Positions 1 to 64,000 of a stretch of DNA of 64,000 nucleotides are shown here, piece by piece. The notes beneath the pieces were generated by a model. The model saw nothing but the letters and a program-made list of their open reading frames with translations. It made no database searches and was not told where the DNA came from. The stretch spans positions 224,001 to 288,000 of the forward strand of contig JBBRPR010000001.1 of the NCBI GenBank assembly GCA_038227875.1, given 5' to 3'. The translations under genes were made by a program, and so were the position numbers. Source of the DNA: Planctomycetota bacterium (GTDB lineage: Bacteria; Planctomycetota; SZUA-567; H5-PLA8). Position 1 is the stretch's first letter, and every line of letters begins with the position of its first letter.

Positions 1-1710
1 GACCTGATGCAGCGTGCGCTTGGAGTGGAACTCGCGCCAGTAGCTGAACGTCGGGATGAAATTCTCGTCAGCGAGAAACGGCGCGAGGATGGCCATGTCA
101 GCGACTTCAAGTTTCATGTTCGTCAGCTCATTGTATGGATTGATTACCGCCGTTCCCTGGCCGACCATGCCTTGACCGCGGCTGAAGGGTTGCGCGGTCT
201 GCGGGTCTGCATAGTTCACATCGCCGGGCTGGCCCATCTGGATGCAGTTGAGCAACCGCATGTGTTCGGCGAGGAACTTGATCTGTTCGTCGCGCTTGAG
301 CGTCTTCTTCAGCTCTTCCCACTTCGCCGGTTCTGGCAGGGCGAACTTTTTGAAATCGTCCTCGCGCTTGGCGAGTTGTGCGGCCAGCAGCTTCGTGCGT
401 TCCTGATAGTTATAGTCGTCGAATACCGGCTTGCTGAGGTGCTTGGCGAGCGCCAGCGTCGCGGGGAAATCGCGCGCGTGCGAGAAAGCGACGAGCATCT
501 TCTGGAAATACTGGTGGCCGAGCAGATCGCGCGTGACCCAGCCGACCCAGCGGTCGTCGGCGGTGGCGTCGATGCGCGGAAAGAGCAGCGCGGCCGCGCT
601 GGCCTTGTCGCCGTGCGTGAAGCACCACGCGGCGACGAGCGCTTCTGGCACACTGACGAATTTGGGTTCGAATTGCGCCGTCGCCATACCCATGCGCGAG
701 AGCGACGAGAGATCGTTGCTGGCTGCGCGGACCTCCAGCAGCGCCTTGGCTTCCTCGGCCAGCGTGCGCGGCGTGGCAGTCACGCCGGTTTCGGTCTTGC
801 CGGTGGCCGTTGCGTTTTTGGAGAGGAAACGTTCCGTGCCGAAGTAATCGACGACATGGTACGTGCCATCCTTTTCGTCCAGCACATAGCCGCTGAATTC
901 GCCTTCGCCCTTTCCGCCCTTGTTGCCGCTTAGTGCGAAGTGCATCCACTTCGCGTCCTTGGGAATCTCGACGACGACCATGCCGGCGATGTTCTTCAGT
1001 TCCTGTTCGAGCCACGGCGAGAATGCCGCCTCGGGCTTGTAGTCGGGAATTTTAGCGATGCCGAGTTTCGGGGCCGCGTCGCGAGCGGCCTCGCGGACGC
1101 TGGTGCGGAAATGCCCGCAGAGCTTCGTGATTTCAGGCGCGAGTTCTTTCAGGCCGCGCGCGGCGACTTCCTCGATCACACTCTTTGCCACGCTGGCGTT
1201 GGGATGTGGCTGCTGCAAGAGCTTCCTGAAGATTTCGACGCTCTTCGGACCTTTGACACGCTTCAATGCATCCATGCCGGCGGGTTGATTGCGCGGATCT
1301 TTTTCGCTGTCGATCAACCACAGCGCGGCGTCGAGCGCGCCGTCGCCCTGTGCGTCCTTACTGAACGCGGCTGCGAGCTTGGCACGGAAATCACGCGCAT
1401 CGGACGACGTTCCGCCGCCGCCGAAGAACGGCGATCGCTTTACCGGCGAGCGTCCATTGCTTTCGTCAGCATAGAGCTGTTTGAAAAGCGCCGTGATGTA
1501 CGCGCTGGCCGCTTTGCTTTTGGCGGCGTCTGTTGATGCCAGATCCGTTAGTGCGGGTTTGTACGGTGGCTCTTTTTTCGTATCGGCGTAGAAAGCCGTC
1601 AGGTCGTCAAACGCGCGCTTACCCTCCGCGCCCTCCGCCGCTTGTTTGGGCGCATCGGAAGCCACTGCAGAGAGTGTTGCAAGAAGTACAACCACCAAGG
1701 CATTTCGCAT
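1..1710 (-). CDS. Large secreted helical (HEAT-like) hypothetical protein, runs off the left edge
   Basis: Not in the ORF track because no stop lies in the window. Manual translation from ATG 1710 gives MRNALVVVLLATLSAVASDAPKQ..., open to position 1. GAGGAGG RBS upstream, signal-peptide-like N-terminus, HEAT-like 'SVREAARDAAPKLG'. Confidence 0.8.
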   Translation of the reverse strand, partial: MRNALVVVLLATLSAVASDAPKQAAEGAEGKRAFDDLTAFYADTKKEPPYKPALTDLASTDAAKSKAASAYITALFKQLYADESNGRSPVKRSPFFGGGGTSSDARDFRAKLAAAFSKDAQGDGALDAALWLIDSEKDPRNQPAGMDALKRVKGPKSVEIFRKLLQQPHPNASVAKSVIEEVAARGLKELAPEITKLCGHFRTSVREAARDAAPKLGIAKIPDYKPEAAFSPWLEQELKNIAGMVVVEIPKDAKWMHFALSGNKGGKGEGEFSGYVLDEKDGTYHVVDYFGTERFLSKNATATGKTETGVTATPRTLAEEAKALLEVRAASNDLSSLSRMGMATAQFEPKFVSVPEALVAAWCFTHGDKASAAALLFPRIDATADDRWVGWVTRDLLGHQYFQKMLVAFSHARDFPATLALAKHLSKPVFDDYNYQERTKLLAAQLAKREDDFKKFALPEPAKWEELKKTLKRDEQIKFLAEHMRLLNCIQMGQPGDVNYADPQTAQPFSRGQGMVGQGTAVINPYNELTNMKLEVADMAILAPFLADENFIPTFSYWREFHSKRTLHQV

Positions 1711-1823
1711 CTAAAAATATCCTCCTCAGAATACTGCGTCAGGGTTGGAGCCTTCACGCGCGAAAAAGTTTCAGAAATTAAATTCTTCGCCGGTGGTGCA
1801 TAACGACCTTCCGTTCCGTCCAC

Positions 1824-1854
1824 TCATCGTTCATCATTCGTAGTTCAGATTTCA
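1824..1854. repeat. Degenerate heptamer tandem repeat
   Basis: TCATCGT TCATCAT TCGTAGT TCAGATT TCA in the divergent intergenic gap. Confidence 0.6.
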
Positions 1855-1878
1855 AGGGACGTCCGGAGGAAGGAAGAC

Positions 1879-2718
1879 GTGTCGATCGGCCACAACGGCT
1901 ACCCGCTCACCGTGCGGGAAATGTTTTACCGCGAAGCGACCGGCGATTACCACGTGCCCGCGCACACGCAGAGCGGGCCGCAGTGGTATTGCGTTATTCA
2001 TGGGTGCGTGGAGCATCGTATCGACGGGCAGAGCTTTCTGTTGCGTCCGCTGGAATCGCTCATTATTCCCGCCGGCACCGTGCGCGAGCCACAGGCGCGC
2101 GCGAAGTCGGTCGGCTATATCGTCGGCACGTTCGACAACAAGCGTTTGAATCTCAGCGCGATCGAGCGCCGGAAACTGCTTTGTCCTCCTTTGTTGCGAA
2201 GCGAACTCAATGCGCTGGTGGAAGAACTTCGAGCCGGCCCGTCGGACGAACAGCAGGACATGGTCCTGTTGCTGCTCTCGCGATTGCTGATCGGACTGCG
2301 TCGCAGCGCGCCAGCCAAATCCGGGAAGGCAGAGGCGCGGACGATTCAATCGCCGTTGAATTTCAACGGCAACCAGGCGTTGGTGGCCAGGGTCGAAAAC
2401 TACATGCGCGCCAATCTCCAGCATCCGCTCGAACGCGCGGACTTGGCGCAGGTGGCGCATCTGTCGCCGTCGCATCTGGCGCGCGTCTTCCGTGCGACGA
2501 CGGGAAAATCCCCTCTGGAGCGCCTGACGGAAATCCGCATCGCGCAGGCCTGCGCAATGCTCGGGGAAAGTTCATTGCCGATCACGCGTATCGCGCTGGA
2601 AGTCGGCTTCAATTCGTTCAGCCACTTCACATCGCTCTTCAAGAAAAAGATGGGCGCCTCGCCGTCGCAATACCGCAAGACGGGCGGATGTTTCTGGAAA
2701 GTCTACGGAACGAAGTGA
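1879..2718 (+). CDS. AraC-family transcriptional regulator (cupin + HTH)
   Basis: N-terminal cupin (HTQ...GCVEHRIDG); C-terminal 'LAQVAHLSPSHLARVFR' and 'IALEVGFNSFSHFTSLFKKKMGASPSQYR'. Confidence 0.92.
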   Translation: MSIGHNGYPLTVREMFYREATGDYHVPAHTQSGPQWYCVIHGCVEHRIDGQSFLLRPLESLIIPAGTVREPQARAKSVGYIVGTFDNKRLNLSAIERRKLLCPPLLRSELNALVEELRAGPSDEQQDMVLLLLSRLLIGLRRSAPAKSGKAEARTIQSPLNFNGNQALVARVENYMRANLQHPLERADLAQVAHLSPSHLARVFRATTGKSPLERLTEIRIAQACAMLGESSLPITRIALEVGFNSFSHFTSLFKKKMGASPSQYRKTGGCFWKVYGTK

Positions 2719-2730
2719 CGCTCTTTCGCG

Positions 2731-5529
2731 TCACCGGAACCACAGCATTGGCAAATAGCGGTAGTACGTCTCCAGCGTCAGCGTGCACATCGACGTCGAG
2801 TAAATCAGTCCGCCGACATCGCCATCGAAGCCGATCGCCGGATATGCACCGGAGTTGGGTTCGGGAAATTTGTACTGGGCGCTCACGAGCGACGTTTTGA
2901 CGGCATTGTTCCACATCGTCCAGTCTTCGCCACCCATCTGATGCATAAAGAGAGTGCCGTAATAATAGTAGTAGATGGGCACGGCGTACTTGGCGTTGGC
3001 GGCGGCTTTGTGCCACTGCAACTGCGGAAGATTTTTCTTCAGGTGGTTGGCGGCGCCGATACAGAACGGATGCGAGCGCGCGAAGCCCATGAAAATCATG
3101 TTCGCGCCGGTGATCGCCGTGCCGCTGGTACTCAAGCGCGGGTCAATCTGCATGTACTGGCCGGTGGCGTCCTCAGTGTATTCCGAGCCAATGGATTTTT
3201 CGTAATCGTCAGAGACATCTTTCGGCGCTTCGACGAATTTCGGCATGCGGCTGATCGTTTTAAAAAACGCGAGCGTGCTCGGGCGGTAGCGCGGATCGAC
3301 ATCAAGGCCCGCCATCAGCCCCGACTTGATCGCGTTGATCATCCAGCCGACCACAGATGTGTCGGAGTACAACCGCGGCACGTAGCGCCAGCCGTCCCCG
3401 GGGCTCTGGCTGGAGAAAATCTTATCGAGTCCATGTTGCGCTGCGGTTTTCAGCGAATCGGACTTGGTCATCGCGTACGCTTCCGACAGCGCGAGCGTGC
3501 AGATGCCCTGCTCGTAATTAAAATAGTTCGCGCCGCCTTTGGCCACGTCGGTGACTTCTTCGTAGGAGCCATCGTCGAGCTGATGTGCGACGCACCAGTC
3601 GAGCGCGCGGATCACGGTTTCGCGGTAGATCGACTTTTCGTTCAGCGGCGTGTGATTGCTGGCGAGGAAGGCGAGAATCGAAAGTCCCGTGAGGCTGATA
3701 TCCACGTTCTGCCGGCCGAACTTCAGCGCGACCTGGTCGGTCTTCTTGCCGAAGCTCAGATCGGTGAAGTACGTGCCGTTCCACTTGCCGTCGGGGTCCT
3801 GATGTTCGGCCAGCCAGCGCAAACCCGCGGCGACGGCGGCTTCGGTGTCCTCGTCGCCTTTGAAGCGCGTGACGGCGGCGGGAATCTCCTTGCGCAGTTC
3901 CATGATGTCCAGGCTCTGCACTGCTTCGTACGCGCCATCGACCATGGGCTTGGTGGTCTTGGGTCCGTCTTTCTTGATCTCTTTGAATTTCTGCTCGATG
4001 AAGGCGAAGTTGTTCGTCGCCTTCCACCACTGCAGCCACGGCGCGGGATCGTTACCGAAATCGTGACCGGTCATCTCTGCCAGCGCGTCGCGTACGGCTT
4101 GCCGTGAAGGTTCGTCTGGAGCTTTAGCGAGGAAGTCGAAGAGCACTTCCACGGCGGCGCGATCGGTCATGCAACTGAGCAGGTCCGTCGCGCGCTGAAA
4201 CGGCACGGGACCTTTGTCGCGCAGCGCGGCGCAGGCGGTGCGGAACTTTTCGTCGGTCTCCGGCGCAGGATCGCGGAGCGCGTCGTATGCCGCGTAAATG
4301 GCAACGACATCGTCGGAAGCCTGAAACGCGACGCGCAGAATCAAATCGCGCGCCGGTGGCGTGCCCAACGCGGCGAGACCGTAAATCGCGGAGATGGTGG
4401 CTTCGCGGCGTTCTTTTTTGCGTGCGTCATTGAGCTTGTTGCCGAGGATCTCCTGCACGCGCAGTCCCAGCGTGCGGAGCGCGGCGTCTTTCGTGGCGTC
4501 GTCGGCCAGCGCAGCGCAGGCTCCGGCGGCGCGGCACCAGGCATCGTTGACGCGAAAATCCTTGTGGCTGAAAAAATCCGGACAGTCGAGCAGCAGTTTC
4601 GCGGCGTCGGGAGTCGGGTTCTTGTAAAAGTAATTTCCCATCGCCTCGAGCACATCGGGGAATGTCACACCCTTGGCCGTTTTCAGTAGCTCCAGCCACT
4701 GCTCCTTCGTCGCGAGTTTCTGCAGCATCAGCAGCGCGGCGCGGCGCGGGTAGGCATTGGGGTTTTTGAGCAGCGCGTGAGTTTCGGCTTTGGGCAACGT
4801 CTTGGTGAGCTGCGTGACCGACCACGCGCCCATCACCGATTCGACTCCATTAAAAGAGAGCTGGCTGATAATCCATGGCACGTCAGTTTCGGCGCTGCAG
4901 TTGGCCAGCAGGCGCAGACACGTGCCTTTTTCGCCGTCGATCTTTGTGGTGGTACAGAGGTTCTGGAGGAACTTGACCGTCTGCGGTGACTTTAAATTTG
5001 AGAGTGCAACGAGCGCTTCCAGTTTTACGGCGCGGTTCTGCGCGGTTGCGTACGCCTGTTCGAGAATCGGAATGTACCGCGCGTCCTGCGCCGCGCCGAT
5101 GATGAGGCACGCGTTACGCTGCTCCCACCAATTCGGCCGCGAGACCATGGTTGAGAGCTGCTGGCCGAGTTCATCCGGCGCAAACTGGCGCACGAGCAGC
5201 ACGCCAAGATTAAGCGCCGGCAGCGGACTCTGGAATTCCACGACGCGTTTGAGAACCTTGGGGAGTTCCGCGGGCTTCAAGGTCGGGATCAGAGCGCGTC
5301 CGGCGATGATCATTACTTCGGGATCGGCATCGGTATAGAACGCGTTGATGAGTACAGCTTCAGTGTTCGCAGGTTTGTCTTTGAGCAGCGTGCCCAATTG
5401 CGTGAGCCGGTCTTTTGGCGTCTTGCCAGACAGGCCTTCCAGCGCCTGCGCATTGAGCATCCCGCCGGTGATTGCCCCGAACAGCAGCAACCCACCTATA
5501 GATCGACCGCACAGTGTACGACACGTCAT
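2731..5529 (-). CDS. Secreted HEAT-repeat protein with C-terminal prenyltransferase/squalene-cyclase-like repeat barrel
   Basis: Signal-like N-terminus from ATG 5529 (ORF extends to 5559). HEAT repeats, then QW-like motifs 'GLRWLAEHQDPDGKW', 'HQLDDGSY', 'SQSPGDGWRY', plus 'SDTSVVGW' and 'YYYYYGT'. Confidence 0.85.
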   Translation of the reverse strand: MTCRTLCGRSIGGLLLFGAITGGMLNAQALEGLSGKTPKDRLTQLGTLLKDKPANTEAVLINAFYTDADPEVMIIAGRALIPTLKPAELPKVLKRVVEFQSPLPALNLGVLLVRQFAPDELGQQLSTMVSRPNWWEQRNACLIIGAAQDARYIPILEQAYATAQNRAVKLEALVALSNLKSPQTVKFLQNLCTTTKIDGEKGTCLRLLANCSAETDVPWIISQLSFNGVESVMGAWSVTQLTKTLPKAETHALLKNPNAYPRRAALLMLQKLATKEQWLELLKTAKGVTFPDVLEAMGNYFYKNPTPDAAKLLLDCPDFFSHKDFRVNDAWCRAAGACAALADDATKDAALRTLGLRVQEILGNKLNDARKKERREATISAIYGLAALGTPPARDLILRVAFQASDDVVAIYAAYDALRDPAPETDEKFRTACAALRDKGPVPFQRATDLLSCMTDRAAVEVLFDFLAKAPDEPSRQAVRDALAEMTGHDFGNDPAPWLQWWKATNNFAFIEQKFKEIKKDGPKTTKPMVDGAYEAVQSLDIMELRKEIPAAVTRFKGDEDTEAAVAAGLRWLAEHQDPDGKWNGTYFTDLSFGKKTDQVALKFGRQNVDISLTGLSILAFLASNHTPLNEKSIYRETVIRALDWCVAHQLDDGSYEEVTDVAKGGANYFNYEQGICTLALSEAYAMTKSDSLKTAAQHGLDKIFSSQSPGDGWRYVPRLYSDTSVVGWMINAIKSGLMAGLDVDPRYRPSTLAFFKTISRMPKFVEAPKDVSDDYEKSIGSEYTEDATGQYMQIDPRLSTSGTAITGANMIFMGFARSHPFCIGAANHLKKNLPQLQWHKAAANAKYAVPIYYYYYGTLFMHQMGGEDWTMWNNAVKTSLVSAQYKFPEPNSGAYPAIGFDGDVGGLIYSTSMCTLTLETYYRYLPMLWFR

Positions 5530-5742
5530 TTCAAGACCCCTCAACGGACTAGATATCATAGTGTCGAAAAGACGATTCGGCTCGCGTCTTTACTGCTATC
5601 CCCACTTTAAGACACCGCAATTGCCGATTTGTCACCCGCATTTCCGGTTACATTTGACGGCTGTAGTCGGTTACAGGGTATGGATTTCGATTGCTTACTG
5701 CACTACACTTTGATTAACAAGGTGCGGAGAGGAAAAGCGCGT

Positions 5743-6804
5743 ATGCAAAACCACTGGCCGGTGATTGTCGCTGCAGTCCTGATTTCAGCGGCCGTCGCGT
5801 TGGGACTGTTCCGACGAGATCAGATTATTGATGCGGCATCGCGTCGCAACCCCGTACCCGCGCCGGTCACGGCTGTTTCGCCGGTGGCGGTCACGCCGGC
5901 TGCGGCTCGGAAAGTGGACGCCGAAGCGCCCGATACGAAAGTCGCAGTTGCTCCCGAAGCCCCCGCTGCCCCAGTGGTTGCCGCTCCGGCGCCTGCTGCG
6001 CCAGCGGCGCCTGTTGCGCCGGCGGCACAACCAGCTGCCGTGCCTGCTCAGCCCGCTCCGCCGAAACCGCCGGCTCAAAAGTTCGTTATGCCGACCACTC
6101 CACCCCCGGCCGCTCCGCCTCAGCCGAAAGCTCCGGCCGTGCCCGCTCCTCCCGCTGCCCCCGCTGCCCCGGCTGCTCCGGCCGCCGCGCCTGTTCCCGT
6201 TTCCAACGGCGCTCAAACGCTTTTCAATCTGCGCGGCAAAATCGAAGAAGCAGTCCAGCGCAAGTCGTCGGACCTGGCGACCGGCGGTTACGCGTTCCAG
6301 CTCGACGGCGCGCGGCTGGAAGTTCAGCCGATGCCCAACTGGAGTGTGACGATCTACAATCTGAATCCGCAGCAGCAGGAAATCGAGACCGACAACTTCA
6401 AGAAGTTGTTGGGTGTTACCGCGACCGAACTGGGTTTCGACGCCGCGCAGAAAGGCACGACGCTCTCCAGCGGCAAACTCTCGCTGCAGGCCGCCACGAA
6501 GCTCGGCAACGCCACGATCGTGCGCGATCCGCAGAACGGAAATTCCGTGGTCATCACGCCCAACCAGCGCCGTATCGTTCAGCCTGCGAAGCCTGCCGAT
6601 GCCACGCCGGCACCCGCCGCGCAGCCTGCACCGGCGACTCCTGCCGCGCCCGCCGCCGGAAGTGCTGGTGGCGATCACGTCGGACCTCAAGCGGCGCAGC
6701 CGACTGTTCCTACTCCAGCTCCTCTGCCAGCGTCCAAGGCTGATGGCGCGCCGAAAACAGAAGGCAACACGGCTCCAGCGAATGCGCCAGGCAAGCAGTT
6801 TTGA
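5743..6804 (+). CDS. Pro/Ala-rich membrane-anchored hypothetical protein
   Basis: ATG 5743 after GGAGAGG; N-terminal TM helix; small globular core flanked by PA-rich linkers. Confidence 0.75.
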   Translation: MQNHWPVIVAAVLISAAVALGLFRRDQIIDAASRRNPVPAPVTAVSPVAVTPAAARKVDAEAPDTKVAVAPEAPAAPVVAAPAPAAPAAPVAPAAQPAAVPAQPAPPKPPAQKFVMPTTPPPAAPPQPKAPAVPAPPAAPAAPAAPAAAPVPVSNGAQTLFNLRGKIEEAVQRKSSDLATGGYAFQLDGARLEVQPMPNWSVTIYNLNPQQQEIETDNFKKLLGVTATELGFDAAQKGTTLSSGKLSLQAATKLGNATIVRDPQNGNSVVITPNQRRIVQPAKPADATPAPAAQPAPATPAAPAAGSAGGDHVGPQAAQPTVPTPAPLPASKADGAPKTEGNTAPANAPGKQF

Positions 6805-6813
6805 TTTCCGTCA

Positions 6814-6990
6814 GCCACGGAGTGGCGGCATAAGTAGCCCACGGCGCATGCCGTGGGAACGCGCGCCAAAAAAAGCAAAGCCCCGGTAGGGGCGACATAC
6901 CTATGCCGCCCCTACCGGGGCTCTGAAATATTTACAAGACGCTAACCCATGGCTTTCGCCATGGGCTACTCTATGCCGCCACTCCGTGGC
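6814..6990. repeat. Nested palindromic REP/BIME-like element (177 bp)
   Basis: 19-bp perfect terminal inverted repeat GCCACGGAGTGGCGGCATA (6814-6832 / 6972-6990), central 21-bp stem (6879-6922) and two internal hairpins. Confidence 0.85.
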
Positions 6991-7006
6991 GTTACGGCAA
7001 CAAAAC

Positions 7007-7207
7007 TTACGGCCGCATCATCGCCCGCTCATCCAGCGCCGAGCGCGTGGCGGAAGTGGAGCCCGATTGCATCAACACGAATTTTTCGCCGCAGGAACAG
7101 AGCATCTTATCGGTCTCTTGCAACCCGGACGCGTGCGCGCCGGTCAGCACCATCATCTGCAACCGGCAGTGCGGGCATTCGAATACATCGCCGCGTCGGG
7201 GCATCAT
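7007..7207 (-). CDS. Small Cys-rich metal-binding protein (desulforedoxin/Zn-ribbon-like), 66 aa
   Basis: AAGGAG RBS before ATG 7207; 'GDVFECPHC...MLCSCGEKF'. Confidence 0.65.
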   Translation of the reverse strand: MMPRRGDVFECPHCRLQMMVLTGAHASGLQETDKMLCSCGEKFVLMQSGSTSATRSALDERAMMRP

Positions 7208-7248
7208 CGTCGGACTCCTTGGTTGAGGGGCGAATAACGAGCGTGGGA

Positions 7249-7368
7249 TTATTTCATCCAGAAGACACGGTACGCGCCCAGCGCCGCAATACCGACGAGA
7301 ATCGCGATAATCGCAATTTTGTAAATGATCCAGCCGGTTCCGTCGTTCTGCAATTTGTGTTGTGACAT
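7249..7368 (-). CDS. Small single-TM protein, 39 aa
   Basis: AAGGAG RBS; MSQHKLQNDGTGWIIYKIAIIAILVGIAALGAYRVFWMK. Confidence 0.6.
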   Translation of the reverse strand: MSQHKLQNDGTGWIIYKIAIIAILVGIAALGAYRVFWMK

Positions 7369-7545
7369 GTGTGACTCCTTGATGTCCAGACACTCTTCGC
7401 ACACGTAACAGGCCAGTGGTGTTAATTTCAATTTGAGTTGCAACCACCACGAGTGTTGGACGTTGCGTTGAGCGCGGGCTGGGCTGCCACTGTGACACAG
7501 TTGTGAGAATCGGGCAGCAGCTCGCGGAAATCGATTTTAAACTCA

Positions 7546-7560
7546 TGGCAGCGTTCTTGC
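7546..7560 (+). promoter_or_regulatory. Putative sigma-54 (-24/-12) promoter
   Basis: TGGCAGCGTTCTTGC: GG-N10-GC with TTGC, upstream of the REC gene and near a bEBP gene. Confidence 0.5.
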
Positions 7561-7733
7561 GCCGGTTCCCGGCGTCGGCTTTAGCGCAATCAGCGACCAC
7601 TGGGATGCGCGCCTTCATTGGTGCATTTTCATCCAAAGAGAATTCGGAATCAGTCAGCAATCCCGGCGGCGACAGCTCGCGCCGGAAACAACCGGGTGAT
7701 TTCGCCGCAATGCGATGCAGTGGGGGGGACGGG

Positions 7734-8108
7734 ATGGCGCGGCTTTTAATTATCGAAGACGATCGGAATCAATGCGCTCTATACACCGAAGAATTGTCTG
7801 ACGATGGCCACGACGTTGTTTGCGCTTCGCAGGGCGCCGAGGCCCTGCTGGTGGTCAAAACGCAGCCGCCGGATCTGGTGATCTCCGATATTCTCCTGCC
7901 CGGCATGACGGGGATCGAAATCATGGAGCAACTGCTGACGGTTGCGCCGAATCTCCCCGTCATTATTCATTCCGCGTACAGTTCGCCACGGCTGGACTAC
8001 ATGGCGGGCCTGGCCTACGCCTACGTCTTAAAATCCGGTGACCTCGAGGAGCTCAAGTACCACATTCGTACGGCGCTGATGCAGGGGAGGTCGCGGCCAG
8101 TTGACTGA
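7734..8108 (+). CDS. Single-domain response regulator (REC)
   Basis: 'LLIIEDD...DLVISDILLPGMTG...IHSAY...YVLKS'. Confidence 0.9.
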   Translation: MARLLIIEDDRNQCALYTEELSDDGHDVVCASQGAEALLVVKTQPPDLVISDILLPGMTGIEIMEQLLTVAPNLPVIIHSAYSSPRLDYMAGLAYAYVLKSGDLEELKYHIRTALMQGRSRPVD

Positions 8109-8172
8109 AAATCATGCAATCCGCGTCTTTTCCGGCCATTGGCTCGCTTTGTGTGCACAAGTAACGTGATAT

Positions 8173-8187
8173 TGGCAGTTCTCTTGA
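8173..8187 (+). promoter_or_regulatory. Possible variant sigma-54 promoter
   Basis: TGGCAGTTCTCTTGA (GA rather than GC at -12), about 60 bp before ATG 8247. Confidence 0.3.
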
Positions 8188-8246
8188 AATAGCCGGCGTG
8201 TGACGGCTTATCTAAATCGGGTGAACGTCTGGGCAGAGTATACGCA

Positions 8247-9275
8247 ATGAAATCGATCAACGGTACGAACGGAGCGCCATCGCTTCCGGGTGAAAACCAT
8301 GACGGCGCCAATCCCGCCAAGGCGACGCTGGTCAATGCGGCCGAAGGCGCAGCGTGCCTGCGGACGCTGATTGCGTTTGCCAAATCCGGAGGGCCGCTCT
8401 CGCCGGCGGAACTCGATGTGCTCCAGGAAGCGTGGGACAAGCTCGACCTCCCGGCCACCATGACCTTCCAAAGCCTGATGGCCGAGGATCTGGATCTGAC
8501 GCAACAATTGGCCCTGATCGCAACGGAAGAAGGGCGTGAACGGACGTACGCCGCGACGTTTCTGTTTGCGCATTCCGGCGGGCCGTGTTCCCCCAAGCAG
8601 CAGAAATTGTTGAATGAGATCCGCACCACCTTGCAGATCTCGGTCACGATGGAAACGCCACTGAGCCGGATCTACTCGCAAGTCCGCGAACGGGTCTTCC
8701 CTGCGTTCAGCCGCTTCATCGACGACCCGGCCGAACGGGCGCGTAAGATTGACGAGGAAATTCTCAAATTCGCGATGAGCAACGGGGTCACCGGGGCGTT
8801 CCCGATCCGTGCTCGCGCCGTAGCCACGGGCGTGATGATCTACACCACTCAGGTTGTCATGGTCAGCGACATCGGCAAATACTGGGGCTACACCGTCGAC
8901 CAGCAGGGCGCCCAGACCTTGATGGCCGGCATCCAGGGCAACACGGGCATGCGCATCGCCATTCAAAGTCTGCTGCGCGACGGCGCGATTCTGGAGAGCA
9001 CCCACGACTGCAACCCCGCGTTTTACTCGACGTGGGCGCTGGGCTTCGTGGCGAACAAGCATTTCGAAAGCGCACGCCGGCTGGAAAACGAGGGCCTTCG
9101 TACGCTCTACGTCACCGCGATGAAGGAAGCGGAAGTCGCGTGCGAAAAGTGCCACGTCGAAATGGCCGCCGCGATCCTGTCCCGCTCCATCACGCTCGAT
9201 TTGCTTCACGAGGAATTCACCGCGGGCAACATCAACGCCGAAGAATACGACCGAAAGATAATGGGATTGCCTTAG
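8247..9275 (+). CDS. TerB-like / DUF697-like fusion protein
   Basis: N-terminal 'LIAFAKSGGPLSPAELDVL' (TerB/DUF533-like); C-terminal 'ILKFAMSNGVTGAFPI...QVVMVSDIGKYWG...TWALG' (DUF697-like). Confidence 0.6.
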   Translation: MKSINGTNGAPSLPGENHDGANPAKATLVNAAEGAACLRTLIAFAKSGGPLSPAELDVLQEAWDKLDLPATMTFQSLMAEDLDLTQQLALIATEEGRERTYAATFLFAHSGGPCSPKQQKLLNEIRTTLQISVTMETPLSRIYSQVRERVFPAFSRFIDDPAERARKIDEEILKFAMSNGVTGAFPIRARAVATGVMIYTTQVVMVSDIGKYWGYTVDQQGAQTLMAGIQGNTGMRIAIQSLLRDGAILESTHDCNPAFYSTWALGFVANKHFESARRLENEGLRTLYVTAMKEAEVACEKCHVEMAAAILSRSITLDLLHEEFTAGNINAEEYDRKIMGLP

Positions 9276-9346
9276 TTTCCGGCTTGTTCGTGCAGTACCA
9301 ACTGTTACGCTAATCGCGTAGCGTCGTATCTCCCTTGGATGATTCC

Positions 9347-11263
9347 ATGCCTTCTAAATCGACTCCCAAAGAGGGCGCTCCAGCCGAATTGATCGCTCGT
9401 CGAATTGCTGCTCATCAATCTGTCGCCCGCGTGCTCGCCGAAGCCGAGACGCTGCGCGAGGCCACGCCCAAAATTCTCCATGAAATCGCCGAGGCGCTGG
9501 GCTGGGGCCTGGGCATCCTCTGGCGCGTAGACACCGAAGCGCAGGTGATGGTCTGCGAAGAAGTCTGGACTTCCCCGCCGCTGCATTCGGAAAAGTTCAT
9601 CGCCAAGGTTAAGGAGTCACGCCTTCCCCTGGATGCAGGATTGCCGGGCAAGGTCTGGAATTCCGGTCAGCCCGTCTGGGTCGAAGACTATGCCGATCCC
9701 GACCTTCCGCCGACACCGCAAGCCAGGGAAAAGGCCAGAGGCGCGGTGTGCGTGCCCATCAAGGTCAAAGGCAGGGTCTTTGGTGCGATGGAGTTTCTCG
9801 GCCACGATCAGCAGCGGCCGGATGCCTCGATCGAAGAGATGATGGTGATCATCGGCCATCTGGTCGGGCTATTCATGGAACGGCTTTCCACCGCCGATGC
9901 GCTGCGCGAAAGCGAAGAGCGCTACCGCCTGCTCGCTGCCACTTCCGTCGACGTGCTCATAACCATCGACGAGACTCTGAAGATCCTGTTCGTCAACAAA
10001 GCCGCTGAACGCATTTTCGGTTACTTGCCCACGGAAATGATGGGTCTGCCGCTGACGCTGGTGATTCCGGACTTTGCAAACAGCAAGCGTACGTTTGGCC
10101 CATCCGCCCGCTCCGTCCCCTCAACGTATCTGGAAATGTCTGGCCGCCAGAAAAGCGGTGAGAAGGTTGCCCTCGAGGTGGCTTTCACAGAATACCTGGG
10201 CAAGGGCAAGCGCTACGCCACGGGCATTATCCGCGACATCGGCGAACGCAAGCGCGCCGAAGTCGCGTTACGTGTCAGCGAACAGAAACTGCAGAGCGTC
10301 CTGGCCTCATCGGCCGCCGGCCAGATCATCGCCGAGTCGCCGGTGATGATCAGGCTGCTCGAACGCGTCAAAAAGGCCGCCGCCAGCGACACCCCGATTC
10401 TGATTCAAGGCGAAACCGGCAGCGGCAAGGAGTGCATCGCGCTGATGCTGCATCAGCATTCGGTGCGCGCGGGCCGCGCCTTTGTGGCGCGAAATTGCGC
10501 CGCCATCCCGGCCAACCTCTTTGAATCCGAAATGTTCGGCCACAAGAAGGGCGCCTTCACCGGTGCCGAACGGGAACGCAGCGGCGCGTTTGTTGAAGCC
10601 GATCGCGGCACGCTTTTCCTCGACGAGATCGGCGATCTGGACTACAGCCTCCAGACCAAGCTGCTGCGCGCGATCCAGGAAAAGATCATCCATCCCCTCG
10701 GCAGCGATCGCGAAGTCCAGGTCAATCCTCGCATCGTCTGCGCCACGAACAAAGAGCTGCGGGAATGCGTCAAAGAGAAGCTCTTCCGAGAGGACCTCTT
10801 TTACCGTGTAGCCACGGTGGTGCTGCATGTCCCGCCATTGCGCGAGCGCCGTGAAGATATCATGCCGCTGGCGCGTCATTTCGTCGGCCTCGCCAGCAAG
10901 TGGTCGCGTACGCTTTCAGATCGCGCTGAAGATGTCCTGCTGGCCTATTCCTGGCCGGGCAACGTGCGCGAATTGCGCTCGCTGATGGAACAGGCCGTGA
11001 TCTTCGCCATCGGCAGCGAGATCCAGGCCAACGAGCTCACGTTCCCGATGTCGCAGGGCATGGCCGAGTCCACATCGCAATCTCTGGCCGACGTGGAACG
11101 CCGCTACATTCTGAAAGTGATGCAGAGCACCAACCAGAACAAGAGCGACGCCGCAAAGATCCTGAAACTCGCTCGCAGCACGTTGCTGCTGAAGCTCCGC
11201 TCCTTCGAAGAGCAAGCCACCGCATCTGCACCCAGCGAGCCGGACACAAGCACGTCGATGTAG
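9347..11263 (+). CDS. Sigma-54-dependent activator (GAF-PAS-AAA+-Fis HTH)
   Basis: GETGSGKE, GAFTGA, LFLDEIG, WPGNVREL and C-terminal HTH; N-terminal GAF and PAS. Confidence 0.95.
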   Translation: MPSKSTPKEGAPAELIARRIAAHQSVARVLAEAETLREATPKILHEIAEALGWGLGILWRVDTEAQVMVCEEVWTSPPLHSEKFIAKVKESRLPLDAGLPGKVWNSGQPVWVEDYADPDLPPTPQAREKARGAVCVPIKVKGRVFGAMEFLGHDQQRPDASIEEMMVIIGHLVGLFMERLSTADALRESEERYRLLAATSVDVLITIDETLKILFVNKAAERIFGYLPTEMMGLPLTLVIPDFANSKRTFGPSARSVPSTYLEMSGRQKSGEKVALEVAFTEYLGKGKRYATGIIRDIGERKRAEVALRVSEQKLQSVLASSAAGQIIAESPVMIRLLERVKKAAASDTPILIQGETGSGKECIALMLHQHSVRAGRAFVARNCAAIPANLFESEMFGHKKGAFTGAERERSGAFVEADRGTLFLDEIGDLDYSLQTKLLRAIQEKIIHPLGSDREVQVNPRIVCATNKELRECVKEKLFREDLFYRVATVVLHVPPLRERREDIMPLARHFVGLASKWSRTLSDRAEDVLLAYSWPGNVRELRSLMEQAVIFAIGSEIQANELTFPMSQGMAESTSQSLADVERRYILKVMQSTNQNKSDAAKILKLARSTLLLKLRSFEEQATASAPSEPDTSTSM

Positions 11264-11309
11264 TTGCGCCATGGGTTCTGATCTGCGCGCTGGTACTGCG
11301 GTGCGTTAC

Positions 11310-12035
11310 TCACACTCCCGCCCACTCCGTCGGACTCTGCCCCGTGGTTTTTCTGAACAGCCGCGAAAAATAATACGGGTCCGAAAATCCCACCCGCACG
11401 GCCACTTCCTTCACACTGAATCCTCCGAGCTTCAACAGATGCCGCGCCTGGTCGATGCGCAGGCGCGTCAGGTAGTCCAGTGGCGTGCAACCCGTGGCCT
11501 TGTTGAAAACCTTTCGCAGATGGTCCGACGAGATCGGCAGATCGCCGATCGCCTCGCCGACGTCGAATTCCGGATTGGGCAGATTCTCGGCGATCCTGCT
11601 CTTCAACTGCTCGACCAACGGGTGCGCGGGCTCTTTGTCCTGCCAGCGGTTGAGGTAGAGCATCAAAATGTCGAAGAGATCCTGCGTCACCAGCTTCCAA
11701 TTCGGCTGCTTCAGCACGTACTCGCGGTGGAGAATCTGCGCGACGTTGTAGAACGAACGCTCCGGCGTGTCCTGGAACACCGGCACGCGGCCGTCCCACG
11801 GGTATTCGTTGGTGTGCATGTACATGTTGGTGTAGCCGGACTCCGACCGTTCCTGATGTGGAATGCGCGGCGGCATGCAGATGATCGTCCCGGGCTCAAA
11901 CGGAATCGCCTGCTCACCGATATGCGAAACCCCGCGGCCAAACGTGTAGAGCACAATCTCCCACGTCTCATGCCCATGCGGCGCGAACGAGGGGATCGGG
12001 GCGGGGATGATGCCGATGGAGTAGAATCTGGGCAT
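11310..12035 (-). CDS. AraC-family transcriptional regulator
   Basis: Cupin 'HGHETWEIV'; 'VAVRVGFSDPYYFSRLFRKTTGQSP'. Confidence 0.92.
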   Translation of the reverse strand: MPRFYSIGIIPAPIPSFAPHGHETWEIVLYTFGRGVSHIGEQAIPFEPGTIICMPPRIPHQERSESGYTNMYMHTNEYPWDGRVPVFQDTPERSFYNVAQILHREYVLKQPNWKLVTQDLFDILMLYLNRWQDKEPAHPLVEQLKSRIAENLPNPEFDVGEAIGDLPISSDHLRKVFNKATGCTPLDYLTRLRIDQARHLLKLGGFSVKEVAVRVGFSDPYYFSRLFRKTTGQSPTEWAGV

Positions 12036-12252
12036 GGGCGCGACTCTTGGTTCTTGGGGGCAGATATGCCGCTTTTGCGGTCTTACCGGCTGGCCCAAGA
12101 GCTAACAGCCAAGAGCCGCTTTCCCCACACATTGTTCCTAACGCTAATCTCGGTTTTGTCCATCACAATGCCCACCCCATCCATTTACTCGAACCCCGCC
12201 TCGCGGGTATATACCTTTCACGCTATTCGGCACACGGGAGAGGGATACGACC

Positions 12253-13017
12253 ATGTTGACCATGCAGCATACGCAGGATTTCGACCGTGACGGTTTTGTC
12301 CTGATCGAAAATGTGTTCTCGCCCGATGAAATCAAGATCTTGATCGACAATGTCGAAGCGGGTCAGCGCGTCAAACGCCACGCCGGCAACATGCCCGACA
12401 CCGAAGGCCGCTCCAGCAAACTCTCGCTGTGGATGGATGCCGGCGACGATGTCTTCGGCGCAGTCTCCACCAGCCCCCGCATCGTCAACGCCTGCCGCAT
12501 GCTTCTGCGCGAAGATGTCTATCACTGGCACAGCAAAGTGATGCTAAAGGAACCGCGCGTCGGCGGCGCGTGGGAGTGGCATCAGGACTACGGCTACTGG
12601 TACGGCGACAACGTGCTCTTCCCGCGCATGATCTCCTGCATGATCGCGCTCGACGACGCCACAAAGGCAAACGGCTGCCTGAAAGTCATCGTCGGCTCGC
12701 ACCAGCTGGGCCGCTTCGATCACGGCCAGCGCGGCAACCAGGCCGGCGCCGATCCGGTGCGCGTCCAGGCGGTCGTTGAACGCCTGCCGGTGAAGTATTG
12801 CGAAGCGCCTTCGGGCAGCGCGCTCTTTTTCCACTGCAATACGTTCCACGCCTCCGAAGCGAACACCTCCGACAAGCCGCGCCGCGCGTACATCTGCTGC
12901 TACAACGCGCTCTCCAATGTGCCATTCGGCGGACGCGGACACGGCAAACCCGAAGCGATTCGGGAATCGAGCAACGATGCGATTTTGAAATTCGCGGCGC
13001 AACCTGCGGCGCGTTGA
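12253..13017 (+). CDS. Phytanoyl-CoA dioxygenase (PhyH)-family Fe/2OG dioxygenase
   Basis: 'WEWHQDYGYW', 'ALDDATKANGCL', 'FHCNTFHASEAN...RR'. Confidence 0.92.
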   Translation: MLTMQHTQDFDRDGFVLIENVFSPDEIKILIDNVEAGQRVKRHAGNMPDTEGRSSKLSLWMDAGDDVFGAVSTSPRIVNACRMLLREDVYHWHSKVMLKEPRVGGAWEWHQDYGYWYGDNVLFPRMISCMIALDDATKANGCLKVIVGSHQLGRFDHGQRGNQAGADPVRVQAVVERLPVKYCEAPSGSALFFHCNTFHASEANTSDKPRRAYICCYNALSNVPFGGRGHGKPEAIRESSNDAILKFAAQPAAR

Positions 13018-13057
13018 GTTGGGTTTATTTTTCAATTACACAAAAAGGAGCTGCGGC

Positions 13058-14107
13058 ATGGGCAAGGTTCGGGTCGGATTCGTCGGCGTGGGCGGGATGG
13101 GGCAGATGGCGCATCTGTCGAATTATGCGGTACTGACCGACCAGTGCCAGGTCGTCGCCATGGCTGAGCCGCGCCCGAAGATGGCCAAGCTCGTCGCCGA
13201 ACGCTACGGCATTCCGCAGGTCTACGCGACGCACGAAGAACTGCTGGCGAAGGCCGACGTCGAAGCGATCGTCGCCGCCCAGCCTTACACGCGCCACGCG
13301 ATTCTGATTCCCGACATCTTGAAGAAGAAGATCCCCGTCTTCACCGAAAAGCCCCTCTGCCTGGGCGTCGAAGCCGGTGAAGAGCTGGTGAAGATCGGCG
13401 AGCAGACTGGGACGCTCCACATGGTCGGGTACCACAAGCGCTCCGACCCGGCGATGGAATACGCCAAGAAGGTCATCACCGAGCTGAAGGCCAGCAACGA
13501 GCTGGGCAAGATGCGGCTGGTGCGCGTGACGATGCCGCCCGGCGACTGGATCGGCGGCGCCGACCGTCCGCTCGGCAGCGACGAACCGTATCCGCAGGGC
13601 GCGTGGGAACCCAAGCCCAAGGACATGACCGAGCCGGTCTGCAAACATTACGACGCGTTTGTGAATTACTACATCCACCAGGTCAACGCGATCCGCTTCC
13701 TCGCCGGCGAACCGTACAAGGCGACCTTCGCCGACAAGACGCAGGTGTTGATGGTCGGCGAAACCGACAGCGGCGTCTGCGTGACGCTGGAAATGGCGCC
13801 CTACAGCACGACCACCGACTGGCAGGAAACGATGCTCGTCGCCTTCGAAAAGGGCTTCGTCAAAGTCGAACTCCCCGCGCCGCTGGTGCGCCAGCTCCCC
13901 GGCAAGGTGACGGTGATGCGCGACGACGGCAAGACGCCGCCGACGACCGTCTCACCGACGCTGCCGCTGCGCTCCGCGATGCGCAACCAGGCGATCAACT
14001 TCCTGGCCGCCGTCCGCGGCGAACGCCCCGCTCCGTGCGTCGCCAAGGAAGCGCTGGAAGACCTGAAGGTCGCGCGCCAGTACATCAAGCTCGTGCACGG
14101 AATGTAG
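13058..14107 (+). CDS. Gfo/Idh/MocA-family oxidoreductase
   Basis: 'GFVGVGGMG', 'VFTEKP', 'MVGYHKR'; AAGGAG RBS. Confidence 0.92.
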   Translation: MGKVRVGFVGVGGMGQMAHLSNYAVLTDQCQVVAMAEPRPKMAKLVAERYGIPQVYATHEELLAKADVEAIVAAQPYTRHAILIPDILKKKIPVFTEKPLCLGVEAGEELVKIGEQTGTLHMVGYHKRSDPAMEYAKKVITELKASNELGKMRLVRVTMPPGDWIGGADRPLGSDEPYPQGAWEPKPKDMTEPVCKHYDAFVNYYIHQVNAIRFLAGEPYKATFADKTQVLMVGETDSGVCVTLEMAPYSTTTDWQETMLVAFEKGFVKVELPAPLVRQLPGKVTVMRDDGKTPPTTVSPTLPLRSAMRNQAINFLAAVRGERPAPCVAKEALEDLKVARQYIKLVHGM

Positions 14108-14135
14108 CGCTTCGCGAGGGGTCAGGTGTCAGAAC

Positions 14136-14169
14136 AGAAACGCGCCGCGAATAGCGGCGCGTTTCTTTC
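14136..14169. terminator. Intrinsic terminator between convergent genes, probably bidirectional
   Basis: 13-bp stem AGAAACGCGCCGC / GCGGCGCGTTTCT with a T-rich tail. Confidence 0.7.
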
Positions 14170-14187
14170 ACAGGACGATGTCAGGAC

Positions 14188-14215
14188 AATTCAAAACTAA
14201 AAATTCAAAACTGCT
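14188..14215. repeat. Degenerate heptamer tandem repeat
   Basis: AATTCAA AACTAAA AATTCAA AACTGCT; also AGGGGTC AGGTGTC at 14117-14130. Confidence 0.55.
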
Positions 14216-14227
14216 GTCAGAAGCCGT

Positions 14228-14821
14228 TCAGCCCGCCTTCGGCGCGTCGATCTTCGCCTTCAACTCCGCCAACTGCTTGGAGATCTCCCCCAACTTCGTC
14301 ATTACTTCTGTCTCGCGGCGTTCTTCCGGTGAAGGCGTTTTGCCCATGAAGGCCAGGCCGCCGCCGGGTTCCAATTCGCAGCTTTCGACATCCGCCAATC
14401 GGCGGAAGCCCTGCTTGTGCGCCGCGGCTTCGAGTTCCGTGTGCGTAATCAACTCCTCGCTCATCGCCTTCTCGTTGATCTTTCCGTTTTCCACCAGCAT
14501 CGTCGATTCTCCTTCAACGAGCTGATCGAGCTTGGGGTGTGTGAAGAAAAAGCGCACGGTGCCGTAATTCACCAGCAGCAACGTGGTTGCACCGATCACG
14601 CCGCCGAGCACGGAATTGTCCTCGCCGATGATCGCGTTCTGGACCGTGTTGGAGATGCAGAGCAGCACGACGAGGTCGAAAGAATTCAGCGACGACAGTC
14701 CGCGCTTGCCCGCGATACGCAGGCCGACGATTAAAAAGATGTAGACCAGCACCGGCCGCAGAATTTTTTCCAGGACCGGCAATCCCAACACGTAGATGTG
14801 CTGCCAGGTTTCAGTAAACAT
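14228..14821 (-). CDS. DUF421/YetF-family membrane protein
   Basis: 'LRIAGKRGLSSLNSFDLVVLL', 'GESTMLVENGKI', 'LEPGG'. Confidence 0.88.
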   Translation of the reverse strand: MFTETWQHIYVLGLPVLEKILRPVLVYIFLIVGLRIAGKRGLSSLNSFDLVVLLCISNTVQNAIIGEDNSVLGGVIGATTLLLVNYGTVRFFFTHPKLDQLVEGESTMLVENGKINEKAMSEELITHTELEAAAHKQGFRRLADVESCELEPGGGLAFMGKTPSPEERRETEVMTKLGEISKQLAELKAKIDAPKAG

Positions 14822-14836
14822 GCGTGCTCGAACTCC

Positions 14837-15235
14837 TTATTGATTGCTGCCGTCACCCCAGTCGTCGAACCATTGGATCAGTTCGACGGAATTGCCATCG
14901 GGATCGTTGATATAAAATCGCTCCGCGTTTTTCACGAAGGGCTGCGGCGAGAGTTTGAATCCCAGAGCTTCCAGATGTTTCTGCGCAGCGCGGACGTCCT
15001 TGATGTGCAAGGCGACATGGCGCGCGCCATCCGCATCGGATTTACCTGCGGTTTTGATCAGATGAATGTGCTCGTTGCCCAACCGCAGCCAGCGCACACC
15101 CGGCGCGAACGCCTTCGGCGCGGCGATCGGCTCCAGGCCCAGCACCCCTACGTAAAACGCCAGCGCCCTCTCAAAATCAGTGACTGGAATTCCGACATGA
15201 TGGATGCCGGTGATCTGCACTGGGGAATCGCTCAT
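14837..15235 (-). CDS. VOC/glyoxalase-family protein
   Basis: 'IHHVGIPVTDFERALAFY...LGL', 'HVAL', 'DPDGNSVEL'. Confidence 0.92.
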   Translation of the reverse strand: MSDSPVQITGIHHVGIPVTDFERALAFYVGVLGLEPIAAPKAFAPGVRWLRLGNEHIHLIKTAGKSDADGARHVALHIKDVRAAQKHLEALGFKLSPQPFVKNAERFYINDPDGNSVELIQWFDDWGDGSNQ

Positions 15236-15452
15236 CGATTCGTCCTTTCCTGAAAGAAACTTTCAAACAGTTTGGCGCATGGAAGTCGTTACGCAAACGA
15301 GGAATTGATCTCAACGACGCGGCCTGAAAATGCAGTGCGGTAATCCCTGCCGGGTGTGCTCTCACCAATAGTTGAGGGCAGTGAAGCGTGGCACGAGAGT
15401 TGTTCCACGTGGCACAGGCAGCACTATCTATATCTCATGGGAGGGCAGCACG

Positions 15453-17288
15453 ATGATTATCCAATGGGTCCGTGCACCGTGGATGGGCCTGATGTTCGCC
15501 GCGTGCGGGTTCACCTTTGCCCTGGCCACCAGCAATTCCGGGAATGGTGTTGACGCCCGCGCGACAGCCACGTCGCCTCATCTGGCGGCGACGAATCCAC
15601 GCAAACCGCTTTTCTACACGAACGCATTCCTGACTCCCCAGATTCGCGACCTCGGCGACGCGGCCGTCGGCAGCGTGATCACGCGCTTCATCAACGCGCG
15701 CGGCGGAATTCCGCCCCGTCGCTACACCTCCGACCGAGGTGTAACTCTGCAATCCGGCGCGCCGGAATTCCAGGGCGCGATCGCCTTCGCCGAAGCCGTC
15801 AGCGGGCTTCCCACGGCATTTCAGCCGTCGTTAACGACGGCAGTCGTCCAACTGGACGGCGGCTTGAAAGGCCAGATCGGCGGACCGTTCAATTCCACCA
15901 CGCCGAACACGCCGCTTGATTTTGATGTCACCGTGACCGACAGCCGCAATCTCACCAGTCCGCTGCAGCTGACCGAACGATTCCAGATCACCATGGTCGA
16001 TTCGACGGCTTTCAAGTTTGCGCAGAGCGCCCTGCACGACGGCGTCGCCTTCGCGCAGTACCGCGACAAAATCGAAATGAACGCCGGTCACCCGAAGTAC
16101 ACGTACACGGCCTCCAACATCTCCGTCACCGATCCGACCACAGGCATCGCGACACCGTACGCGTCGCTCTCCGACGACCTCGGACTCTTTCTCGATAAAC
16201 ACAATGGCCGCCTGGTGGGCCGTCCGCTCGTCGCCGGAACGTACAGTATCCTCGTCAACTGCACAGACGCCGCCGGCTCGCAGGCCCTGTCGCGCGACAA
16301 GAGCAGCGTGGGACAAGTCATCACCTTCAATGTCGCCGCCTCCAATCGCATTCATAGCGCGCTCTTTGCGCTGGCGGTCTCCATTAAAGGAAGCGTGACG
16401 ACGTCCGGCGCCGACTCGATCAAGTACTCCGGCCTCGTGGATCTGGAAGGCACCTCGCTGAGCAAGCTGAACAATTCCGCAGTTCAGTTGCAGATTGGCG
16501 ACTATCTCTCTCCTTCGGTCACCATTCAGCATGGCAAAGGTTCGACGCCGAAAGGGCAATCACCCGCGATGTCCGTCAACTTGAGCTCTTCCGGCGCCCT
16601 CACCATTACCATCAGCGGCGAAACGTTTGGCAAGGACGGTACGATCATCACCGCCGCGCAGTTGGTCAACAACCAGAAGATCGAACCAGTGATGCTGAGC
16701 ATCGGTGATGCTTTCTTCGCCAATGAATTGCTGCGCTTCGGCGTCAAGGCGCGCAGCGACAAGTTCCAGATGACGTACAAATTCGGACCGGGCAACCTGG
16801 GCGGCGGATTCCTGATCACGCAGGTCACCGGCAAGGACGACACCAACTCTGGCGTCGATGCCGATAGCTGGCGCGTGCAGTTCGTTACGCTCCCCCACAA
16901 AGATCAGGTCTATGACAAGATTGCGACGGCCACGCTGGGCATCGGTACGGATTTCACTGACACGGTCAACATCGTTCGCGGCTCCACGTCGATCGTCAGC
17001 ACCGACAAGCGCGATCCCACGCAACCGGGTTTGCTGAAGCTGGCGCTGAACACCAAGACGGGCAAGGGCGGATTCCAGACCAGCGCGCTGCCGAAGACCT
17101 CCTCGCAGACCAATACTGCCACCGCGATTCCCGAGGCGCTCAACGCCAACGGCAAGCAGGCACGTTTCCCGATGATCCTGACTTTCAACCAGAACGACGC
17201 GACGCAGAAGGAAGTCTTCGGCGTCGAAGGCGCCCGCGCCATTTTCCCAAAGGGCACGACCTGGACGAACAAGGATCTGTCGAAGTAA
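15453..17288 (+). CDS. Secreted beta-rich protein with putative Ig-like repeats
   Basis: Signal peptide; 'GGIPP.RY', 'AGHPKYTY', 'GLFLD..NGRLVGRP..AGTYSI.V..TD' (He_PIG-like); S/T-rich. Confidence 0.7.
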   Translation: MIIQWVRAPWMGLMFAACGFTFALATSNSGNGVDARATATSPHLAATNPRKPLFYTNAFLTPQIRDLGDAAVGSVITRFINARGGIPPRRYTSDRGVTLQSGAPEFQGAIAFAEAVSGLPTAFQPSLTTAVVQLDGGLKGQIGGPFNSTTPNTPLDFDVTVTDSRNLTSPLQLTERFQITMVDSTAFKFAQSALHDGVAFAQYRDKIEMNAGHPKYTYTASNISVTDPTTGIATPYASLSDDLGLFLDKHNGRLVGRPLVAGTYSILVNCTDAAGSQALSRDKSSVGQVITFNVAASNRIHSALFALAVSIKGSVTTSGADSIKYSGLVDLEGTSLSKLNNSAVQLQIGDYLSPSVTIQHGKGSTPKGQSPAMSVNLSSSGALTITISGETFGKDGTIITAAQLVNNQKIEPVMLSIGDAFFANELLRFGVKARSDKFQMTYKFGPGNLGGGFLITQVTGKDDTNSGVDADSWRVQFVTLPHKDQVYDKIATATLGIGTDFTDTVNIVRGSTSIVSTDKRDPTQPGLLKLALNTKTGKGGFQTSALPKTSSQTNTATAIPEALNANGKQARFPMILTFNQNDATQKEVFGVEGARAIFPKGTTWTNKDLSK

Positions 17289-17313
17289 GTTGACGGCTCA
17301 AAAGAAGTCTGAG

Positions 17314-17352
17314 ACGCGGTCTGATCGATTCGATCAGACCGCGTTGTTGTTT
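17314..17352 (+). terminator. Intrinsic terminator
   Basis: 15-bp inverted repeat ACGCGGTCTGATCGA / TCGATCAGACCGCGT followed by TGTTGTTT. Confidence 0.7.
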
Positions 17353-17429
17353 CACAACGGAACCGTTCGCCGAATTGTCATCCGCATTCGGATCGGGTAC
17401 GCTCGCGCCTCACATTTGCGCGAGATTCT

Positions 17430-18170
17430 ATGCTGATCGTCAAACTCTTCCGCCTCTCGCAACGCACCTTTAGATCCCTGACGGGCAAACGTGAGACGGT
17501 TTCCCAAACCGGAGATGCAGCGGATGCGATGGTCTACGCCCGAACGGGCCTGTTCGCCACGCCGGCCGCGGTGGGCTTGCTCACCGGCGTAATTTCAGCG
17601 GCGATTCACCTGCTGCCCTCAGTCGTGTTCAGTTGGAATTATTCCAACATGCCCGTTCCCATCGCATGCTTTGTTTTTATGTCGCTCGGCACGCTCTGTT
17701 CCGGGCCTTTTCTCCTGACGCTCTCGGCTAAGAATTTCTTCAGCCTCGCGCGCTTCACCTTCCTGCTGGCGCTGGTGGGCATGGTGCCGTTGTTCCTGGT
17801 CTTTCAAATGCGCGTGTATGCTCTCTACCGCATTTTCTATTCGATCAACGTCGTCTTTGGCGTCGGGGCGTCCTGGCTGATCGGCCGGCATCTGGCGCGC
17901 AACTATGGCGCGCTGAGATCGCTCACCCGCTGTGGCCTGCTGGGCGTCGTTGGAAATCTTCCCATGATTGGTTTCGAATGTTACCAGGTGTGGAAATGGG
18001 ACGTTCTCGGCCAGCGCGAACAAATGTCGAAAGACATGCTCGCCTTTTTCGTCATGGCGTTCCTGATCTCGCAGATCGGCGTGGCCACATTGCCGGCGCT
18101 CGCATCGGAGCGCGAATTCCGCGAGCGCGTCAACGCCTCGAACGAAACACTCACTGCTGCGCAGCGGTAA
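17430..18170 (+). CDS. Hypothetical polytopic membrane protein
   Basis: About 6 hydrophobic segments; start uncertain; 20-bp convergent overlap with the next gene. Confidence 0.6.
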   Translation: MLIVKLFRLSQRTFRSLTGKRETVSQTGDAADAMVYARTGLFATPAAVGLLTGVISAAIHLLPSVVFSWNYSNMPVPIACFVFMSLGTLCSGPFLLTLSAKNFFSLARFTFLLALVGMVPLFLVFQMRVYALYRIFYSINVVFGVGASWLIGRHLARNYGALRSLTRCGLLGVVGNLPMIGFECYQVWKWDVLGQREQMSKDMLAFFVMAFLISQIGVATLPALASEREFRERVNASNETLTAAQR

Positions 18171-19416
18171 CCCGCACGGCCGCGCCGGGAATTCCGTCCA
18201 GTGCGCGTGCCAGCTCTTCGCGGAGTCGCTTCGAGTCCGCATTCGCCTTGGGAAAAACCACGAGCGTCCGGCGTACCGTGCCGTCCGCTTTCACATCGAG
18301 GTACGGCGCGACATCCGCGCGCAGCGGTCCGTTCAACGCTTCCTTTAAGGTCAGCGGCTGAGCTTCGCGGGTGAGTAGATTGAATTTCTCGAAGCGTTGC
18401 AGGAACGGCTTGAAGAAAACCAATCCCCGCGTCCCGAAGCGCTTCGATGTCGCGGCTTGAAATGCTTTCATCGCCGATTCGAAATCGAAGCCGCGCAGCG
18501 CCTGAAAATTTTCGCGCTGCACCGCGGTGCTGGGAATGACGTTGAGTACCGTCGGCAGCAGCGCTACATCGCCGTGCGCCAGAGTCGGTTGCAATCGCGC
18601 GAAGACCTCCACCGATGCCGCAAACGCACGGTCCTCATCCGGCGCGTCGATGACGACGTGAAGTTCCTCCACCGCAGCCGCCGGCAGCTGCACGCCGTCC
18701 GTGTTCGAACGCACGCGCAGCTTTGCGCGCTGACAGGCCGCGTCGAAGGCGCGCTGGAATTCCGCATCGCCACCAAGCGAGACGGCCTGGCCAAGGATCA
18801 GTATCGTTTTCCCATCAGGCGCGTGAAAATAACCCTCCGTGCTTTCCGTCGTAAACGCGGGCGGCCGGGTCTCCAGTCGCTGCTTCAACAGGCCGCGTGC
18901 CCGTCGGAGCACATCCAGCGGATCGTGCTGCAAGCGCCGGCGTTCAGCGCTGTCGGCGGGCAGCGCGTCGAGCGTATCCGCCAGCTCGTTCATTTTTGTG
19001 TCGAGCGCTTCGGGTGTGAACAGCGTCTTGAGCCACGCTACATCTGCCGGCGTGATCGCGACGTACGGGCGCTGCTCGATCAGTGTCTTCAGCGCGTGCT
19101 CGACATTCTGGCCTGCGCGGCATTCGATGCTCAGCCACGGCATGTTTTCCGGCAGCGCCGCGCGCGCCGTCGGCGACAGCGCGGCCCGATCCTCGTCCAG
19201 CGTGCCCACTTTCGCGAGTTCCGCCGTCAGTTGCGTGGCCAGCATGGTCGCCGTCGCGGGATTATCCGGAGTCAGTTTGATCGTCGCGACAAAAGGTCGG
19301 TAGGTCAGCTCCGCCGCGTTGGCATTCGACGTTGGGACCGTTTCAACGCGCGGATCCGGACAGCTGCAGCAGCCCGCGAGCAGACACGGCAGAATTAAAA
19401 TCAGCGCGCGTTTCAA
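18151..19416 (-). CDS. Lipoprotein resembling fused MMPL/RND extracytoplasmic domains, no TM bundle
   Basis: TTG start MKRALILILPCLLAG-C lipobox; 'DPLDVL...EGYFHAPDGKTILI' and 'VIPSTAVQREN...FKPFL...PL...YL...LVVFP...VRVT'. Confidence 0.6.
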   Translation of the reverse strand: MKRALILILPCLLAGCCSCPDPRVETVPTSNANAAELTYRPFVATIKLTPDNPATATMLATQLTAELAKVGTLDEDRAALSPTARAALPENMPWLSIECRAGQNVEHALKTLIEQRPYVAITPADVAWLKTLFTPEALDTKMNELADTLDALPADSAERRRLQHDPLDVLRRARGLLKQRLETRPPAFTTESTEGYFHAPDGKTILILGQAVSLGGDAEFQRAFDAACQRAKLRVRSNTDGVQLPAAAVEELHVVIDAPDEDRAFAASVEVFARLQPTLAHGDVALLPTVLNVIPSTAVQRENFQALRGFDFESAMKAFQAATSKRFGTRGLVFFKPFLQRFEKFNLLTREAQPLTLKEALNGPLRADVAPYLDVKADGTVRRTLVVFPKANADSKRLREELARALDGIPGAAVRVTAAQQ

Positions 19417-19474
19417 ATTCGATGAGTTGGAAAGTAAGCGAGGAGTGCTGGAGCACACGGCGGGTTGCTCCGCG

Positions 19475-20356
19475 TTACTCCCACAGCGTGGAACTGTGTT
19501 TGAGCTGCTTGCCCAGGTCGAGGATGCGCTGATGTTCCGGTTCCGGCACGCGGAACTTCTCGGGCGCGATGCTGCAGTTAAAATCGATCTCGTCAATCTG
19601 CAGATCCAGCGTGTGCGCGGAATTGTGCGACTGCAGGACGATGCGGCCCGGATACATCAAGCCCAGCGCGTCGGCTTCGGGCTGACTATCGCCGGGCATC
19701 TTGTAATCGGCGTACGCCACCGTGCCGACTTCGCGGCCGAATTTATCGTACACTTCCACCGACTCCACTGTCGCCGATTCCGGCGCGACCGTCAGGCGAC
19801 GTGAACGTTTCCGGATGAAGCCCGGCTTTTCGATGACGCTGATCACTTCGCGGCCGTGTTCGTAGGTCACGCGCCGTTCCAGCGCGTTCTGCGACCACGC
19901 GCGCGGGAAGAACAGATCGCGGCAGGCTCCGACGTGGGCCAGCAACGAGAGCTGGCATTCGGCGGCGTTAAGCAATTCCTGGCGGTCGCCGCGGAAGAAG
20001 CGGCTCTTGCGCGGCAGCCACACGTCCATCTGACCGTTGAAGCAACCCAGGTCGAGAATGGTCTGCCCAGTCGTCGCCTTGATCTGCAGGCGCAGGTTGC
20101 CGTTCTTGTCGCCGAGGTACGTGCCGACGAGCTGGAAATCCTTGTTCTTCTCGCTGTCGTGAAGCGTGACGTTCAAGCTGGCTGCGACGCTGTCGGCGGC
20201 GAGGTGGCGTTCATCGAGCTCTTCGACGACCTTGACCAGCGGGGCGCGCATGTAACAGATGCGGTCGCCGTTGGGGCCGTAGACGGCTTCATTCATGCGG
20301 CAACCGCAAAGCAGCGGCAGCGCGCAAATCAGCGCCAGCAGCGAAACTTTGCACAT
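19475..20356 (-). CDS. Lipoprotein, LolA/LolB/DUF4292-like fold
   Basis: Lipobox 'LPLLCG-C'; 'GNLRLQIKATTGQTILDL...MDVWLPRKSRFFRG', 'VAYADYK...YPGRI...IAPEKFRVP'; start could be 20374 or 20389. Confidence 0.65.
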   Translation of the reverse strand: MCKVSLLALICALPLLCGCRMNEAVYGPNGDRICYMRAPLVKVVEELDERHLAADSVAASLNVTLHDSEKNKDFQLVGTYLGDKNGNLRLQIKATTGQTILDLGCFNGQMDVWLPRKSRFFRGDRQELLNAAECQLSLLAHVGACRDLFFPRAWSQNALERRVTYEHGREVISVIEKPGFIRKRSRRLTVAPESATVESVEVYDKFGREVGTVAYADYKMPGDSQPEADALGLMYPGRIVLQSHNSAHTLDLQIDEIDFNCSIAPEKFRVPEPEHQRILDLGKQLKHSSTLWE

Positions 20357-20912
20357 GTTACCGGTGAATGGCATCAACAACTTCCCCAATTGGAATTCGG
20401 GCCGGAAATGGAGGTCCGATATTCTTTACTGTATCGTATTTCTTGTTCGGAAAACTCTACCGAAATCCAAGCACCGAAACAAGTAGAATCATGTGGCAAA
20501 GGACAGACCGCCGACATTTCCCCTTCTTCACGTAAATACAATGTGCAACACACGAAGCGTTAACTCAGCTCACGTATATCCATGCGTGTGGCTGGTGAAA
20601 GCTCCGGGCTCGCTCGAAAATCCCGACCCCAGATCTTAAACCGGCCCCCATTCTATCTTTAGCACTATGTATCGAACTCTATCTGACACGCAGTTATGGC
20701 ATTAGCTGAACCAAGCGTGGGTTATACGAGCCCGATTCAGGTTATCGGGCTCACCCAAGTTTTCGGTGTCACGAATTCCCTTTACTAACCCTACAGCTCT
20801 CCAAAACTCCTCAACTTTCCGACGACCTCTATAGCAATTGATGCTAGGGTTATCCACCGACAGTGTCCGCTTTAAGCACTTCAAATCCAAACATCCCAGG
20901 AGCGATTTTCGA

Positions 20913-21206
20913 ATGGACATTCGCGAATTCCAAACCCTCATGGCTAAAACCTACCTCAAAAAGGATCAGGAACGCGGCACGCCCGCCACATTTATGTGGT
21001 TCATGGAAGAAGTCGGCGAATTGGCGACGGCGTTGCGTGAAGGAACAATCGAGGAGCAGCGCGGTGAGTTCGCCGATGTTTACGCATGGCTGATGACCTT
21101 GGCCAATCTCGCCGGTGTGGACATGACAGAAGCGCTGCAAAAATATGGAAGCGGATGCTGTGGCTGCAAGACTATACCGTGTTCGTGCGTCGGCGAAAAA
21201 CCGTAG
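20913..21206 (+). CDS. Small MazG-like nucleotide pyrophosphohydrolase
   Basis: 'WFMEEVGELA...EFADVYAWL..LAN'; C-terminal Cys cluster. Confidence 0.88.
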   Translation: MDIREFQTLMAKTYLKKDQERGTPATFMWFMEEVGELATALREGTIEEQRGEFADVYAWLMTLANLAGVDMTEALQKYGSGCCGCKTIPCSCVGEKP

Positions 21207-21245
21207 CGTTACGTCGACCAACCCGTTGACTTCGCAGTTTTGCGG

Positions 21246-23282
21246 GTGGACAATACGTGCTGCGAGTTCGCCGGAAGGCCGCAATGGCAGGAGCGCCATC
21301 ACGTGCTGCTGACACCGTCTCAATCGCGGATCCATGCCGTGAGCGCCCGGGTGCTTCTAGCGGCTGGATTGTTCGTGGTGGGACGCCTTTATTTTCTGCC
21401 GCTCACCGAAAATCTCAACGCCTTCTTTTGGACCGGCAGTTTCCTGATCGTCGGTACGCTCTGCTTTGGCGGAATGCTCCGGCGCCTGGCCGCCCAATGG
21501 CATTTTCAAACCCGTGTCCGCGCGGCGCTGCCCGGATCCGGCTCCGATCTCGATCGCCTCACCGCCGCCGCGACCACCCTGCGCGATGGCCACGAAGAAC
21601 GCGCGCTCTACATTTTGCAGAACATGACCTTTAAAGCGCCGGAAGCTTCTGTTTTCCGCGCACGCGATTGGCTTCAGGCGCTTTCCGCCGTCCGCTGGAT
21701 TTCGCGGCAGAAGCCGGGCCGCCCGCTCTCGGGGCTCTACCAGCGCTTTCCGCAGATCCACGCGCTGATCTTCAGCGCCGACACCAATCACATTCCCGTG
21801 CGACAGGATGGGTTGAGCCGCGAACTGGCGTCCGTGACCGCCGCCGAACTCGATGCCCTCGCCCGTGAATACCTGTTGCTGGTCGACACGTTGATCGAAT
21901 CCCTCGACCAGCGCGCCGCTCCGTTTTCCAATGAGGCCGAGCACCTGCTGGCCGTCTGCACGGGTAAGACGTTCACATTGAACGTGCGTCAGCGTTTCGT
22001 GGTGTGGTGGGGCGCATTCCGTCCGGTGTTGAAGCACGGCGGCGGCGCGGTGCTGACGGCCATGCGCCTGATTCAGCGCGAACGGTATTCGGAAGCCGCG
22101 GCGTTGCTGGCGCGAATGGAAGAAGGCGGCATGCTCTCGGCCGAGGCCGACACCCTGCACCGCGCGGCGTCGTTCCTGTCGCTCTTCGCACGGCCGCTCT
22201 GGCGCATGACCGGCGCCGACATTCCACGCTACTTCAAAGATGGTTGCTACTATCTCGCCAGCGAAATGGGCGTGCTCCGTTATCCCACCGCCGAACTTCC
22301 CGAAGTCGGCCGCTGCTGTTCGCGCGCGCAATTTCATCACGACGCCAAGCGCCGCCTGATCGACGACGCATTGGAACTGTGGCAGGCCACCGGCGACGAA
22401 CTGGCCGGCCCGCTGGCGCTGCTGCTCAAGCGGTTGCTCGAACACAAAGGCCCGCGCTGTTCAGAACGCTTGAGCTTCTGGCAGGAATCGTGGCAGGGCG
22501 TGAAGGGAAATTTTGAGCAGTCGACGCTGCTGCTGATGCGCGGTGTGGCCGCGGCTTCAAGCGGCAAGTATGACGTCGCCGCAAAACACTTTGCGCAGGT
22601 CGCGGCTCTGGAACCGACCTCCAGCGTGCCGCTGGTCAACCAGGTTCAGATGCTCTACCTCAGCGGGCGCAACGAACGCGCTCAGACGCTTTCCGCCGAA
22701 CTCGTCCGCCGTTTCCCGCGCGATGGCTCGATGCTGGTCGCGCTCGGCCGCCTGGCGCTGCAGAAGAACGACACCGAACGCGCGGAGAAATTGCTGATCC
22801 AGGCGCTCGATTTCCTCGAGCCGCCCACTGAAGCGCTGATCTGGCTGGGCGAGGTGAAACTCGCCGACGGGCTCTATCTCGAGAGCCAGCATTACTACGA
22901 TTACGCCAAGCAGCTCGACGACAACCTGCCCGAACCGAAATTCGGCCTCGCGCGCATTTACATGGAGACGCAGCGCTTTGATCTGGCCATCGACAATCTC
23001 AATTCCATCGCCAACAGCGGCCCCGGCGCCGCGCGCGACCTGGCGCATTACATGCTCTACCGCGCCTACCGGCAGAAAGGCGAGGACGCGCGCGCCTTCG
23101 AGTGCCTCGACAAAATCCCGCAGCAGTTCTTTAAAGAACCCGACCTGCTCGACGATATCGCCGTCCACCTGGAAGGCGAAAAGCACTACACCAAAGCCCG
23201 CGAATTCGCCGAACGCGCGATGATCCTGCGCGCCGGAGAGCGCTCCGACAATGACGACGGAGATACGTTGAGCGCGATCTAG
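21246..23282 (+). CDS. Membrane-anchored TPR protein
   Basis: Two N-terminal TM helices and several C-terminal TPR-like repeats; start uncertain. Confidence 0.75.
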   Translation: MDNTCCEFAGRPQWQERHHVLLTPSQSRIHAVSARVLLAAGLFVVGRLYFLPLTENLNAFFWTGSFLIVGTLCFGGMLRRLAAQWHFQTRVRAALPGSGSDLDRLTAAATTLRDGHEERALYILQNMTFKAPEASVFRARDWLQALSAVRWISRQKPGRPLSGLYQRFPQIHALIFSADTNHIPVRQDGLSRELASVTAAELDALAREYLLLVDTLIESLDQRAAPFSNEAEHLLAVCTGKTFTLNVRQRFVVWWGAFRPVLKHGGGAVLTAMRLIQRERYSEAAALLARMEEGGMLSAEADTLHRAASFLSLFARPLWRMTGADIPRYFKDGCYYLASEMGVLRYPTAELPEVGRCCSRAQFHHDAKRRLIDDALELWQATGDELAGPLALLLKRLLEHKGPRCSERLSFWQESWQGVKGNFEQSTLLLMRGVAAASSGKYDVAAKHFAQVAALEPTSSVPLVNQVQMLYLSGRNERAQTLSAELVRRFPRDGSMLVALGRLALQKNDTERAEKLLIQALDFLEPPTEALIWLGEVKLADGLYLESQHYYDYAKQLDDNLPEPKFGLARIYMETQRFDLAIDNLNSIANSGPGAARDLAHYMLYRAYRQKGEDARAFECLDKIPQQFFKEPDLLDDIAVHLEGEKHYTKAREFAERAMILRAGERSDNDDGDTLSAI

Positions 23283-23337
23283 CGAATCTCGGAATGGCGA
23301 ATGTTGAAAAAGGAAAAGCGAACAACGAAAATGGATT
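23281..23337. repeat. Degenerate heptamer array filling a convergent intergenic gap
   Basis: AGCGAAT (C) TCGGAAT GGCGAAT GTTGAAA AAGGAAA AGCGAAC AACGAAA ATGGATT. Confidence 0.6.
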
Positions 23338-24949
23338 AGTGCAGCACGCCCCAGCGTGACGGTGGCCATAGAATCGCGGAGGCGCGGCCGCTGAAGTGGT
23401 TGCGGGGGACGAAGCCCCAAATTCTACCGTCTGCCGAGGACGGAGAATTGTCGCCGAGCATCAGGTATTCTTCCTGCGGAATCTGAAGCACCATCATGCC
23501 GTCCTCGAAAAAGCGCTTGTTGTGTTCGCGCTCTGAAATTCCGGCGTTGGGATTGGTGCGATAGTTGGAGACCATTGGCAGGTAGTAAAGATCGCGAGCC
23601 AGTTCCAGCCGCGTGATCGTGCCGCGCACGCCGCTGAGCGTGATGCGCGCGAGGCTCTGCAGATGGTCGGCGAGTTTGCCGGGCGGATCGACGTTGATCG
23701 CGCGGCGTTCGATCTCTTTTCCATCCAAAAGTGCAATGACCGTGGCGTCGACGTACGCGAGCGACAGCGCGTGCTTGCCGGGCGTGAGCGCTGCGGTGGC
23801 CGCCGTCACGGGATGAACTATGGCCGTATCCGCGCGGACTTCCGTCGACGGGATTTCCCAGCTCGCGCAGTGTAAATCGCTGCCGACGTCGAGCCTCACT
23901 GCACCGCCGGCGTTTTCGACGAGCAGTGCCACCTCGAGCTTCAAATCGCCGACGACCGAATCGCCGCCGCAAAAGTACGAACCTGTCTCGCGCGTTTCCA
24001 GCGGCTTGAGCGCCGCGCCGGCGATCGGCGTGGTATTGGCAGGGAACATCAGCGCGTGGCAGCGCGGGCATTGAATGCCATCGCCCGTGGCCGTCACGCA
24101 CGCCGTCATTCCCGGCGCATTGCCCGCGGGACAATTGATGTGCTGGAACGGCCAACGCCCGGGCTTCACCATCAGGTTCGTCACGGGATATGCGTAGTTC
24201 AGCGTTACGGGCGCGGAGCCATCGAGCTCCACGCTGTGCGCGCCGAGTGTCGCGCCGGCGGTTCCGGGCTCCGCGCCGGTCCATGGGAAATCAAGCCGTG
24301 CACGGTCGGCGCTGGAGAGTTGCGTGTGAAATGTCTGCGGCCAGGCCTTGGAGACCGGCTGCCACAGCGCGTCCTGAAGGTCGGGCCTGTCGGCTTTGCG
24401 GAGGATCTCGTATTTCTCGGTGGTTGGATTCAAGCGGAAGAGATCGCCGCCGGAAATGCAGACCGTCTCGCCCGGCAGCCCGGCGACGCGTTTGACGTAG
24501 TTGATCTTCGCGTTGGGTTCGTTCGGATTGTCCCACGCGCTTTCGTGAGTGAAAACCGCGATGTCGAAGCGTTGCGGTTCGTCGGCGAAACTGGAGTGCG
24601 CGGCGCAAAAGCCGATCGTCAGCACGATCGCGGCCATCACGGGAATCGAGAATCGCAATCGCCACTCGCGGCGCGTATGTCCGTGCAGCCACGCGCCGCC
24701 GAGCAGTAGCAGAAACGTGGCGAGCACCACGATGCCCTTCCAGATCGGTTCATACGCCAGTTCGTTCACGAAGATGCGGTCGCCGTGGTCGGGATGCCCG
24801 GCCAGGGTCGGTTCCATCGAACCGGTGGGGACTTTCATCACGTCGCAGACCAGGAATTTGAAGAACAGGAGCACGATGAACCATTTGAATTCCAACAGGA
24901 AGTCGAGGCCCTGCTGCAACCATTTTCGGCGATTGTCCGGATTTCCCAT
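23336..24949 (-). CDS. lepB: Signal peptidase I with large insertion
   Basis: Catalytic Ser 'VPTGSMEPTL', Lys 'NYVKRVAGLPGE', 'YLMLGDNSPSSADGRIWG'. Confidence 0.9.
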   Translation of the reverse strand: MGNPDNRRKWLQQGLDFLLEFKWFIVLLFFKFLVCDVMKVPTGSMEPTLAGHPDHGDRIFVNELAYEPIWKGIVVLATFLLLLGGAWLHGHTRREWRLRFSIPVMAAIVLTIGFCAAHSSFADEPQRFDIAVFTHESAWDNPNEPNAKINYVKRVAGLPGETVCISGGDLFRLNPTTEKYEILRKADRPDLQDALWQPVSKAWPQTFHTQLSSADRARLDFPWTGAEPGTAGATLGAHSVELDGSAPVTLNYAYPVTNLMVKPGRWPFQHINCPAGNAPGMTACVTATGDGIQCPRCHALMFPANTTPIAGAALKPLETRETGSYFCGGDSVVGDLKLEVALLVENAGGAVRLDVGSDLHCASWEIPSTEVRADTAIVHPVTAATAALTPGKHALSLAYVDATVIALLDGKEIERRAINVDPPGKLADHLQSLARITLSGVRGTITRLELARDLYYLPMVSNYRTNPNAGISEREHNKRFFEDGMMVLQIPQEEYLMLGDNSPSSADGRIWGFVPRNHFSGRASAILWPPSRWGVLH

Positions 24950-25118
24950 GGATTCCAGTCTCCCGATTTGTATGGGTAAGACGCGTCCCGCGTCAGGGAC
25001 TTGTCCGAAAACTGCCAAAATGCAGTTGCCCCCGACCCCGTACGACGCTTTGATTCCTCCCGCGTTCTGTTAAAACAATGCAAACGAGGCACCTTGGGGT
25101 AAGGGGTTTAGACGACAC

Positions 25119-25820
25119 GTGGACGATCGAGTCATTGCCATAGACGGGCCCGCGGGCAGCGGTAAATCAACGGCTGCGCGGCGGTTGGCCGATGCGCTGG
25201 GCTACACGCATCTCAATACCGGAGCGATGTATCGCGCGGTGGCGTTTCTGGCGACGGAAGGCGGCATCGATCTGGTCGACGAGAAGAAAAAATCCGTCAT
25301 CGCCAACATCGCCCGCAAGATGGAATTCGAGTACCGCATCATCGGGACCAAGCAGCACTTCTTCGTCAACGGCGCCGACCACACCGAAGAACTCTTCCGC
25401 GCAACGCTGACGGCGCAGCTCAAGCCGGTGGTGAACAACCTCGACGTCCGCGAAGCCCTCGTCCAGAAAATGCGCACGGCCGTGGAGCGCTTCCTGGCCT
25501 CCGGCGCCAAGGGCGTCGTGATGGAAGGCCGTGACATTGGCACCGTGGTCTTCCCCAACGCTGTGCTCAAGTTCTACATTCATGCCGACCTGGATGCCCG
25601 CACACACCGCCGCGCCAAGGAATTGATTTCACGCGGCGAGGAAGTTGATTTCGAAGGCCTGCGCAAACAGATTCAATACCGCGACGACGCCGACAAGCAG
25701 CGCGAAGTGGGCGGCCTTAAACAGGCTCCCGACGCGATCGACCTCGACACGACGCATCTGGATCTGGATGCGACGCTGCGCAAGCTGCTCGATGACGTTC
25801 ACGCGAAAGCGAAGAAGTAA
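25119..25820 (+). CDS. cmk: Cytidylate kinase
   Basis: 'IAIDGPAGSGKST', 'TGAMYRA', 'MEGRDIGTVVFP'. Confidence 0.96.
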   Translation: MDDRVIAIDGPAGSGKSTAARRLADALGYTHLNTGAMYRAVAFLATEGGIDLVDEKKKSVIANIARKMEFEYRIIGTKQHFFVNGADHTEELFRATLTAQLKPVVNNLDVREALVQKMRTAVERFLASGAKGVVMEGRDIGTVVFPNAVLKFYIHADLDARTHRRAKELISRGEEVDFEGLRKQIQYRDDADKQREVGGLKQAPDAIDLDTTHLDLDATLRKLLDDVHAKAKK

Positions 25821-25840
25821 AGCAGGCAGTCCATCGGAAC

Positions 25841-25863
25841 TCCGGGCGAGCCGCCCGGACTAC
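25841..25863 (-). repeat. Single GTAG-type REP-like hairpin (may also act as terminator)
   Basis: Minus strand GTAG-TCCGGGCG-GCT-CGCCCGGA between convergent cmk and clpS. Confidence 0.5.
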
Positions 25864-25878
25864 AAAAAGCCCGCCACT

Positions 25879-26190
25879 TCATTCCGGTTCGTACGTGAAC
25901 ATCAGCGGAAACTTCTGCGTGCGGGCGAGGGAATGCGCCTGTTGTGAGCGCAGTTCTGCCTGCTCCAGCGGCAGGACCGTCACCAGCGCGATGCCGGTTT
26001 TGTGCGCGACGATCATGATTTCGGCGGCGTCCTGGATGTTTTTCTTGAACACTTCCATCAGCACATAAACGACGAACTCCATCGGCGTGATGTCGTCGTT
26101 GTGAATCAGGATCTTGTACATCGGCGTGAGCCGCGGCTTGATCTCCGTGACCTGTTTGGGCTCAATCACCGCCGGCTTGGTGTCGCTCAT
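25879..26190 (-). CDS. clpS: ATP-dependent Clp protease adaptor ClpS
   Basis: 'YKILIHNDDITPMEFVV.VL..VF...AHKTG.A...FPLMFTYEPE'. Confidence 0.95.
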   Translation of the reverse strand: MSDTKPAVIEPKQVTEIKPRLTPMYKILIHNDDITPMEFVVYVLMEVFKKNIQDAAEIMIVAHKTGIALVTVLPLEQAELRSQQAHSLARTQKFPLMFTYEPE

Positions 26191-27425
26191 TATTTGTCAG
26201 CCTGCAACGCGCCCTTGTTGGCTTCCCACCAGCGTTCCCATGCGCCACGGCCGTCGTCCCACTTCGGGTGAGGGCGGGGGAGGCAGATCTGCAGGCCGTT
26301 CTTGGCGATTTGGCGCAGGTCGCCGTTCTCGGCGTGCAGGTGCGGAATCAGCGCGTCGGCGATCAGCGCACGTTCGCGCTGGCTCAGCGTCGAGCCGAAA
26401 GTTTTCACTTCGTCTTCGTCGAATTTCTTCTCGTTGCCGCCGCAGGCTTCGACCATGCGTTTGCGGTCGCGGCCCTTGTCGCGCATCGGGGCTTCGCCGC
26501 CGGCGTAGCGCTTGGCGTAGACATCGGCGAGGAAGATCGCCGAGCTGGCGCTGGAGCAGCGCGAGATCAGGCCTTCCAGCTTTTCGATCGCGTCGCGAAT
26601 TTCGCGGCTGGTGAAGAAGCGTTCGGGCGGACCGTCGCCGCCTTCCGGGCCGACGATGCGCCGGCGCACGGAGACGCCGCCGACATCTTTCTCGTAAGGA
26701 ATCAGGACCAGGCGGCCGGTCTCGTAGATGGTGCGATGGGTCTCGAACATGCCGATCGCGGCATCGGGATCGGCGGGGCCGGCGATCTCCTCCCAGAGCT
26801 CCACCTTGGTCAGCATGTCAGTCGGATCGTTGTATGCCTGCGCGATCAGCGCATTGACCTGCGGACGGGCTTTGCGCAGTTCGCGGCCGACGCCGGCGTG
26901 TTCACCGTGCTTGAAGTCGCGGATGAGGGCGCGCAGACGTTCCTGCTCGGCGGCGGGAAGTTTGTAGCTGAAGCCCGCGTACGGATCGCGCGGACCGGCC
27001 GGCGCGGGAGCCGGTGCAAGCTCGGGACCCGGACCACGCGGCGCGGGCTGGCGCGGCTGAGGCGGAATCGGCGGCTGCGGCGGAATGGCCGGTTCCGGTG
27101 GGCGCGGGGGTTCGGGCGGAGCCGGCGGCGCCTTTGGTTCAGGCTGCGGAGCTGGAGCCGGGGATTTGGGCGCAGGTGTGGCGACCGCTCCACCCTTGGG
27201 TGCGAAGCGGCCCTGGTCGTCGATGTTCTGCTTGACGTAGTCGGCCTGTTCTTCGGTCAGCGTGCCAGCCTGGACGAAGATGTCGACCTTCTCCGGCGAG
27301 AGCGGCTCGAGGCGGTGGATCTGCTCCACCTTGGCCGGTTCGATGGTGACATCCGCGGCGCGCACGGAATTGGAATACGCGGCCAGTGAACAAAGAGCAG
27401 CTATGAGTGCGGCAGTGCGAAGCAT
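26190..27425 (-). CDS. Secreted Pro-rich hypothetical protein
   Basis: Signal peptide, Pro-rich linker, C-terminal WERWWEAN; TAATG overlap with clpS. Confidence 0.75.
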   Translation of the reverse strand: MLRTAALIAALCSLAAYSNSVRAADVTIEPAKVEQIHRLEPLSPEKVDIFVQAGTLTEEQADYVKQNIDDQGRFAPKGGAVATPAPKSPAPAPQPEPKAPPAPPEPPRPPEPAIPPQPPIPPQPRQPAPRGPGPELAPAPAPAGPRDPYAGFSYKLPAAEQERLRALIRDFKHGEHAGVGRELRKARPQVNALIAQAYNDPTDMLTKVELWEEIAGPADPDAAIGMFETHRTIYETGRLVLIPYEKDVGGVSVRRRIVGPEGGDGPPERFFTSREIRDAIEKLEGLISRCSSASSAIFLADVYAKRYAGGEAPMRDKGRDRKRMVEACGGNEKKFDEDEVKTFGSTLSQRERALIADALIPHLHAENGDLRQIAKNGLQICLPRPHPKWDDGRGAWERWWEANKGALQADK

Positions 27426-27651
27426 GCGGGATGAATCTCCAAGTGCGACGTGACGAAAAGCCCTGCAATCAGACGCGGCAGCAGCTTCAAGCCATCATAA
27501 TTTTACCGCTAAGGTGCGGCAGGTCATTTCTATTTTCCATTTTACGAACGTGGTTTCCCAATTGTCTAAAGGTGTTACAAAAGTAAGGGCCGATTTAGCC
27601 CATAGCCTGCAAGGTCGCCCTATACATTAATGAACGGTGGGAGATACCCCA

Positions 27652-29670
27652 ATGAAAATAACACTTGGATTGCTGGGCCTCATGCTGTGCGGCACGATGG
27701 TGATGGGTGGGGAGGCCGGGCTGGGTTCGCCGGATTTCAAACCCAGCCCGGAGCACCCGCTTGGATGGCGCGGCGACGGCACGGGCAACTATCCCGGAGC
27801 CACTCCGCCCACGACCTGGGGACGGACTTCCAAAGTGCTGAAGGATCTCTCCGCGCAGGCGCAGAAGCCCAAGGGTTCTGAGCCCGGCGGACAGAGCGTC
27901 GCCGATGGAACCATTCGCGACTGGCTGATCCTGGGCCCGGTGCCCTTGCCGGCGGAATCGAAGCTCTCGGTCGATTTCATCCCCGACGAAGCGAAGCTGC
28001 AACCCGACGAGAACGAAAAGACCGGCGACTTGACGTGGAAAGCGTACAAGGCAGAGAGCACGTGCCTGGATTTCAACACGATCCTGGGCAAGCATCCGAA
28101 CACGGCCGTCTTCGCGCACACGTATATTTACGCGAAGGAAGCGCATGCGTTGGCGCTGGCCGGCACGTATCACAACCGGCTGAAGTGCTGGCTCAACGGC
28201 AAGGAAATCATGTCGGGCGAAAAGGCGTGGTGCGCTTCCGCGGTGCTGAATCTGACTCCCGGCTGGAACCGCCTCCTGTTCAAGCTCGTTCCCGATGCCA
28301 CTCCCGATGGCGGAACGGAACTGCAGTGGTACTTCAGCCCGCAGCTCTTCGGTCGCGCGCCGTATGATTACGAAAACAAGAATATCGCCTGGATGACGAC
28401 GATGCCGGGCACGAGCAACGCGTCGCCCATCGTGGTGGGCTCGAAAATTTTCACGCCCGCGGAAACCTATGATCTGGTCTGCGTCAACAAGGCCGATGGC
28501 AAAATTCTGTGGGTCAACTCCGCCAATTACTACGAAACGGTGACTGACGAAGACCTGAAAGCATTTCCCGCGCTCAAAGACGCCGCGCCGTGGGCGGAAC
28601 GGATTCGGGCGATCAACAAGGCCTACTCGACGGCCACTCCGCCCGATGGAAAAATGCTCGAAGAGAAGCGCGGACTGGAGAAGAAGATTTACGATCTGAT
28701 GCTCACCGTCGATCGCAAGAAGTACAAGCTGCTCGACGGCCAGGACGTGGGCTTCGCCGGCATTGCGCCCGTCAGCGACGGCAAGTTTGTGTACGTCTGG
28801 TACGCCACGGGCATCACCGTCTGTTACGACCTGGACGGCAATCGCAAATGGATCCATCTCGATAACGACGTGCCCATGCGCGAACACGGCCTGGCGACAA
28901 CGCCAGTGCTGTGCGGCAACACGCTGGTGGTTCACATGAACGAGACGCTGGGACTCGACGCGACCACCGGCGCGGTGCTCTGGCGCCTGCCGCGCTTTTT
29001 CTACCAGGGCTCGCTGATCAACTTGAAGCTCGGCGGCGAAAATTTGTTCGTTGAACCCAGCGGCACCGTGCGCCGCGCCAAAGACGGCAAGGCGCTGTAC
29101 GACAACCTGGTTCAAGGAGCCATCACGTCGCCCGTGGTGAAGGACGGCATGATCTACGCCGGCGCCGAACCGTTGAAGCTGCCGGCGACCGCGGCTGAAC
29201 CGTTCAAGGTCGAGCCGATCAAGACCGGCCTGAAAGTCACTGCGACCCAGTTTCCGCATTTCTACTTCATCTGCACGACTTCATCACCGCTGGTCCATGA
29301 CGGCTTGATGTACAGCGTCGACATCGACGGCGTGCTGACCGTGATCGATGTCGCGGCGGGCAAGGTGCTCTACCAGCGCGTGGTCGATGTCAACATTCTC
29401 AATCACGCCAACATGAAAGCCGCACGTGGCCTGGGGGCCAGCCTGGCGATGGCGGGAAAGTACATCTACATATTCGGCAACCAGGGAACGGCGCTGGTGA
29501 TGGAGGCGGGCCGGGAGTTCAAGCCCGTGGCCAAGAACCGGCTGGAAAATTCTGTCGGTCGCGGCGAGTGGTACGAACACCAGGAGTCATCGATCAGCAG
29601 CCCGGTGTTCGAAGGCAGCCGAATGTACTATCGTTCGGAGCAGACGCTGTATTGCATCGGCGAGAAGTGA
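27652..29670 (+). CDS. PQQ-like beta-propeller protein with inserted beta-sandwich domain
   Basis: 'GWRGDGTG.YP', 'SPIVVG', 'DGKILW', 'SSPVFEGSRMYYR...LYCIG'; insert 'WLILGP...KCWLNG...GWNRLLFK'. Confidence 0.85.
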   Translation: MKITLGLLGLMLCGTMVMGGEAGLGSPDFKPSPEHPLGWRGDGTGNYPGATPPTTWGRTSKVLKDLSAQAQKPKGSEPGGQSVADGTIRDWLILGPVPLPAESKLSVDFIPDEAKLQPDENEKTGDLTWKAYKAESTCLDFNTILGKHPNTAVFAHTYIYAKEAHALALAGTYHNRLKCWLNGKEIMSGEKAWCASAVLNLTPGWNRLLFKLVPDATPDGGTELQWYFSPQLFGRAPYDYENKNIAWMTTMPGTSNASPIVVGSKIFTPAETYDLVCVNKADGKILWVNSANYYETVTDEDLKAFPALKDAAPWAERIRAINKAYSTATPPDGKMLEEKRGLEKKIYDLMLTVDRKKYKLLDGQDVGFAGIAPVSDGKFVYVWYATGITVCYDLDGNRKWIHLDNDVPMREHGLATTPVLCGNTLVVHMNETLGLDATTGAVLWRLPRFFYQGSLINLKLGGENLFVEPSGTVRRAKDGKALYDNLVQGAITSPVVKDGMIYAGAEPLKLPATAAEPFKVEPIKTGLKVTATQFPHFYFICTTSSPLVHDGLMYSVDIDGVLTVIDVAAGKVLYQRVVDVNILNHANMKAARGLGASLAMAGKYIYIFGNQGTALVMEAGREFKPVAKNRLENSVGRGEWYEHQESSISSPVFEGSRMYYRSEQTLYCIGEK

Positions 29671-29778
29671 TGGGTGAAGCTTTGGGCCTTTGGGCCCTAA
29701 GTTAAAATATATCGTTTTGTTGTACGTGTGGAACGCCTTGACCCGTCGTCGGAATGCTGGACGCATTCTAATTTAGAT

Positions 29779-30435
29779 CTACGCCGGCGGCAGTTCGTCG
29801 AGCGATGTGAGTCCGGCGCGCAGCGCGAACTTGGTCAGCTCGGCGACGCTGTTGACCTTCAGCTTGTCCATGATCTGGCGCCGCTGGGTGTCCACGGTTT
29901 TGATGCTGACGCCCAGGTCCGAGGCGATCTGCTTGGACGTCGAACCTTCGGAAAGCAACTTCACGATCTTCTGTTCGCGCTCGGTCAGCACGCTGGCGCT
30001 GCCGCCGGGCTGCGGGTTGAGTGCTTCGTCGATCAGCAGACTCGACAAGACGGGGCTGACGTAGCTCTGTCCCGCCGCGACAAGGCGGATGGCGTTGGCC
30101 AGTTCCTGGTACGCGCAGTTCTTCAATACGTATCCCAGCGCGCCGGCCTTCAGAATTCCGAACAGGATCTGGCGTTCGTTGTGCAGGGATAGCGCGATGA
30201 TCTTGATCGACGGCAGTTCGCTTTTGATCGTGCGGCAGACTTCGATGCCATTGGGCGGCGGCATGGAAATATCGAGCACCGCGACGTCGGGCTTGAGCTT
30301 GCGGAGCAGCTCCAGCGCGCTGGGTCCATCGTGCGCCTGGCCGACCACTTCGAAGTCCGCTTCCTTGCTCAGCAGAGAGGCCAAGCCGTCGCGCAAAATG
30401 GCGTGATCGTCGGCGATCAGAATACGAATGGGCAT
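29779..30435 (-). CDS. NarL/LuxR-family response regulator
   Basis: 'ILIADDHAILRDG...LDISMP'; HTH 'LTEREQKIVKLLSEG..SKQIA..LGVSIKTV'. Confidence 0.95.
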   Translation of the reverse strand: MPIRILIADDHAILRDGLASLLSKEADFEVVGQAHDGPSALELLRKLKPDVAVLDISMPPPNGIEVCRTIKSELPSIKIIALSLHNERQILFGILKAGALGYVLKNCAYQELANAIRLVAAGQSYVSPVLSSLLIDEALNPQPGGSASVLTEREQKIVKLLSEGSTSKQIASDLGVSIKTVDTQRRQIMDKLKVNSVAELTKFALRAGLTSLDELPPA

Positions 30436-30448
30436 TGGTACGTCTCCT

Positions 30449-31498
30449 TCACGTCAACACGCGCCGGATCGCCTGAATCAGGTCCCGTGGCGCGAACGGT
30501 TTCAAGATCCGGTGGTGATCGTGCTCCGTGGCCTCCACCGTTTCTTCCGGTGTTCCCATGAATAACGCCTGCAGTCGTGGCCGTGTCACGCGCAGTGTTT
30601 CGAACAAGGACCGGCCGCTTCCACTTTTCATCATAGCGTCGGTGACGAGCAGATGCACGGGGTTATCCGAACTCGCGGCCAACGTCAGGGCCTCGCCGGG
30701 GCCGCCCGCTGCCATCACGGTAAAGCCGTGCGCTTCCAGCGCCGCGGCCGTCACCTGGCGGACTTGCGCATTCTCGTCGCACAGCAAGACCGTCCAGGCG
30801 CGCTCCGGCACTTTTCCCGTTGGAAGGCTGATGCTGAAGACCACCCGGTCAGGCGCATTCTTCACACTGATTTGGCCGCCGACCCGCCGCACGCGTTCGG
30901 TAATGGCGAAGACGGTGACCTCACTGGCGAGTGCCTCCAGCGATTTAGGCTGCGCTGCGAAGAATTCCACTTCCATCATGACCTGAGCGGCATCGCCGTC
31001 GACGCGAAGGTGGACGGTCTGCGCCTGAATCTGGTCGATCAACCAGCGCGCCCAGCGGAACAGTGCCTTGACCTGGATGACTTCCAGCACGTCCAGCCCG
31101 CCTTTGCAGCGCAGCTCGCAGGACATGCCGCGATGGCGCGGCGCGTAGTCGGTCAGCCAACCCAGAGCGGCGGCCAGTCCGATTTCTTTCAGCAACGGCG
31201 GCGAGGCGCGCGAAGAGATGCGCCGGACGCTCTCGAGAATCTGATCCACCTGTTTGAGGATGTTCGCCAGCGACTGCGCGGCGGCGGGATCGGAGCAGTT
31301 GTGCTGGCACTCGGTGAGTTTAAAAATCAGGCCGGTCAAATCCTGCGCGACGCCGCTGTGAAGCTCGGCGCCCACGCGGTCGCGCTCGGTTTCGAGGGCA
31401 CTCAAAGCCAGCTCGAGGGCTTCTCGAAACATTGCCGGATAAGCGGCATTATTTGCAGAATCCGCGTTAATCCGGTCCTCCGACATTTCGTACTCCAC
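30449..31498 (-). CDS. HisKA_3 domain + degenerate HATPase + REC (pseudo-hybrid kinase)
   Basis: 'ERDRVGAELHSGVAQDL...GLAAALGWL'; ATP-binding boxes not recognisable; REC with 'LLVTD' and 'KPF'. Confidence 0.75.
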   Translation of the reverse strand: MEYEMSEDRINADSANNAAYPAMFREALELALSALETERDRVGAELHSGVAQDLTGLIFKLTECQHNCSDPAAAQSLANILKQVDQILESVRRISSRASPPLLKEIGLAAALGWLTDYAPRHRGMSCELRCKGGLDVLEVIQVKALFRWARWLIDQIQAQTVHLRVDGDAAQVMMEVEFFAAQPKSLEALASEVTVFAITERVRRVGGQISVKNAPDRVVFSISLPTGKVPERAWTVLLCDENAQVRQVTAAALEAHGFTVMAAGGPGEALTLAASSDNPVHLLVTDAMMKSGSGRSLFETLRVTRPRLQALFMGTPEETVEATEHDHHRILKPFAPRDLIQAIRRVLT

Positions 31499-31703
31499 AT
31501 TTGCGAGTCAAAAAATATATATACAAATCCCAATCCTACAAAGCTTTCCAGCGCACGCAACAGCACCGCCTTCCCGCTCAGTCTCGCCATCATAAGACTA
31601 AATGCTCGGGCACTTTGAACGTTTGCCGCGAGCGCTTTGAACCGTTGCTGTCATTTCTCGGAAAGCTCGACCTCCGGTTCGGTTCAAGATTGCCTGTATG
31701 CCA

Positions 31704-31719
31704 TGGCCGTGTAATTGCA
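31704..31719 (+). promoter_or_regulatory. Sigma-54 (-24/-12) promoter for the che operon
   Basis: TGGCCGTGTAATTGCA, GG-N10-GC, about 80 bp upstream of cheA. Confidence 0.65.
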
Positions 31720-31801
31720 AATTTGGTTCCCGTGTCGAAGCAGCAGTGAAAGTTTTTCCGGCTCGCGAGGCCGGACGGCGGACCAGTCTTAGGAATCGCC
31801 C

Positions 31802-34540
31802 ATGTCGAACCCAGAATGCACGAAAGCACTAGAGGCCTTGTGCGAAGCCGCCGTCTTCGCTGATCTGTCCGATTTGCGGACGGTGTCGAGTCTGTTGGAC
31901 GGATTCGAAAACCTGGATGTCGCCTGCAGCAAATCCAAGAAGGAGTCGGCTGCGGCGCTGTGTCGCCAGTGCATTCAGCGCCTTCATGCCATCATTCTCG
32001 ACGACGTCAAAGATCGCGTGGGTGCACTGAAGGACGTCTGCGCCACCGCGTCGCAGTTGCAGCACCACCTTCGGGACGGTGAGCCACTGCACGAACTGGT
32101 GCAGGAAGCTCCCGCTGCTCCCGCTGCTCCCGCCGCGCCGGAAGCCCCCGCTGAACCGGTGTCGGAATCGAAAGCCTCCGCTTCCAGCGCACAGTGGACG
32201 CAGCCGAGCAACGTCGATCAGGCGTTCGTCAATGAATTTCTTTCGGTGCAGCCGGCGGTGCTGGATGAAGCTGAAGCTATCGTGCTGAAGCTCAGCGAAC
32301 CGCAGGAACGCACCGCCGCCATCGCTTCGCTGCGCGGCCTGCTTCACAACTTGAAGGGAGAGTCTTCGATCCTGGCGATGCGCGCCATCGAGCAGCTCTG
32401 CCACGCCACCGAAGAACTGCTGGTCGAACCACTGCCCGCCGCCACGCCGGATGTGCTGCTGCGCGTCATTGACGCCATGCGCTCGGCGCTGGCCTACTAC
32501 GGCGGGAAGTCAGAAGAGCCCGCGGGTCTTTCCGCGCTGCACGCTGAACTTGCGCGCCTGAAGCCCAAGTCCGCGTCCGATGAACAGGCCAACACGCATC
32601 AGTCGCCGGCGCCCGCCGAAGTTTCCGCGCCTGCCGAAGTGCCTGCCGCCGAGGTCGCTCCCGTGACCGTCGGAACTCCTGAACAAGGCACGCCGCTGAC
32701 GGGCGACCTGGAACTGATCCAGGGCTTCATTCCGGAGTCCAAGGAACATCTTGAAAACGCCGTGGCCAGTCTGCTGGCGCTGGGGACCGACGCGACCAAC
32801 AAGGAACACCTCGACGCGCTCTTCCGCGCGTTCCATACCATTAAAGGGTGCGCGGGCTTCCTGATGCTCGACAAGATTCAGGCGCTGGCCCATCAGTCCG
32901 AAAGTCTGCTCGACAAGGCCCGCAACGGCACGGTGATCCTCTCCGGGTTGGCGCTGGAAGCCACGTTTGAAGCGACCGACCTGCTAAAGGAAATGATCGA
33001 TGGCGTCGAAATTGGCCTGAAGACCGGCCTGGTCCCGCCGCCCAGCGCGGCGATGCCTGAACTGGTGGACCGGCTGCGCGCGCTTGCCGCGGGTCAGACG
33101 CCGACGTTGAAACAGAAGACCGTTCCCGCCGCCGCCCCCGCCGCCCCTGCCGCCCCCGCGGCCACAGTCCCGGTGGTACCTGTTGCGGTTGCGGTCGCTC
33201 AGCCTGTGAATTCGGCACTGCCCGCCAGCGATAATGCCGTGTCCGCCCAGTCATTGCCGGCGGTCGTTGCAGCGCCCGAAGCCGCCGCTCCGCAGGCTGC
33301 GCAGCCACGCTTGACGCTGCTCAAGATCCGCGACGCCGTCAAAGTGGACGCCGACCGCCTCGACCGGCTCATCGATACCATCGGCGAGCTGGTGATCTCC
33401 GAATCGATGGTCAGCCAGTCGTCAGATCTGCGCAAGCACGCCACGGCCCCGCTGATCCGCCAGCTCGGCCAGCTCGACAAGATCACCCGCGAGCTCCAGG
33501 AAATGGCGATGTCCCTGCGCATGATGCCCGTGCGCACGACCTTCCAGAAAATGGGCCGCCTGATTCACGACGTGGCCAAGCGCACCGGCAAGCAGTGCGA
33601 GCTGATCCTGAGCGGCGAAGAGACCGAACTCGACAAGGCCGTCGTTGATGGCATCGGCGATCCGCTGGTTCACATGATCCGCAACGCCGTCGACCATGGC
33701 CTGGAAGCCAATGCTGAAGAGCGCATCAAGGCCGGCAAGCCCGCCAAGGGACGCGTGGATCTGCGCGCGTACCACAAGGGCGGCAGCATCTTCATCGAAG
33801 TACAGGACGACGGCCGCGGTCTCGACCGCGACGCGATCCTGCGCAAAGCAGCCGAACGCGGCCTGATCCGCGACGGCGAACAGCTTTCCGAACGCGAAAT
33901 CTTCAACCTGATCTTCCTGCCCGGTTTCTCGACGGCCAAGACCGTCACCGATGTCTCCGGACGCGGCGTGGGCATGGACGTGGTGCGCAAGAACATCGAA
34001 GCGCTGCGCGGCCAGGTCGACATCTCGTCGCAGCCGGGTCAGGGAACGAAGTTCACGATCCGCCTGCCGCTGACGCTGGCGATCATCGACGGCATGGTGG
34101 TGAACGTCGGACAGGAACGCTACATCGTTCCGACTCTCTCGATCGTGATGTCCCTGCGGCCCCAGCCCGGCGCGGTCAAGTCGGTGCTCAACCGCGGCGA
34201 AATGCTCAGCTACCAGGGCGAATTGATTCCGCTTTTCCGCATCGACCGCACCTTCTCGATCAAGGGCGCCGTGGCCCGGCCGGAAGACGGATTGGTCATC
34301 ATCGTCGAAGAGGACGGCAAGCGCACGGGTCTGCTTGCCGACGGGCTCCTCGGCCAGCAGCAGATTGTGATCAAGACACTGGGCGACTCGATGCGCGGCA
34401 TCCCCGGAGTTTCCGGCGGAGCGATCATGCCCGACGGCAACGTCGGACTGATTCTCGACGTCGGAGCGCTGGTGCGCATCAGTCAGAATTCCCAACAGGC
34501 ACAGGGTGCCGCGGCGACTTCCAACGAACGGGTGGCCTGA
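31802..34540 (+). CDS. cheA: Chemotaxis histidine kinase CheA with two Hpt domains
   Basis: 'LLHNLKGES' and 'FRAFHTIKG' Hpt motifs; 'HMIRNAVDHG', 'DDGRG', 'GFSTA..VTDVSGRGVGMDVV'; C-terminal CheW domain. Confidence 0.97.
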   Translation: MSNPECTKALEALCEAAVFADLSDLRTVSSLLDGFENLDVACSKSKKESAAALCRQCIQRLHAIILDDVKDRVGALKDVCATASQLQHHLRDGEPLHELVQEAPAAPAAPAAPEAPAEPVSESKASASSAQWTQPSNVDQAFVNEFLSVQPAVLDEAEAIVLKLSEPQERTAAIASLRGLLHNLKGESSILAMRAIEQLCHATEELLVEPLPAATPDVLLRVIDAMRSALAYYGGKSEEPAGLSALHAELARLKPKSASDEQANTHQSPAPAEVSAPAEVPAAEVAPVTVGTPEQGTPLTGDLELIQGFIPESKEHLENAVASLLALGTDATNKEHLDALFRAFHTIKGCAGFLMLDKIQALAHQSESLLDKARNGTVILSGLALEATFEATDLLKEMIDGVEIGLKTGLVPPPSAAMPELVDRLRALAAGQTPTLKQKTVPAAAPAAPAAPAATVPVVPVAVAVAQPVNSALPASDNAVSAQSLPAVVAAPEAAAPQAAQPRLTLLKIRDAVKVDADRLDRLIDTIGELVISESMVSQSSDLRKHATAPLIRQLGQLDKITRELQEMAMSLRMMPVRTTFQKMGRLIHDVAKRTGKQCELILSGEETELDKAVVDGIGDPLVHMIRNAVDHGLEANAEERIKAGKPAKGRVDLRAYHKGGSIFIEVQDDGRGLDRDAILRKAAERGLIRDGEQLSEREIFNLIFLPGFSTAKTVTDVSGRGVGMDVVRKNIEALRGQVDISSQPGQGTKFTIRLPLTLAIIDGMVVNVGQERYIVPTLSIVMSLRPQPGAVKSVLNRGEMLSYQGELIPLFRIDRTFSIKGAVARPEDGLVIIVEEDGKRTGLLADGLLGQQQIVIKTLGDSMRGIPGVSGGAIMPDGNVGLILDVGALVRISQNSQQAQGAAATSNERVA

Positions 34541-34584
34541 AGCCGGATTTGAATTCCGTCAAAACAGATAAGGAGAGCCATACG

Positions 34585-35103
34585 ATGAGCACGACGACGA
34601 CCAAGCCAGCAGCAGGAACCACGACCGCGACCGCCCGCGCGGGCCGCTACCTCACGTTCTCCATGGCACGCGAAGAGTACGGTTTGGAAATTCTGAAGGT
34701 TCAGGAAATCATCGGCATGATGAATGTCACGCGCGTGCCGCGCACGCCGGACTTCATCCGCGGCGTGATCAATCTGCGCGGCAAGGTCATTCCGGTGATC
34801 GATCTCCGCCGCAAGTTGCAATTCGAAGCCAAGGAAGACACGGACCGCACCTGCATCATCGTGGTCCAGGTCCAGCAGGGCGACACACCCATCACGATGG
34901 GCATCATCGTCGATTCAGTTTCTGAAGTGCTGAACGTCTCCGCGTCGCAGATCGAACCGTCACCGGAGTTCGGATTCAACATCTCGACGGAATTCATCCT
35001 CGGGATGGGCAAGGTCGACAAGCGCGTCATCATTCTTCTGGATGCCGACCGCATCCTCTCTACCGGCGAACTCAACGACGCCGCCGCCAGCGTTCGGGGA
35101 TAG
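34585..35103 (+). CDS. cheW: CheW coupling protein
   Basis: 'YLTF...EYG..ILKVQEI...GVINLRGKVIPVIDLR'. Confidence 0.96.
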   Translation: MSTTTTKPAAGTTTATARAGRYLTFSMAREEYGLEILKVQEIIGMMNVTRVPRTPDFIRGVINLRGKVIPVIDLRRKLQFEAKEDTDRTCIIVVQVQQGDTPITMGIIVDSVSEVLNVSASQIEPSPEFGFNISTEFILGMGKVDKRVIILLDADRILSTGELNDAAASVRG

Positions 35104-35159
35104 TCCCCGAGGTAGATTTCAGTGCAACCATTTTTGCCGTGTGAAAGGCTATTTCAGCC

Positions 35160-36896
35160 ATGAAGAACCTCACGATCGCCCACAAGATCATCATTGGATT
35201 CGCACTCACGCTGCTGATCACCGTTGCGCTGGGTGTGTTTGCCAGCATGCGCCTGACCACCGTCCGCGCCTACTCCAGCAAGATCACGGAAGACAACCTG
35301 CCCGGCGTGTACGAAATTTCGAAGGCCGACAGCCTGATCCGCGAAAACATGCTCGTGCTGATGCGCCAGCTCAACAGCCACGATGCCGCCGCCATCGCCG
35401 AGTGCGACAAACAGATGGCGCAGATCCGCGACGCTCTGGATCTCACCTACACGAACTATGGGAAAACGATCTTCGATCCGCGCGACAAGGAACTGTTCGA
35501 CGCGCTGAATGCGGCACGCGAAGAGTACAAGAAGAGCAAGGACGAAGTCCTCGCCTTCAGCCGCGCGATGAAAACAGAGGAAGGCTTCGCGGCCCTCCAC
35601 CGCCTGGAACCGTTCTATTACAAGTACAGCGACGCCGTGCGAAAGCTGGTCGACTTCAACCGCGACAGTGGTGTGGATACCTCCGCGAAGATCACCTCCG
35701 CCGTGGCCGATTCGCAGTTCGGCATCGTCGTGGCCATCGCCATCGCTGTGGGACTGGGCCTCGTGACGTCCTTCGTAATCATCCGCAACACCAACCGCCT
35801 GCTCAACAGCGTGGCCACGTTGCTGCGCGCCAGCGCCGACCAGGTCGCCGCCGCCGCCGGACAGGTTGCACAGTCCAGCCAGTCGATGGCCGAAGGCGCC
35901 AGCGAGCAGGCGTCCAGCCTGGAAGAAACCTCGGCGTCGCTGGAAGAGATGGCGTCGATGACCCGTCAAAATGCCGACAACGCCCGCCAGGCCAGCGCGA
36001 TGTCCGACGAAGCCAGCAGCGCCGCCGAAGCCGGCCAGAAACTCACCCGCACGATGGGCCAGGAGATCAGCCAGCGCGTGGGTGCGATGACCGGCGCGAT
36101 CGGACAGATCAAGTCATCCACTGACCAGACCGCCAAAATCGTGAAGACCATCGATGAAATCGCTTTCCAGACCAATCTCCTGGCGCTGAACGCCGCCGTC
36201 GAAGCCGCGCGGGCCGGAGAAGCCGGCAAGGGCTTCGCCGTGGTCGCCGAAGAAGTGCGCAATCTCGCCCAGCGTTCTGCCGAAGCGGCCAAGACCACGT
36301 CGTCGCTGATTGAAGAATCGCAGCGGAACGCCGAGAACGGAGTGAAAGTTTCAAACGAAGTCGCTGAAATTCTCAAGCGCACCGTCGAAGTCGAAATCGC
36401 CAGGAGCTTTGGCAACACGGTCGAAGTGGCCAACAAGGTCAAGAATCTGATCGGAGAAGTTGCCGCCGCCAGCAGTGAGCAGTCGAAGGGCGCCGAGCAG
36501 ATCAACACGGCCGTCAATCAGATGGACAAGGTCACGCAGTCCAACGCGGCCAACGCCGAGGAAACCGCCTCGGCGAGCGAAGAGCTCTCCGCGCAGGCCC
36601 GTGAACTCAACGACATGGTCAACACGCTGGTGCGGATGGTCCGCGGCTCGGTGGAAGTGACGTCCTCCGCCCGGCCCGCGGCGTCGGCCGCCCCAGCGTC
36701 CACTCACACCAGCAGCGTGACGAAAAAGCAGAAGAGTGCAGCGCCAAAATTCCAGCAGAAGAAACACACCACGGAGTCCGCTCCGGCTGTTCCGGGCGTG
36801 AACCGCATCAAGCATCTCAACGGCAGCGCCAATGGAAATGGCGCCAAACCGGAGCAGGTGATCCCGCTCACGGACGCCGAGCTGAGCAGCTTCTAA
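35160..36896 (+). CDS. Methyl-accepting chemotaxis protein (four-helix-bundle sensor, no HAMP)
   Basis: Two TM helices; '[40 protein letters not shown]'; C-terminal 'VIPL...ELSSF'. Confidence 0.96.
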
Positions 36897-36949
36897 TTTC
36901 TCGGATAGCCGTCAAAGCAAGCCACGTACGCTTATAGGGGGTAGGACCC

Positions 36950-39034
36950 ATGACACTTCGCACCAGGATCGTTTCAGGCTTCGCAGTAGTAGTTGCAATC
37001 ATGGTAGCCATCGGCGTCTACGCCGTCACCCGCATGAGCGCCGCGGGAGCGCAAGCCACGGTCCTCGCCGACGATTGCGCGCCGCTGGCGGAGCTCAGTT
37101 CCGAAGCGGCCGAGCCGCTGCGCCAGGCCATGCTGGAATTCCGGGCCTTCGGTTACACCGGCAACGAAGCGAATTACCAGAATGGCGTCAAGGCGCTCGA
37201 TCAGCTCAAAGACTTGATCGCGAAACTCAAGACTGCTTCGGCCAAGCTGGAGCTGACTCAGAAAGAGAAGGACCAGTTCGTCGAACTGGAGAACGGTTTC
37301 GCCGATTATCAGCAGTGTGTTCAAGAGACGAAAAAACTGTCCGAGGCGATGACCGCCAGCCGCGAGAAACTGGAACTGAACTCCACCGAGTTCCTCAAGC
37401 CTGTCGGCGAATATTCCGGCCTGCAGAACAAGAAATTTGAAGAAGACATCACCAATAAGGCGGAGACCGAAGTCCTGGCCTCCCGCCTCTCGAAGAACCT
37501 GATCATCCGCGACATTCTGAAAATGGAGATGGAACTGGAGAAGTCGACACTCGAGGGCCAGATCAATCGCGACGTGACGCGCATCGCCAGCAGCAACCAC
37601 TGTTTCGATGACATCGCCAAGCACCTCCAGAATCTGCGCGGCATGTCGACCAAGCAGGACGACATCCAGCGCATGGACCGTGCGTTGAAGAGCCTTGAAG
37701 AATACAAGAAGGCCCAGGAAGTCATCATCAACACCCTCAATTCGTCCGTCGCGGTGGCCAAGAAGCGCATGGCTGCAGGCGACCGCATGGCCGCAGGATT
37801 TCTGGAAAGCTCCAACGCTTGCACGGGGCGTGTGACATCCCTGTCGACCGACGCGCGCAGTGGACTGCGCTCGGCGACGGTCTCGATGCTCGCCGGATTG
37901 GCCGTGGCCATCGTGTTGTCCGTCGTGCTGGCGCTGGCCATCGCCGGCTCAATCAACCGTTCCATCAACAGCGTGATCGCCAGCCTTGCCAATGGATCGC
38001 AGCAGGTCTCGTCGTCGTCCGGCCAGGTTGCGCAGTCCAGCCAGGCCATGGCCGAAGGCGCCAGCGAACAGGCGTCGAGCCTTGAGGAAACTTCCGCGTC
38101 GCTGGAAGAAATGTCGTCGATGACCCGTCTGAATGCCGACAACGCGCGCCAGGCCAGCGTGATGGCCGAGCAGGCCAGCGCTGCCGCCGAAAACGGACAG
38201 TCCACGCTGACGCAGATCAGCCGCGACCTCGGCGTCCGCATCAGCAACATGACCAGCGCGATCGGACAGATCAAGACCTCGACGGATCAGTCGGCCAAGA
38301 TCGTCAAGACCATCGACGAGATCGCGTTCCAGACCAATCTCCTGGCACTCAACGCCGCAGTGGAAGCCGCGCGTGCTGGCGAAGCCGGCAAGGGCTTCGC
38401 GGTCGTCGCCGAAGAAGTCCGCAACCTGGCGCAGCGCTCGGCCGAATCGGCCAAGAACACCGCCGCGCTGATCGAACAGTCCCAGCGCAACGCGGAGAAC
38501 GGCGTCAAGGTCTCGACGGAAGTCGCCGACATCCTCAAGCGCACCATTGAAGTGGAAATGGCCAACAGCTTCCGCAACACGGCCGAAGCCTCCACCAAGG
38601 TCAAGCAGTTGATCAGCGAAGTCGCCTCGGCCAACGGTGAACAGGCCAAGGGTATCGAGCAGATCAACACCGCCGTATCGCAGCTGGACCGAGTCACGCA
38701 GTCGAACGCCGCCAGCGCGGAAGAATCGGCCGCAGCCAGCGAAGAATTGTCCGCGGAAGCCCGGACCATGGCCGAGATGGTTGACCAGCTCGTCACGCTG
38801 GTTCGCGGCAAAGGCGCACACGAAACGCCCTCGCCGTCGCGGCAGGCGATCAATGCTCCAGTCCGGAAGTCCGCTCCGATTCACCATCACGCTCCTGCCG
38901 CCGACCCGCACCACGCTCACAGCAATGGCAACGGAAATGGAAATGGCAACGGGAGCACCAACGGAAACGGCAGCACGCCCCACACGAACACGGCGGCTGA
39001 ATCGGTGGAAGAATCGGAAATGGCGTCGGTGTGA
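36950..39034 (+). CDS. Methyl-accepting chemotaxis protein (larger helical sensor, no HAMP)
   Basis: Same signalling-tip motif; His/Asn-Gly-rich tail. Confidence 0.96.
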
Positions 39035-39077
39035 ACTGAGCAAAGCAACATAAAGGTTATCCCACGAGGATCCGGAC

Positions 39078-39896
39078 ATGATGACGATGGAAAGCGAAAT
39101 CTTTAACGCACTGCGCGACATCATCCATGAGCAGAGCGGCATTTCGCTCAGCGATGAGAAGGAAGCCCTGGTCAGTGCGCGCGTCTCCAAGCGCATGCGC
39201 GCACTGAATATCGGAACCTTCAAAGAATATCTGGAGCTGCTCCAGGCCGACGACAGTGGGCTGGAGATGACCGCGCTGCTGGATGTGATCTCGACCAACG
39301 TCACCAGCTTCTTCCGCGAATCCGACCACTTCGATTTCCTCCACGAAGTGATTCAATCGTGGCGCGCGGCAGGTCAGCAGCGCTTCCGCTTCTGGTCGGC
39401 GGCATGTTCGACCGGCGAGGAACCGTACTCCATTGCCATGACCGTCCACAACGCTCTCGGCGCCAACGGCCGCGGGGCCGGCGACGTCAAAATTCTGGCC
39501 ACCGACATCTCGACACGCGTGCTGGGCTTCGCCAAGGCCGGACTTTATCCCGCCAACCGCGTCGAGCCGGTGCCGCAGGAATACGCGCGCCGCTACCTCA
39601 CACGCGACCGCACGCGCGACGAAGAGATCTACCAGGTCAGCGACGAACTCCGCAGCCTGATCTCCTTCAACCGCATCAATCTCAACAGCCCGCGCTTTCC
39701 CATGAGCGGGCCGATGGATATCGTCTTCTGCCGCAACGTCATGATCTATTTCGACAACAACACCCGTACATCCCTGCTCTCTGAAATCCATCGCCTCCTG
39801 AAACCCGGCGGCTACCTGCTCGTCGGTCACTCCGAAAGTCTGACCGGACTCACCAACGGCTTCACCTCCGTGCGTCCGTCCATTTATGTGAAATGA
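39078..39896 (+). CDS. cheR: CheR methyltransferase
   Basis: 'TNVTSFFRE', 'WSAACSTGEEPYSIAM', 'ATDIS', 'FCRNVMIYFD', 'GHSESL'. Confidence 0.97.
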   Translation: MMTMESEIFNALRDIIHEQSGISLSDEKEALVSARVSKRMRALNIGTFKEYLELLQADDSGLEMTALLDVISTNVTSFFRESDHFDFLHEVIQSWRAAGQQRFRFWSAACSTGEEPYSIAMTVHNALGANGRGAGDVKILATDISTRVLGFAKAGLYPANRVEPVPQEYARRYLTRDRTRDEEIYQVSDELRSLISFNRINLNSPRFPMSGPMDIVFCRNVMIYFDNNTRTSLLSEIHRLLKPGGYLLVGHSESLTGLTNGFTSVRPSIYVK

Positions 39897-39924
39897 AGTT
39901 GTGTGAAATGAGGGAGCAGCAGCG

Positions 39925-40428
39925 ATGATTGGTACAGAGACTTCCACCCGCGCGAACAGAACCGTGGGCATATCCGAGATGATTGTCGAGCGCGACACCG
40001 ACAACGTGATCGTGACGTATTCGCTCGGCTCCTGCCTGGGCGTGGCCGTCTTCGATCCGGTCGCCCGCGTGGGCGGCATGATTCACTGCATGCTGCCGCT
40101 TTCGAAAATTGATCCCGCCAAGGCGCAGGCGATGCCGGCGATGTTTGTCGACACCGGCATCCCCACACTGCTCCAGGCCTGTTTCGATCTCGGTGCCGAC
40201 AGTAAGCGGCTGCGCCTGAGTGTCGCGGGCGCCGGATCCCCGCTGGACGACAACCACGTCTTCAACATCGGCGACCGCAACCTCGCCGTGCTTCGCAAAA
40301 TTCTCTGGAAGAACAGCCTGCTTATTGCCGCCGAAGATACCGGCGGCTCCGAACCTCGGACACTGTATCTGGAAATGAAAACGGGCGAAGTCTATCTCAA
40401 GGCCCGCGGCGACCGGCGCGCGCTGTAA
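39925..40428 (+). CDS. cheD: CheD deamidase
   Basis: 'LGSCLGV...GGMIHCMLP', 'IGDRN', 'EDTGG..PRT'. Confidence 0.94.
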   Translation: MIGTETSTRANRTVGISEMIVERDTDNVIVTYSLGSCLGVAVFDPVARVGGMIHCMLPLSKIDPAKAQAMPAMFVDTGIPTLLQACFDLGADSKRLRLSVAGAGSPLDDNHVFNIGDRNLAVLRKILWKNSLLIAAEDTGGSEPRTLYLEMKTGEVYLKARGDRRAL

Positions 40429-40459
40429 CTTTGCGCCATAAGAGGCTAGGGGTGACACC

Positions 40460-40843
40460 ATGGGACTACAGGTTTTGATCGTCGACGATTCGTCGCTGAC
40501 GCGGCGGGTGATCGAAAAAACGCTGCGAATGACCAAGATCCAGATTGACGGCATCCGTCACGCCGCCAATGGACGCGAGGCACTCGTGGAACTGCGGAGT
40601 TCGCCGTGCGATCTGGTCTTTTCGGACATCAACATGCCCGAGATGAACGGCATCGAATTCCTCGACGCCAAGAATGCCGACCCGAAACTCAGCGGCATTC
40701 CGGTGGTCGTCATTTCGACGGATTCGAGCGAAGGTCGCGCCGAGCAGTTGAAGGCGCGTCACGTCACAGCCTTCGTGGGCAAACCTTTTACACCGGAGAT
40801 GGTCGAGAAAGTCATGTCCAACGCACTGGAGGCAAGAGTATGA
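40460..40843 (+). CDS. cheY: CheY-like response regulator
   Basis: 'LIVDDS...SDINMPEMNG...IST...KPF'. Confidence 0.85.
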   Translation: MGLQVLIVDDSSLTRRVIEKTLRMTKIQIDGIRHAANGREALVELRSSPCDLVFSDINMPEMNGIEFLDAKNADPKLSGIPVVVISTDSSEGRAEQLKARHVTAFVGKPFTPEMVEKVMSNALEARV

Positions 40844-41292
40844 GCCTGGAAATTCTGGAAAGCATCAGTTCGGTGAGCATGTCGGTGCTCGAGAAGTACG
40901 CCTTCGTCTTCGCGGACGCGGCTGAAGTCGCCGAGGCCGTCGAGCCGGCCAACGTGCTGCTGGCGAACGTGGCTTTCGGCGGCGCAGCGACCGGCGAATT
41001 GCAGGTCGCGATGCCCATGGAACTGGCCGCTGAAATCGCGTCCAATGTGCTGGGCTCCGATCCCAGCGAGGTCACGCCGCTGCTGCTTAAAGATGCCGTC
41101 GGTGAACTGGCCAACGTGCTCTGCGGCAACATGCTCAAGGCCTTGACCGCGCCGGACAAGATTTTCGATCTCCAGCCGCCCGCGGTTTCGGCCGCCAGTC
41201 AGGCGGATTGGAAAGCGCTGATCTCCTCTTCTCAAACCGTGGCGCTCGACTGCGACGGTCAATTCGTGCTGCTGCAGTTCACGTGCAAGTAA
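40840..41292 (+). CDS. cheX: CheX-family phosphatase
   Basis: 'DAVGELANVLCGN' (E-x-x-N motif); ATGA overlap with cheY. Confidence 0.85.
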   Translation: MSLEILESISSVSMSVLEKYAFVFADAAEVAEAVEPANVLLANVAFGGAATGELQVAMPMELAAEIASNVLGSDPSEVTPLLLKDAVGELANVLCGNMLKALTAPDKIFDLQPPAVSAASQADWKALISSSQTVALDCDGQFVLLQFTCK

Positions 41293-42369
<1,077 letters not shown>

Positions 42370-42380
42370 CGAAAAAGTGC

Positions 42381-42602
42381 TTAGCTGGCGACGCGCGCGG
42401 CCAGCGCGCTTTCCTTCTTGCGGCAGACGGCGTGTGGCATCAGGTCGCTGTGGATCTCGCCCTTAAAATCGAGAACCTTGAAAAGCACAAACGGACCTTC
42501 GTTGTAGCGCGCCGCAACGCGGGCCTCGCGCGGCGTACCGCTGATGAACGCGATCACGTCTTCGCCAACTCCCGGAAAACGGCTCTCTTCATACTGTTTC
42601 AT
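42381..42602 (-). CDS. Small hypothetical protein, 73 aa
   Basis: Plausible globular ORF in an otherwise empty gap; no family recognised. Confidence 0.5.
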   Translation of the reverse strand: MKQYEESRFPGVGEDVIAFISGTPREARVAARYNEGPFVLFKVLDFKGEIHSDLMPHAVCRKKESALAARVAS

Positions 42603-42822
42603 GATTTGAATTCCCGCTAAAAGAAGGACCCCAGTTACCCCTCACGCTCCACCCGGGGGACTTCGGGACGCATCTTTCAGGCCCATCCACAAAATCAGGT
42701 GAACTTCCGATGCGTTCATGGGTTGGAATTGCGTGGCGCGCTGAATTTAGCGAAGAATTAGCATCCCGCATCTAACGCAGACTGCTCAGAAGTGAGCTCT
42801 GCCGTTGATCGAAGTGGAACCA

Positions 42823-43692
42823 TCAGGTTCGCCCCACCCAGAGCAGCGTTTTGGTGCGGTATTCCCGGGGGGAAACGCCGACGGTCCGCTTGAAGATCCG
42901 GCTGAAGGTGTAGGGATCGTCGATTCCCACTTTTGAGCCGATTTCTTTGATGCTCAATTCGCCGTCCGCCAGCATCGCTCGTGCCGTGTCGCAGCGCAGC
43001 GCGGTCAGGTAATGTGCGGGTGCCAGTCCCGTCACGGCGCGGACGCCCTGCCGCAAACTGGAGTAGCTCATCGCATGCTCCGAAGCGAGTGCTTCGAAGT
43101 CGAGCGCTTCGGCCAGATGCTCCTGGCAGTATTTCAGAATCGCTTCGATCGGCTTGCTCGGCGTCGAGGCCTGCAGGCTGACGCGGTTGTAGTAAAGCTC
43201 CAGCAGCAGCCGTTCGGTCATCAGCACCGCGCGGTCGGCGTCGCCGGGTTTGGCGCGGCGGACGACGTCGATCAACTCCCGAAACTGCACGACCAGCGCG
43301 GTGACATTGGTGAGCTGCTGCACGCGGCCGTCGGTGGAGAAGACACCGGCTTCGCGCAGATGCTGGAAGCGCGGTCCGTCAAGGCCGCAGTGGTACTCGC
43401 ACCATTCAGTGCCGGGATCGGGGCCGTAATGAAAGACAGGGCCGGGGTAAACATGAAACAAACTTCCCGCTTCGATACGCTGCACGGGGCCGTTGTCGAC
43501 CTGGTACGAGCCGCGCCCGGAACTGACGAAACCGACGGCGTAGACGTTGAATTGATGATGAATCCAGGCGTCCTTGTGCGGAATTGAATTGGCGAGGATC
43601 ACCCAGTCATCGGTGATCAGCCCGGGGCGCATCAGCCGGTTGAGCCGGATGAGCGGATCGGGAGCTTTCTTCTTTCGCGCGGTGCGGGCCAT
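42823..43692 (-). CDS. AraC-family transcriptional regulator
   Basis: Cupin 'SSGRGSY...PGPVFHY'; 'IKEIGSKVGIDDPYTFSRIFKRTVGVSPREYR'. Confidence 0.92.
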   Translation of the reverse strand: MARTARKKKAPDPLIRLNRLMRPGLITDDWVILANSIPHKDAWIHHQFNVYAVGFVSSGRGSYQVDNGPVQRIEAGSLFHVYPGPVFHYGPDPGTEWCEYHCGLDGPRFQHLREAGVFSTDGRVQQLTNVTALVVQFRELIDVVRRAKPGDADRAVLMTERLLLELYYNRVSLQASTPSKPIEAILKYCQEHLAEALDFEALASEHAMSYSSLRQGVRAVTGLAPAHYLTALRCDTARAMLADGELSIKEIGSKVGIDDPYTFSRIFKRTVGVSPREYRTKTLLWVGRT

Positions 43693-43750
43693 TGCGGTTC
43701 ACGCTACGGCCTTGCAGCCCGTTGAAAAAGGTAGATTCGGCCAAATTTTT

Positions 43751-43784
43751 CCGTGAAACGCCTGGCAGTAAAGGCGTTTCACGG
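43751..43784. promoter_or_regulatory. Perfect 13-bp inverted repeat in a divergent promoter region
   Basis: CCGTGAAACGCCT-N8-AGGCGTTTCACGG; no downstream U-tract on either strand. Confidence 0.45.
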
Positions 43785-43870
43785 CGCAGGCCAAAGGATA
43801 ATCAACGGGCTGCTCGCGTCAAAATTTCCATTTCGTTGCCGCCGCTGCGCATCGGCGCTACAATCGGCAC

Positions 43871-44098
43871 ATGATCTGGAAATGTGCAGCGTACCTGGCG
43901 GTGGCGTTAAGCCTCGCCGGAAATGTCGGCGTCGTGCAACGCAAGCGCTGGGGCATGGGCGTCTGGATCGTTGCCAACGGGATCTGGATAGCGTATTACC
44001 TGGATCACGAGGACTGGCCGAGCCTGACGCTGTTCTCCGCGTACATGGCGCTGTCGATCTGGGGCTTCGCACGGTGGAAAACACCGGCGGCGGCGTGA
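43871..44098 (+). CDS. Half-size PnuC-like 3-TM protein
   Basis: 75 aa: 'LSLAGN...RKRWG..VWIVAN..W..YY......L..Y..LSIWGF..W'. Confidence 0.65.
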   Translation: MIWKCAAYLAVALSLAGNVGVVQRKRWGMGVWIVANGIWIAYYLDHEDWPSLTLFSAYMALSIWGFARWKTPAAA

Positions 44099-44249
44099 AT
44101 AAAGCACTCGGATTTCGCGTCCATAAACACAGCACAATCGACGATACTCTAATATTCCCCGAGTCGGCTTGCCTTCCAAGATGGGCAACCTATACTCCGG
44201 TTTTGGTGAAGACTGATCGGTGATCGGCAATGAGTCCCGCGGAAGGCCC

Positions 44250-46985
44250 ATGAATTCGTCCACTCCGGAAACGATCGGCAGCTTCCGGATCCTGGCCAAA
44301 ATTGGCCAAGGCGGCATGGGCACGGTTTACCGTGCGGTGCACGGCACGCTCGAACGTCCCGTTGCGCTGAAAATTCTCCCCAACGAATTCGCCAACAATC
44401 CCGAATACGTGATGCGCTTTCTCCGCGAAGCGCGCACGGTCGCGGCACTGCGTCACGACAACATCGTTCACGTCTACGACGCCGGCGAACAGGGCGGCGC
44501 GTACTTTATCGCGATGGAATTGATCGACGGCTGCAACCTCGGCACCTACGCCGACGAGCACAAAAACGTCAGCGAAAAAGACGGACTGGAACTGCTCCTG
44601 CAGGCCGCGCGGGGCTTGTCGGCCGCGCATTCCAAGGGGCTGGTCCACCGCGACATTAAGCCGGAAAATCTACTGCTGGGCACCGACAACATTTTGCGCA
44701 TCGTCGATTTTGGTCTCGTGATGGAATCGACGTCGACGACGCAACTGACCGCGACGGGCGCGTGCCTGGGCACGCCGATGTACATGAGCCCCGAGCAGGC
44801 CGACGGCGAAAACGCCGATGCGCGCACCGACATTTATTCACTGGGCGTGACGTTCTTTCGCGTTTTCACCGGACAGACTCCGTTCACTTCGCCGACGGTG
44901 ATGAACCTGCTCTTCAAACACAAGTTCGAAGCGCCGCCGGAACCGAATTCGATCCGGCCGGATCTCTCCACCAACATCAACAGCCTTCTGCTCCACATGC
45001 TCGCCAAGCGCCGTGAAGACCGGCCGCAGACGGCGCAGAACCTGATCGAGATGATTGAGACGATCAAGCAGGGCAAGAACATTCCGCCGCCGCCCAAGTT
45101 CGTGCCGCATGCCGCCATGAACGCGGGTGCCGCAACCGAGTTGAATATTCCCGGTGCCGCGTCTGTCCGCCGCGACCCCAACAGCAGCAATTCCGATGGT
45201 CGCCGCCGCGCGCCGATATTGGGAATCCTGGTGATCGGCCTGGTGCTGGCGGTGATGGTGACGCTCTTCTACGTCGTCAGCCACACGTCGTCGCCGCCGG
45301 TCGAGAACATCACCGACACAGGCGTCGCCAAGAATATGTCGACGGCGACGAACACCGCCACGAACGCGCTTCCCGTGCGCAACGACCCGCCGCCCGACGA
45401 TGCGCTCAAGCGCGGCGACACCGCGTACGCGGCCGGAAAATACCGCGACGCGCTGGAAGAGTACAAGATCGGCCAGAAGTTGCAGCCCCGCAGCGACGAA
45501 CTTGCCGGACGAATTCACAAGGCCGAACGCGCCATCGCGCTCACCGATTTGATGGACAAGGGCTCCGGGTTGGAAGCCAACGGCCAGTGGGAAGACGCGC
45601 TGACGCAGTATACGGCGGCGAAGCTTTACGACGACGGCACGGCCGCGCAGCAGCACATCGACGGCGTCAATCAGAAGCTGGCCGAGCAGCGGCAGCTCGA
45701 CGCCTCGAACAAGAACGCTTCGCGCGACGCGGAATTGAAAAAGGCCGAGCTGGCGGAAAAGTCGATGCGCTACGACATCGCCGCCGAACACTATTCACGC
45801 GGCGCGATGCTCTCCGATCCGGAACTGCGGGTGACCATCGCCGAGAAGGCCAAGGAATGCCGCCGGCAGGATTACCTCGCCCGTGCCAAGGCTTGCGAAG
45901 CGACCAGCAATTTCACCGATGCGGAGAACTTCTATAAGAAGGCGCTCGACATCAAGGACGACCCGCTGATCGCCGAGAAGATCGCAACGCTCCGCACCAA
46001 GCTCCAGCCGGCTCAGGTCGTCACGCCGCCCCCGCCGTTCCCGGCCGTGCAGACCGCCGTCATGACCGGCGACAAGGACTACAACGATGCGATGAGCGAC
46101 GCGCGCCTGGCGATGAACGCCAACGACTACAAAGGCGCGCGGATGAAATTGGATCTCGCCAGAAAACTGCAGCCGACCCAGCCGGAAACCGCCGCGCTGG
46201 GCCTGGAAGTCGACGGCCGCGAACTGATCTTCCAGGGCGATGCGCTGCAATCCAAGGGCAACGGCCAGCAGGCCGCGGTGCTCTACCGCAAGGCCGCTGT
46301 CGTCTGTCCGGATTTGAAAGCGCTCAGCGATGCGCGCATCGGCGCCGCCGGCGCGTTTTCAGTTCCGCCGCCGCCCCCGAACACCACAACAGCGCCGGCA
46401 GTGACCTCGCCGCTGGTGGAGCGCATCGATGCTTACGTCCGTGCTTACAAGGACGACGAAGCGACCGCCGACATCGCCAACGAAGTACGACTCGCGCCGC
46501 GCAACGATCGCGTTCAGCAGGTCAGTGACGCGCTGGAAAACATGCGCAACGGCGGCTGGATCTACCACGAGCTCTCGGCGCTCTGCGAAAAGGGCCGCGC
46601 CCAGGTTGCCGATGCGCTGGACTTGGAAGACGACGACCACACCAAGGCCGAACGCGTCCGCCTCAAGCGCATGATCGAAGAACTCAACGATAAAATCAGC
46701 CGCGGCCGCACGCTCTTTTTAAATCACGATTACGACGGCGTGAAAGGCGCGCTGGCCACAGCCCGCACCGACGCGATTGAGACGGGCGCGAAGCTCAGTG
46801 CCGCCGCGGATTTCTTCACCAAGCGCGTCGATCACTTCAGCAAGCAGGGCGGGGTGACGGTGCCGATTGTCGGCATCAGTGTCTCCGGCAACCGCAAGAA
46901 AGCCGAACGCTACCAGCGCATCGTCGACGAGTTCCGCAAGTACGCCGAGCAGGCGAAGAATCTCAAGAAGTTCGGCGAGAACTGA
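44250..46985 (+). CDS. Hanks-type Ser/Thr kinase with TM helix and TPR-like ectodomain
   Basis: GQGGMG, VALK, HRDIKPEN, DFG, GTPMYMSPEQ; one TM helix; helical repeats. Confidence 0.95.
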   Translation: MNSSTPETIGSFRILAKIGQGGMGTVYRAVHGTLERPVALKILPNEFANNPEYVMRFLREARTVAALRHDNIVHVYDAGEQGGAYFIAMELIDGCNLGTYADEHKNVSEKDGLELLLQAARGLSAAHSKGLVHRDIKPENLLLGTDNILRIVDFGLVMESTSTTQLTATGACLGTPMYMSPEQADGENADARTDIYSLGVTFFRVFTGQTPFTSPTVMNLLFKHKFEAPPEPNSIRPDLSTNINSLLLHMLAKRREDRPQTAQNLIEMIETIKQGKNIPPPPKFVPHAAMNAGAATELNIPGAASVRRDPNSSNSDGRRRAPILGILVIGLVLAVMVTLFYVVSHTSSPPVENITDTGVAKNMSTATNTATNALPVRNDPPPDDALKRGDTAYAAGKYRDALEEYKIGQKLQPRSDELAGRIHKAERAIALTDLMDKGSGLEANGQWEDALTQYTAAKLYDDGTAAQQHIDGVNQKLAEQRQLDASNKNASRDAELKKAELAEKSMRYDIAAEHYSRGAMLSDPELRVTIAEKAKECRRQDYLARAKACEATSNFTDAENFYKKALDIKDDPLIAEKIATLRTKLQPAQVVTPPPPFPAVQTAVMTGDKDYNDAMSDARLAMNANDYKGARMKLDLARKLQPTQPETAALGLEVDGRELIFQGDALQSKGNGQQAAVLYRKAAVVCPDLKALSDARIGAAGAFSVPPPPPNTTTAPAVTSPLVERIDAYVRAYKDDEATADIANEVRLAPRNDRVQQVSDALENMRNGGWIYHELSALCEKGRAQVADALDLEDDDHTKAERVRLKRMIEELNDKISRGRTLFLNHDYDGVKGALATARTDAIETGAKLSAAADFFTKRVDHFSKQGGVTVPIVGISVSGNRKKAERYQRIVDEFRKYAEQAKNLKKFGEN

Positions 46986-47006
46986 AGTCCGTCTTCGGAC
47001 TTTATT
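46985..47006 (+). terminator. Intrinsic terminator
   Basis: AAGTCCG-TCTT-CGGACTT followed by TATT. Confidence 0.5.
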
Positions 47007-47114
47007 AGCACAAAAAATACAGGGCTCATATTTTCTTAACCATACCGTAAAACGCGACGATACAGTGGACGTGCCATCCTCTATAGTTCAGCCGTGCACC
47101 TACGGGAGAAACAC

Positions 47115-48023
47115 GTGGAACTGCAGCGCTTTGCTTTCTCAACCAACGCCTACAGCCGCCATTCGTTAAAGAAGGCGTTGAAGCGGATTGCCAAATTCGG
47201 TTTCAAAGGCGTCGAGATTCTCGCCGACAAGCCGCACGCGTGGCTCGATAGTTTCACGCCGCGCGACGTCACGCGCATTCAGCGCCAGTTGGAACGTCTC
47301 GACCTTTTTGTCTCGAATATCAACGCCAACTGCACGTTTGGATTCTGGACCGACGCTCCGCCGGAACCGTTCTTCGAACCGTCACTGATCTCCCGCAGCC
47401 GCGAACTTCGCGAATGGCGCATCGCCTACACCAAGAAAGCGCTCCGACTGGGCAAGGAACTGGGCGCGCACAACGTCTCGATCACCACCGGCAAGGCGCT
47501 CAACGGCGTCCCTCCGGAAAAGGCGCAGAAGCTGTTGGAAGAAGGTCTGTCGCGCCTGCTGGAAGAAGCCGAACACCTCGGACAGAAACTGTCGATCGAA
47601 TACGAACCGGCGCTCTTCGTTGAAACCACCGCCGAACTCAAAGCGCTGCTGGTCAAACTCAACTCGCCGTTTCTCGGCGCCAATCTGGATCTCGGCCACG
47701 TCGACGTGATCGGCGAAGACCCGTGCCATGCGATCCGTGCGCTGAAGGGCCGCATCTTCAACATCCATCTGGAAGACATCCGTGCCCACAAGCATTACCA
47801 CCGCATTCCCGGCGACGGCGACATCGACTTCCGCGCGATCTTCCGCGAGCTCGACGCCATCGACTACACCGGCCCGCTCACGTGGGAACTGTACACCTAC
47901 GATGAGCGTCCGGACGAAGCTTGCGAACGCACCTACAAGTATCTGCGCACGCTGTTGCTGGAACGAAAATTGAGCCAGGCCGCGCGCAAAGCGGCGAAGA
48001 AGAAGCCCGCTTCGAAAAAGTAG
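47115..48023 (+). CDS. Sugar phosphate isomerase/epimerase (xylose-isomerase-like TIM barrel)
   Basis: 'GVEILAD.PH', 'IEYEP', 'NLDLGH', 'HLED...HRIPGDG', 'WELY'. Confidence 0.88.
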   Translation: MELQRFAFSTNAYSRHSLKKALKRIAKFGFKGVEILADKPHAWLDSFTPRDVTRIQRQLERLDLFVSNINANCTFGFWTDAPPEPFFEPSLISRSRELREWRIAYTKKALRLGKELGAHNVSITTGKALNGVPPEKAQKLLEEGLSRLLEEAEHLGQKLSIEYEPALFVETTAELKALLVKLNSPFLGANLDLGHVDVIGEDPCHAIRALKGRIFNIHLEDIRAHKHYHRIPGDGDIDFRAIFRELDAIDYTGPLTWELYTYDERPDEACERTYKYLRTLLLERKLSQAARKAAKKKPASKK

Positions 48024-48029
48024 TCCGCC

Positions 48030-48389
48030 TCACGCGAACAGTTTCAGCGCTGATTCGAGATCCATCGCCACGGTCAGCGCCGCGCTGGCCGGCAGCAGTT
48101 CGAACACCTGCCTGACCGTCTCCGACGGATTCATCAGCACCACCGTGCCGTGTTCATTCGATGCCTTGCGCCGCGCCGCGAGAAAGACGTTCACGCCGGC
48201 CGACGTGAGGAAGTCGATGTCGGCGAGGTCGATGATGATCCGCGACTCGCCGTGGTAGATCAGCCTATCGAGCTTGGATTCGAGCACGCTATAAGTGTGG
48301 CTGTCGAGCGTCCCGTGGACGCTGAGCATCACGATGCCCTGTTCGTCGAGAAAGCGGGACTTTACGGTCAGAGAAGTCATCGTCATCAT
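48030..48389 (-). CDS. STAS-domain anti-sigma-factor antagonist
   Basis: 'GTLDSH...IIDLADIDFLTSAGV...VRQVFEL'; AGGAGG RBS. Confidence 0.9.
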   Translation of the reverse strand: MMTMTSLTVKSRFLDEQGIVMLSVHGTLDSHTYSVLESKLDRLIYHGESRIIIDLADIDFLTSAGVNVFLAARRKASNEHGTVVLMNPSETVRQVFELLPASAALTVAMDLESALKLFA

Positions 48390-48617
48390 GGTAACCTCCT
48401 GGGCATTGCAGCTGTTCACGTCGTTGCGTTCTCTACACGCCTATTAAATGTGAGAGGGCGCGGCGTGTCGGTACGTAGGACTACGTATTTTAAAGTCGGC
48501 AGGATTTAGCTATGAAGCGGAAGTTGTTTTAGCTGCACTTGAGCACAGTACTGCCGGATGGTCGACCGTGAATATTCAGGAGTTGGGGCCGACTAGGTCC
48601 AAAGAGTGATTAGCATA

Positions 48618-48631
48618 GGGACAATTGTCCC
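48618..48631. promoter_or_regulatory. Perfect 14-bp palindrome, candidate operator
   Basis: GGGACAATTGTCCC; a second palindrome TACGTAG-GA-CTACGTA lies at 48472-48487. Confidence 0.4.
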
Positions 48632-48771
48632 CATGTTGGATATTGACCACGTCGTGAATTTTCTACGTGGTTAAAAACCAACATTTGAGTGCGTTGCTCC
48701 CTTCGACCACCTGGCCAAAGGTCCATTCGGATTCATCACGCATCAATCATTGTTCTGAATTGAAGGACGCC

Positions 48772-49191
48772 TCATCCCGCGCGCGGGGTGTCCTTGCACG
48801 TGTCGCAGAGATAATTCTGCGTGTCGCAGCCGCGGACGCGCTTCTCCAGCAGTTCCAGGATCAGGTCATCGATGCCCAGCGTTGGCGTGACGTGGTAGCG
48901 CGTCGACGGATGTGCGACCGCGGCTTCGGCCGTCAGGCGCGGAATGTCGTGCGTCCAGTGTTTGCCCGGTCCGAGAAAGAATGGGCAGACAACCACGCGC
49001 TCCGCGCCGCGTTCGACGCACTTGGCATACGCGGTGGCGATCGACGGCTCAGCCAATTCCATGTGCGCCGGCTCGACGATGCCGTAGCGCTCTTTGAAAC
49101 GTTCCGCAAACAGCGCGGCCACCTGCTCCAGCATCTGGTTGCTTTCCACGCGGCGTGAGCCGTGATCGACAATGACGATTCCGTTGCGCAA
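48772..49191 (-). CDS. CbiX/SirB-type sirohydrochlorin chelatase (short form)
   Basis: 'IVDHGSRR.ESN', 'AHMELAEPSI', 'PFFLGPGKHW..DIP'; TTG start with GGGAG RBS. Confidence 0.9.
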   Translation of the reverse strand: MRNGIVIVDHGSRRVESNQMLEQVAALFAERFKERYGIVEPAHMELAEPSIATAYAKCVERGAERVVVCPFFLGPGKHWTHDIPRLTAEAAVAHPSTRYHVTPTLGIDDLILELLEKRVRGCDTQNYLCDTCKDTPRAG

Positions 49192-49493
49192 GATGATGAT
49201 CTCCCACCAACGTTTATAGCAGGCACGTGATCCCGGTAAAGCAGAGCGATGATTTGGCTCGCGACAGGAACTTTTAAGGTTGTCAATTCGCGCACTGACA
49301 GGTTGCGCCAAAAATCCGCGTAACGCATTGTTTTCAGTCCGATTGCGCACGGTAGTGAATGTAAGATGCGTTTGGGTTCAGGCTGATTGAATTGTTCTCA
49401 AAATCTGCCGCTTTGTTGCCATAGCGCCAATTCATCGACGAGTAGTACAGATGGACAGACTGCGGAATTCATTTCTGATAGGAGATCCAGAAC

Positions 49494-50882
49494 ATGTCGC
49501 TATCCCGGATCCTCACCGTACTTGTTGCCTTCGTGGTGCTCGACTGCATTGCGGCGGAACCTGCGCCGGCCAAGCCGTCGTTGGATTGGCCGAATTTTCT
49601 CGGACCGAATCGTGATGCCACCGCCAACGACAAGGGCTTGCTGCACGAATGGCCTGCGGACGGTCCGCCAGTACTCTGGAAAGCACCCATTGGCATTGGC
49701 TGGGCGTCGATCTCCGTCGCCGGCGACGATGTCGTCGTCGCGGCGATGGACGGTCCCGGCGAAACGGTGCGCTGCCTGGATGCCAGGACCGGCAAGGAGA
49801 CATGGAAGCACGGCTACCAGCTCGGCGCGCCGACGTGGGCCTGGGGTGTGGGCTGGGACAAGGGCGGCACGCGCTGCACCCCCGCCATTTCCGACAAATT
49901 TATCTGGACCTGCGGCATCATCGGCGACTGCTTCTGCCTGGATCGCAAGACCGGAGCAGTCGTCTGGCGGCGCGGATTCCTGGATGGTCAGAAGCCCAAA
50001 AATCCTGGCGACTGGAAAGGCTACGTCGCCTCGCCGATCATCGTCGGCAACACTTTATTCTGGAGCGCCTCGCAGAGCGGCACGGAAGCCACAGCCATCG
50101 CGTGGGCCGCGGACACCGGAAAGGACCTGTGGACCTACAAGGATACACTCAAACCCGGGTCGCGGGGCGGAAACGGGCTTGGCGGGGTGGCCAAGTTTGG
50201 AGGAGAGGACTGCTTCGTGCTCGTCGCCAACAAGGATTTGAAAGCGATTCGCACGACGGACGGCAAGGAAGTCTGGAAGCAGGAATTCTTCGCCGGCCGC
50301 GGCATCGGCATTCCCACGCCGCTGGTTGTCGGCAATGACATCGTTTGCATGCCGGACTTGGATTTCGCATACATGATCGAAGTCGATCGCACGCAGAATC
50401 CCGTGCCGCAGGGCAAGAAGGTCTGGCGGGTCAATCATCTGGCCAAGCGCTGGGGCGATGACGACCCCTACGTTTCCTTCTACCATAACTGGGTCCATCA
50501 CGACGGCTATCTGTACGGCTTCGTCTGGCCGGAGTTGGATATGGGGACGGGAGGCTTCGGGAAATCGCCGGCCTATCTGATCTGCGTGGAATTGAAGACG
50601 GGAAAACTAATGTGGTCGGAAGGTGGTTTCAAACAAGGCTGTTCGCTCATGACTGCCGACGGCATGCTCTTCGCCCGGGCGCATCAGAAGATGGTGCTGG
50701 TCGAATGCAATCCCAAAGCATATACGCTGAAGGGCAAGCTCGAAAACCTGCATGCCCTATCCAACGACACCAATCCCGGGCAGATCGATTGGGTGATGCC
50801 GTCGATCGCCAACGGACGGCTTTACCTGCGGCTGCCGACGGAATTGATCTGCTACGACATACACGACCCCAAGGCGAAGTAA
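49494..50882 (+). CDS. PQQ-like beta-propeller protein
   Basis: 'DWPNFLGPNRD', 'CLDARTGKETW', 'PSIANGRLYLR...LICYDI'. Confidence 0.9.
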   Translation: MSLSRILTVLVAFVVLDCIAAEPAPAKPSLDWPNFLGPNRDATANDKGLLHEWPADGPPVLWKAPIGIGWASISVAGDDVVVAAMDGPGETVRCLDARTGKETWKHGYQLGAPTWAWGVGWDKGGTRCTPAISDKFIWTCGIIGDCFCLDRKTGAVVWRRGFLDGQKPKNPGDWKGYVASPIIVGNTLFWSASQSGTEATAIAWAADTGKDLWTYKDTLKPGSRGGNGLGGVAKFGGEDCFVLVANKDLKAIRTTDGKEVWKQEFFAGRGIGIPTPLVVGNDIVCMPDLDFAYMIEVDRTQNPVPQGKKVWRVNHLAKRWGDDDPYVSFYHNWVHHDGYLYGFVWPELDMGTGGFGKSPAYLICVELKTGKLMWSEGGFKQGCSLMTADGMLFARAHQKMVLVECNPKAYTLKGKLENLHALSNDTNPGQIDWVMPSIANGRLYLRLPTELICYDIHDPKAK

Positions 50883-50937
50883 TTGCCCTGGGCTGTGACG
50901 ATCCAATGGGAATCGCAGGAATCGAACGTGGGAGACG

Positions 50938-51660
50938 TTACTTGCCGAGTTCCAGGCGCAGCGCCAGAGCTTCGGGCAGTCCGGCTTCGATGATCTTCCG
51001 GCCGGCGGCTTTGATGTCGTACGGGACGCGGTGGAGCGTCACCAGCTGCTGCTCGGAGTCGTACACCGCGAAGCTGGCGCGCGGGTCTTCGTTGCGCGGC
51101 TGTCCGACGGAACCAATGTTGACCAGCGTTTTCCCTTCCGGGTTGATGCGGATTTCCTGGTCCATCGTGTAGGTCATCGGGACCGTGTCGAAAAACGCCA
51201 GCGGAATGTGGGTGTGCCCGTAGAACAACAGCGGCTTGTCGAGACACTCAAACGAAAGTTCCGCGTCGAAAATGGTGGTGATGTAGTTGAAGACTTCCGG
51301 GCTGTGCGCGCTGCCGTGCGCCAGGGTGAAGTCTTCGAAGTGGCAGATGAAGGGCAGGTTGGCCAGCCACTTTTTCTCTTCTTCACTCAGATGCGTCTCG
51401 GTCCAGTGCGCAACCTGCTTGGCGAAGATGTTGAAGAATTCGGTGTCCAGCTTGCCGCAGGCGGCGTGGTCGTGGTTGCCGGCCAGGCAGATCACGCACT
51501 TTTCGCGGACGGTGGCGATGCAGCGGCTGGGTTCAGCGCCATAACCCACGACGTCTCCGGTACACAGGTAGACGTCGACCTTCTCTTCCTGGAGAACTTT
51601 CATGACCGCTTCGAGCGCGTCGTAGTTGCCGTGGATGTCGCCGAAAATTCCGTAACGCAA
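50938..51660 (-). CDS. Calcineurin-like metallophosphoesterase
   Basis: 'GDIHGN', 'GDVVGYG', 'GNHD', 'HGS', 'GHTH', 'NIGSVGQPR'. Confidence 0.93.
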   Translation of the reverse strand: MRYGIFGDIHGNYDALEAVMKVLQEEKVDVYLCTGDVVGYGAEPSRCIATVREKCVICLAGNHDHAACGKLDTEFFNIFAKQVAHWTETHLSEEEKKWLANLPFICHFEDFTLAHGSAHSPEVFNYITTIFDAELSFECLDKPLLFYGHTHIPLAFFDTVPMTYTMDQEIRINPEGKTLVNIGSVGQPRNEDPRASFAVYDSEQQLVTLHRVPYDIKAAGRKIIEAGLPEALALRLELGK

Positions 51661-51862
51661 AGCTATGTGACCTCGTCGAGCGCGATGGCGCGGGAACAGC
51701 GGGTTGTGACAAGGATCAAGATTATGAAATCTACGCCCCGGGTCAAAACGTTTTTCGTTAATTGCGGACTCAACCAGCGGTTGCTTGAACAACTTCGCGA
51801 CAACGGTTAACTTTGCGCTCTCGACAGTCAGGCCTAACAAAATTGAAAGGACAACCCTTCTC

Positions 51863-53179
51863 ATGCTTGATGAATTGAAGCGCGCCGACCCCGATGTGTT
51901 CAATGCCGTGCGTTCGGAAGTCCGGCGCCAGCAGACACAGCTGGAAATGATCGCCAGCGAAAACCACGTCTCTCCGGCGATCCTGGAAGCCGTCGGCTCG
52001 GTGCTGACCAACAAGTACGCCGAAGGCTACCCCGGCAAGCGCTACTACGGCGGCTGCGAATTCGTCGACATCGCCGAAAACATCGCCCGCGACCGCGCCA
52101 AGAAGCTCTTCGGCGCCGAGTACGCCAACGTCCAGCCGCATTCCGGCTCGACGGCGAACATGGCCGTCTACTTCTCCTTCTTAAAGCCCGGCGACAAGGT
52201 CCTCGGCATGGATCTCTCGCACGGCGGCCATTTGACGCACGGTTCGGCAGTGAACTTTTCCGGCCAGCTCTACAAGTTCGTCGCATATGGCGTCGACAAG
52301 ACCACGGAAAAGCTCGATTACGACCAGGTCGCCGAAGTCGCCAAAAAAGAGCAGCCGAAGATGATCACCGTCGGCGCGTCGGCGTACTCGCGGCAGATCG
52401 ATTACGCGCGCTTCCGCCAGATCGCCGATTCCGTCGGCGCGTTTCTCTTCGCCGACATCGCTCACCCGGCCGGCCTGATCGCGGCGGGGATGCTGCCCAG
52501 CCCGCTGCCGCACGCTCACGTCACCACCACGACGACACACAAAACCCTGCGCGGACCGCGCGGCGGCTTGATCCTGATGGGCAAGGATTTTGAAAATCCG
52601 TTCGGCGCGAAAGCCGCCAAGAGCGGGCGCACGAAGATGATGTCCGAACTTGTCGACAGCATGATCATCCCCGGCATCCAGGGCGGACCGCTGATGCACG
52701 TGATCGCCGGCAAGGCCGTCGGCTTCGGCGAAAATCTTCAGCCGTCGTTCAAAACGTACGCGGCGCAGGTGATCAAGAACGCCCAGGCGCTGGCCAACGC
52801 GCTGATCAAGCGCGGCTACCACGTGATCTCCGGTGGCACGGACAATCACTTGATGCTGATCGACCTGCGCAACAAGAACATCTCCGGCAAGAAAGCCAGT
52901 ACGCTGCTGGACCATCTGGGTATCACCGTCAACGCCAACTCGGTGCCCTACGACACCGGCTCAGCGCTGGATCCCAACGGCATCCGCATCGGCTCGCCGG
53001 CCTGCACGACTCGCGGCATGAAGGAAGCGGAATTCGAACGGATAAGCGGGATCATCGACGAAGCGATCTCGAATCCGACCGACACCGCGATCCATTCCAA
53101 GCTGCGGCAGCAGACAATGGAACTCTGCGACGCGTTCCCGCTGTATTCGCCGATGATGAAGCATTTGTTCGGCGAGTAA
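51863..53179 (+). CDS. glyA: Serine hydroxymethyltransferase
   Basis: 'IASEN', '[17 protein letters not shown]', '[13 protein letters not shown]', 'QGGPLMH'. Confidence 0.98.
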
Positions 53180-53252
53180 GTAGTTAGTCCGCCGGCACCC
53201 TGCCGGAGTTACCTAAAGCTACCGCTGGAACGCAGTGGTAGAGGAGCCGCCG

Positions 53253-53984
53253 ATGAAAACGCATTGCTTATTCATGCTGTGCATGGCGTTCGCGGCTCTG
53301 TTGAGTGTGCGGGTCTTCGCGGAAGCGGAGGAGGCCCCGCCGCCGCCCGATGCGCCGGTCGACAAGCCCAGCGAAGATACGATCCGCAAGCGGTTTCTGG
53401 TTTCTTATCAGACGGCGAAAAATCCGGCGGCGAAGGCGTCTGTGGTTTCGATGCTGAAGGGCTTGACGGAGAAGGAATCGCGGCGATTGCTGGCGGGGAT
53501 GCTCGGCGATCACGACGAAGATGTGCGTATCGCAGCCTGCCGGGCGATGGCGCAGACGCCCGACGCCGACGGGTACTTTGTCAAACCGTTGATGGGCGCG
53601 CTAACCGATGCGTCCGATTTTGTGCGTATCGGCGCGGCCGACGCGCTGGGCTCGGCGAAGATTCGCGGCGACGCGACCAAGGCGCTGGTCTATGCGCTGA
53701 CCGTGGCCGTTGGGGGCGTCAACGATGCGGTCGACGACAAGCGCGCGGCGCAGGTCATCGCCGCATATAATGGAGCGCTGGAACGGCTCAGTTCGCGGCA
53801 CAGCAAGGACAAGGAACCGCGCAACATCGCGTCGTTCTGGGTCGATTATTGGAAGCAGAACGAGGACGAAATTCGCGCGAAAGACAAGGATTTGGTCGGC
53901 GTGGCGCCCGAACCGGTGCGACCGGCGGGCTTGGAACCGGATTCGTTCGACAAGCCTGAAAAGAAAACAGATCCAAAGAAATAG
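53253..53984 (+). CDS. Secreted HEAT-repeat protein
   Basis: Signal peptide; 'LGDHDEDVRIAACRAM', 'LTDASDFVRIGAADALG'. Confidence 0.8.
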   Translation: MKTHCLFMLCMAFAALLSVRVFAEAEEAPPPPDAPVDKPSEDTIRKRFLVSYQTAKNPAAKASVVSMLKGLTEKESRRLLAGMLGDHDEDVRIAACRAMAQTPDADGYFVKPLMGALTDASDFVRIGAADALGSAKIRGDATKALVYALTVAVGGVNDAVDDKRAAQVIAAYNGALERLSSRHSKDKEPRNIASFWVDYWKQNEDEIRAKDKDLVGVAPEPVRPAGLEPDSFDKPEKKTDPKK

Positions 53985-54050
53985 CTGCAACCGGCCAGCC
54001 TGCGCGCTATCATGCTCAGCAGGCCGGGCAGGAACTCATTTTCTATCATC

Positions 54051-54974
54051 ATGACTCAAGTTAACAGTCAGACCCCAACTCAGGTTGGCATCGCTCCGCT
54101 CGGGCCGCTGCCGTCGCTTGATGAAAAACATTTGAAGCTCGACGGCGTCGACACGGCCGATCACGGCCGGTTGGAAGCGTTCGTTCCCAGCTCGGCCGAC
54201 TACCATCCCACCGATCCCAACGCGCCGGCGCTGGTTCTTGTTCCGGGACTGGGCATGGATGGTCTCGGGTTTCTGCGCCAGTTGCCGATTGGGCCGCACG
54301 CCCATCTCCACTTTTTCCAGACGCCCAACGATCCCGTGCGCGACGAACAGGGTCTGCTCCGCTTCGGCCGTTACGTCGAAGAATACATCCTCGCGCGAAA
54401 ACTCGATCAGCGGCCTGGCGGCGTGATCCTCGGCGGCTGCTCGATGGGCGGCGCAATCAGCCTGGCCGTGGCATTGCGCGGTCGCGTGAAACTTCGCGGC
54501 CTCGTGCTGCTTGGCACTTTCGGTTCTTGCCTGCATCTGCCGAAGTGGCAGCGCATCGCCGCACCGCTGGCGTGGTTCGTACCCTTGCGCGCGGGGCGCC
54601 GGGTGTTCTGGCACATCGTGGCGCGCAGCAACTTTTTTGGCCAGATCAAACGTGACGAAGCCAGCTGGCTGGTCTCCTGCAAGCTCGAACGCACGCAGCG
54701 CTACTTCGCCAACGCCGTGAAAGCGCTGACCACGCAGGAGCAGATCGCCGCATCGCGCGCGTTGAAGCTGCCGACGCTCATCGTTCACGGCACGAAAGAC
54801 CACGTCCTGCCGCACGCGGCAGGTGTGGAATTGGCGCAGAATATTTCAGGCGCGCATTTCGTCACGGTGGATGAAGCCGGACATGCCGTCTTCTTCACCG
54901 ACCACGACGTCACCAACCGCGAGATCGTGGGGTTGATTCAGCGTATCACGAGTCAGTCCGCCAACGGCGCTTAA
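54051..54974 (+). CDS. Alpha/beta hydrolase
   Basis: GCSMGG nucleophile elbow, 'HGTKD', 'AGH'. Confidence 0.88.
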   Translation: MTQVNSQTPTQVGIAPLGPLPSLDEKHLKLDGVDTADHGRLEAFVPSSADYHPTDPNAPALVLVPGLGMDGLGFLRQLPIGPHAHLHFFQTPNDPVRDEQGLLRFGRYVEEYILARKLDQRPGGVILGGCSMGGAISLAVALRGRVKLRGLVLLGTFGSCLHLPKWQRIAAPLAWFVPLRAGRRVFWHIVARSNFFGQIKRDEASWLVSCKLERTQRYFANAVKALTTQEQIAASRALKLPTLIVHGTKDHVLPHAAGVELAQNISGAHFVTVDEAGHAVFFTDHDVTNREIVGLIQRITSQSANGA

Positions 54975-55690
54975 TCGCGCCTCCGGCTGCCGCCGCCGAT
55001 CAAACCGAGACGCAGCGCCCAGTAGATTACTTCCCACAGCGCGGCAATGGTCGCGGCGACGTAAGTCATCGCGGCGGCGGTGAGCATCACCTGCGCGCCC
55101 TTGGTCTCTTCGACATTCAGGATGCCGCTGGACGGCAGCACCTGCAGCGCGCGGCGGCTGGCGTCGAATTCGACCGGTAAATTCACCAGCTGAAACAGCG
55201 CCACACAACCGATTAAACCAAGACCGATGAGTGAAAGTATATTGTGTGGATTACGGGTCATGAATAGACCCAGCATGATCGCGACGTAGCCGAACGACGA
55301 ACCGATGCTGGCCATCGGCACCGCGATGTTGCGGATCGCCATCAGCGGGTAGTGCTGCGCGTCCTGCATGGCGTGCCCCGCTTCGTGAGCCGCGACGCCG
55401 ACGGCGGCGATCGACGTGCCGTTGTAGTTGGCCGGCGAGAGCCGCAGCACTTTTTCCCGCGGCGAATAGTGGTCGCTTAAGAAACCGTCGACTTCTTCAA
55501 TCCGCACGTCCGTAATGCCGGCCTGCCGGAGCACCACGTATGCCGCTTCCTGTCCGCTGATGCCCTTGCTGTTGCCGATCTGCGAATACTTTGCGTAGGC
55601 GCTCTTCAACCAGAGCTGCGCCAGCAGCGCCAGCGCCATCATCGGCAGCGCAACGTAGATCAGATGATTCCAGTCCATATGAAAGAACAT
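54971..55690 (-). CDS. Membrane zinc metallopeptidase (YugP/Zn_peptidase_2-like)
   Basis: 'LSDHYSP', 'AAHEAGHAMQ', 'LPVEFDASRRA', 'AAAMTYVA'. Confidence 0.93.
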   Translation of the reverse strand: MFFHMDWNHLIYVALPMMALALLAQLWLKSAYAKYSQIGNSKGISGQEAAYVVLRQAGITDVRIEEVDGFLSDHYSPREKVLRLSPANYNGTSIAAVGVAAHEAGHAMQDAQHYPLMAIRNIAVPMASIGSSFGYVAIMLGLFMTRNPHNILSLIGLGLIGCVALFQLVNLPVEFDASRRALQVLPSSGILNVEETKGAQVMLTAAAMTYVAATIAALWEVIYWALRLGLIGGGSRRRD

Positions 55691-55919
55691 CTTTTGCCCC
55701 CTTACTGTTCACCGAACTGCGGTGGAACGTCCTCTAAAGATAGACGCTACAGATCCCCGCACCTTGAAGCAACTGAAGCGGAATCGCGCATCGCCAGCAT
55801 TCTCCCAACCTGAGATTAGTGCAAAAGATAGGAGATCCCGCTAAAGACGCGCCCCGGAGAAAAGGGTATTCTCCCCACCGTGAAGTGAAACGGATGACTC
55901 AAATCGATTAAGGAGAGGG

Positions 55920-56711
55920 ATGACAATGGGCCTGACGCGCGCGCAGAGTGACTTCTACGAACAGAACGGGTACGTGGTCGTCGAGAACCTGGTCTCGAAG
56001 GACACGCTGCTCGATCTCCGGCAGCGCGTCGACGACATCCAGAACACGATCCTTGAGGCCCAGTCCGCCGCGCGCGCCCGAGCGGCCAGCGCCAACCCGG
56101 GGCTTGGCGGCAAACCGGTCTCCTACATCGTCGAAAACGGCGGCGGCACCGCGACGGCGACCAAGCCGTCCCTGCGCAAACTCGCCGACCTCGCGCCGAT
56201 GGATGGGTTCTTCCGCTCCGTGGCCTCCACGCCGGAAATTCTGCAATGCGTCTCCGATTGCACCGGCGGCGGACCGAAGATCATGCTTTACAGCGACCAG
56301 GTGTTCCTGAAGCCCGCCTTCTGCGGCTCGGAGAAGCCGCTCCATCAGGACAACTCGTACTTCAAGGTGATGCCGATGACCTCCGGAGTCACCTGCTGGA
56401 TGGCGCTGGACGATGCGACGCTGGAAAACGGCTGCATGCACTACATTCCCGGCTCGCACAAACTCGGTCTGATCAAGCACAAGGAAATCAAGAACACGCC
56501 GCATTTGATTCCGGATGTGGATTTCGACGTCGGCATCGAAAAGCCGGTCCCGATCCCCGCCGGCGCGTGCATTTTCCATTCGCTGCTGGTTCTGCACAGC
56601 TCGAAGGCCAACACCAGCGACAAATCGCGCCGCGCCTGGGCCCTCCACTATGCCAACCGCAGCGGCCAGACGGCGGTGAAGCAGTGGGATGAGATGCTGG
56701 CGCTCAATTGA
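55920..56711 (+). CDS. PhyH-family Fe/2OG dioxygenase
   Basis: 'LHQDNSY', 'WMALDDATLENGCM.YIPGSH', 'LHSSKAN.S..SRR'. Confidence 0.92.
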   Translation: MTMGLTRAQSDFYEQNGYVVVENLVSKDTLLDLRQRVDDIQNTILEAQSAARARAASANPGLGGKPVSYIVENGGGTATATKPSLRKLADLAPMDGFFRSVASTPEILQCVSDCTGGGPKIMLYSDQVFLKPAFCGSEKPLHQDNSYFKVMPMTSGVTCWMALDDATLENGCMHYIPGSHKLGLIKHKEIKNTPHLIPDVDFDVGIEKPVPIPAGACIFHSLLVLHSSKANTSDKSRRAWALHYANRSGQTAVKQWDEMLALN

Positions 56712-56743
56712 ATTCAGAATGATGAATGATGATGGATGAGATG
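56709..56743. repeat. Degenerate heptamer tandem repeat
   Basis: TGAATTC AGAATGA TGAATGA TGATGGA TGAGATG, beginning at the stop codon. Confidence 0.6.
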
Positions 56744-56862
56744 TGGCTAATTGGAGGAAAATCTGGGTGTCAAGGAGCAAGCATACGGCCGCTTGCTCCT
56801 TGACACCCAACCGCAGCCGTCTCTGTTGCAATTATCCTTCCTTTCCGCTCCAATCCTCTCAC

Positions 56863-57687
56863 ATGGACTTCATTCATAGTTGGATCGTGCCGCCGGGTGC
56901 CACCGTTGGGGCGTGGCAGTATGTGCTCACGGCGTTTTTTGCGCTGATGATCATGGCCGTCTCCAAAGGCGGATTTGGCGGCGGCGTCGGCATCATCTCG
57001 ACGCCAATGATGCTCTACGTCGCGCCGGCGAACTTTGTGTTTGGGCTCTGGGTCCCGGTGCTCGTCGTCTGCGATCTGGCCACGATTCATCAGTATCCAA
57101 AGGAATGGAACCCGCGAGCATTCTTCCGGCTCGCGCCGGGCGTGTTGCTGGGCATTGTGATCGTGACCCTCGCGGTCCGCGCGCTGAAGGCCGACGAAAA
57201 TCCGGAAGCGAAAAAGCAGCTCGAACATTTCCTGCGCCTGGTCTGCGGCGTGGTCTCGCTGGCGTTTGTGGCACTGCAGTACCGGCCCAAGGGTCCTGAG
57301 AACGACGAACCGTGGCAGCCGTCGTGGGCCGTCTCACTGCCGACGGGGCTGCTGGCGGGCATCACCACGATGCTCGCCAACGCGGCCGGTCCGATTGTCA
57401 CCATGTTCCTGCTGCCACAGAAAATGGAGAAGCGGGTGTTCGTCGGGACGTGCGGCCGCTTTTACTTCATCTTCAACTCGATCAAGATCCCGTTTGCCGT
57501 GCTGTGCGCGTGGACGTCGTGGGAGACGCTGCGCTACGGCGCGTGGATGATGCTGATCGGCCCGCTCGGCGTGGTACTCGGCCGGTGGCTCAACAGCCGC
57601 CTGAGCGCCACGTGGTTCGAAATCTTCGTGCGCTTCTCGCTGGTTTTTGCGGGAGCGAAGTTGATTTACGATGGATTGCAACCGTGA
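56863..57687 (+). CDS. TSUP/TauE-SafE-family permease
   Basis: 'SKGGFGGG...P', 'GITTMLANAAGP', 'FN.IKIP'; about 8 TM helices. Confidence 0.88.
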   Translation: MDFIHSWIVPPGATVGAWQYVLTAFFALMIMAVSKGGFGGGVGIISTPMMLYVAPANFVFGLWVPVLVVCDLATIHQYPKEWNPRAFFRLAPGVLLGIVIVTLAVRALKADENPEAKKQLEHFLRLVCGVVSLAFVALQYRPKGPENDEPWQPSWAVSLPTGLLAGITTMLANAAGPIVTMFLLPQKMEKRVFVGTCGRFYFIFNSIKIPFAVLCAWTSWETLRYGAWMMLIGPLGVVLGRWLNSRLSATWFEIFVRFSLVFAGAKLIYDGLQP

Positions 57688-57905
57688 CGAACAGATGGGA
57701 TCGGGGATCGGGCATCTACGGATTTTCCGGGGACACCCCGGAAAACCGCAGGCATCGGTTAATGGGTGGGATCGGATGGTCGAAGGGTGCTCCGTTGCGA
57801 ATTGGGGACATTGAGAATTCCCAACCTCAGAGGGTCTTTGATCGGCCAGCCGCTCGCGCCCACTGACCGATCCCTGATGCCTGATCCCCGGATCCCATCT
57901 GTTCG
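57688..57905. repeat. Long nested inverted-repeat element (MITE/REPIN-like)
   Basis: About 30-bp imperfect terminal inverted repeats (57688-57716 / 57876-57905) enclosing further stems. Confidence 0.7.
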
Positions 57906-57909
57906 GCCG

Positions 57910-58530
57910 TCACCGCGCCCCCTTCTTATACTCATCGTTCAGCGTCGAAATGATCTTCGCCGTGATGTCCAAGTCCGGGTTGTACGACAGGATCGGGTTG
58001 CGGCGGAAACGTTCGACCATCTCCCGCATCGACTCGAAACGCGGGTGATCGCCGCTGGCCGGAAGCGTGTCGTCGTCGGGGCAGCGCAGGACCATGTCGA
58101 AGCGTTCGGCCTTGGCCACCAGCGCGATGGCGCCCTTGATATCGTCGAGCACCGTGCGCATCTCGGTGGCCTCACGGGCGGCGATTTCCTTCTGCAACGC
58201 TTCCAGCTTCATTTCGAAGTCGAACTTCTGCGATTCGTACGCTTGGATCTCTTTGAAGAACGTCGGATCCTTCTTTTCGCGCGGATCGTTCTTGAGGCGG
58301 CCTTCCCATTCCCGGAGCTTCCGGTCGGTGGTCTGGATTTCGATCTGCTTGGGTTCGTACTCCTTCCTGACCTTGGCCTTCACGTCAGCGATGCGGGTAT
58401 AGGCTTCGAAGACGCGGCCGACATCGACGACGGCGATGCGCCGCGGGTGCTCTTCTGCATATAGAAGGGAGGAATTCAGACCAAGCACAATGAGAAGTGA
58501 CACGTATAGGCGGACCCGGGTCAGGGACAT
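57910..58530 (-). CDS. skp: OmpH/Skp periplasmic chaperone
   Basis: Signal peptide, 'IAVVDVGRVF', coiled coil, 'VAKAERFDMVL', 'LDIT..II..LN'. Confidence 0.85.
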   Translation of the reverse strand: MSLTRVRLYVSLLIVLGLNSSLLYAEEHPRRIAVVDVGRVFEAYTRIADVKAKVRKEYEPKQIEIQTTDRKLREWEGRLKNDPREKKDPTFFKEIQAYESQKFDFEMKLEALQKEIAAREATEMRTVLDDIKGAIALVAKAERFDMVLRCPDDDTLPASGDHPRFESMREMVERFRRNPILSYNPDLDITAKIISTLNDEYKKGAR

Positions 58531-58638
58531 CTGTAGAAACCTCCATGTACTTCAGGATAGAAGACTTGAATCACATGGATTGAACGCCTGCGCGAAGGCA
58601 AGCTTCAAAACTTTCGGTCAGGATGGGGTCAAAAAAGC

Positions 58639-58667
58639 TTGATTCTGGTTTGAGCGGAGCTTACTAT
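58639..58667 (+). promoter_or_regulatory. Sigma-70-like promoter
   Basis: TTGATT-N17-TACTAT, preceded by an A-tract. Confidence 0.6.
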
Positions 58668-58684
58668 TCGTCTGTTTGATCTGG

Positions 58685-58719
58685 CAAGGACCGTCTCCTC
58701 GGGCGGTCTTTGTTTTTTT
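58685..58719 (+). terminator. Terminator-like hairpin in the 5' leader
   Basis: CAAGGACCGTCT-CCTC-GGGCGGTCTTTG followed by T7, between the promoter and ATG 58749. Confidence 0.6.
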
Positions 58720-58748
58720 ATTGGCGTCTACGAAGAAGTGAGATTTCC

Positions 58749-59951
58749 ATGGCTGTTTCAATTTCATTAGCACGTCGCATCCGCGAAGTTCAACCCAGCG
58801 CCACGCTGGCGGTCGACTCCAAGGCCAAAGCGTTGCAGGCTCAGGGGATCGACATCGTCAATTTCGGCGCGGGCGAACCGGATTTCAACACGCCGGCCCA
58901 CATCGTCGAAGCCGGCACCAAGTCGATGAGCAGCGGCGACACGAAGTACTTCGCCAAGCGCGGCGCCGAATTGAAAAAAGGCATCTGCGAAAAGCTCAAG
59001 CGCGAGAACAACCTTGAGTACAAGCCCGAACACATCGTCGTCAGCAACGGCGCCAAGCAGAGCTTGTACAACCTGATGCAGGTGCTGATCGACGAAGGCG
59101 ATGAAGTCATCATTGTCGCGCCGTACTGGGTCAGTTACCTCGAGCAGGTCCGGCTCGCCGGCGGCAAAACGGTGATCATCGAGACCGACGAGAAAACGCA
59201 CTTCAAGACCACGCCCGAGCAGCTGCAGAAGGCGATCACGCCGAAGACGAAGCTGTTCATCCACAACAGCCCGTCGAACCCGACCGGCACGACGTACACG
59301 CCCGACGAGATCCGGGCGCTGGGCGCGGTGATCGAGAAGGCCGGAATTCTGGCGCTTTCTGACGAAATCTACGAACGCCTGATTTACGGCGGCATCAAAG
59401 CGCTCTCGCTGGCGGCCGTTTCGCCGGGGCTTAAAGACCAGGTGATTACCGTCAACGGAGTCGCCAAGTCGTTCTCGATGACCGGCTGGCGCATCGGCTG
59501 GGCGGCGGGTCCGGAAAGCGTGATGAAGGCCGTGCAGAAATTCCAGAGCCACGCGACGAGCGAACCGGCGGCGTTCAGTCAGGCCGGCGCGGCGGAAGCC
59601 TACGCGAGCATCGCCGCTTCCGATGCGGCCGTGAAAGCCATGCACGAACAGTTCGACGTGCGCCGCCGCCAGATGCACAAGCGGCTCAACCAGCTGCCGG
59701 GCGTCACCTGCCTGGAGCCGATGGGCGCGTTCTACGCGTTCCCCAATGTTTCAGGCGTGTTCGGGCGGTCGTTCAAGGGCGTGACGGTCAAGACGCCGAT
59801 GGACTTCTGCAACGTCGCGCTGGAGCAGGCCGGCGTCGCGCCGGTTCCGGGCGAAGCCTTCGGCTCGCGAAACCACATTCGTCTCAGCTATGCCACCAGC
59901 ATGGAGTTGATTAACAAAGGTCTGGACCGTCTGGAGCTGTTGTTAAAGTAG
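58749..59951 (+). CDS. Class I/II PLP aminotransferase (aspartate aminotransferase-like)
   Basis: 'GAGEPDF', 'NSPSNPTG', 'SDEIY', 'AKSFSMTGWRIG'. Confidence 0.94.
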   Translation: MAVSISLARRIREVQPSATLAVDSKAKALQAQGIDIVNFGAGEPDFNTPAHIVEAGTKSMSSGDTKYFAKRGAELKKGICEKLKRENNLEYKPEHIVVSNGAKQSLYNLMQVLIDEGDEVIIVAPYWVSYLEQVRLAGGKTVIIETDEKTHFKTTPEQLQKAITPKTKLFIHNSPSNPTGTTYTPDEIRALGAVIEKAGILALSDEIYERLIYGGIKALSLAAVSPGLKDQVITVNGVAKSFSMTGWRIGWAAGPESVMKAVQKFQSHATSEPAAFSQAGAAEAYASIAASDAAVKAMHEQFDVRRRQMHKRLNQLPGVTCLEPMGAFYAFPNVSGVFGRSFKGVTVKTPMDFCNVALEQAGVAPVPGEAFGSRNHIRLSYATSMELINKGLDRLELLLK

Positions 59952-60053
59952 GCTATTGGCGCGCGTGCGGAACGCCTCGTCCAGATTACTGGATTGGGGC
60001 GAGTCGGTGTTTGTCACGCGGCCAGGATAAAAAAGAAGCGGGAGAAATCAGGC

Positions 60054-60521
60054 ATGGACACAGTGCCGATGACGCGCGAAGGTCTGGATAAGATCATCGC
60101 GGAAGTGACGGAACTTGAAGAGCGCAGACCCAAAGTCCTGCTGCAGATCAAGGAAGCGCGCGAGAAGGGCGACTTGTCTGAAAACGCGGAGTACCATGCC
60201 GCGCGCGAAGACCTGTCGATGCTCGAAGGCCGCATCCGCGAGATGAAGGACAAGATCTCCCGCGCCGTCATCGTCGACAAATCGAAAATCGGCGGCAACA
60301 CCGTCGTCTTCGGCGCCACGGTCAAGCTGTTGAGCATCGCCGACAACGAGGAAGAGGAATACTCGCTGGTCGGTGAAGGCGAAAACGACCCGCTGGCCGG
60401 AAAGATCCTGACCACCAGCCCGATGGGTCAGGCGCTGCTGACCAAGAAAGTCGGCGACAAGATTGAAGTGCCGACGCCGAAGGGCGCGTTGAAATTCAAG
60501 ATCCTGGAAATCCGTTTCTAG
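60054..60521 (+). CDS. greA: Transcription elongation factor GreA
   Basis: 'AREKGDLSENAEYHAA', 'SPMGQALL.KKVGD'. Confidence 0.96.
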   Translation: MDTVPMTREGLDKIIAEVTELEERRPKVLLQIKEAREKGDLSENAEYHAAREDLSMLEGRIREMKDKISRAVIVDKSKIGGNTVVFGATVKLLSIADNEEEEYSLVGEGENDPLAGKILTTSPMGQALLTKKVGDKIEVPTPKGALKFKILEIRF

Positions 60522-60561
60522 AAAGGGAAGTATTCGCGCCGTGTAGTTGACTGCGTCCCGT

Positions 60562-61746
60562 ATGGCCAAACGTACGCACAGCAATCCGAAGGCGAAGTCC
60601 GTTGCGCCCGCATCCAGCCGCGTCAAAGTGGCTGAAGGCGTCAGCAGCAACGGCAGCGCCCCGTCGTTGGATCAATTGCGCGGCACCATCGACACGCTGG
60701 ACGCGCAGATCGTCAAGCTGATCAACGAACGCGCGCAGCACGCGATTGAAATCGGCGCGATCAAGGCCCGCACGGGGGTGAAGGCGTACAACCCGTCCCG
60801 CGAAATCCAAGTCTACCGCAAGGTCGCCTCGCAGAATCACGGACCGTTGCCCAACGAAGCCTTCAAGTCGATCTACCGCGAGATCATGTCGGCGACCATC
60901 GCGCTGGAACGGCCGACCCGCGTTGCGTTCTTCGGACAGCCGGGAACGTTCACGCATCTGGCGGCGCTGACCAAGTTCGGTTCGTCGGTCGAATACATTC
61001 CGACGCGCGACATCCGCGACGTCTTCCTCGCCGTCGCGCGCGGCCGGGCCGACTACGGACTCGTGCCGATCGAGAATTCGACCGAAGGCGGCGTCAATCA
61101 GTCGATCGACATGTTCGCCGAGACGCGGTTAAAGATCGCCAGCGAAATCTACCTGCCGATCCATCATCATCTGCTCGCGAAGTGCCCGTTCAAAGAGATC
61201 AAGGTCGTCTACAGTTTCGGCCAGCCCTTCGCGCAATGCCGCAACTGGCTGATGGGCCACCTGGGCAACGCGGAAAAACGGGAAGTGCCCTCGACGGCCG
61301 CCGCCGCTGAACGCGCCGCGAAGGAACCGCACGCCGCCGCCATCGCCGGCTCGCTGGCCTCCGAGATTTACGACATTCCCATCGTCGTCGAGAACATCGA
61401 AGATTCGCCCGACAACATCACGCGCTTTTTCGTCGTCGCCGAACGCATGGCCGAACGGACCGGCCGCGACAAGACCAGCCTGCTGCTCTCGATCAAGGAC
61501 CAGCCCGGCGCGCTCTTGAAGCTGCTCCAGCCCTTCCAGAAAAATCGCATCAACCTGACACGGATCGAATCGCGGCCGAGCAAGCGGCGCGCGTGGGAGT
61601 ACCATTTCTTCCTCGATCTGGAAGGCCACGTCGAAGACGAAGCCGTCAAGCGGACGATGAAGGACCTGGAAGCGCACGTCAAACATCTGGAAGTGCTGGG
61701 TAGTTATCCGACGTCCGAGCGCATGCCGGTGGCGGGGAAGCGTTGA
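60562..61746 (+). CDS. pheA: Chorismate mutase/prephenate dehydratase (P-protein)
   Basis: CM 'LRGTIDTLD.QIVKLINERA'; 'VPIENSTEG', 'NITRF', 'TRIESRPS'. Confidence 0.95.
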   Translation: MAKRTHSNPKAKSVAPASSRVKVAEGVSSNGSAPSLDQLRGTIDTLDAQIVKLINERAQHAIEIGAIKARTGVKAYNPSREIQVYRKVASQNHGPLPNEAFKSIYREIMSATIALERPTRVAFFGQPGTFTHLAALTKFGSSVEYIPTRDIRDVFLAVARGRADYGLVPIENSTEGGVNQSIDMFAETRLKIASEIYLPIHHHLLAKCPFKEIKVVYSFGQPFAQCRNWLMGHLGNAEKREVPSTAAAAERAAKEPHAAAIAGSLASEIYDIPIVVENIEDSPDNITRFFVVAERMAERTGRDKTSLLLSIKDQPGALLKLLQPFQKNRINLTRIESRPSKRRAWEYHFFLDLEGHVEDEAVKRTMKDLEAHVKHLEVLGSYPTSERMPVAGKR

Positions 61747-61750
61747 AAGT

Positions 61751-61785
61751 AGTTTTCAGTTTTGAAGTTTCAGTTTTGAGTTGTG
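61751..61785. repeat. Degenerate heptamer tandem repeat
   Basis: AGTTTTC AGTTTTG AAGTTTC AGTTTTG AGTTGTG. Confidence 0.7.
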
Positions 61786-61815
61786 TTTGAACGTGGCGGT
61801 TAGGAAGGGGTCTGT

Positions 61816-62571
61816 ATGCGTCGCTCGTTTGTGGCCGGCAACTGGAAGATGAACAAGACTCCCGACGAATCCAAGGCGCTGGTCGCGGCCTTGCGGGAGA
61901 AGCTGTCGGGATTCGACAGCTGCGACGTCGCGGTCTTTCCCGCGGCCGTCAGCATTCCCGCCGTCGCCGACGTCCTCAAGGGCTCCAAGATTGCCTGGGG
62001 CGGACAGAACATGTACTGGGAAAAGTCCGGCGCGTTCACCGGCGAACTTTCCGGCCCGATGCTGGTGGCCTGCGGCTGCGAGTACGTGCTCTGCGGACAC
62101 AGCGAACGCCGCTTGTACTTCGGCGAAACCGACGCGACGGTCAACAAGCGCGTCAAGGCCGCCCTCAGCTTCAAGCTCAAACCGATTCTCTGTGTCGGCG
62201 AAACGAAAGACGAACGCGTCGCGAACATCACCATCGAAGTGGTCAAGCGCCACGTACTGGACGGCCTGGCGGGACTGACCGCCGAACAGATGGGGCAGTT
62301 GACCATTGCCTATGAGCCGGTCTGGGCGATCGGCACGGGGTTGACGGCCACGCCGGCCCAGGCGCAGGAAGTCCACGCCCTGATCCGCGGGCTGGTCCGG
62401 GAGCAATTTGGCACGGGCATCGCCGACGCCCTTCGTATACAATACGGTGGCTCGGTCAAACCCGAGAACGCCAAGGAACTTGTGCACCAGCCGGACATCG
62501 ACGGCGCGCTGGTGGGCGGTGCCAGTTTGGTGGCGGACGACTTTGAGAAGATTGTCCGCGGAGCGAAGTAA
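61816..62571 (+). CDS. tpiA: Triosephosphate isomerase
   Basis: 'AGNWKMN', 'GHSERR', 'AYEPVWAIGTG', 'YGGSV', 'LVGGAS'. Confidence 0.98.
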   Translation: MRRSFVAGNWKMNKTPDESKALVAALREKLSGFDSCDVAVFPAAVSIPAVADVLKGSKIAWGGQNMYWEKSGAFTGELSGPMLVACGCEYVLCGHSERRLYFGETDATVNKRVKAALSFKLKPILCVGETKDERVANITIEVVKRHVLDGLAGLTAEQMGQLTIAYEPVWAIGTGLTATPAQAQEVHALIRGLVREQFGTGIADALRIQYGGSVKPENAKELVHQPDIDGALVGGASLVADDFEKIVRGAK

Positions 62572-62579
62572 CGGGGAGA

Positions 62580-62813
62580 ATGACCATGCATGGAATGATC
62601 CCGACTGTACTCAGCGTCCTGATCGCGTTCACCGGCATTCTGATGATGTTTTTCATTCTGCTTCAGGACAGCAAAGGCGGCGCGTTGACGATTCTGGATG
62701 GCACGAAGGCGACGAATCTCGACACGGTCACCAATCCGTTGCGCCGCGCGACTGCAGTTCTGGCGGGACTCTTTTTCGTGCTCGTGATTGTTCGAACGAT
62801 GATGGGTGGTTGA
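62580..62813 (+). CDS. secG: SecG-like protein, short copy
   Basis: Two TM helices, 'ILLQDSKGGAL...LRRAT.VLA.LF'; located after tpiA. Confidence 0.7.
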   Translation: MTMHGMIPTVLSVLIAFTGILMMFFILLQDSKGGALTILDGTKATNLDTVTNPLRRATAVLAGLFFVLVIVRTMMGG

Positions 62814-62885
62814 AGCAGGACGTACGCCGAATCCGCGTGCGTTTTTGAATTTGAATTTTCAATTCGTAAGCAAGGGGGAAGTAAG

Positions 62886-63506
62886 ATGAACGGTTTTGTA
62901 CTCGCAGCTTCGGGCGCCAGCGGTTGGGCCGATTTCATTCTGACCGGCATGGTTGTGCTCGTCGCGATTCTGATGACGGGATTCATCCTGCTGCAGGAAG
63001 GCAAAGGCGGCGGCTTGACGGCGCTGGGCGGCACGAAGGCCGCGGGCGTTGAAGGCGTCACCAACCCCATCCGCCGTGCCACGGGCTGGCTGGCCGGGAT
63101 CATGTTCGTCCTGCTGATTGTCCTGGGCATCATGCACAAGCCCGCAGCGACGACAAGCCTTGGCGAAGACAAGTCCGCGGCCATCGAAACCGCGCCTCCG
63201 GGCGAAGCGCCCAGCCCCGTCGGTCAGCCGGCGGTGCCAGTGAGCGCGACCGCTCCGATTCCCGCTGCCCCTGTCGTTCCTGACGCCAACAAAGCTCCCG
63301 CGCTGAAGGCCGGCGACGCGCCGAAGACGGACGCTCCGAAGACCGACGCGCCCAAGACGGATGCCACCAAGACGGACGCGCCCAAGGTTGACGCACCCAA
63401 GACCGACGCGCCGAAGGAAGCGCCCAAGGTTGAAGCGCCGCCCGCGCCCGCGCCAGCCCCGGCTCCGGTCGCTCCAACGCCCGAACCGACCAAGGACGGC
63501 AAGTAA
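62886..63506 (+). CDS. secG: SecG with long repeat-rich C-terminal tail
   Basis: 'ILLQEGKGGGL.ALGG...IRRAT.WLA..F'; KTDAP repeats. Confidence 0.82.
   Translation: MNGFVLAASGASGWADFILTGMVVLVAILMTGFILLQEGKGGGLTALGGTKAAGVEGVTNPIRRATGWLAGIMFVLLIVLGIMHKPAATTSLGEDKSAAIETAPPGEAPSPVGQPAVPVSATAPIPAAPVVPDANKAPALKAGDAPKTDAPKTDAPKTDATKTDAPKVDAPKTDAPKEAPKVEAPPAPAPAPAPVAPTPEPTKDGK
63315..63440 (+). repeat. Coding 15-bp tandem repeat (DAPKT)
   Basis: Six full units plus shorter variants, with synonymous third-position variation. Confidence 0.85.
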
Positions 63507-63546
63507 GTCTCATCCATGTGCTCGACGCAACAACCAGGTGCCTTCA

Positions 63547-64000
63547 ATGTCTGATGTGACGACGGTCAAGTCCAAGCGCAAGTCCCCGGCGGCCGCTGCG
63601 ACTCCTGCAGCGGCTCCGTCGTCTGCGATTCCGCCGGTTCGTTCGATGACCGGCTACGGAAGCGCCTCGCTGGAAGACGCGCACCGCGTGACGGCCGAAA
63701 TCCGCTCGGTCAACGGCCGCTTCCTGAAGCTCTCCGTGAAAGTCATGGGCCGCTACGGCGCGCTGGAAGACCGCGTCAAAGCGCTGCTCAACGAAATCGG
63801 CATCAAGCGCGGCAGCGTCGACGTCTCGCTCTTCTTCAACGGCAACACCTCCGACGAAGGCAACTACGGCATCAACGAAAACGCCGTGCGCAACTACGTC
63901 AACCAGGCGCGCGCGCTGAATAAAAAGTTCAAGCTCAAGGGCGACATCCAGCTCGGCTCGATTCTTTCCCTGCCCGAAGTGGTCAAGCGTTTCGAGACCG
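63547..64000 (+). CDS. yicC: YicC/YloC-family endoribonuclease, partial (runs off the right edge)
   Basis: Manual translation: 'VRSMTGYG...EIRSVNGRFLKL...IKRGSVDV'. Confidence 0.88.
   Translation, partial: MSDVTTVKSKRKSPAAAATPAAAPSSAIPPVRSMTGYGSASLEDAHRVTAEIRSVNGRFLKLSVKVMGRYGALEDRVKALLNEIGIKRGSVDVSLFFNGNTSDEGNYGINENAVRNYVNQARALNKKFKLKGDIQLGSILSLPEVVKRFET

Follow-up and report, generated by a model that had tools for sequence, protein, structure and literature searches.

As read from its sequence, a gene in this planctomycete genome that encodes only the headpiece of a lipid exporter sits at the position of the complete pump in related bacteria, beside the same lipid-carrier-like partner. 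RND and MMPL pumps are usually seen as indivisible, with periplasmic porter domains driven by a transmembrane (TM) proton relay. We believe that the product of this gene is a lipoprotein made up of the headpiece, or extracytoplasmic part, of an HAE3/HpnN-like MMPL (RND) lipid exporter, with a role as a relay or adaptor, and we put the probability of this reading at about 0.6. A natural, inherited porter-only protein would show that the headpiece folds as an autonomous unit and that a role can be kept without energy coupling, with a lipid tail as the new anchor. It would offer a route to test lipid hand-over from HAE3 exporters to LolA/LolB-fold partners, as well as a dated intermediate series for the way in which the membrane part of a transporter is lost.

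The gene and the domains it keeps

An earlier note on this DNA described a 421-aa open reading frame with a lipobox at 18151-19416 on the minus strand. The frame and the lipobox stand, but the start at TTG 19416 probably does not, and GTG 19458 is the more likely start. GTG 19458 lines up with the Met of the homologue P0004 in the alignment, has a GGAG 9 nt before it and lies 16 nt past the stop of the upstream gene. Starting there yields the 435-aa form of the public record (P0077). The lipobox is the same whichever start is used, and residue numbers here are those of P0001, the 421-aa form from TTG 19416, which is in frame and 14 codons inside GTG 19458. The motifs that had been picked out by eye were all found: FTPEAL, DPLDVL, GYFHAPDGKTILI, HVVIDAPDE, VIPSTAVQREN, FKPFL, LVVFP and VRVT. 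The features are collected in Table 1.

Table 1. Features of the headpiece gene and its partner, in positions of the stretch
Feature	Positions	Strand	Basis
TM-less MMPL/HpnN-like headpiece lipoprotein gene, 435 aa from GTG 19458	18151..19458	-	ORF and MMPL ectodomain homology
Signal peptide and lipobox L-L-A-G-C	19369..19458	-	direct sequence reading
Cys-rich low-confidence tether, residues 17-37, CSCPDPRVETVPTSNANAAEL	19306..19368	-	AF2 pLDDT <50 for residues 1-35
Ectodomain 1, residues 38-236	18709..19305	-	homologous to TM1-TM2 loop of full-length MMPLs
Linker of ~12 residues (SNTDGVQLPAAA) replacing TM2-TM7	18673..18708	-	alignment A1; gap between two tblastn HSPs
Ectodomain 2, residues 249-421	18154..18672	-	homologous to TM7-TM8 loop; BLASTP, alignment A1
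Intergenic spacer, 16 nt, with GGAG (19471-19468)	19459..19474	-	sequence
LolA/LolB-superfamily lipoprotein gene (P0002; public P0075)	19475..20374	-	299 aa from ATG 20374, lipobox LLCG-C

Bacterial lipoproteins of the signal peptidase II pattern have a positive n-region, a hydrophobic h-region and a lipobox of the form [LVI][ASTVI][GAS]C. The N-terminus of P0001, which reads ...NLKRALILILPCLLAG-C, has all three, and P0001 is predicted to be a lipoprotein with the Cys at residue 16 (19371-19369) as its lipid-modified residue. The hydrophobic region of the signal peptide aligns on TM1 of the full-length relatives (alignment A1). No hydrophobic helix had been noticed past the signal, and a Kyte-Doolittle scan (19-residue window, threshold 1.6) agrees, marking residues 1-22 alone.

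The two halves of the protein had been likened to periplasmic loops 1 and 2 of MMPL/HpnN-like exporters. This homology is far above chance and in the correct order when P0001 is compared by BLASTP with P0006, a 927-aa full-length MMPL/HpnN-like (HAE3 RND) paralogue in the same genome (Pfam MMPL E 3.8e-25). Residues 59-241 match P0006 98-285 at 33% identity (E 2e-25), and residues 251-420 match 578-755 at 29% (E 1e-9). P0006 is a full-length paralogue kept elsewhere in the genome, without a LolB-like neighbour. The halves are 39-43% identical to the full-length MMPLs of the related genomes G004 and G005, which is better than to P0006; in ectodomain 1 the tblastn match of these MMPLs covers 19242-18715. 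The two-block homology recurs in 19 of 20 genomes of the order, with ~900 nt between the blocks and frame lengths of 920-1000 aa, and a search of 1.84 billion representatives returned 28 matches, mostly full-length MMPLs.

MMPL (PF03176)/RND transporters have twelve TM helices and two large loops, one after TM1 and one after TM7. P0001 has both loops and none of the helices. A lipoprotein signal peptide now holds the position of TM1, the linker that of TM2-7, and the stop comes before TM8. The alignment with full-length relatives confirms that the protein ends where the TM bundle would begin, the C-terminus RVTAAQQ marking the point where those relatives run on RVTAARMVGFELK into TM8. The proton-relay columns in TM4 and TM10 (GxxxDYxI, GSxIDYGxY) are wholly gapped in P0001 and in its reduced homologues P0003, P0004, P0005 and P0013. 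TM remnants were sought in every frame of the window, by which we mean the whole 64,000-nucleotide stretch, and none were found. The proposal that the two ectodomains were fused after a clean loss of both bundles is upheld by the short linker and the lack of remnants in any frame. The Pfam MMPL model (PF03176) covers the twelve TM helices (the TM1-6 and TM7-12 bundles). A genome scan with it leaves this locus unmatched and matches P0006 and four other genes, with one more, elsewhere on contig C1, just above the cut-off. P0001 has no Pfam or NCBIfam match at E <= 10, and a PDB sequence search with P0001 alone found nothing.

The AF2 model of P0001 has a pLDDT of 80.3 and a pTM of 0.74, and its secondary structure gives ectodomain 1 the layout beta-alpha-[helical insert]-beta-beta-alpha. 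Foldseek with this model against the PDB gave no row at E <= 1e-3, and its list, led by DNA polymerases and one MmpL5 chain, is meaningless. In a wide VIA-align search, with a best Z of 7.8, many ferredoxin-like folds, with MmpL4/5 and MmpL11-D2 among them, were returned and no row stands out. The ESM Atlas gave no usable lead for P0001 (best score 0.86).

Inheritance of the short form

It is very improbable that the gene is an assembly artefact or a deletion of a full-length MMPL private to one strain. The assembly is of metagenome type, in 176 contigs and 88% complete, and run X1, which holds the whole stretch, may be the source of this DNA. However, a contig of the independent run X2, from another study (record 10), bridges the junction and covers 18559-18907 without gaps. 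P0003, P0004 and P0005, from other records, share the architecture, and an open frame, a lipobox and domain-exact borders are not expected from misassembly. With P0001 these three TM-less homologues, at identities of 97, 74 and 39-48%, group in a single clade (support 100/99). The earlier note would have given up its proposal had all close homologues been full-length, or had this copy been a strain-specific deletion or an artefact; the four-member TM-less clade and the independent junction contig say otherwise. On this sequence evidence at least four sequences, all of one clade, have inherited the TM-less form, which is no artefact. The path from P0001 to P0005 amounts to 1.23 changes per site, with the ORFs intact, and the frames are uninterrupted in all four sequences (393-434 aa). 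The lipobox is seen in P0001, identically in P0004 (LLAG-C) and less clearly in P0005; the recorded P0003 begins past it, and P0013 has a comparable LSA-C.

The form is rare, occurring in 1 of 19 matching genomes of the class. Reduced forms make up three of the 28 matches in the search of representatives (P0003, P0005 and the 310-aa P0013); P0004 came from a separate search. P0004 and P0033 come from contigs of identical length and are putative neighbours, as are P0005 and P0035. Searches for related loci, with A2 and P0005 against metagenome contigs and with A2 against genome contigs, confirmed no relative. The tree leaves out the fragments P0016-18, P0021-23, P0025-27, P0029 and P0031, G009, G014, the pieces of G016, G001 and G002, as well as P0007 (99.8% identical to the G017 form) and the split gene of G007. 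An AU test does not reject P0013 and the four TM-less proteins as one clade (p 0.328), and the data are compatible with one origin or two.

Other states of erosion occur at the same gene position: G017 has a 674-aa form with eroded TM segments, in G007 the gene is split, and P0013 has 310 aa.

The most serious objection is that the gene is a decaying relic. P0006 would have taken over, and the copy beside the LolB-like gene, having lost its TM domains, would be a functionless frame drifting to loss. In three of three TM-less pairs the divergence of the ectodomains is 2.85-2.94 times that of the partner, whereas in full-length pairs the ratio is 0.44-1.53. The TM-less proteins keep 40-43 of the 59 near-invariant columns of the family (0.68-0.73), so that 27-32% are gone, against 0.84-1.00 in full-length rows (leave-one-out). 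Both results fit relaxed constraint. The form is rare, the erosion states in G017, G007 and P0013 can be read as a general drift to loss, and pN/pS in a strain variant, 0.42 from 17 listed differences, is not significantly below 1 (p = 0.064). Against this, four sequences reaching down to 39-48% identity all keep an open frame, the excisions are in frame and exactly on domain borders, and the place of TM1 now holds a lipobox. The AF2 fold is confident, and the conservation that is kept is patterned in the helical tips and not scattered: the near-invariant columns that remain are concentrated in the helical inserts, at residues 125-167 and 295-338. We consider the relic unlikely, though it deserves to be taken seriously. 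The intact ORFs, the lipoboxes, the AF2 fold, the patterned columns and the pN/pS of 0.42 count, in our opinion, for a P0001 that is still under constraint. If the gene is a relic after all, it is a clean case of domain-exact gene erosion, and its wider interest is limited.

The partner gene and the proposed function

The upstream gene had been called a LolA/LolB-like lipoprotein. The fold is confirmed, but the gene is best read to 20374 and not to 20356. The AF2 model of its product, P0002 (pLDDT 86.2), has the open beta-barrel and helical lid of the LolA/LolB fold, and Foldseek recovers that fold with a probability of 1.00 and a best E of 2e-11. There are 86 PDB matches at E <= 1e-3, including LolA3 9tp6, LolA, NE2245 3buu and LolB 9tpm, the last with a TM-score of 0.59/0.71. 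P0002 falls below the curated cut-offs of PF14125 (DUF4292; E 0.054, 13.6 bits vs 23) and of NF053559 (LolB1_Flavo; E 0.14, 11.7 bits vs 50). Of its 42 homologues, some bear the name 'outer membrane lipoprotein-sorting protein' in the source records, and 3 have a precomputed PF14125 match.

An orthologue of the partner directly precedes the full-length MMPL in 13 of 17 loci of relatives, and in a further locus the distance is 1.1 kb. In G004 and G005, where its neighbour is a full-length MMPL, the partner shows 61-62% identity; across the TM-less lineage the figure is 82-92%. P0001 descends from a full-length MMPL gene that directly followed a LolA/LolB-fold lipoprotein gene in this planctomycete order. 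Past the two-gene module, the flanking synteny is not conserved with G004 and G005. The two genes are probably co-transcribed, the basis for this being the 16-nt gap. Promoter and terminator scans gave counts at shuffle level, and no RNA run is listed among the sequencing runs that hold the stretch. A 419-aa ORF beside a second P0002 paralogue was considered as a relative of P0001 and has no similarity to it.

The likely function of P0001 is that of a lipid-anchored lipid relay or adaptor. The headpiece protein would be exported, lipid-modified and tethered in the periplasm, where the fused loops would fold alone into a paired arrangement of ferredoxin-like parts and helical tips. They would still bind a hydrophobic lipid, a hopanoid being one candidate; a squalene-hopene cyclase is encoded in the genome (E 1.5e-138). 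The headpiece would be unable to pump because it is without the proton-driven TM engine. It may instead relay lipid passively or serve as a docking adaptor, passing lipid to or from the co-encoded LolB-like lipoprotein, and the full-length paralogue P0006 would carry out the energised extraction of lipid from the inner membrane.

Another explanation is that the headpiece is a regulator or scaffold that no longer handles lipid. It would bind the LolB-like partner or the ectodomains of P0006 and modulate export as, say, a decoy or an assembly factor. The tight coupling to a highly conserved partner gene (the 16-nt gap and the partner's identity across the TM-less lineage) speaks for this, as does the concentration of conservation in the distal helical subdomains, which P0013 has retained as well. 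HpnN is a dimer, which we count on the same side. However, the contact of the headpiece with the partner or with P0006 is putative. The lipid path of HpnN-type exporters ends at these conserved helical subdomains, so the conservation pattern fits a scaffold and a lipid relay alike. A complex prediction of P0001 (36-421) with P0002 (36-293) scored 0.00 in two runs without controls and weighs neither way. We think a scaffold rather improbable.

Returning to the relay or adaptor, a more specific form of it can be put forward tentatively. A proton-driven RND exporter would have turned into an energy-independent, lipid-anchored periplasmic lipid-transfer protein, with the LolB-like protein as acceptor and a separate full-length paralogue doing the extraction. 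If this is true, the headpiece of a transporter has given rise to a lipid carrier of a new class in the bacterial envelope, and the 674-aa TM-eroded and 310-aa minimal sister forms would be repeated moves to the same solution.

Comparison with known systems

Among relatives with solved structures, the hopanoid exporter HpnN (HAE3, RND; PDB 5KHN/5KHS, 6WU0) is closest to the full-length members of the family. P0006 matches it at E 9.7e-16, and a profile of the full-length relatives does so at E 3.4e-38, through the TM part. Each periplasmic loop of HpnN consists of a ferredoxin-like subdomain and a helical subdomain, and the AF2 model of P0001 suggests the same plan for its loops. In a second-look structural alignment HpnN was the best row for the P0001 model: chain 5khs_B ranks first of 997 re-aligned chains, matching ectodomain 2 with rmsd 2.7 over 91 residues at 23% identity and a weak Z of 7.8, which is within the range of common ferredoxin-like matches. 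HpnN has 12 TM helices and is proton-driven, whereas P0001 has none of these and is predicted to be lipid-anchored. The planctomycete MMPL family differs from HpnN in having a LolB-like gene as its companion; HpnN itself, according to the passages of one paper that concern it, functions with no periplasmic partner from the same transcript (PMC6394551).

Two systems resemble the pairing. Parts of the same paper describe AmeABCD of Castellaniella defragrans, in which the HAE3 RND protein AmeD and AmeB, of the LolA superfamily (DUF1329), are encoded together (PMC6394551). The PDB entries given there for the superfamily of AmeB, 4Z48, 3BK5 and 3BUU, are among the top Foldseek matches of P0002. AmeABCD is a four-part system in which the pump is full-length and an outer-membrane protein takes part, whereas here there are two genes and the pump is without its membrane part. 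In mycobacteria the MMPL protein MmpL7 is reported to hand lipid to LppX, a lipoprotein with a LolA-like cavity (PMC11539658, PMC8427324). The logic of the hand-over would be the same, but mycobacteria are of another lineage with another envelope, and their MmpL proteins have the full length.

A parallel in architecture was made in the laboratory. The earlier note knew of no description of such a module, and keyword searches of the literature found none; an engineered equivalent is, however, in print. BstA is an HpnN-like sterol transporter of Methylococcus capsulatus, and BstA^PD is its engineered soluble periplasmic domain, in which, by the portions of the paper that describe it, residues 54-277 and 510-732 are joined by a GSGSGSGS linker (PMC10942540). 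Like P0001, it has loop 1 and loop 2 connected by a short linker in place of the membrane part. It is a construct without a lipid anchor, whereas the P0001 gene occurs naturally and encodes a lipobox and a linker of about 12 residues, and the two are likened by architecture, not by sequence. BstA^PD is reported there to be soluble and to bind sterols, so a fusion of this kind can fold and bind lipid. P0001 would be its natural counterpart, and would give structural biology a soluble handle on HpnN-type lipid recognition.

A headpiece gene beside a LolB-like gene

P0001, the headpiece protein, is shown here to derive from an HAE3-type MMPL pump; it bears a lipobox, has no TM helices and is encoded beside a LolB-fold lipoprotein, P0002. 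The two genes are closely spaced on the minus strand. The N-terminus of P0001 reads LKRALILILPCLLAG-C, a lipobox, and a Kyte-Doolittle scan finds no further hydrophobic segment beyond the signal region in P0001 or its homologues P0003, P0004 and P0005, so the earlier note described this frame correctly. The true start is more likely an in-frame GTG at 19458 than the TTG at 19416, because the GTG aligns with the Met of P0004, has GGAG 9 nt 5' of it, lies 16 nt downstream of the upstream gene's stop and yields the 435-aa form found in public records (P0077). A cysteine run, C-C-S-C, lies at and after the lipid-modified Cys (P0001 residues 16-19; window 19371-19360, minus strand). P0004 has the same run (CCSC), and P0013, a shorter homologue, has a looser version of it (CCRTKKC).

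A 246-aa ORF without a Pfam match runs towards the headpiece gene and overlaps its 3' end by 20 nt. Because it lies on the opposite strand, it is ruled out as a leftover of the TM domain of the pump.

Coordinates of the headpiece locus and related features
Feature	Coordinates	Strand	Remarks
Headpiece ORF P0001	window 18151-19416	-	421 aa from TTG
LolB-like upstream gene	window 19475-20374	-	299 aa as P0075; P0002 is the 293-aa form
246-aa ORF	window 17430-18170	+	many hydrophobic stretches
Second LolB-like paralogue	L045:8402-9442	+	own genome, contig C29
TM-eroded MMPL, 674 aa	L041:626-2647	+	G017, contig C198; adjoins P0002 homologue
Split MMPL, 687 aa + 259 aa	L032:7403-9463 and 9444-10220	-	G007, contig C1
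Squalene-hopene cyclase	C4:213123-214085 (L046)		own genome; PF13243, E 1.5e-138

The upstream product has its own lipobox, LLCG-C. The predicted model of P0002 (pLDDT 86.2) has 86 PDB matches at E <= 1e-3, with the top TM-score to P. gingivalis LolB, and on this model the protein clearly belongs to the LolA/LolB superfamily, as had been proposed. It scores under the cut-off for both Pfam DUF4292 and NCBIfam LolB1_Flavo. A second LolB-like paralogue, 28% identical to P0002, has no MMPL gene near it on its contig; among the products encoded around it are FliD, an HDOD protein and a T2SSE ATPase.

Descent from MMPL pumps

Searched alone, P0001 has zero matches in Pfam, NCBIfam and PDB sequences. 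In its own genome it is matched at two places, some 900 nt apart, by a 927-aa frame on another contig, P0006, which is Pfam MMPL (E 3.8e-25), has about 12 hydrophobic segments and has the hopanoid exporter HpnN as its closest solved relative (E 9.7e-16). By BLASTP, residues 59-241 of P0001 match 98-285 of P0006 (33%, E 2e-25) and residues 251-420 match 578-755 (29%, E 1e-9), which places the two blocks on the loops following TM1 and TM7. In a multiple alignment the signal h-region lies on top of TM1. Ectodomain 1 runs as far as ...CQRAKLRVR and ectodomain 2 starts at VEELHVVIDAP; between them about 12 residues, SNTDGVQLPAAA, replace TM2-7 and their flanks. P0001 ends RVTAAQQ*, where its relatives run on with RVTAARMVGFELK into TM8. 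When three full-length MMPLs and the TM-eroded G017 form were used as tblastn queries, only the ectodomain blocks 19242-18715 and 18675-18154 matched; there was no TM remnant in any frame of the whole window. The likeness of both halves to MMPL loops, the loss of both TM bundles and the stop where a bundle would begin, all suggested earlier from the sequence, are thus borne out.

The AF2 model of P0001 (26-row alignment; pLDDT 80.3, pTM 0.74) predicts two beta-alpha-[helical insert]-beta-beta-alpha units. It has no Foldseek match at E <= 1e-3, and a wide VIA search gives a top Z of 7.8, with ties that include ferredoxin-like folds and MmpL4/5. A second-look structural alignment puts HpnN 5khs_B first (Z 7.8, rmsd 2.7, 91 aligned residues, 23% identity), with 6wu0 and 5khn close behind. 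These structural matches are weak, if consistent with an HpnN relationship; we believe the homology argument is carried by the sequence comparisons and not by structure.

P0001 is matched in 19 of the order's 20 genomes, its own counted, and outside its own genome every whole matching gene is a frame of 920-1000 aa. Class-wide, matches occur in 19/62 genomes, confined to two families, and only the window's genome has a fully TM-less frame. A P0002 homologue is directly upstream in 13 of the relatives' 17 MMPL loci and 1.1 kb away in one more; none was found at the other three, one of which lies on a contig that stops 1.9 kb farther upstream. No gene resembling that of P0002 neighbours P0006. 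The G004 and G005 partners share 61-62% identity with P0002, and each is followed by a full-length MMPL that matches both halves of P0001 at 39-43% identity; judged by gene order, therefore, P0001 sits in the pump's position. In a maximum-likelihood tree (ectodomain columns, 34 rows, careful search) P0001, P0003, P0004 and P0005 group together (100/99), nested in a larger clade of 16 rows (100/99) with full-length MMPLs from G004, G005, G012, G013, G015, G017 and G018. P0006 falls in a different part of the tree, joined to P0019 (100/100).

Retained function or erosion

The TM-less form is not an artefact. Among 1.84 billion representative proteins 28 match P0001, and P0003 (97%), P0005 (39-48%) and the shorter P0013 are TM-less; another protein search adds P0004 (74%), also TM-less. 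A contig from another study's run (X2, record 10, 18559-18907) spans the linker without gaps. The earlier note had proposed a search for TM-less homologues, and its alternative of a strain-specific deletion or assembly error fails on these homologues and this contig.

Several observations speak for a retained function. The frames stay open over a tree path totalling 1.23 changes per site, and the excisions are domain-exact and in frame. TM-less proteins keep 40-43 of 59 columns conserved at >= 90% in 22 full-length rows, clustered in the helical inserts (residues 125-167 and 295-338), both of which P0013 keeps. Against the X2 strain pN/pS is 0.42 (17 listed differences, p = 0.064, some near contig ends being unlisted). 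The lipobox is seen in P0001 and P0004 and less clearly in P0005; the P0003 record begins past it.

However, column retention is 0.68-0.73 in the TM-less proteins versus 0.84-1.00 in full-length rows, and ectodomain change is 2.85-2.94 times the partner's in 3/3 TM-less pairs versus 0.44-1.53 in full-length pairs, taking P0004/P0033 and P0005/P0035 as neighbours from contigs of identical size alone. These rates, the lower retention, the few pN/pS differences and other states of erosion at this gene position are evidence against. The G017 674-aa form (P0007 is 99.8% identical) keeps both ectodomains, lacks TM2-3, 5-6, 10-11 and both D-Y relay motifs, and has degenerate TM4, TM7, TM8-9 and TM12; it may be an intermediate between pump and headpiece. 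A full-length copy in G017 (L033:2335-5139) lacks the partner gene. In the nearly closed genome G007 the MMPL adjoining the P0002 homologue is two overlapping frames broken inside ectodomain 1, which reflects a frameshift or else a gene in two pieces. P0013, a 310-aa TM-less lipoprotein (lipobox LSA-C) from a protein record on a 1816-nt contig, has the whole of ectodomain 2 but, of ectodomain 1, the helical part without the beta part; a single clade uniting it with the other TM-less forms is not rejected (AU p 0.328).

A possible relay and its known parallels

P0001 would be tethered in the periplasm, would retain lipid binding and may work with its LolB-like partner as a passive relay or adaptor, leaving energised extraction to P0006. 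The genome encodes a squalene-hopene cyclase, so hopanoids are candidate cargo, though nothing connects the cyclase locus with that of the headpiece. Many weaker prenyltransferase-repeat matches occur elsewhere in this genome. Keyword searches of open-access literature yielded no account of any headpiece protein of the RND/MMPL kind that is naturally TM-less, in agreement with the earlier note. HAE3 pumps encoded with LolA-superfamily proteins were already known, as PMC6394551 indicates for AmeD/AmeB. Another parallel is engineered: according to PMC10942540, BstA^PD is a construct in which a GS linker connects loops 54-277 and 510-732 of an HpnN-like RND protein, and it is soluble and binds lipid. 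It is a loop-loop fusion like P0001, and it indicates that such a fusion can be soluble and lipid-binding.
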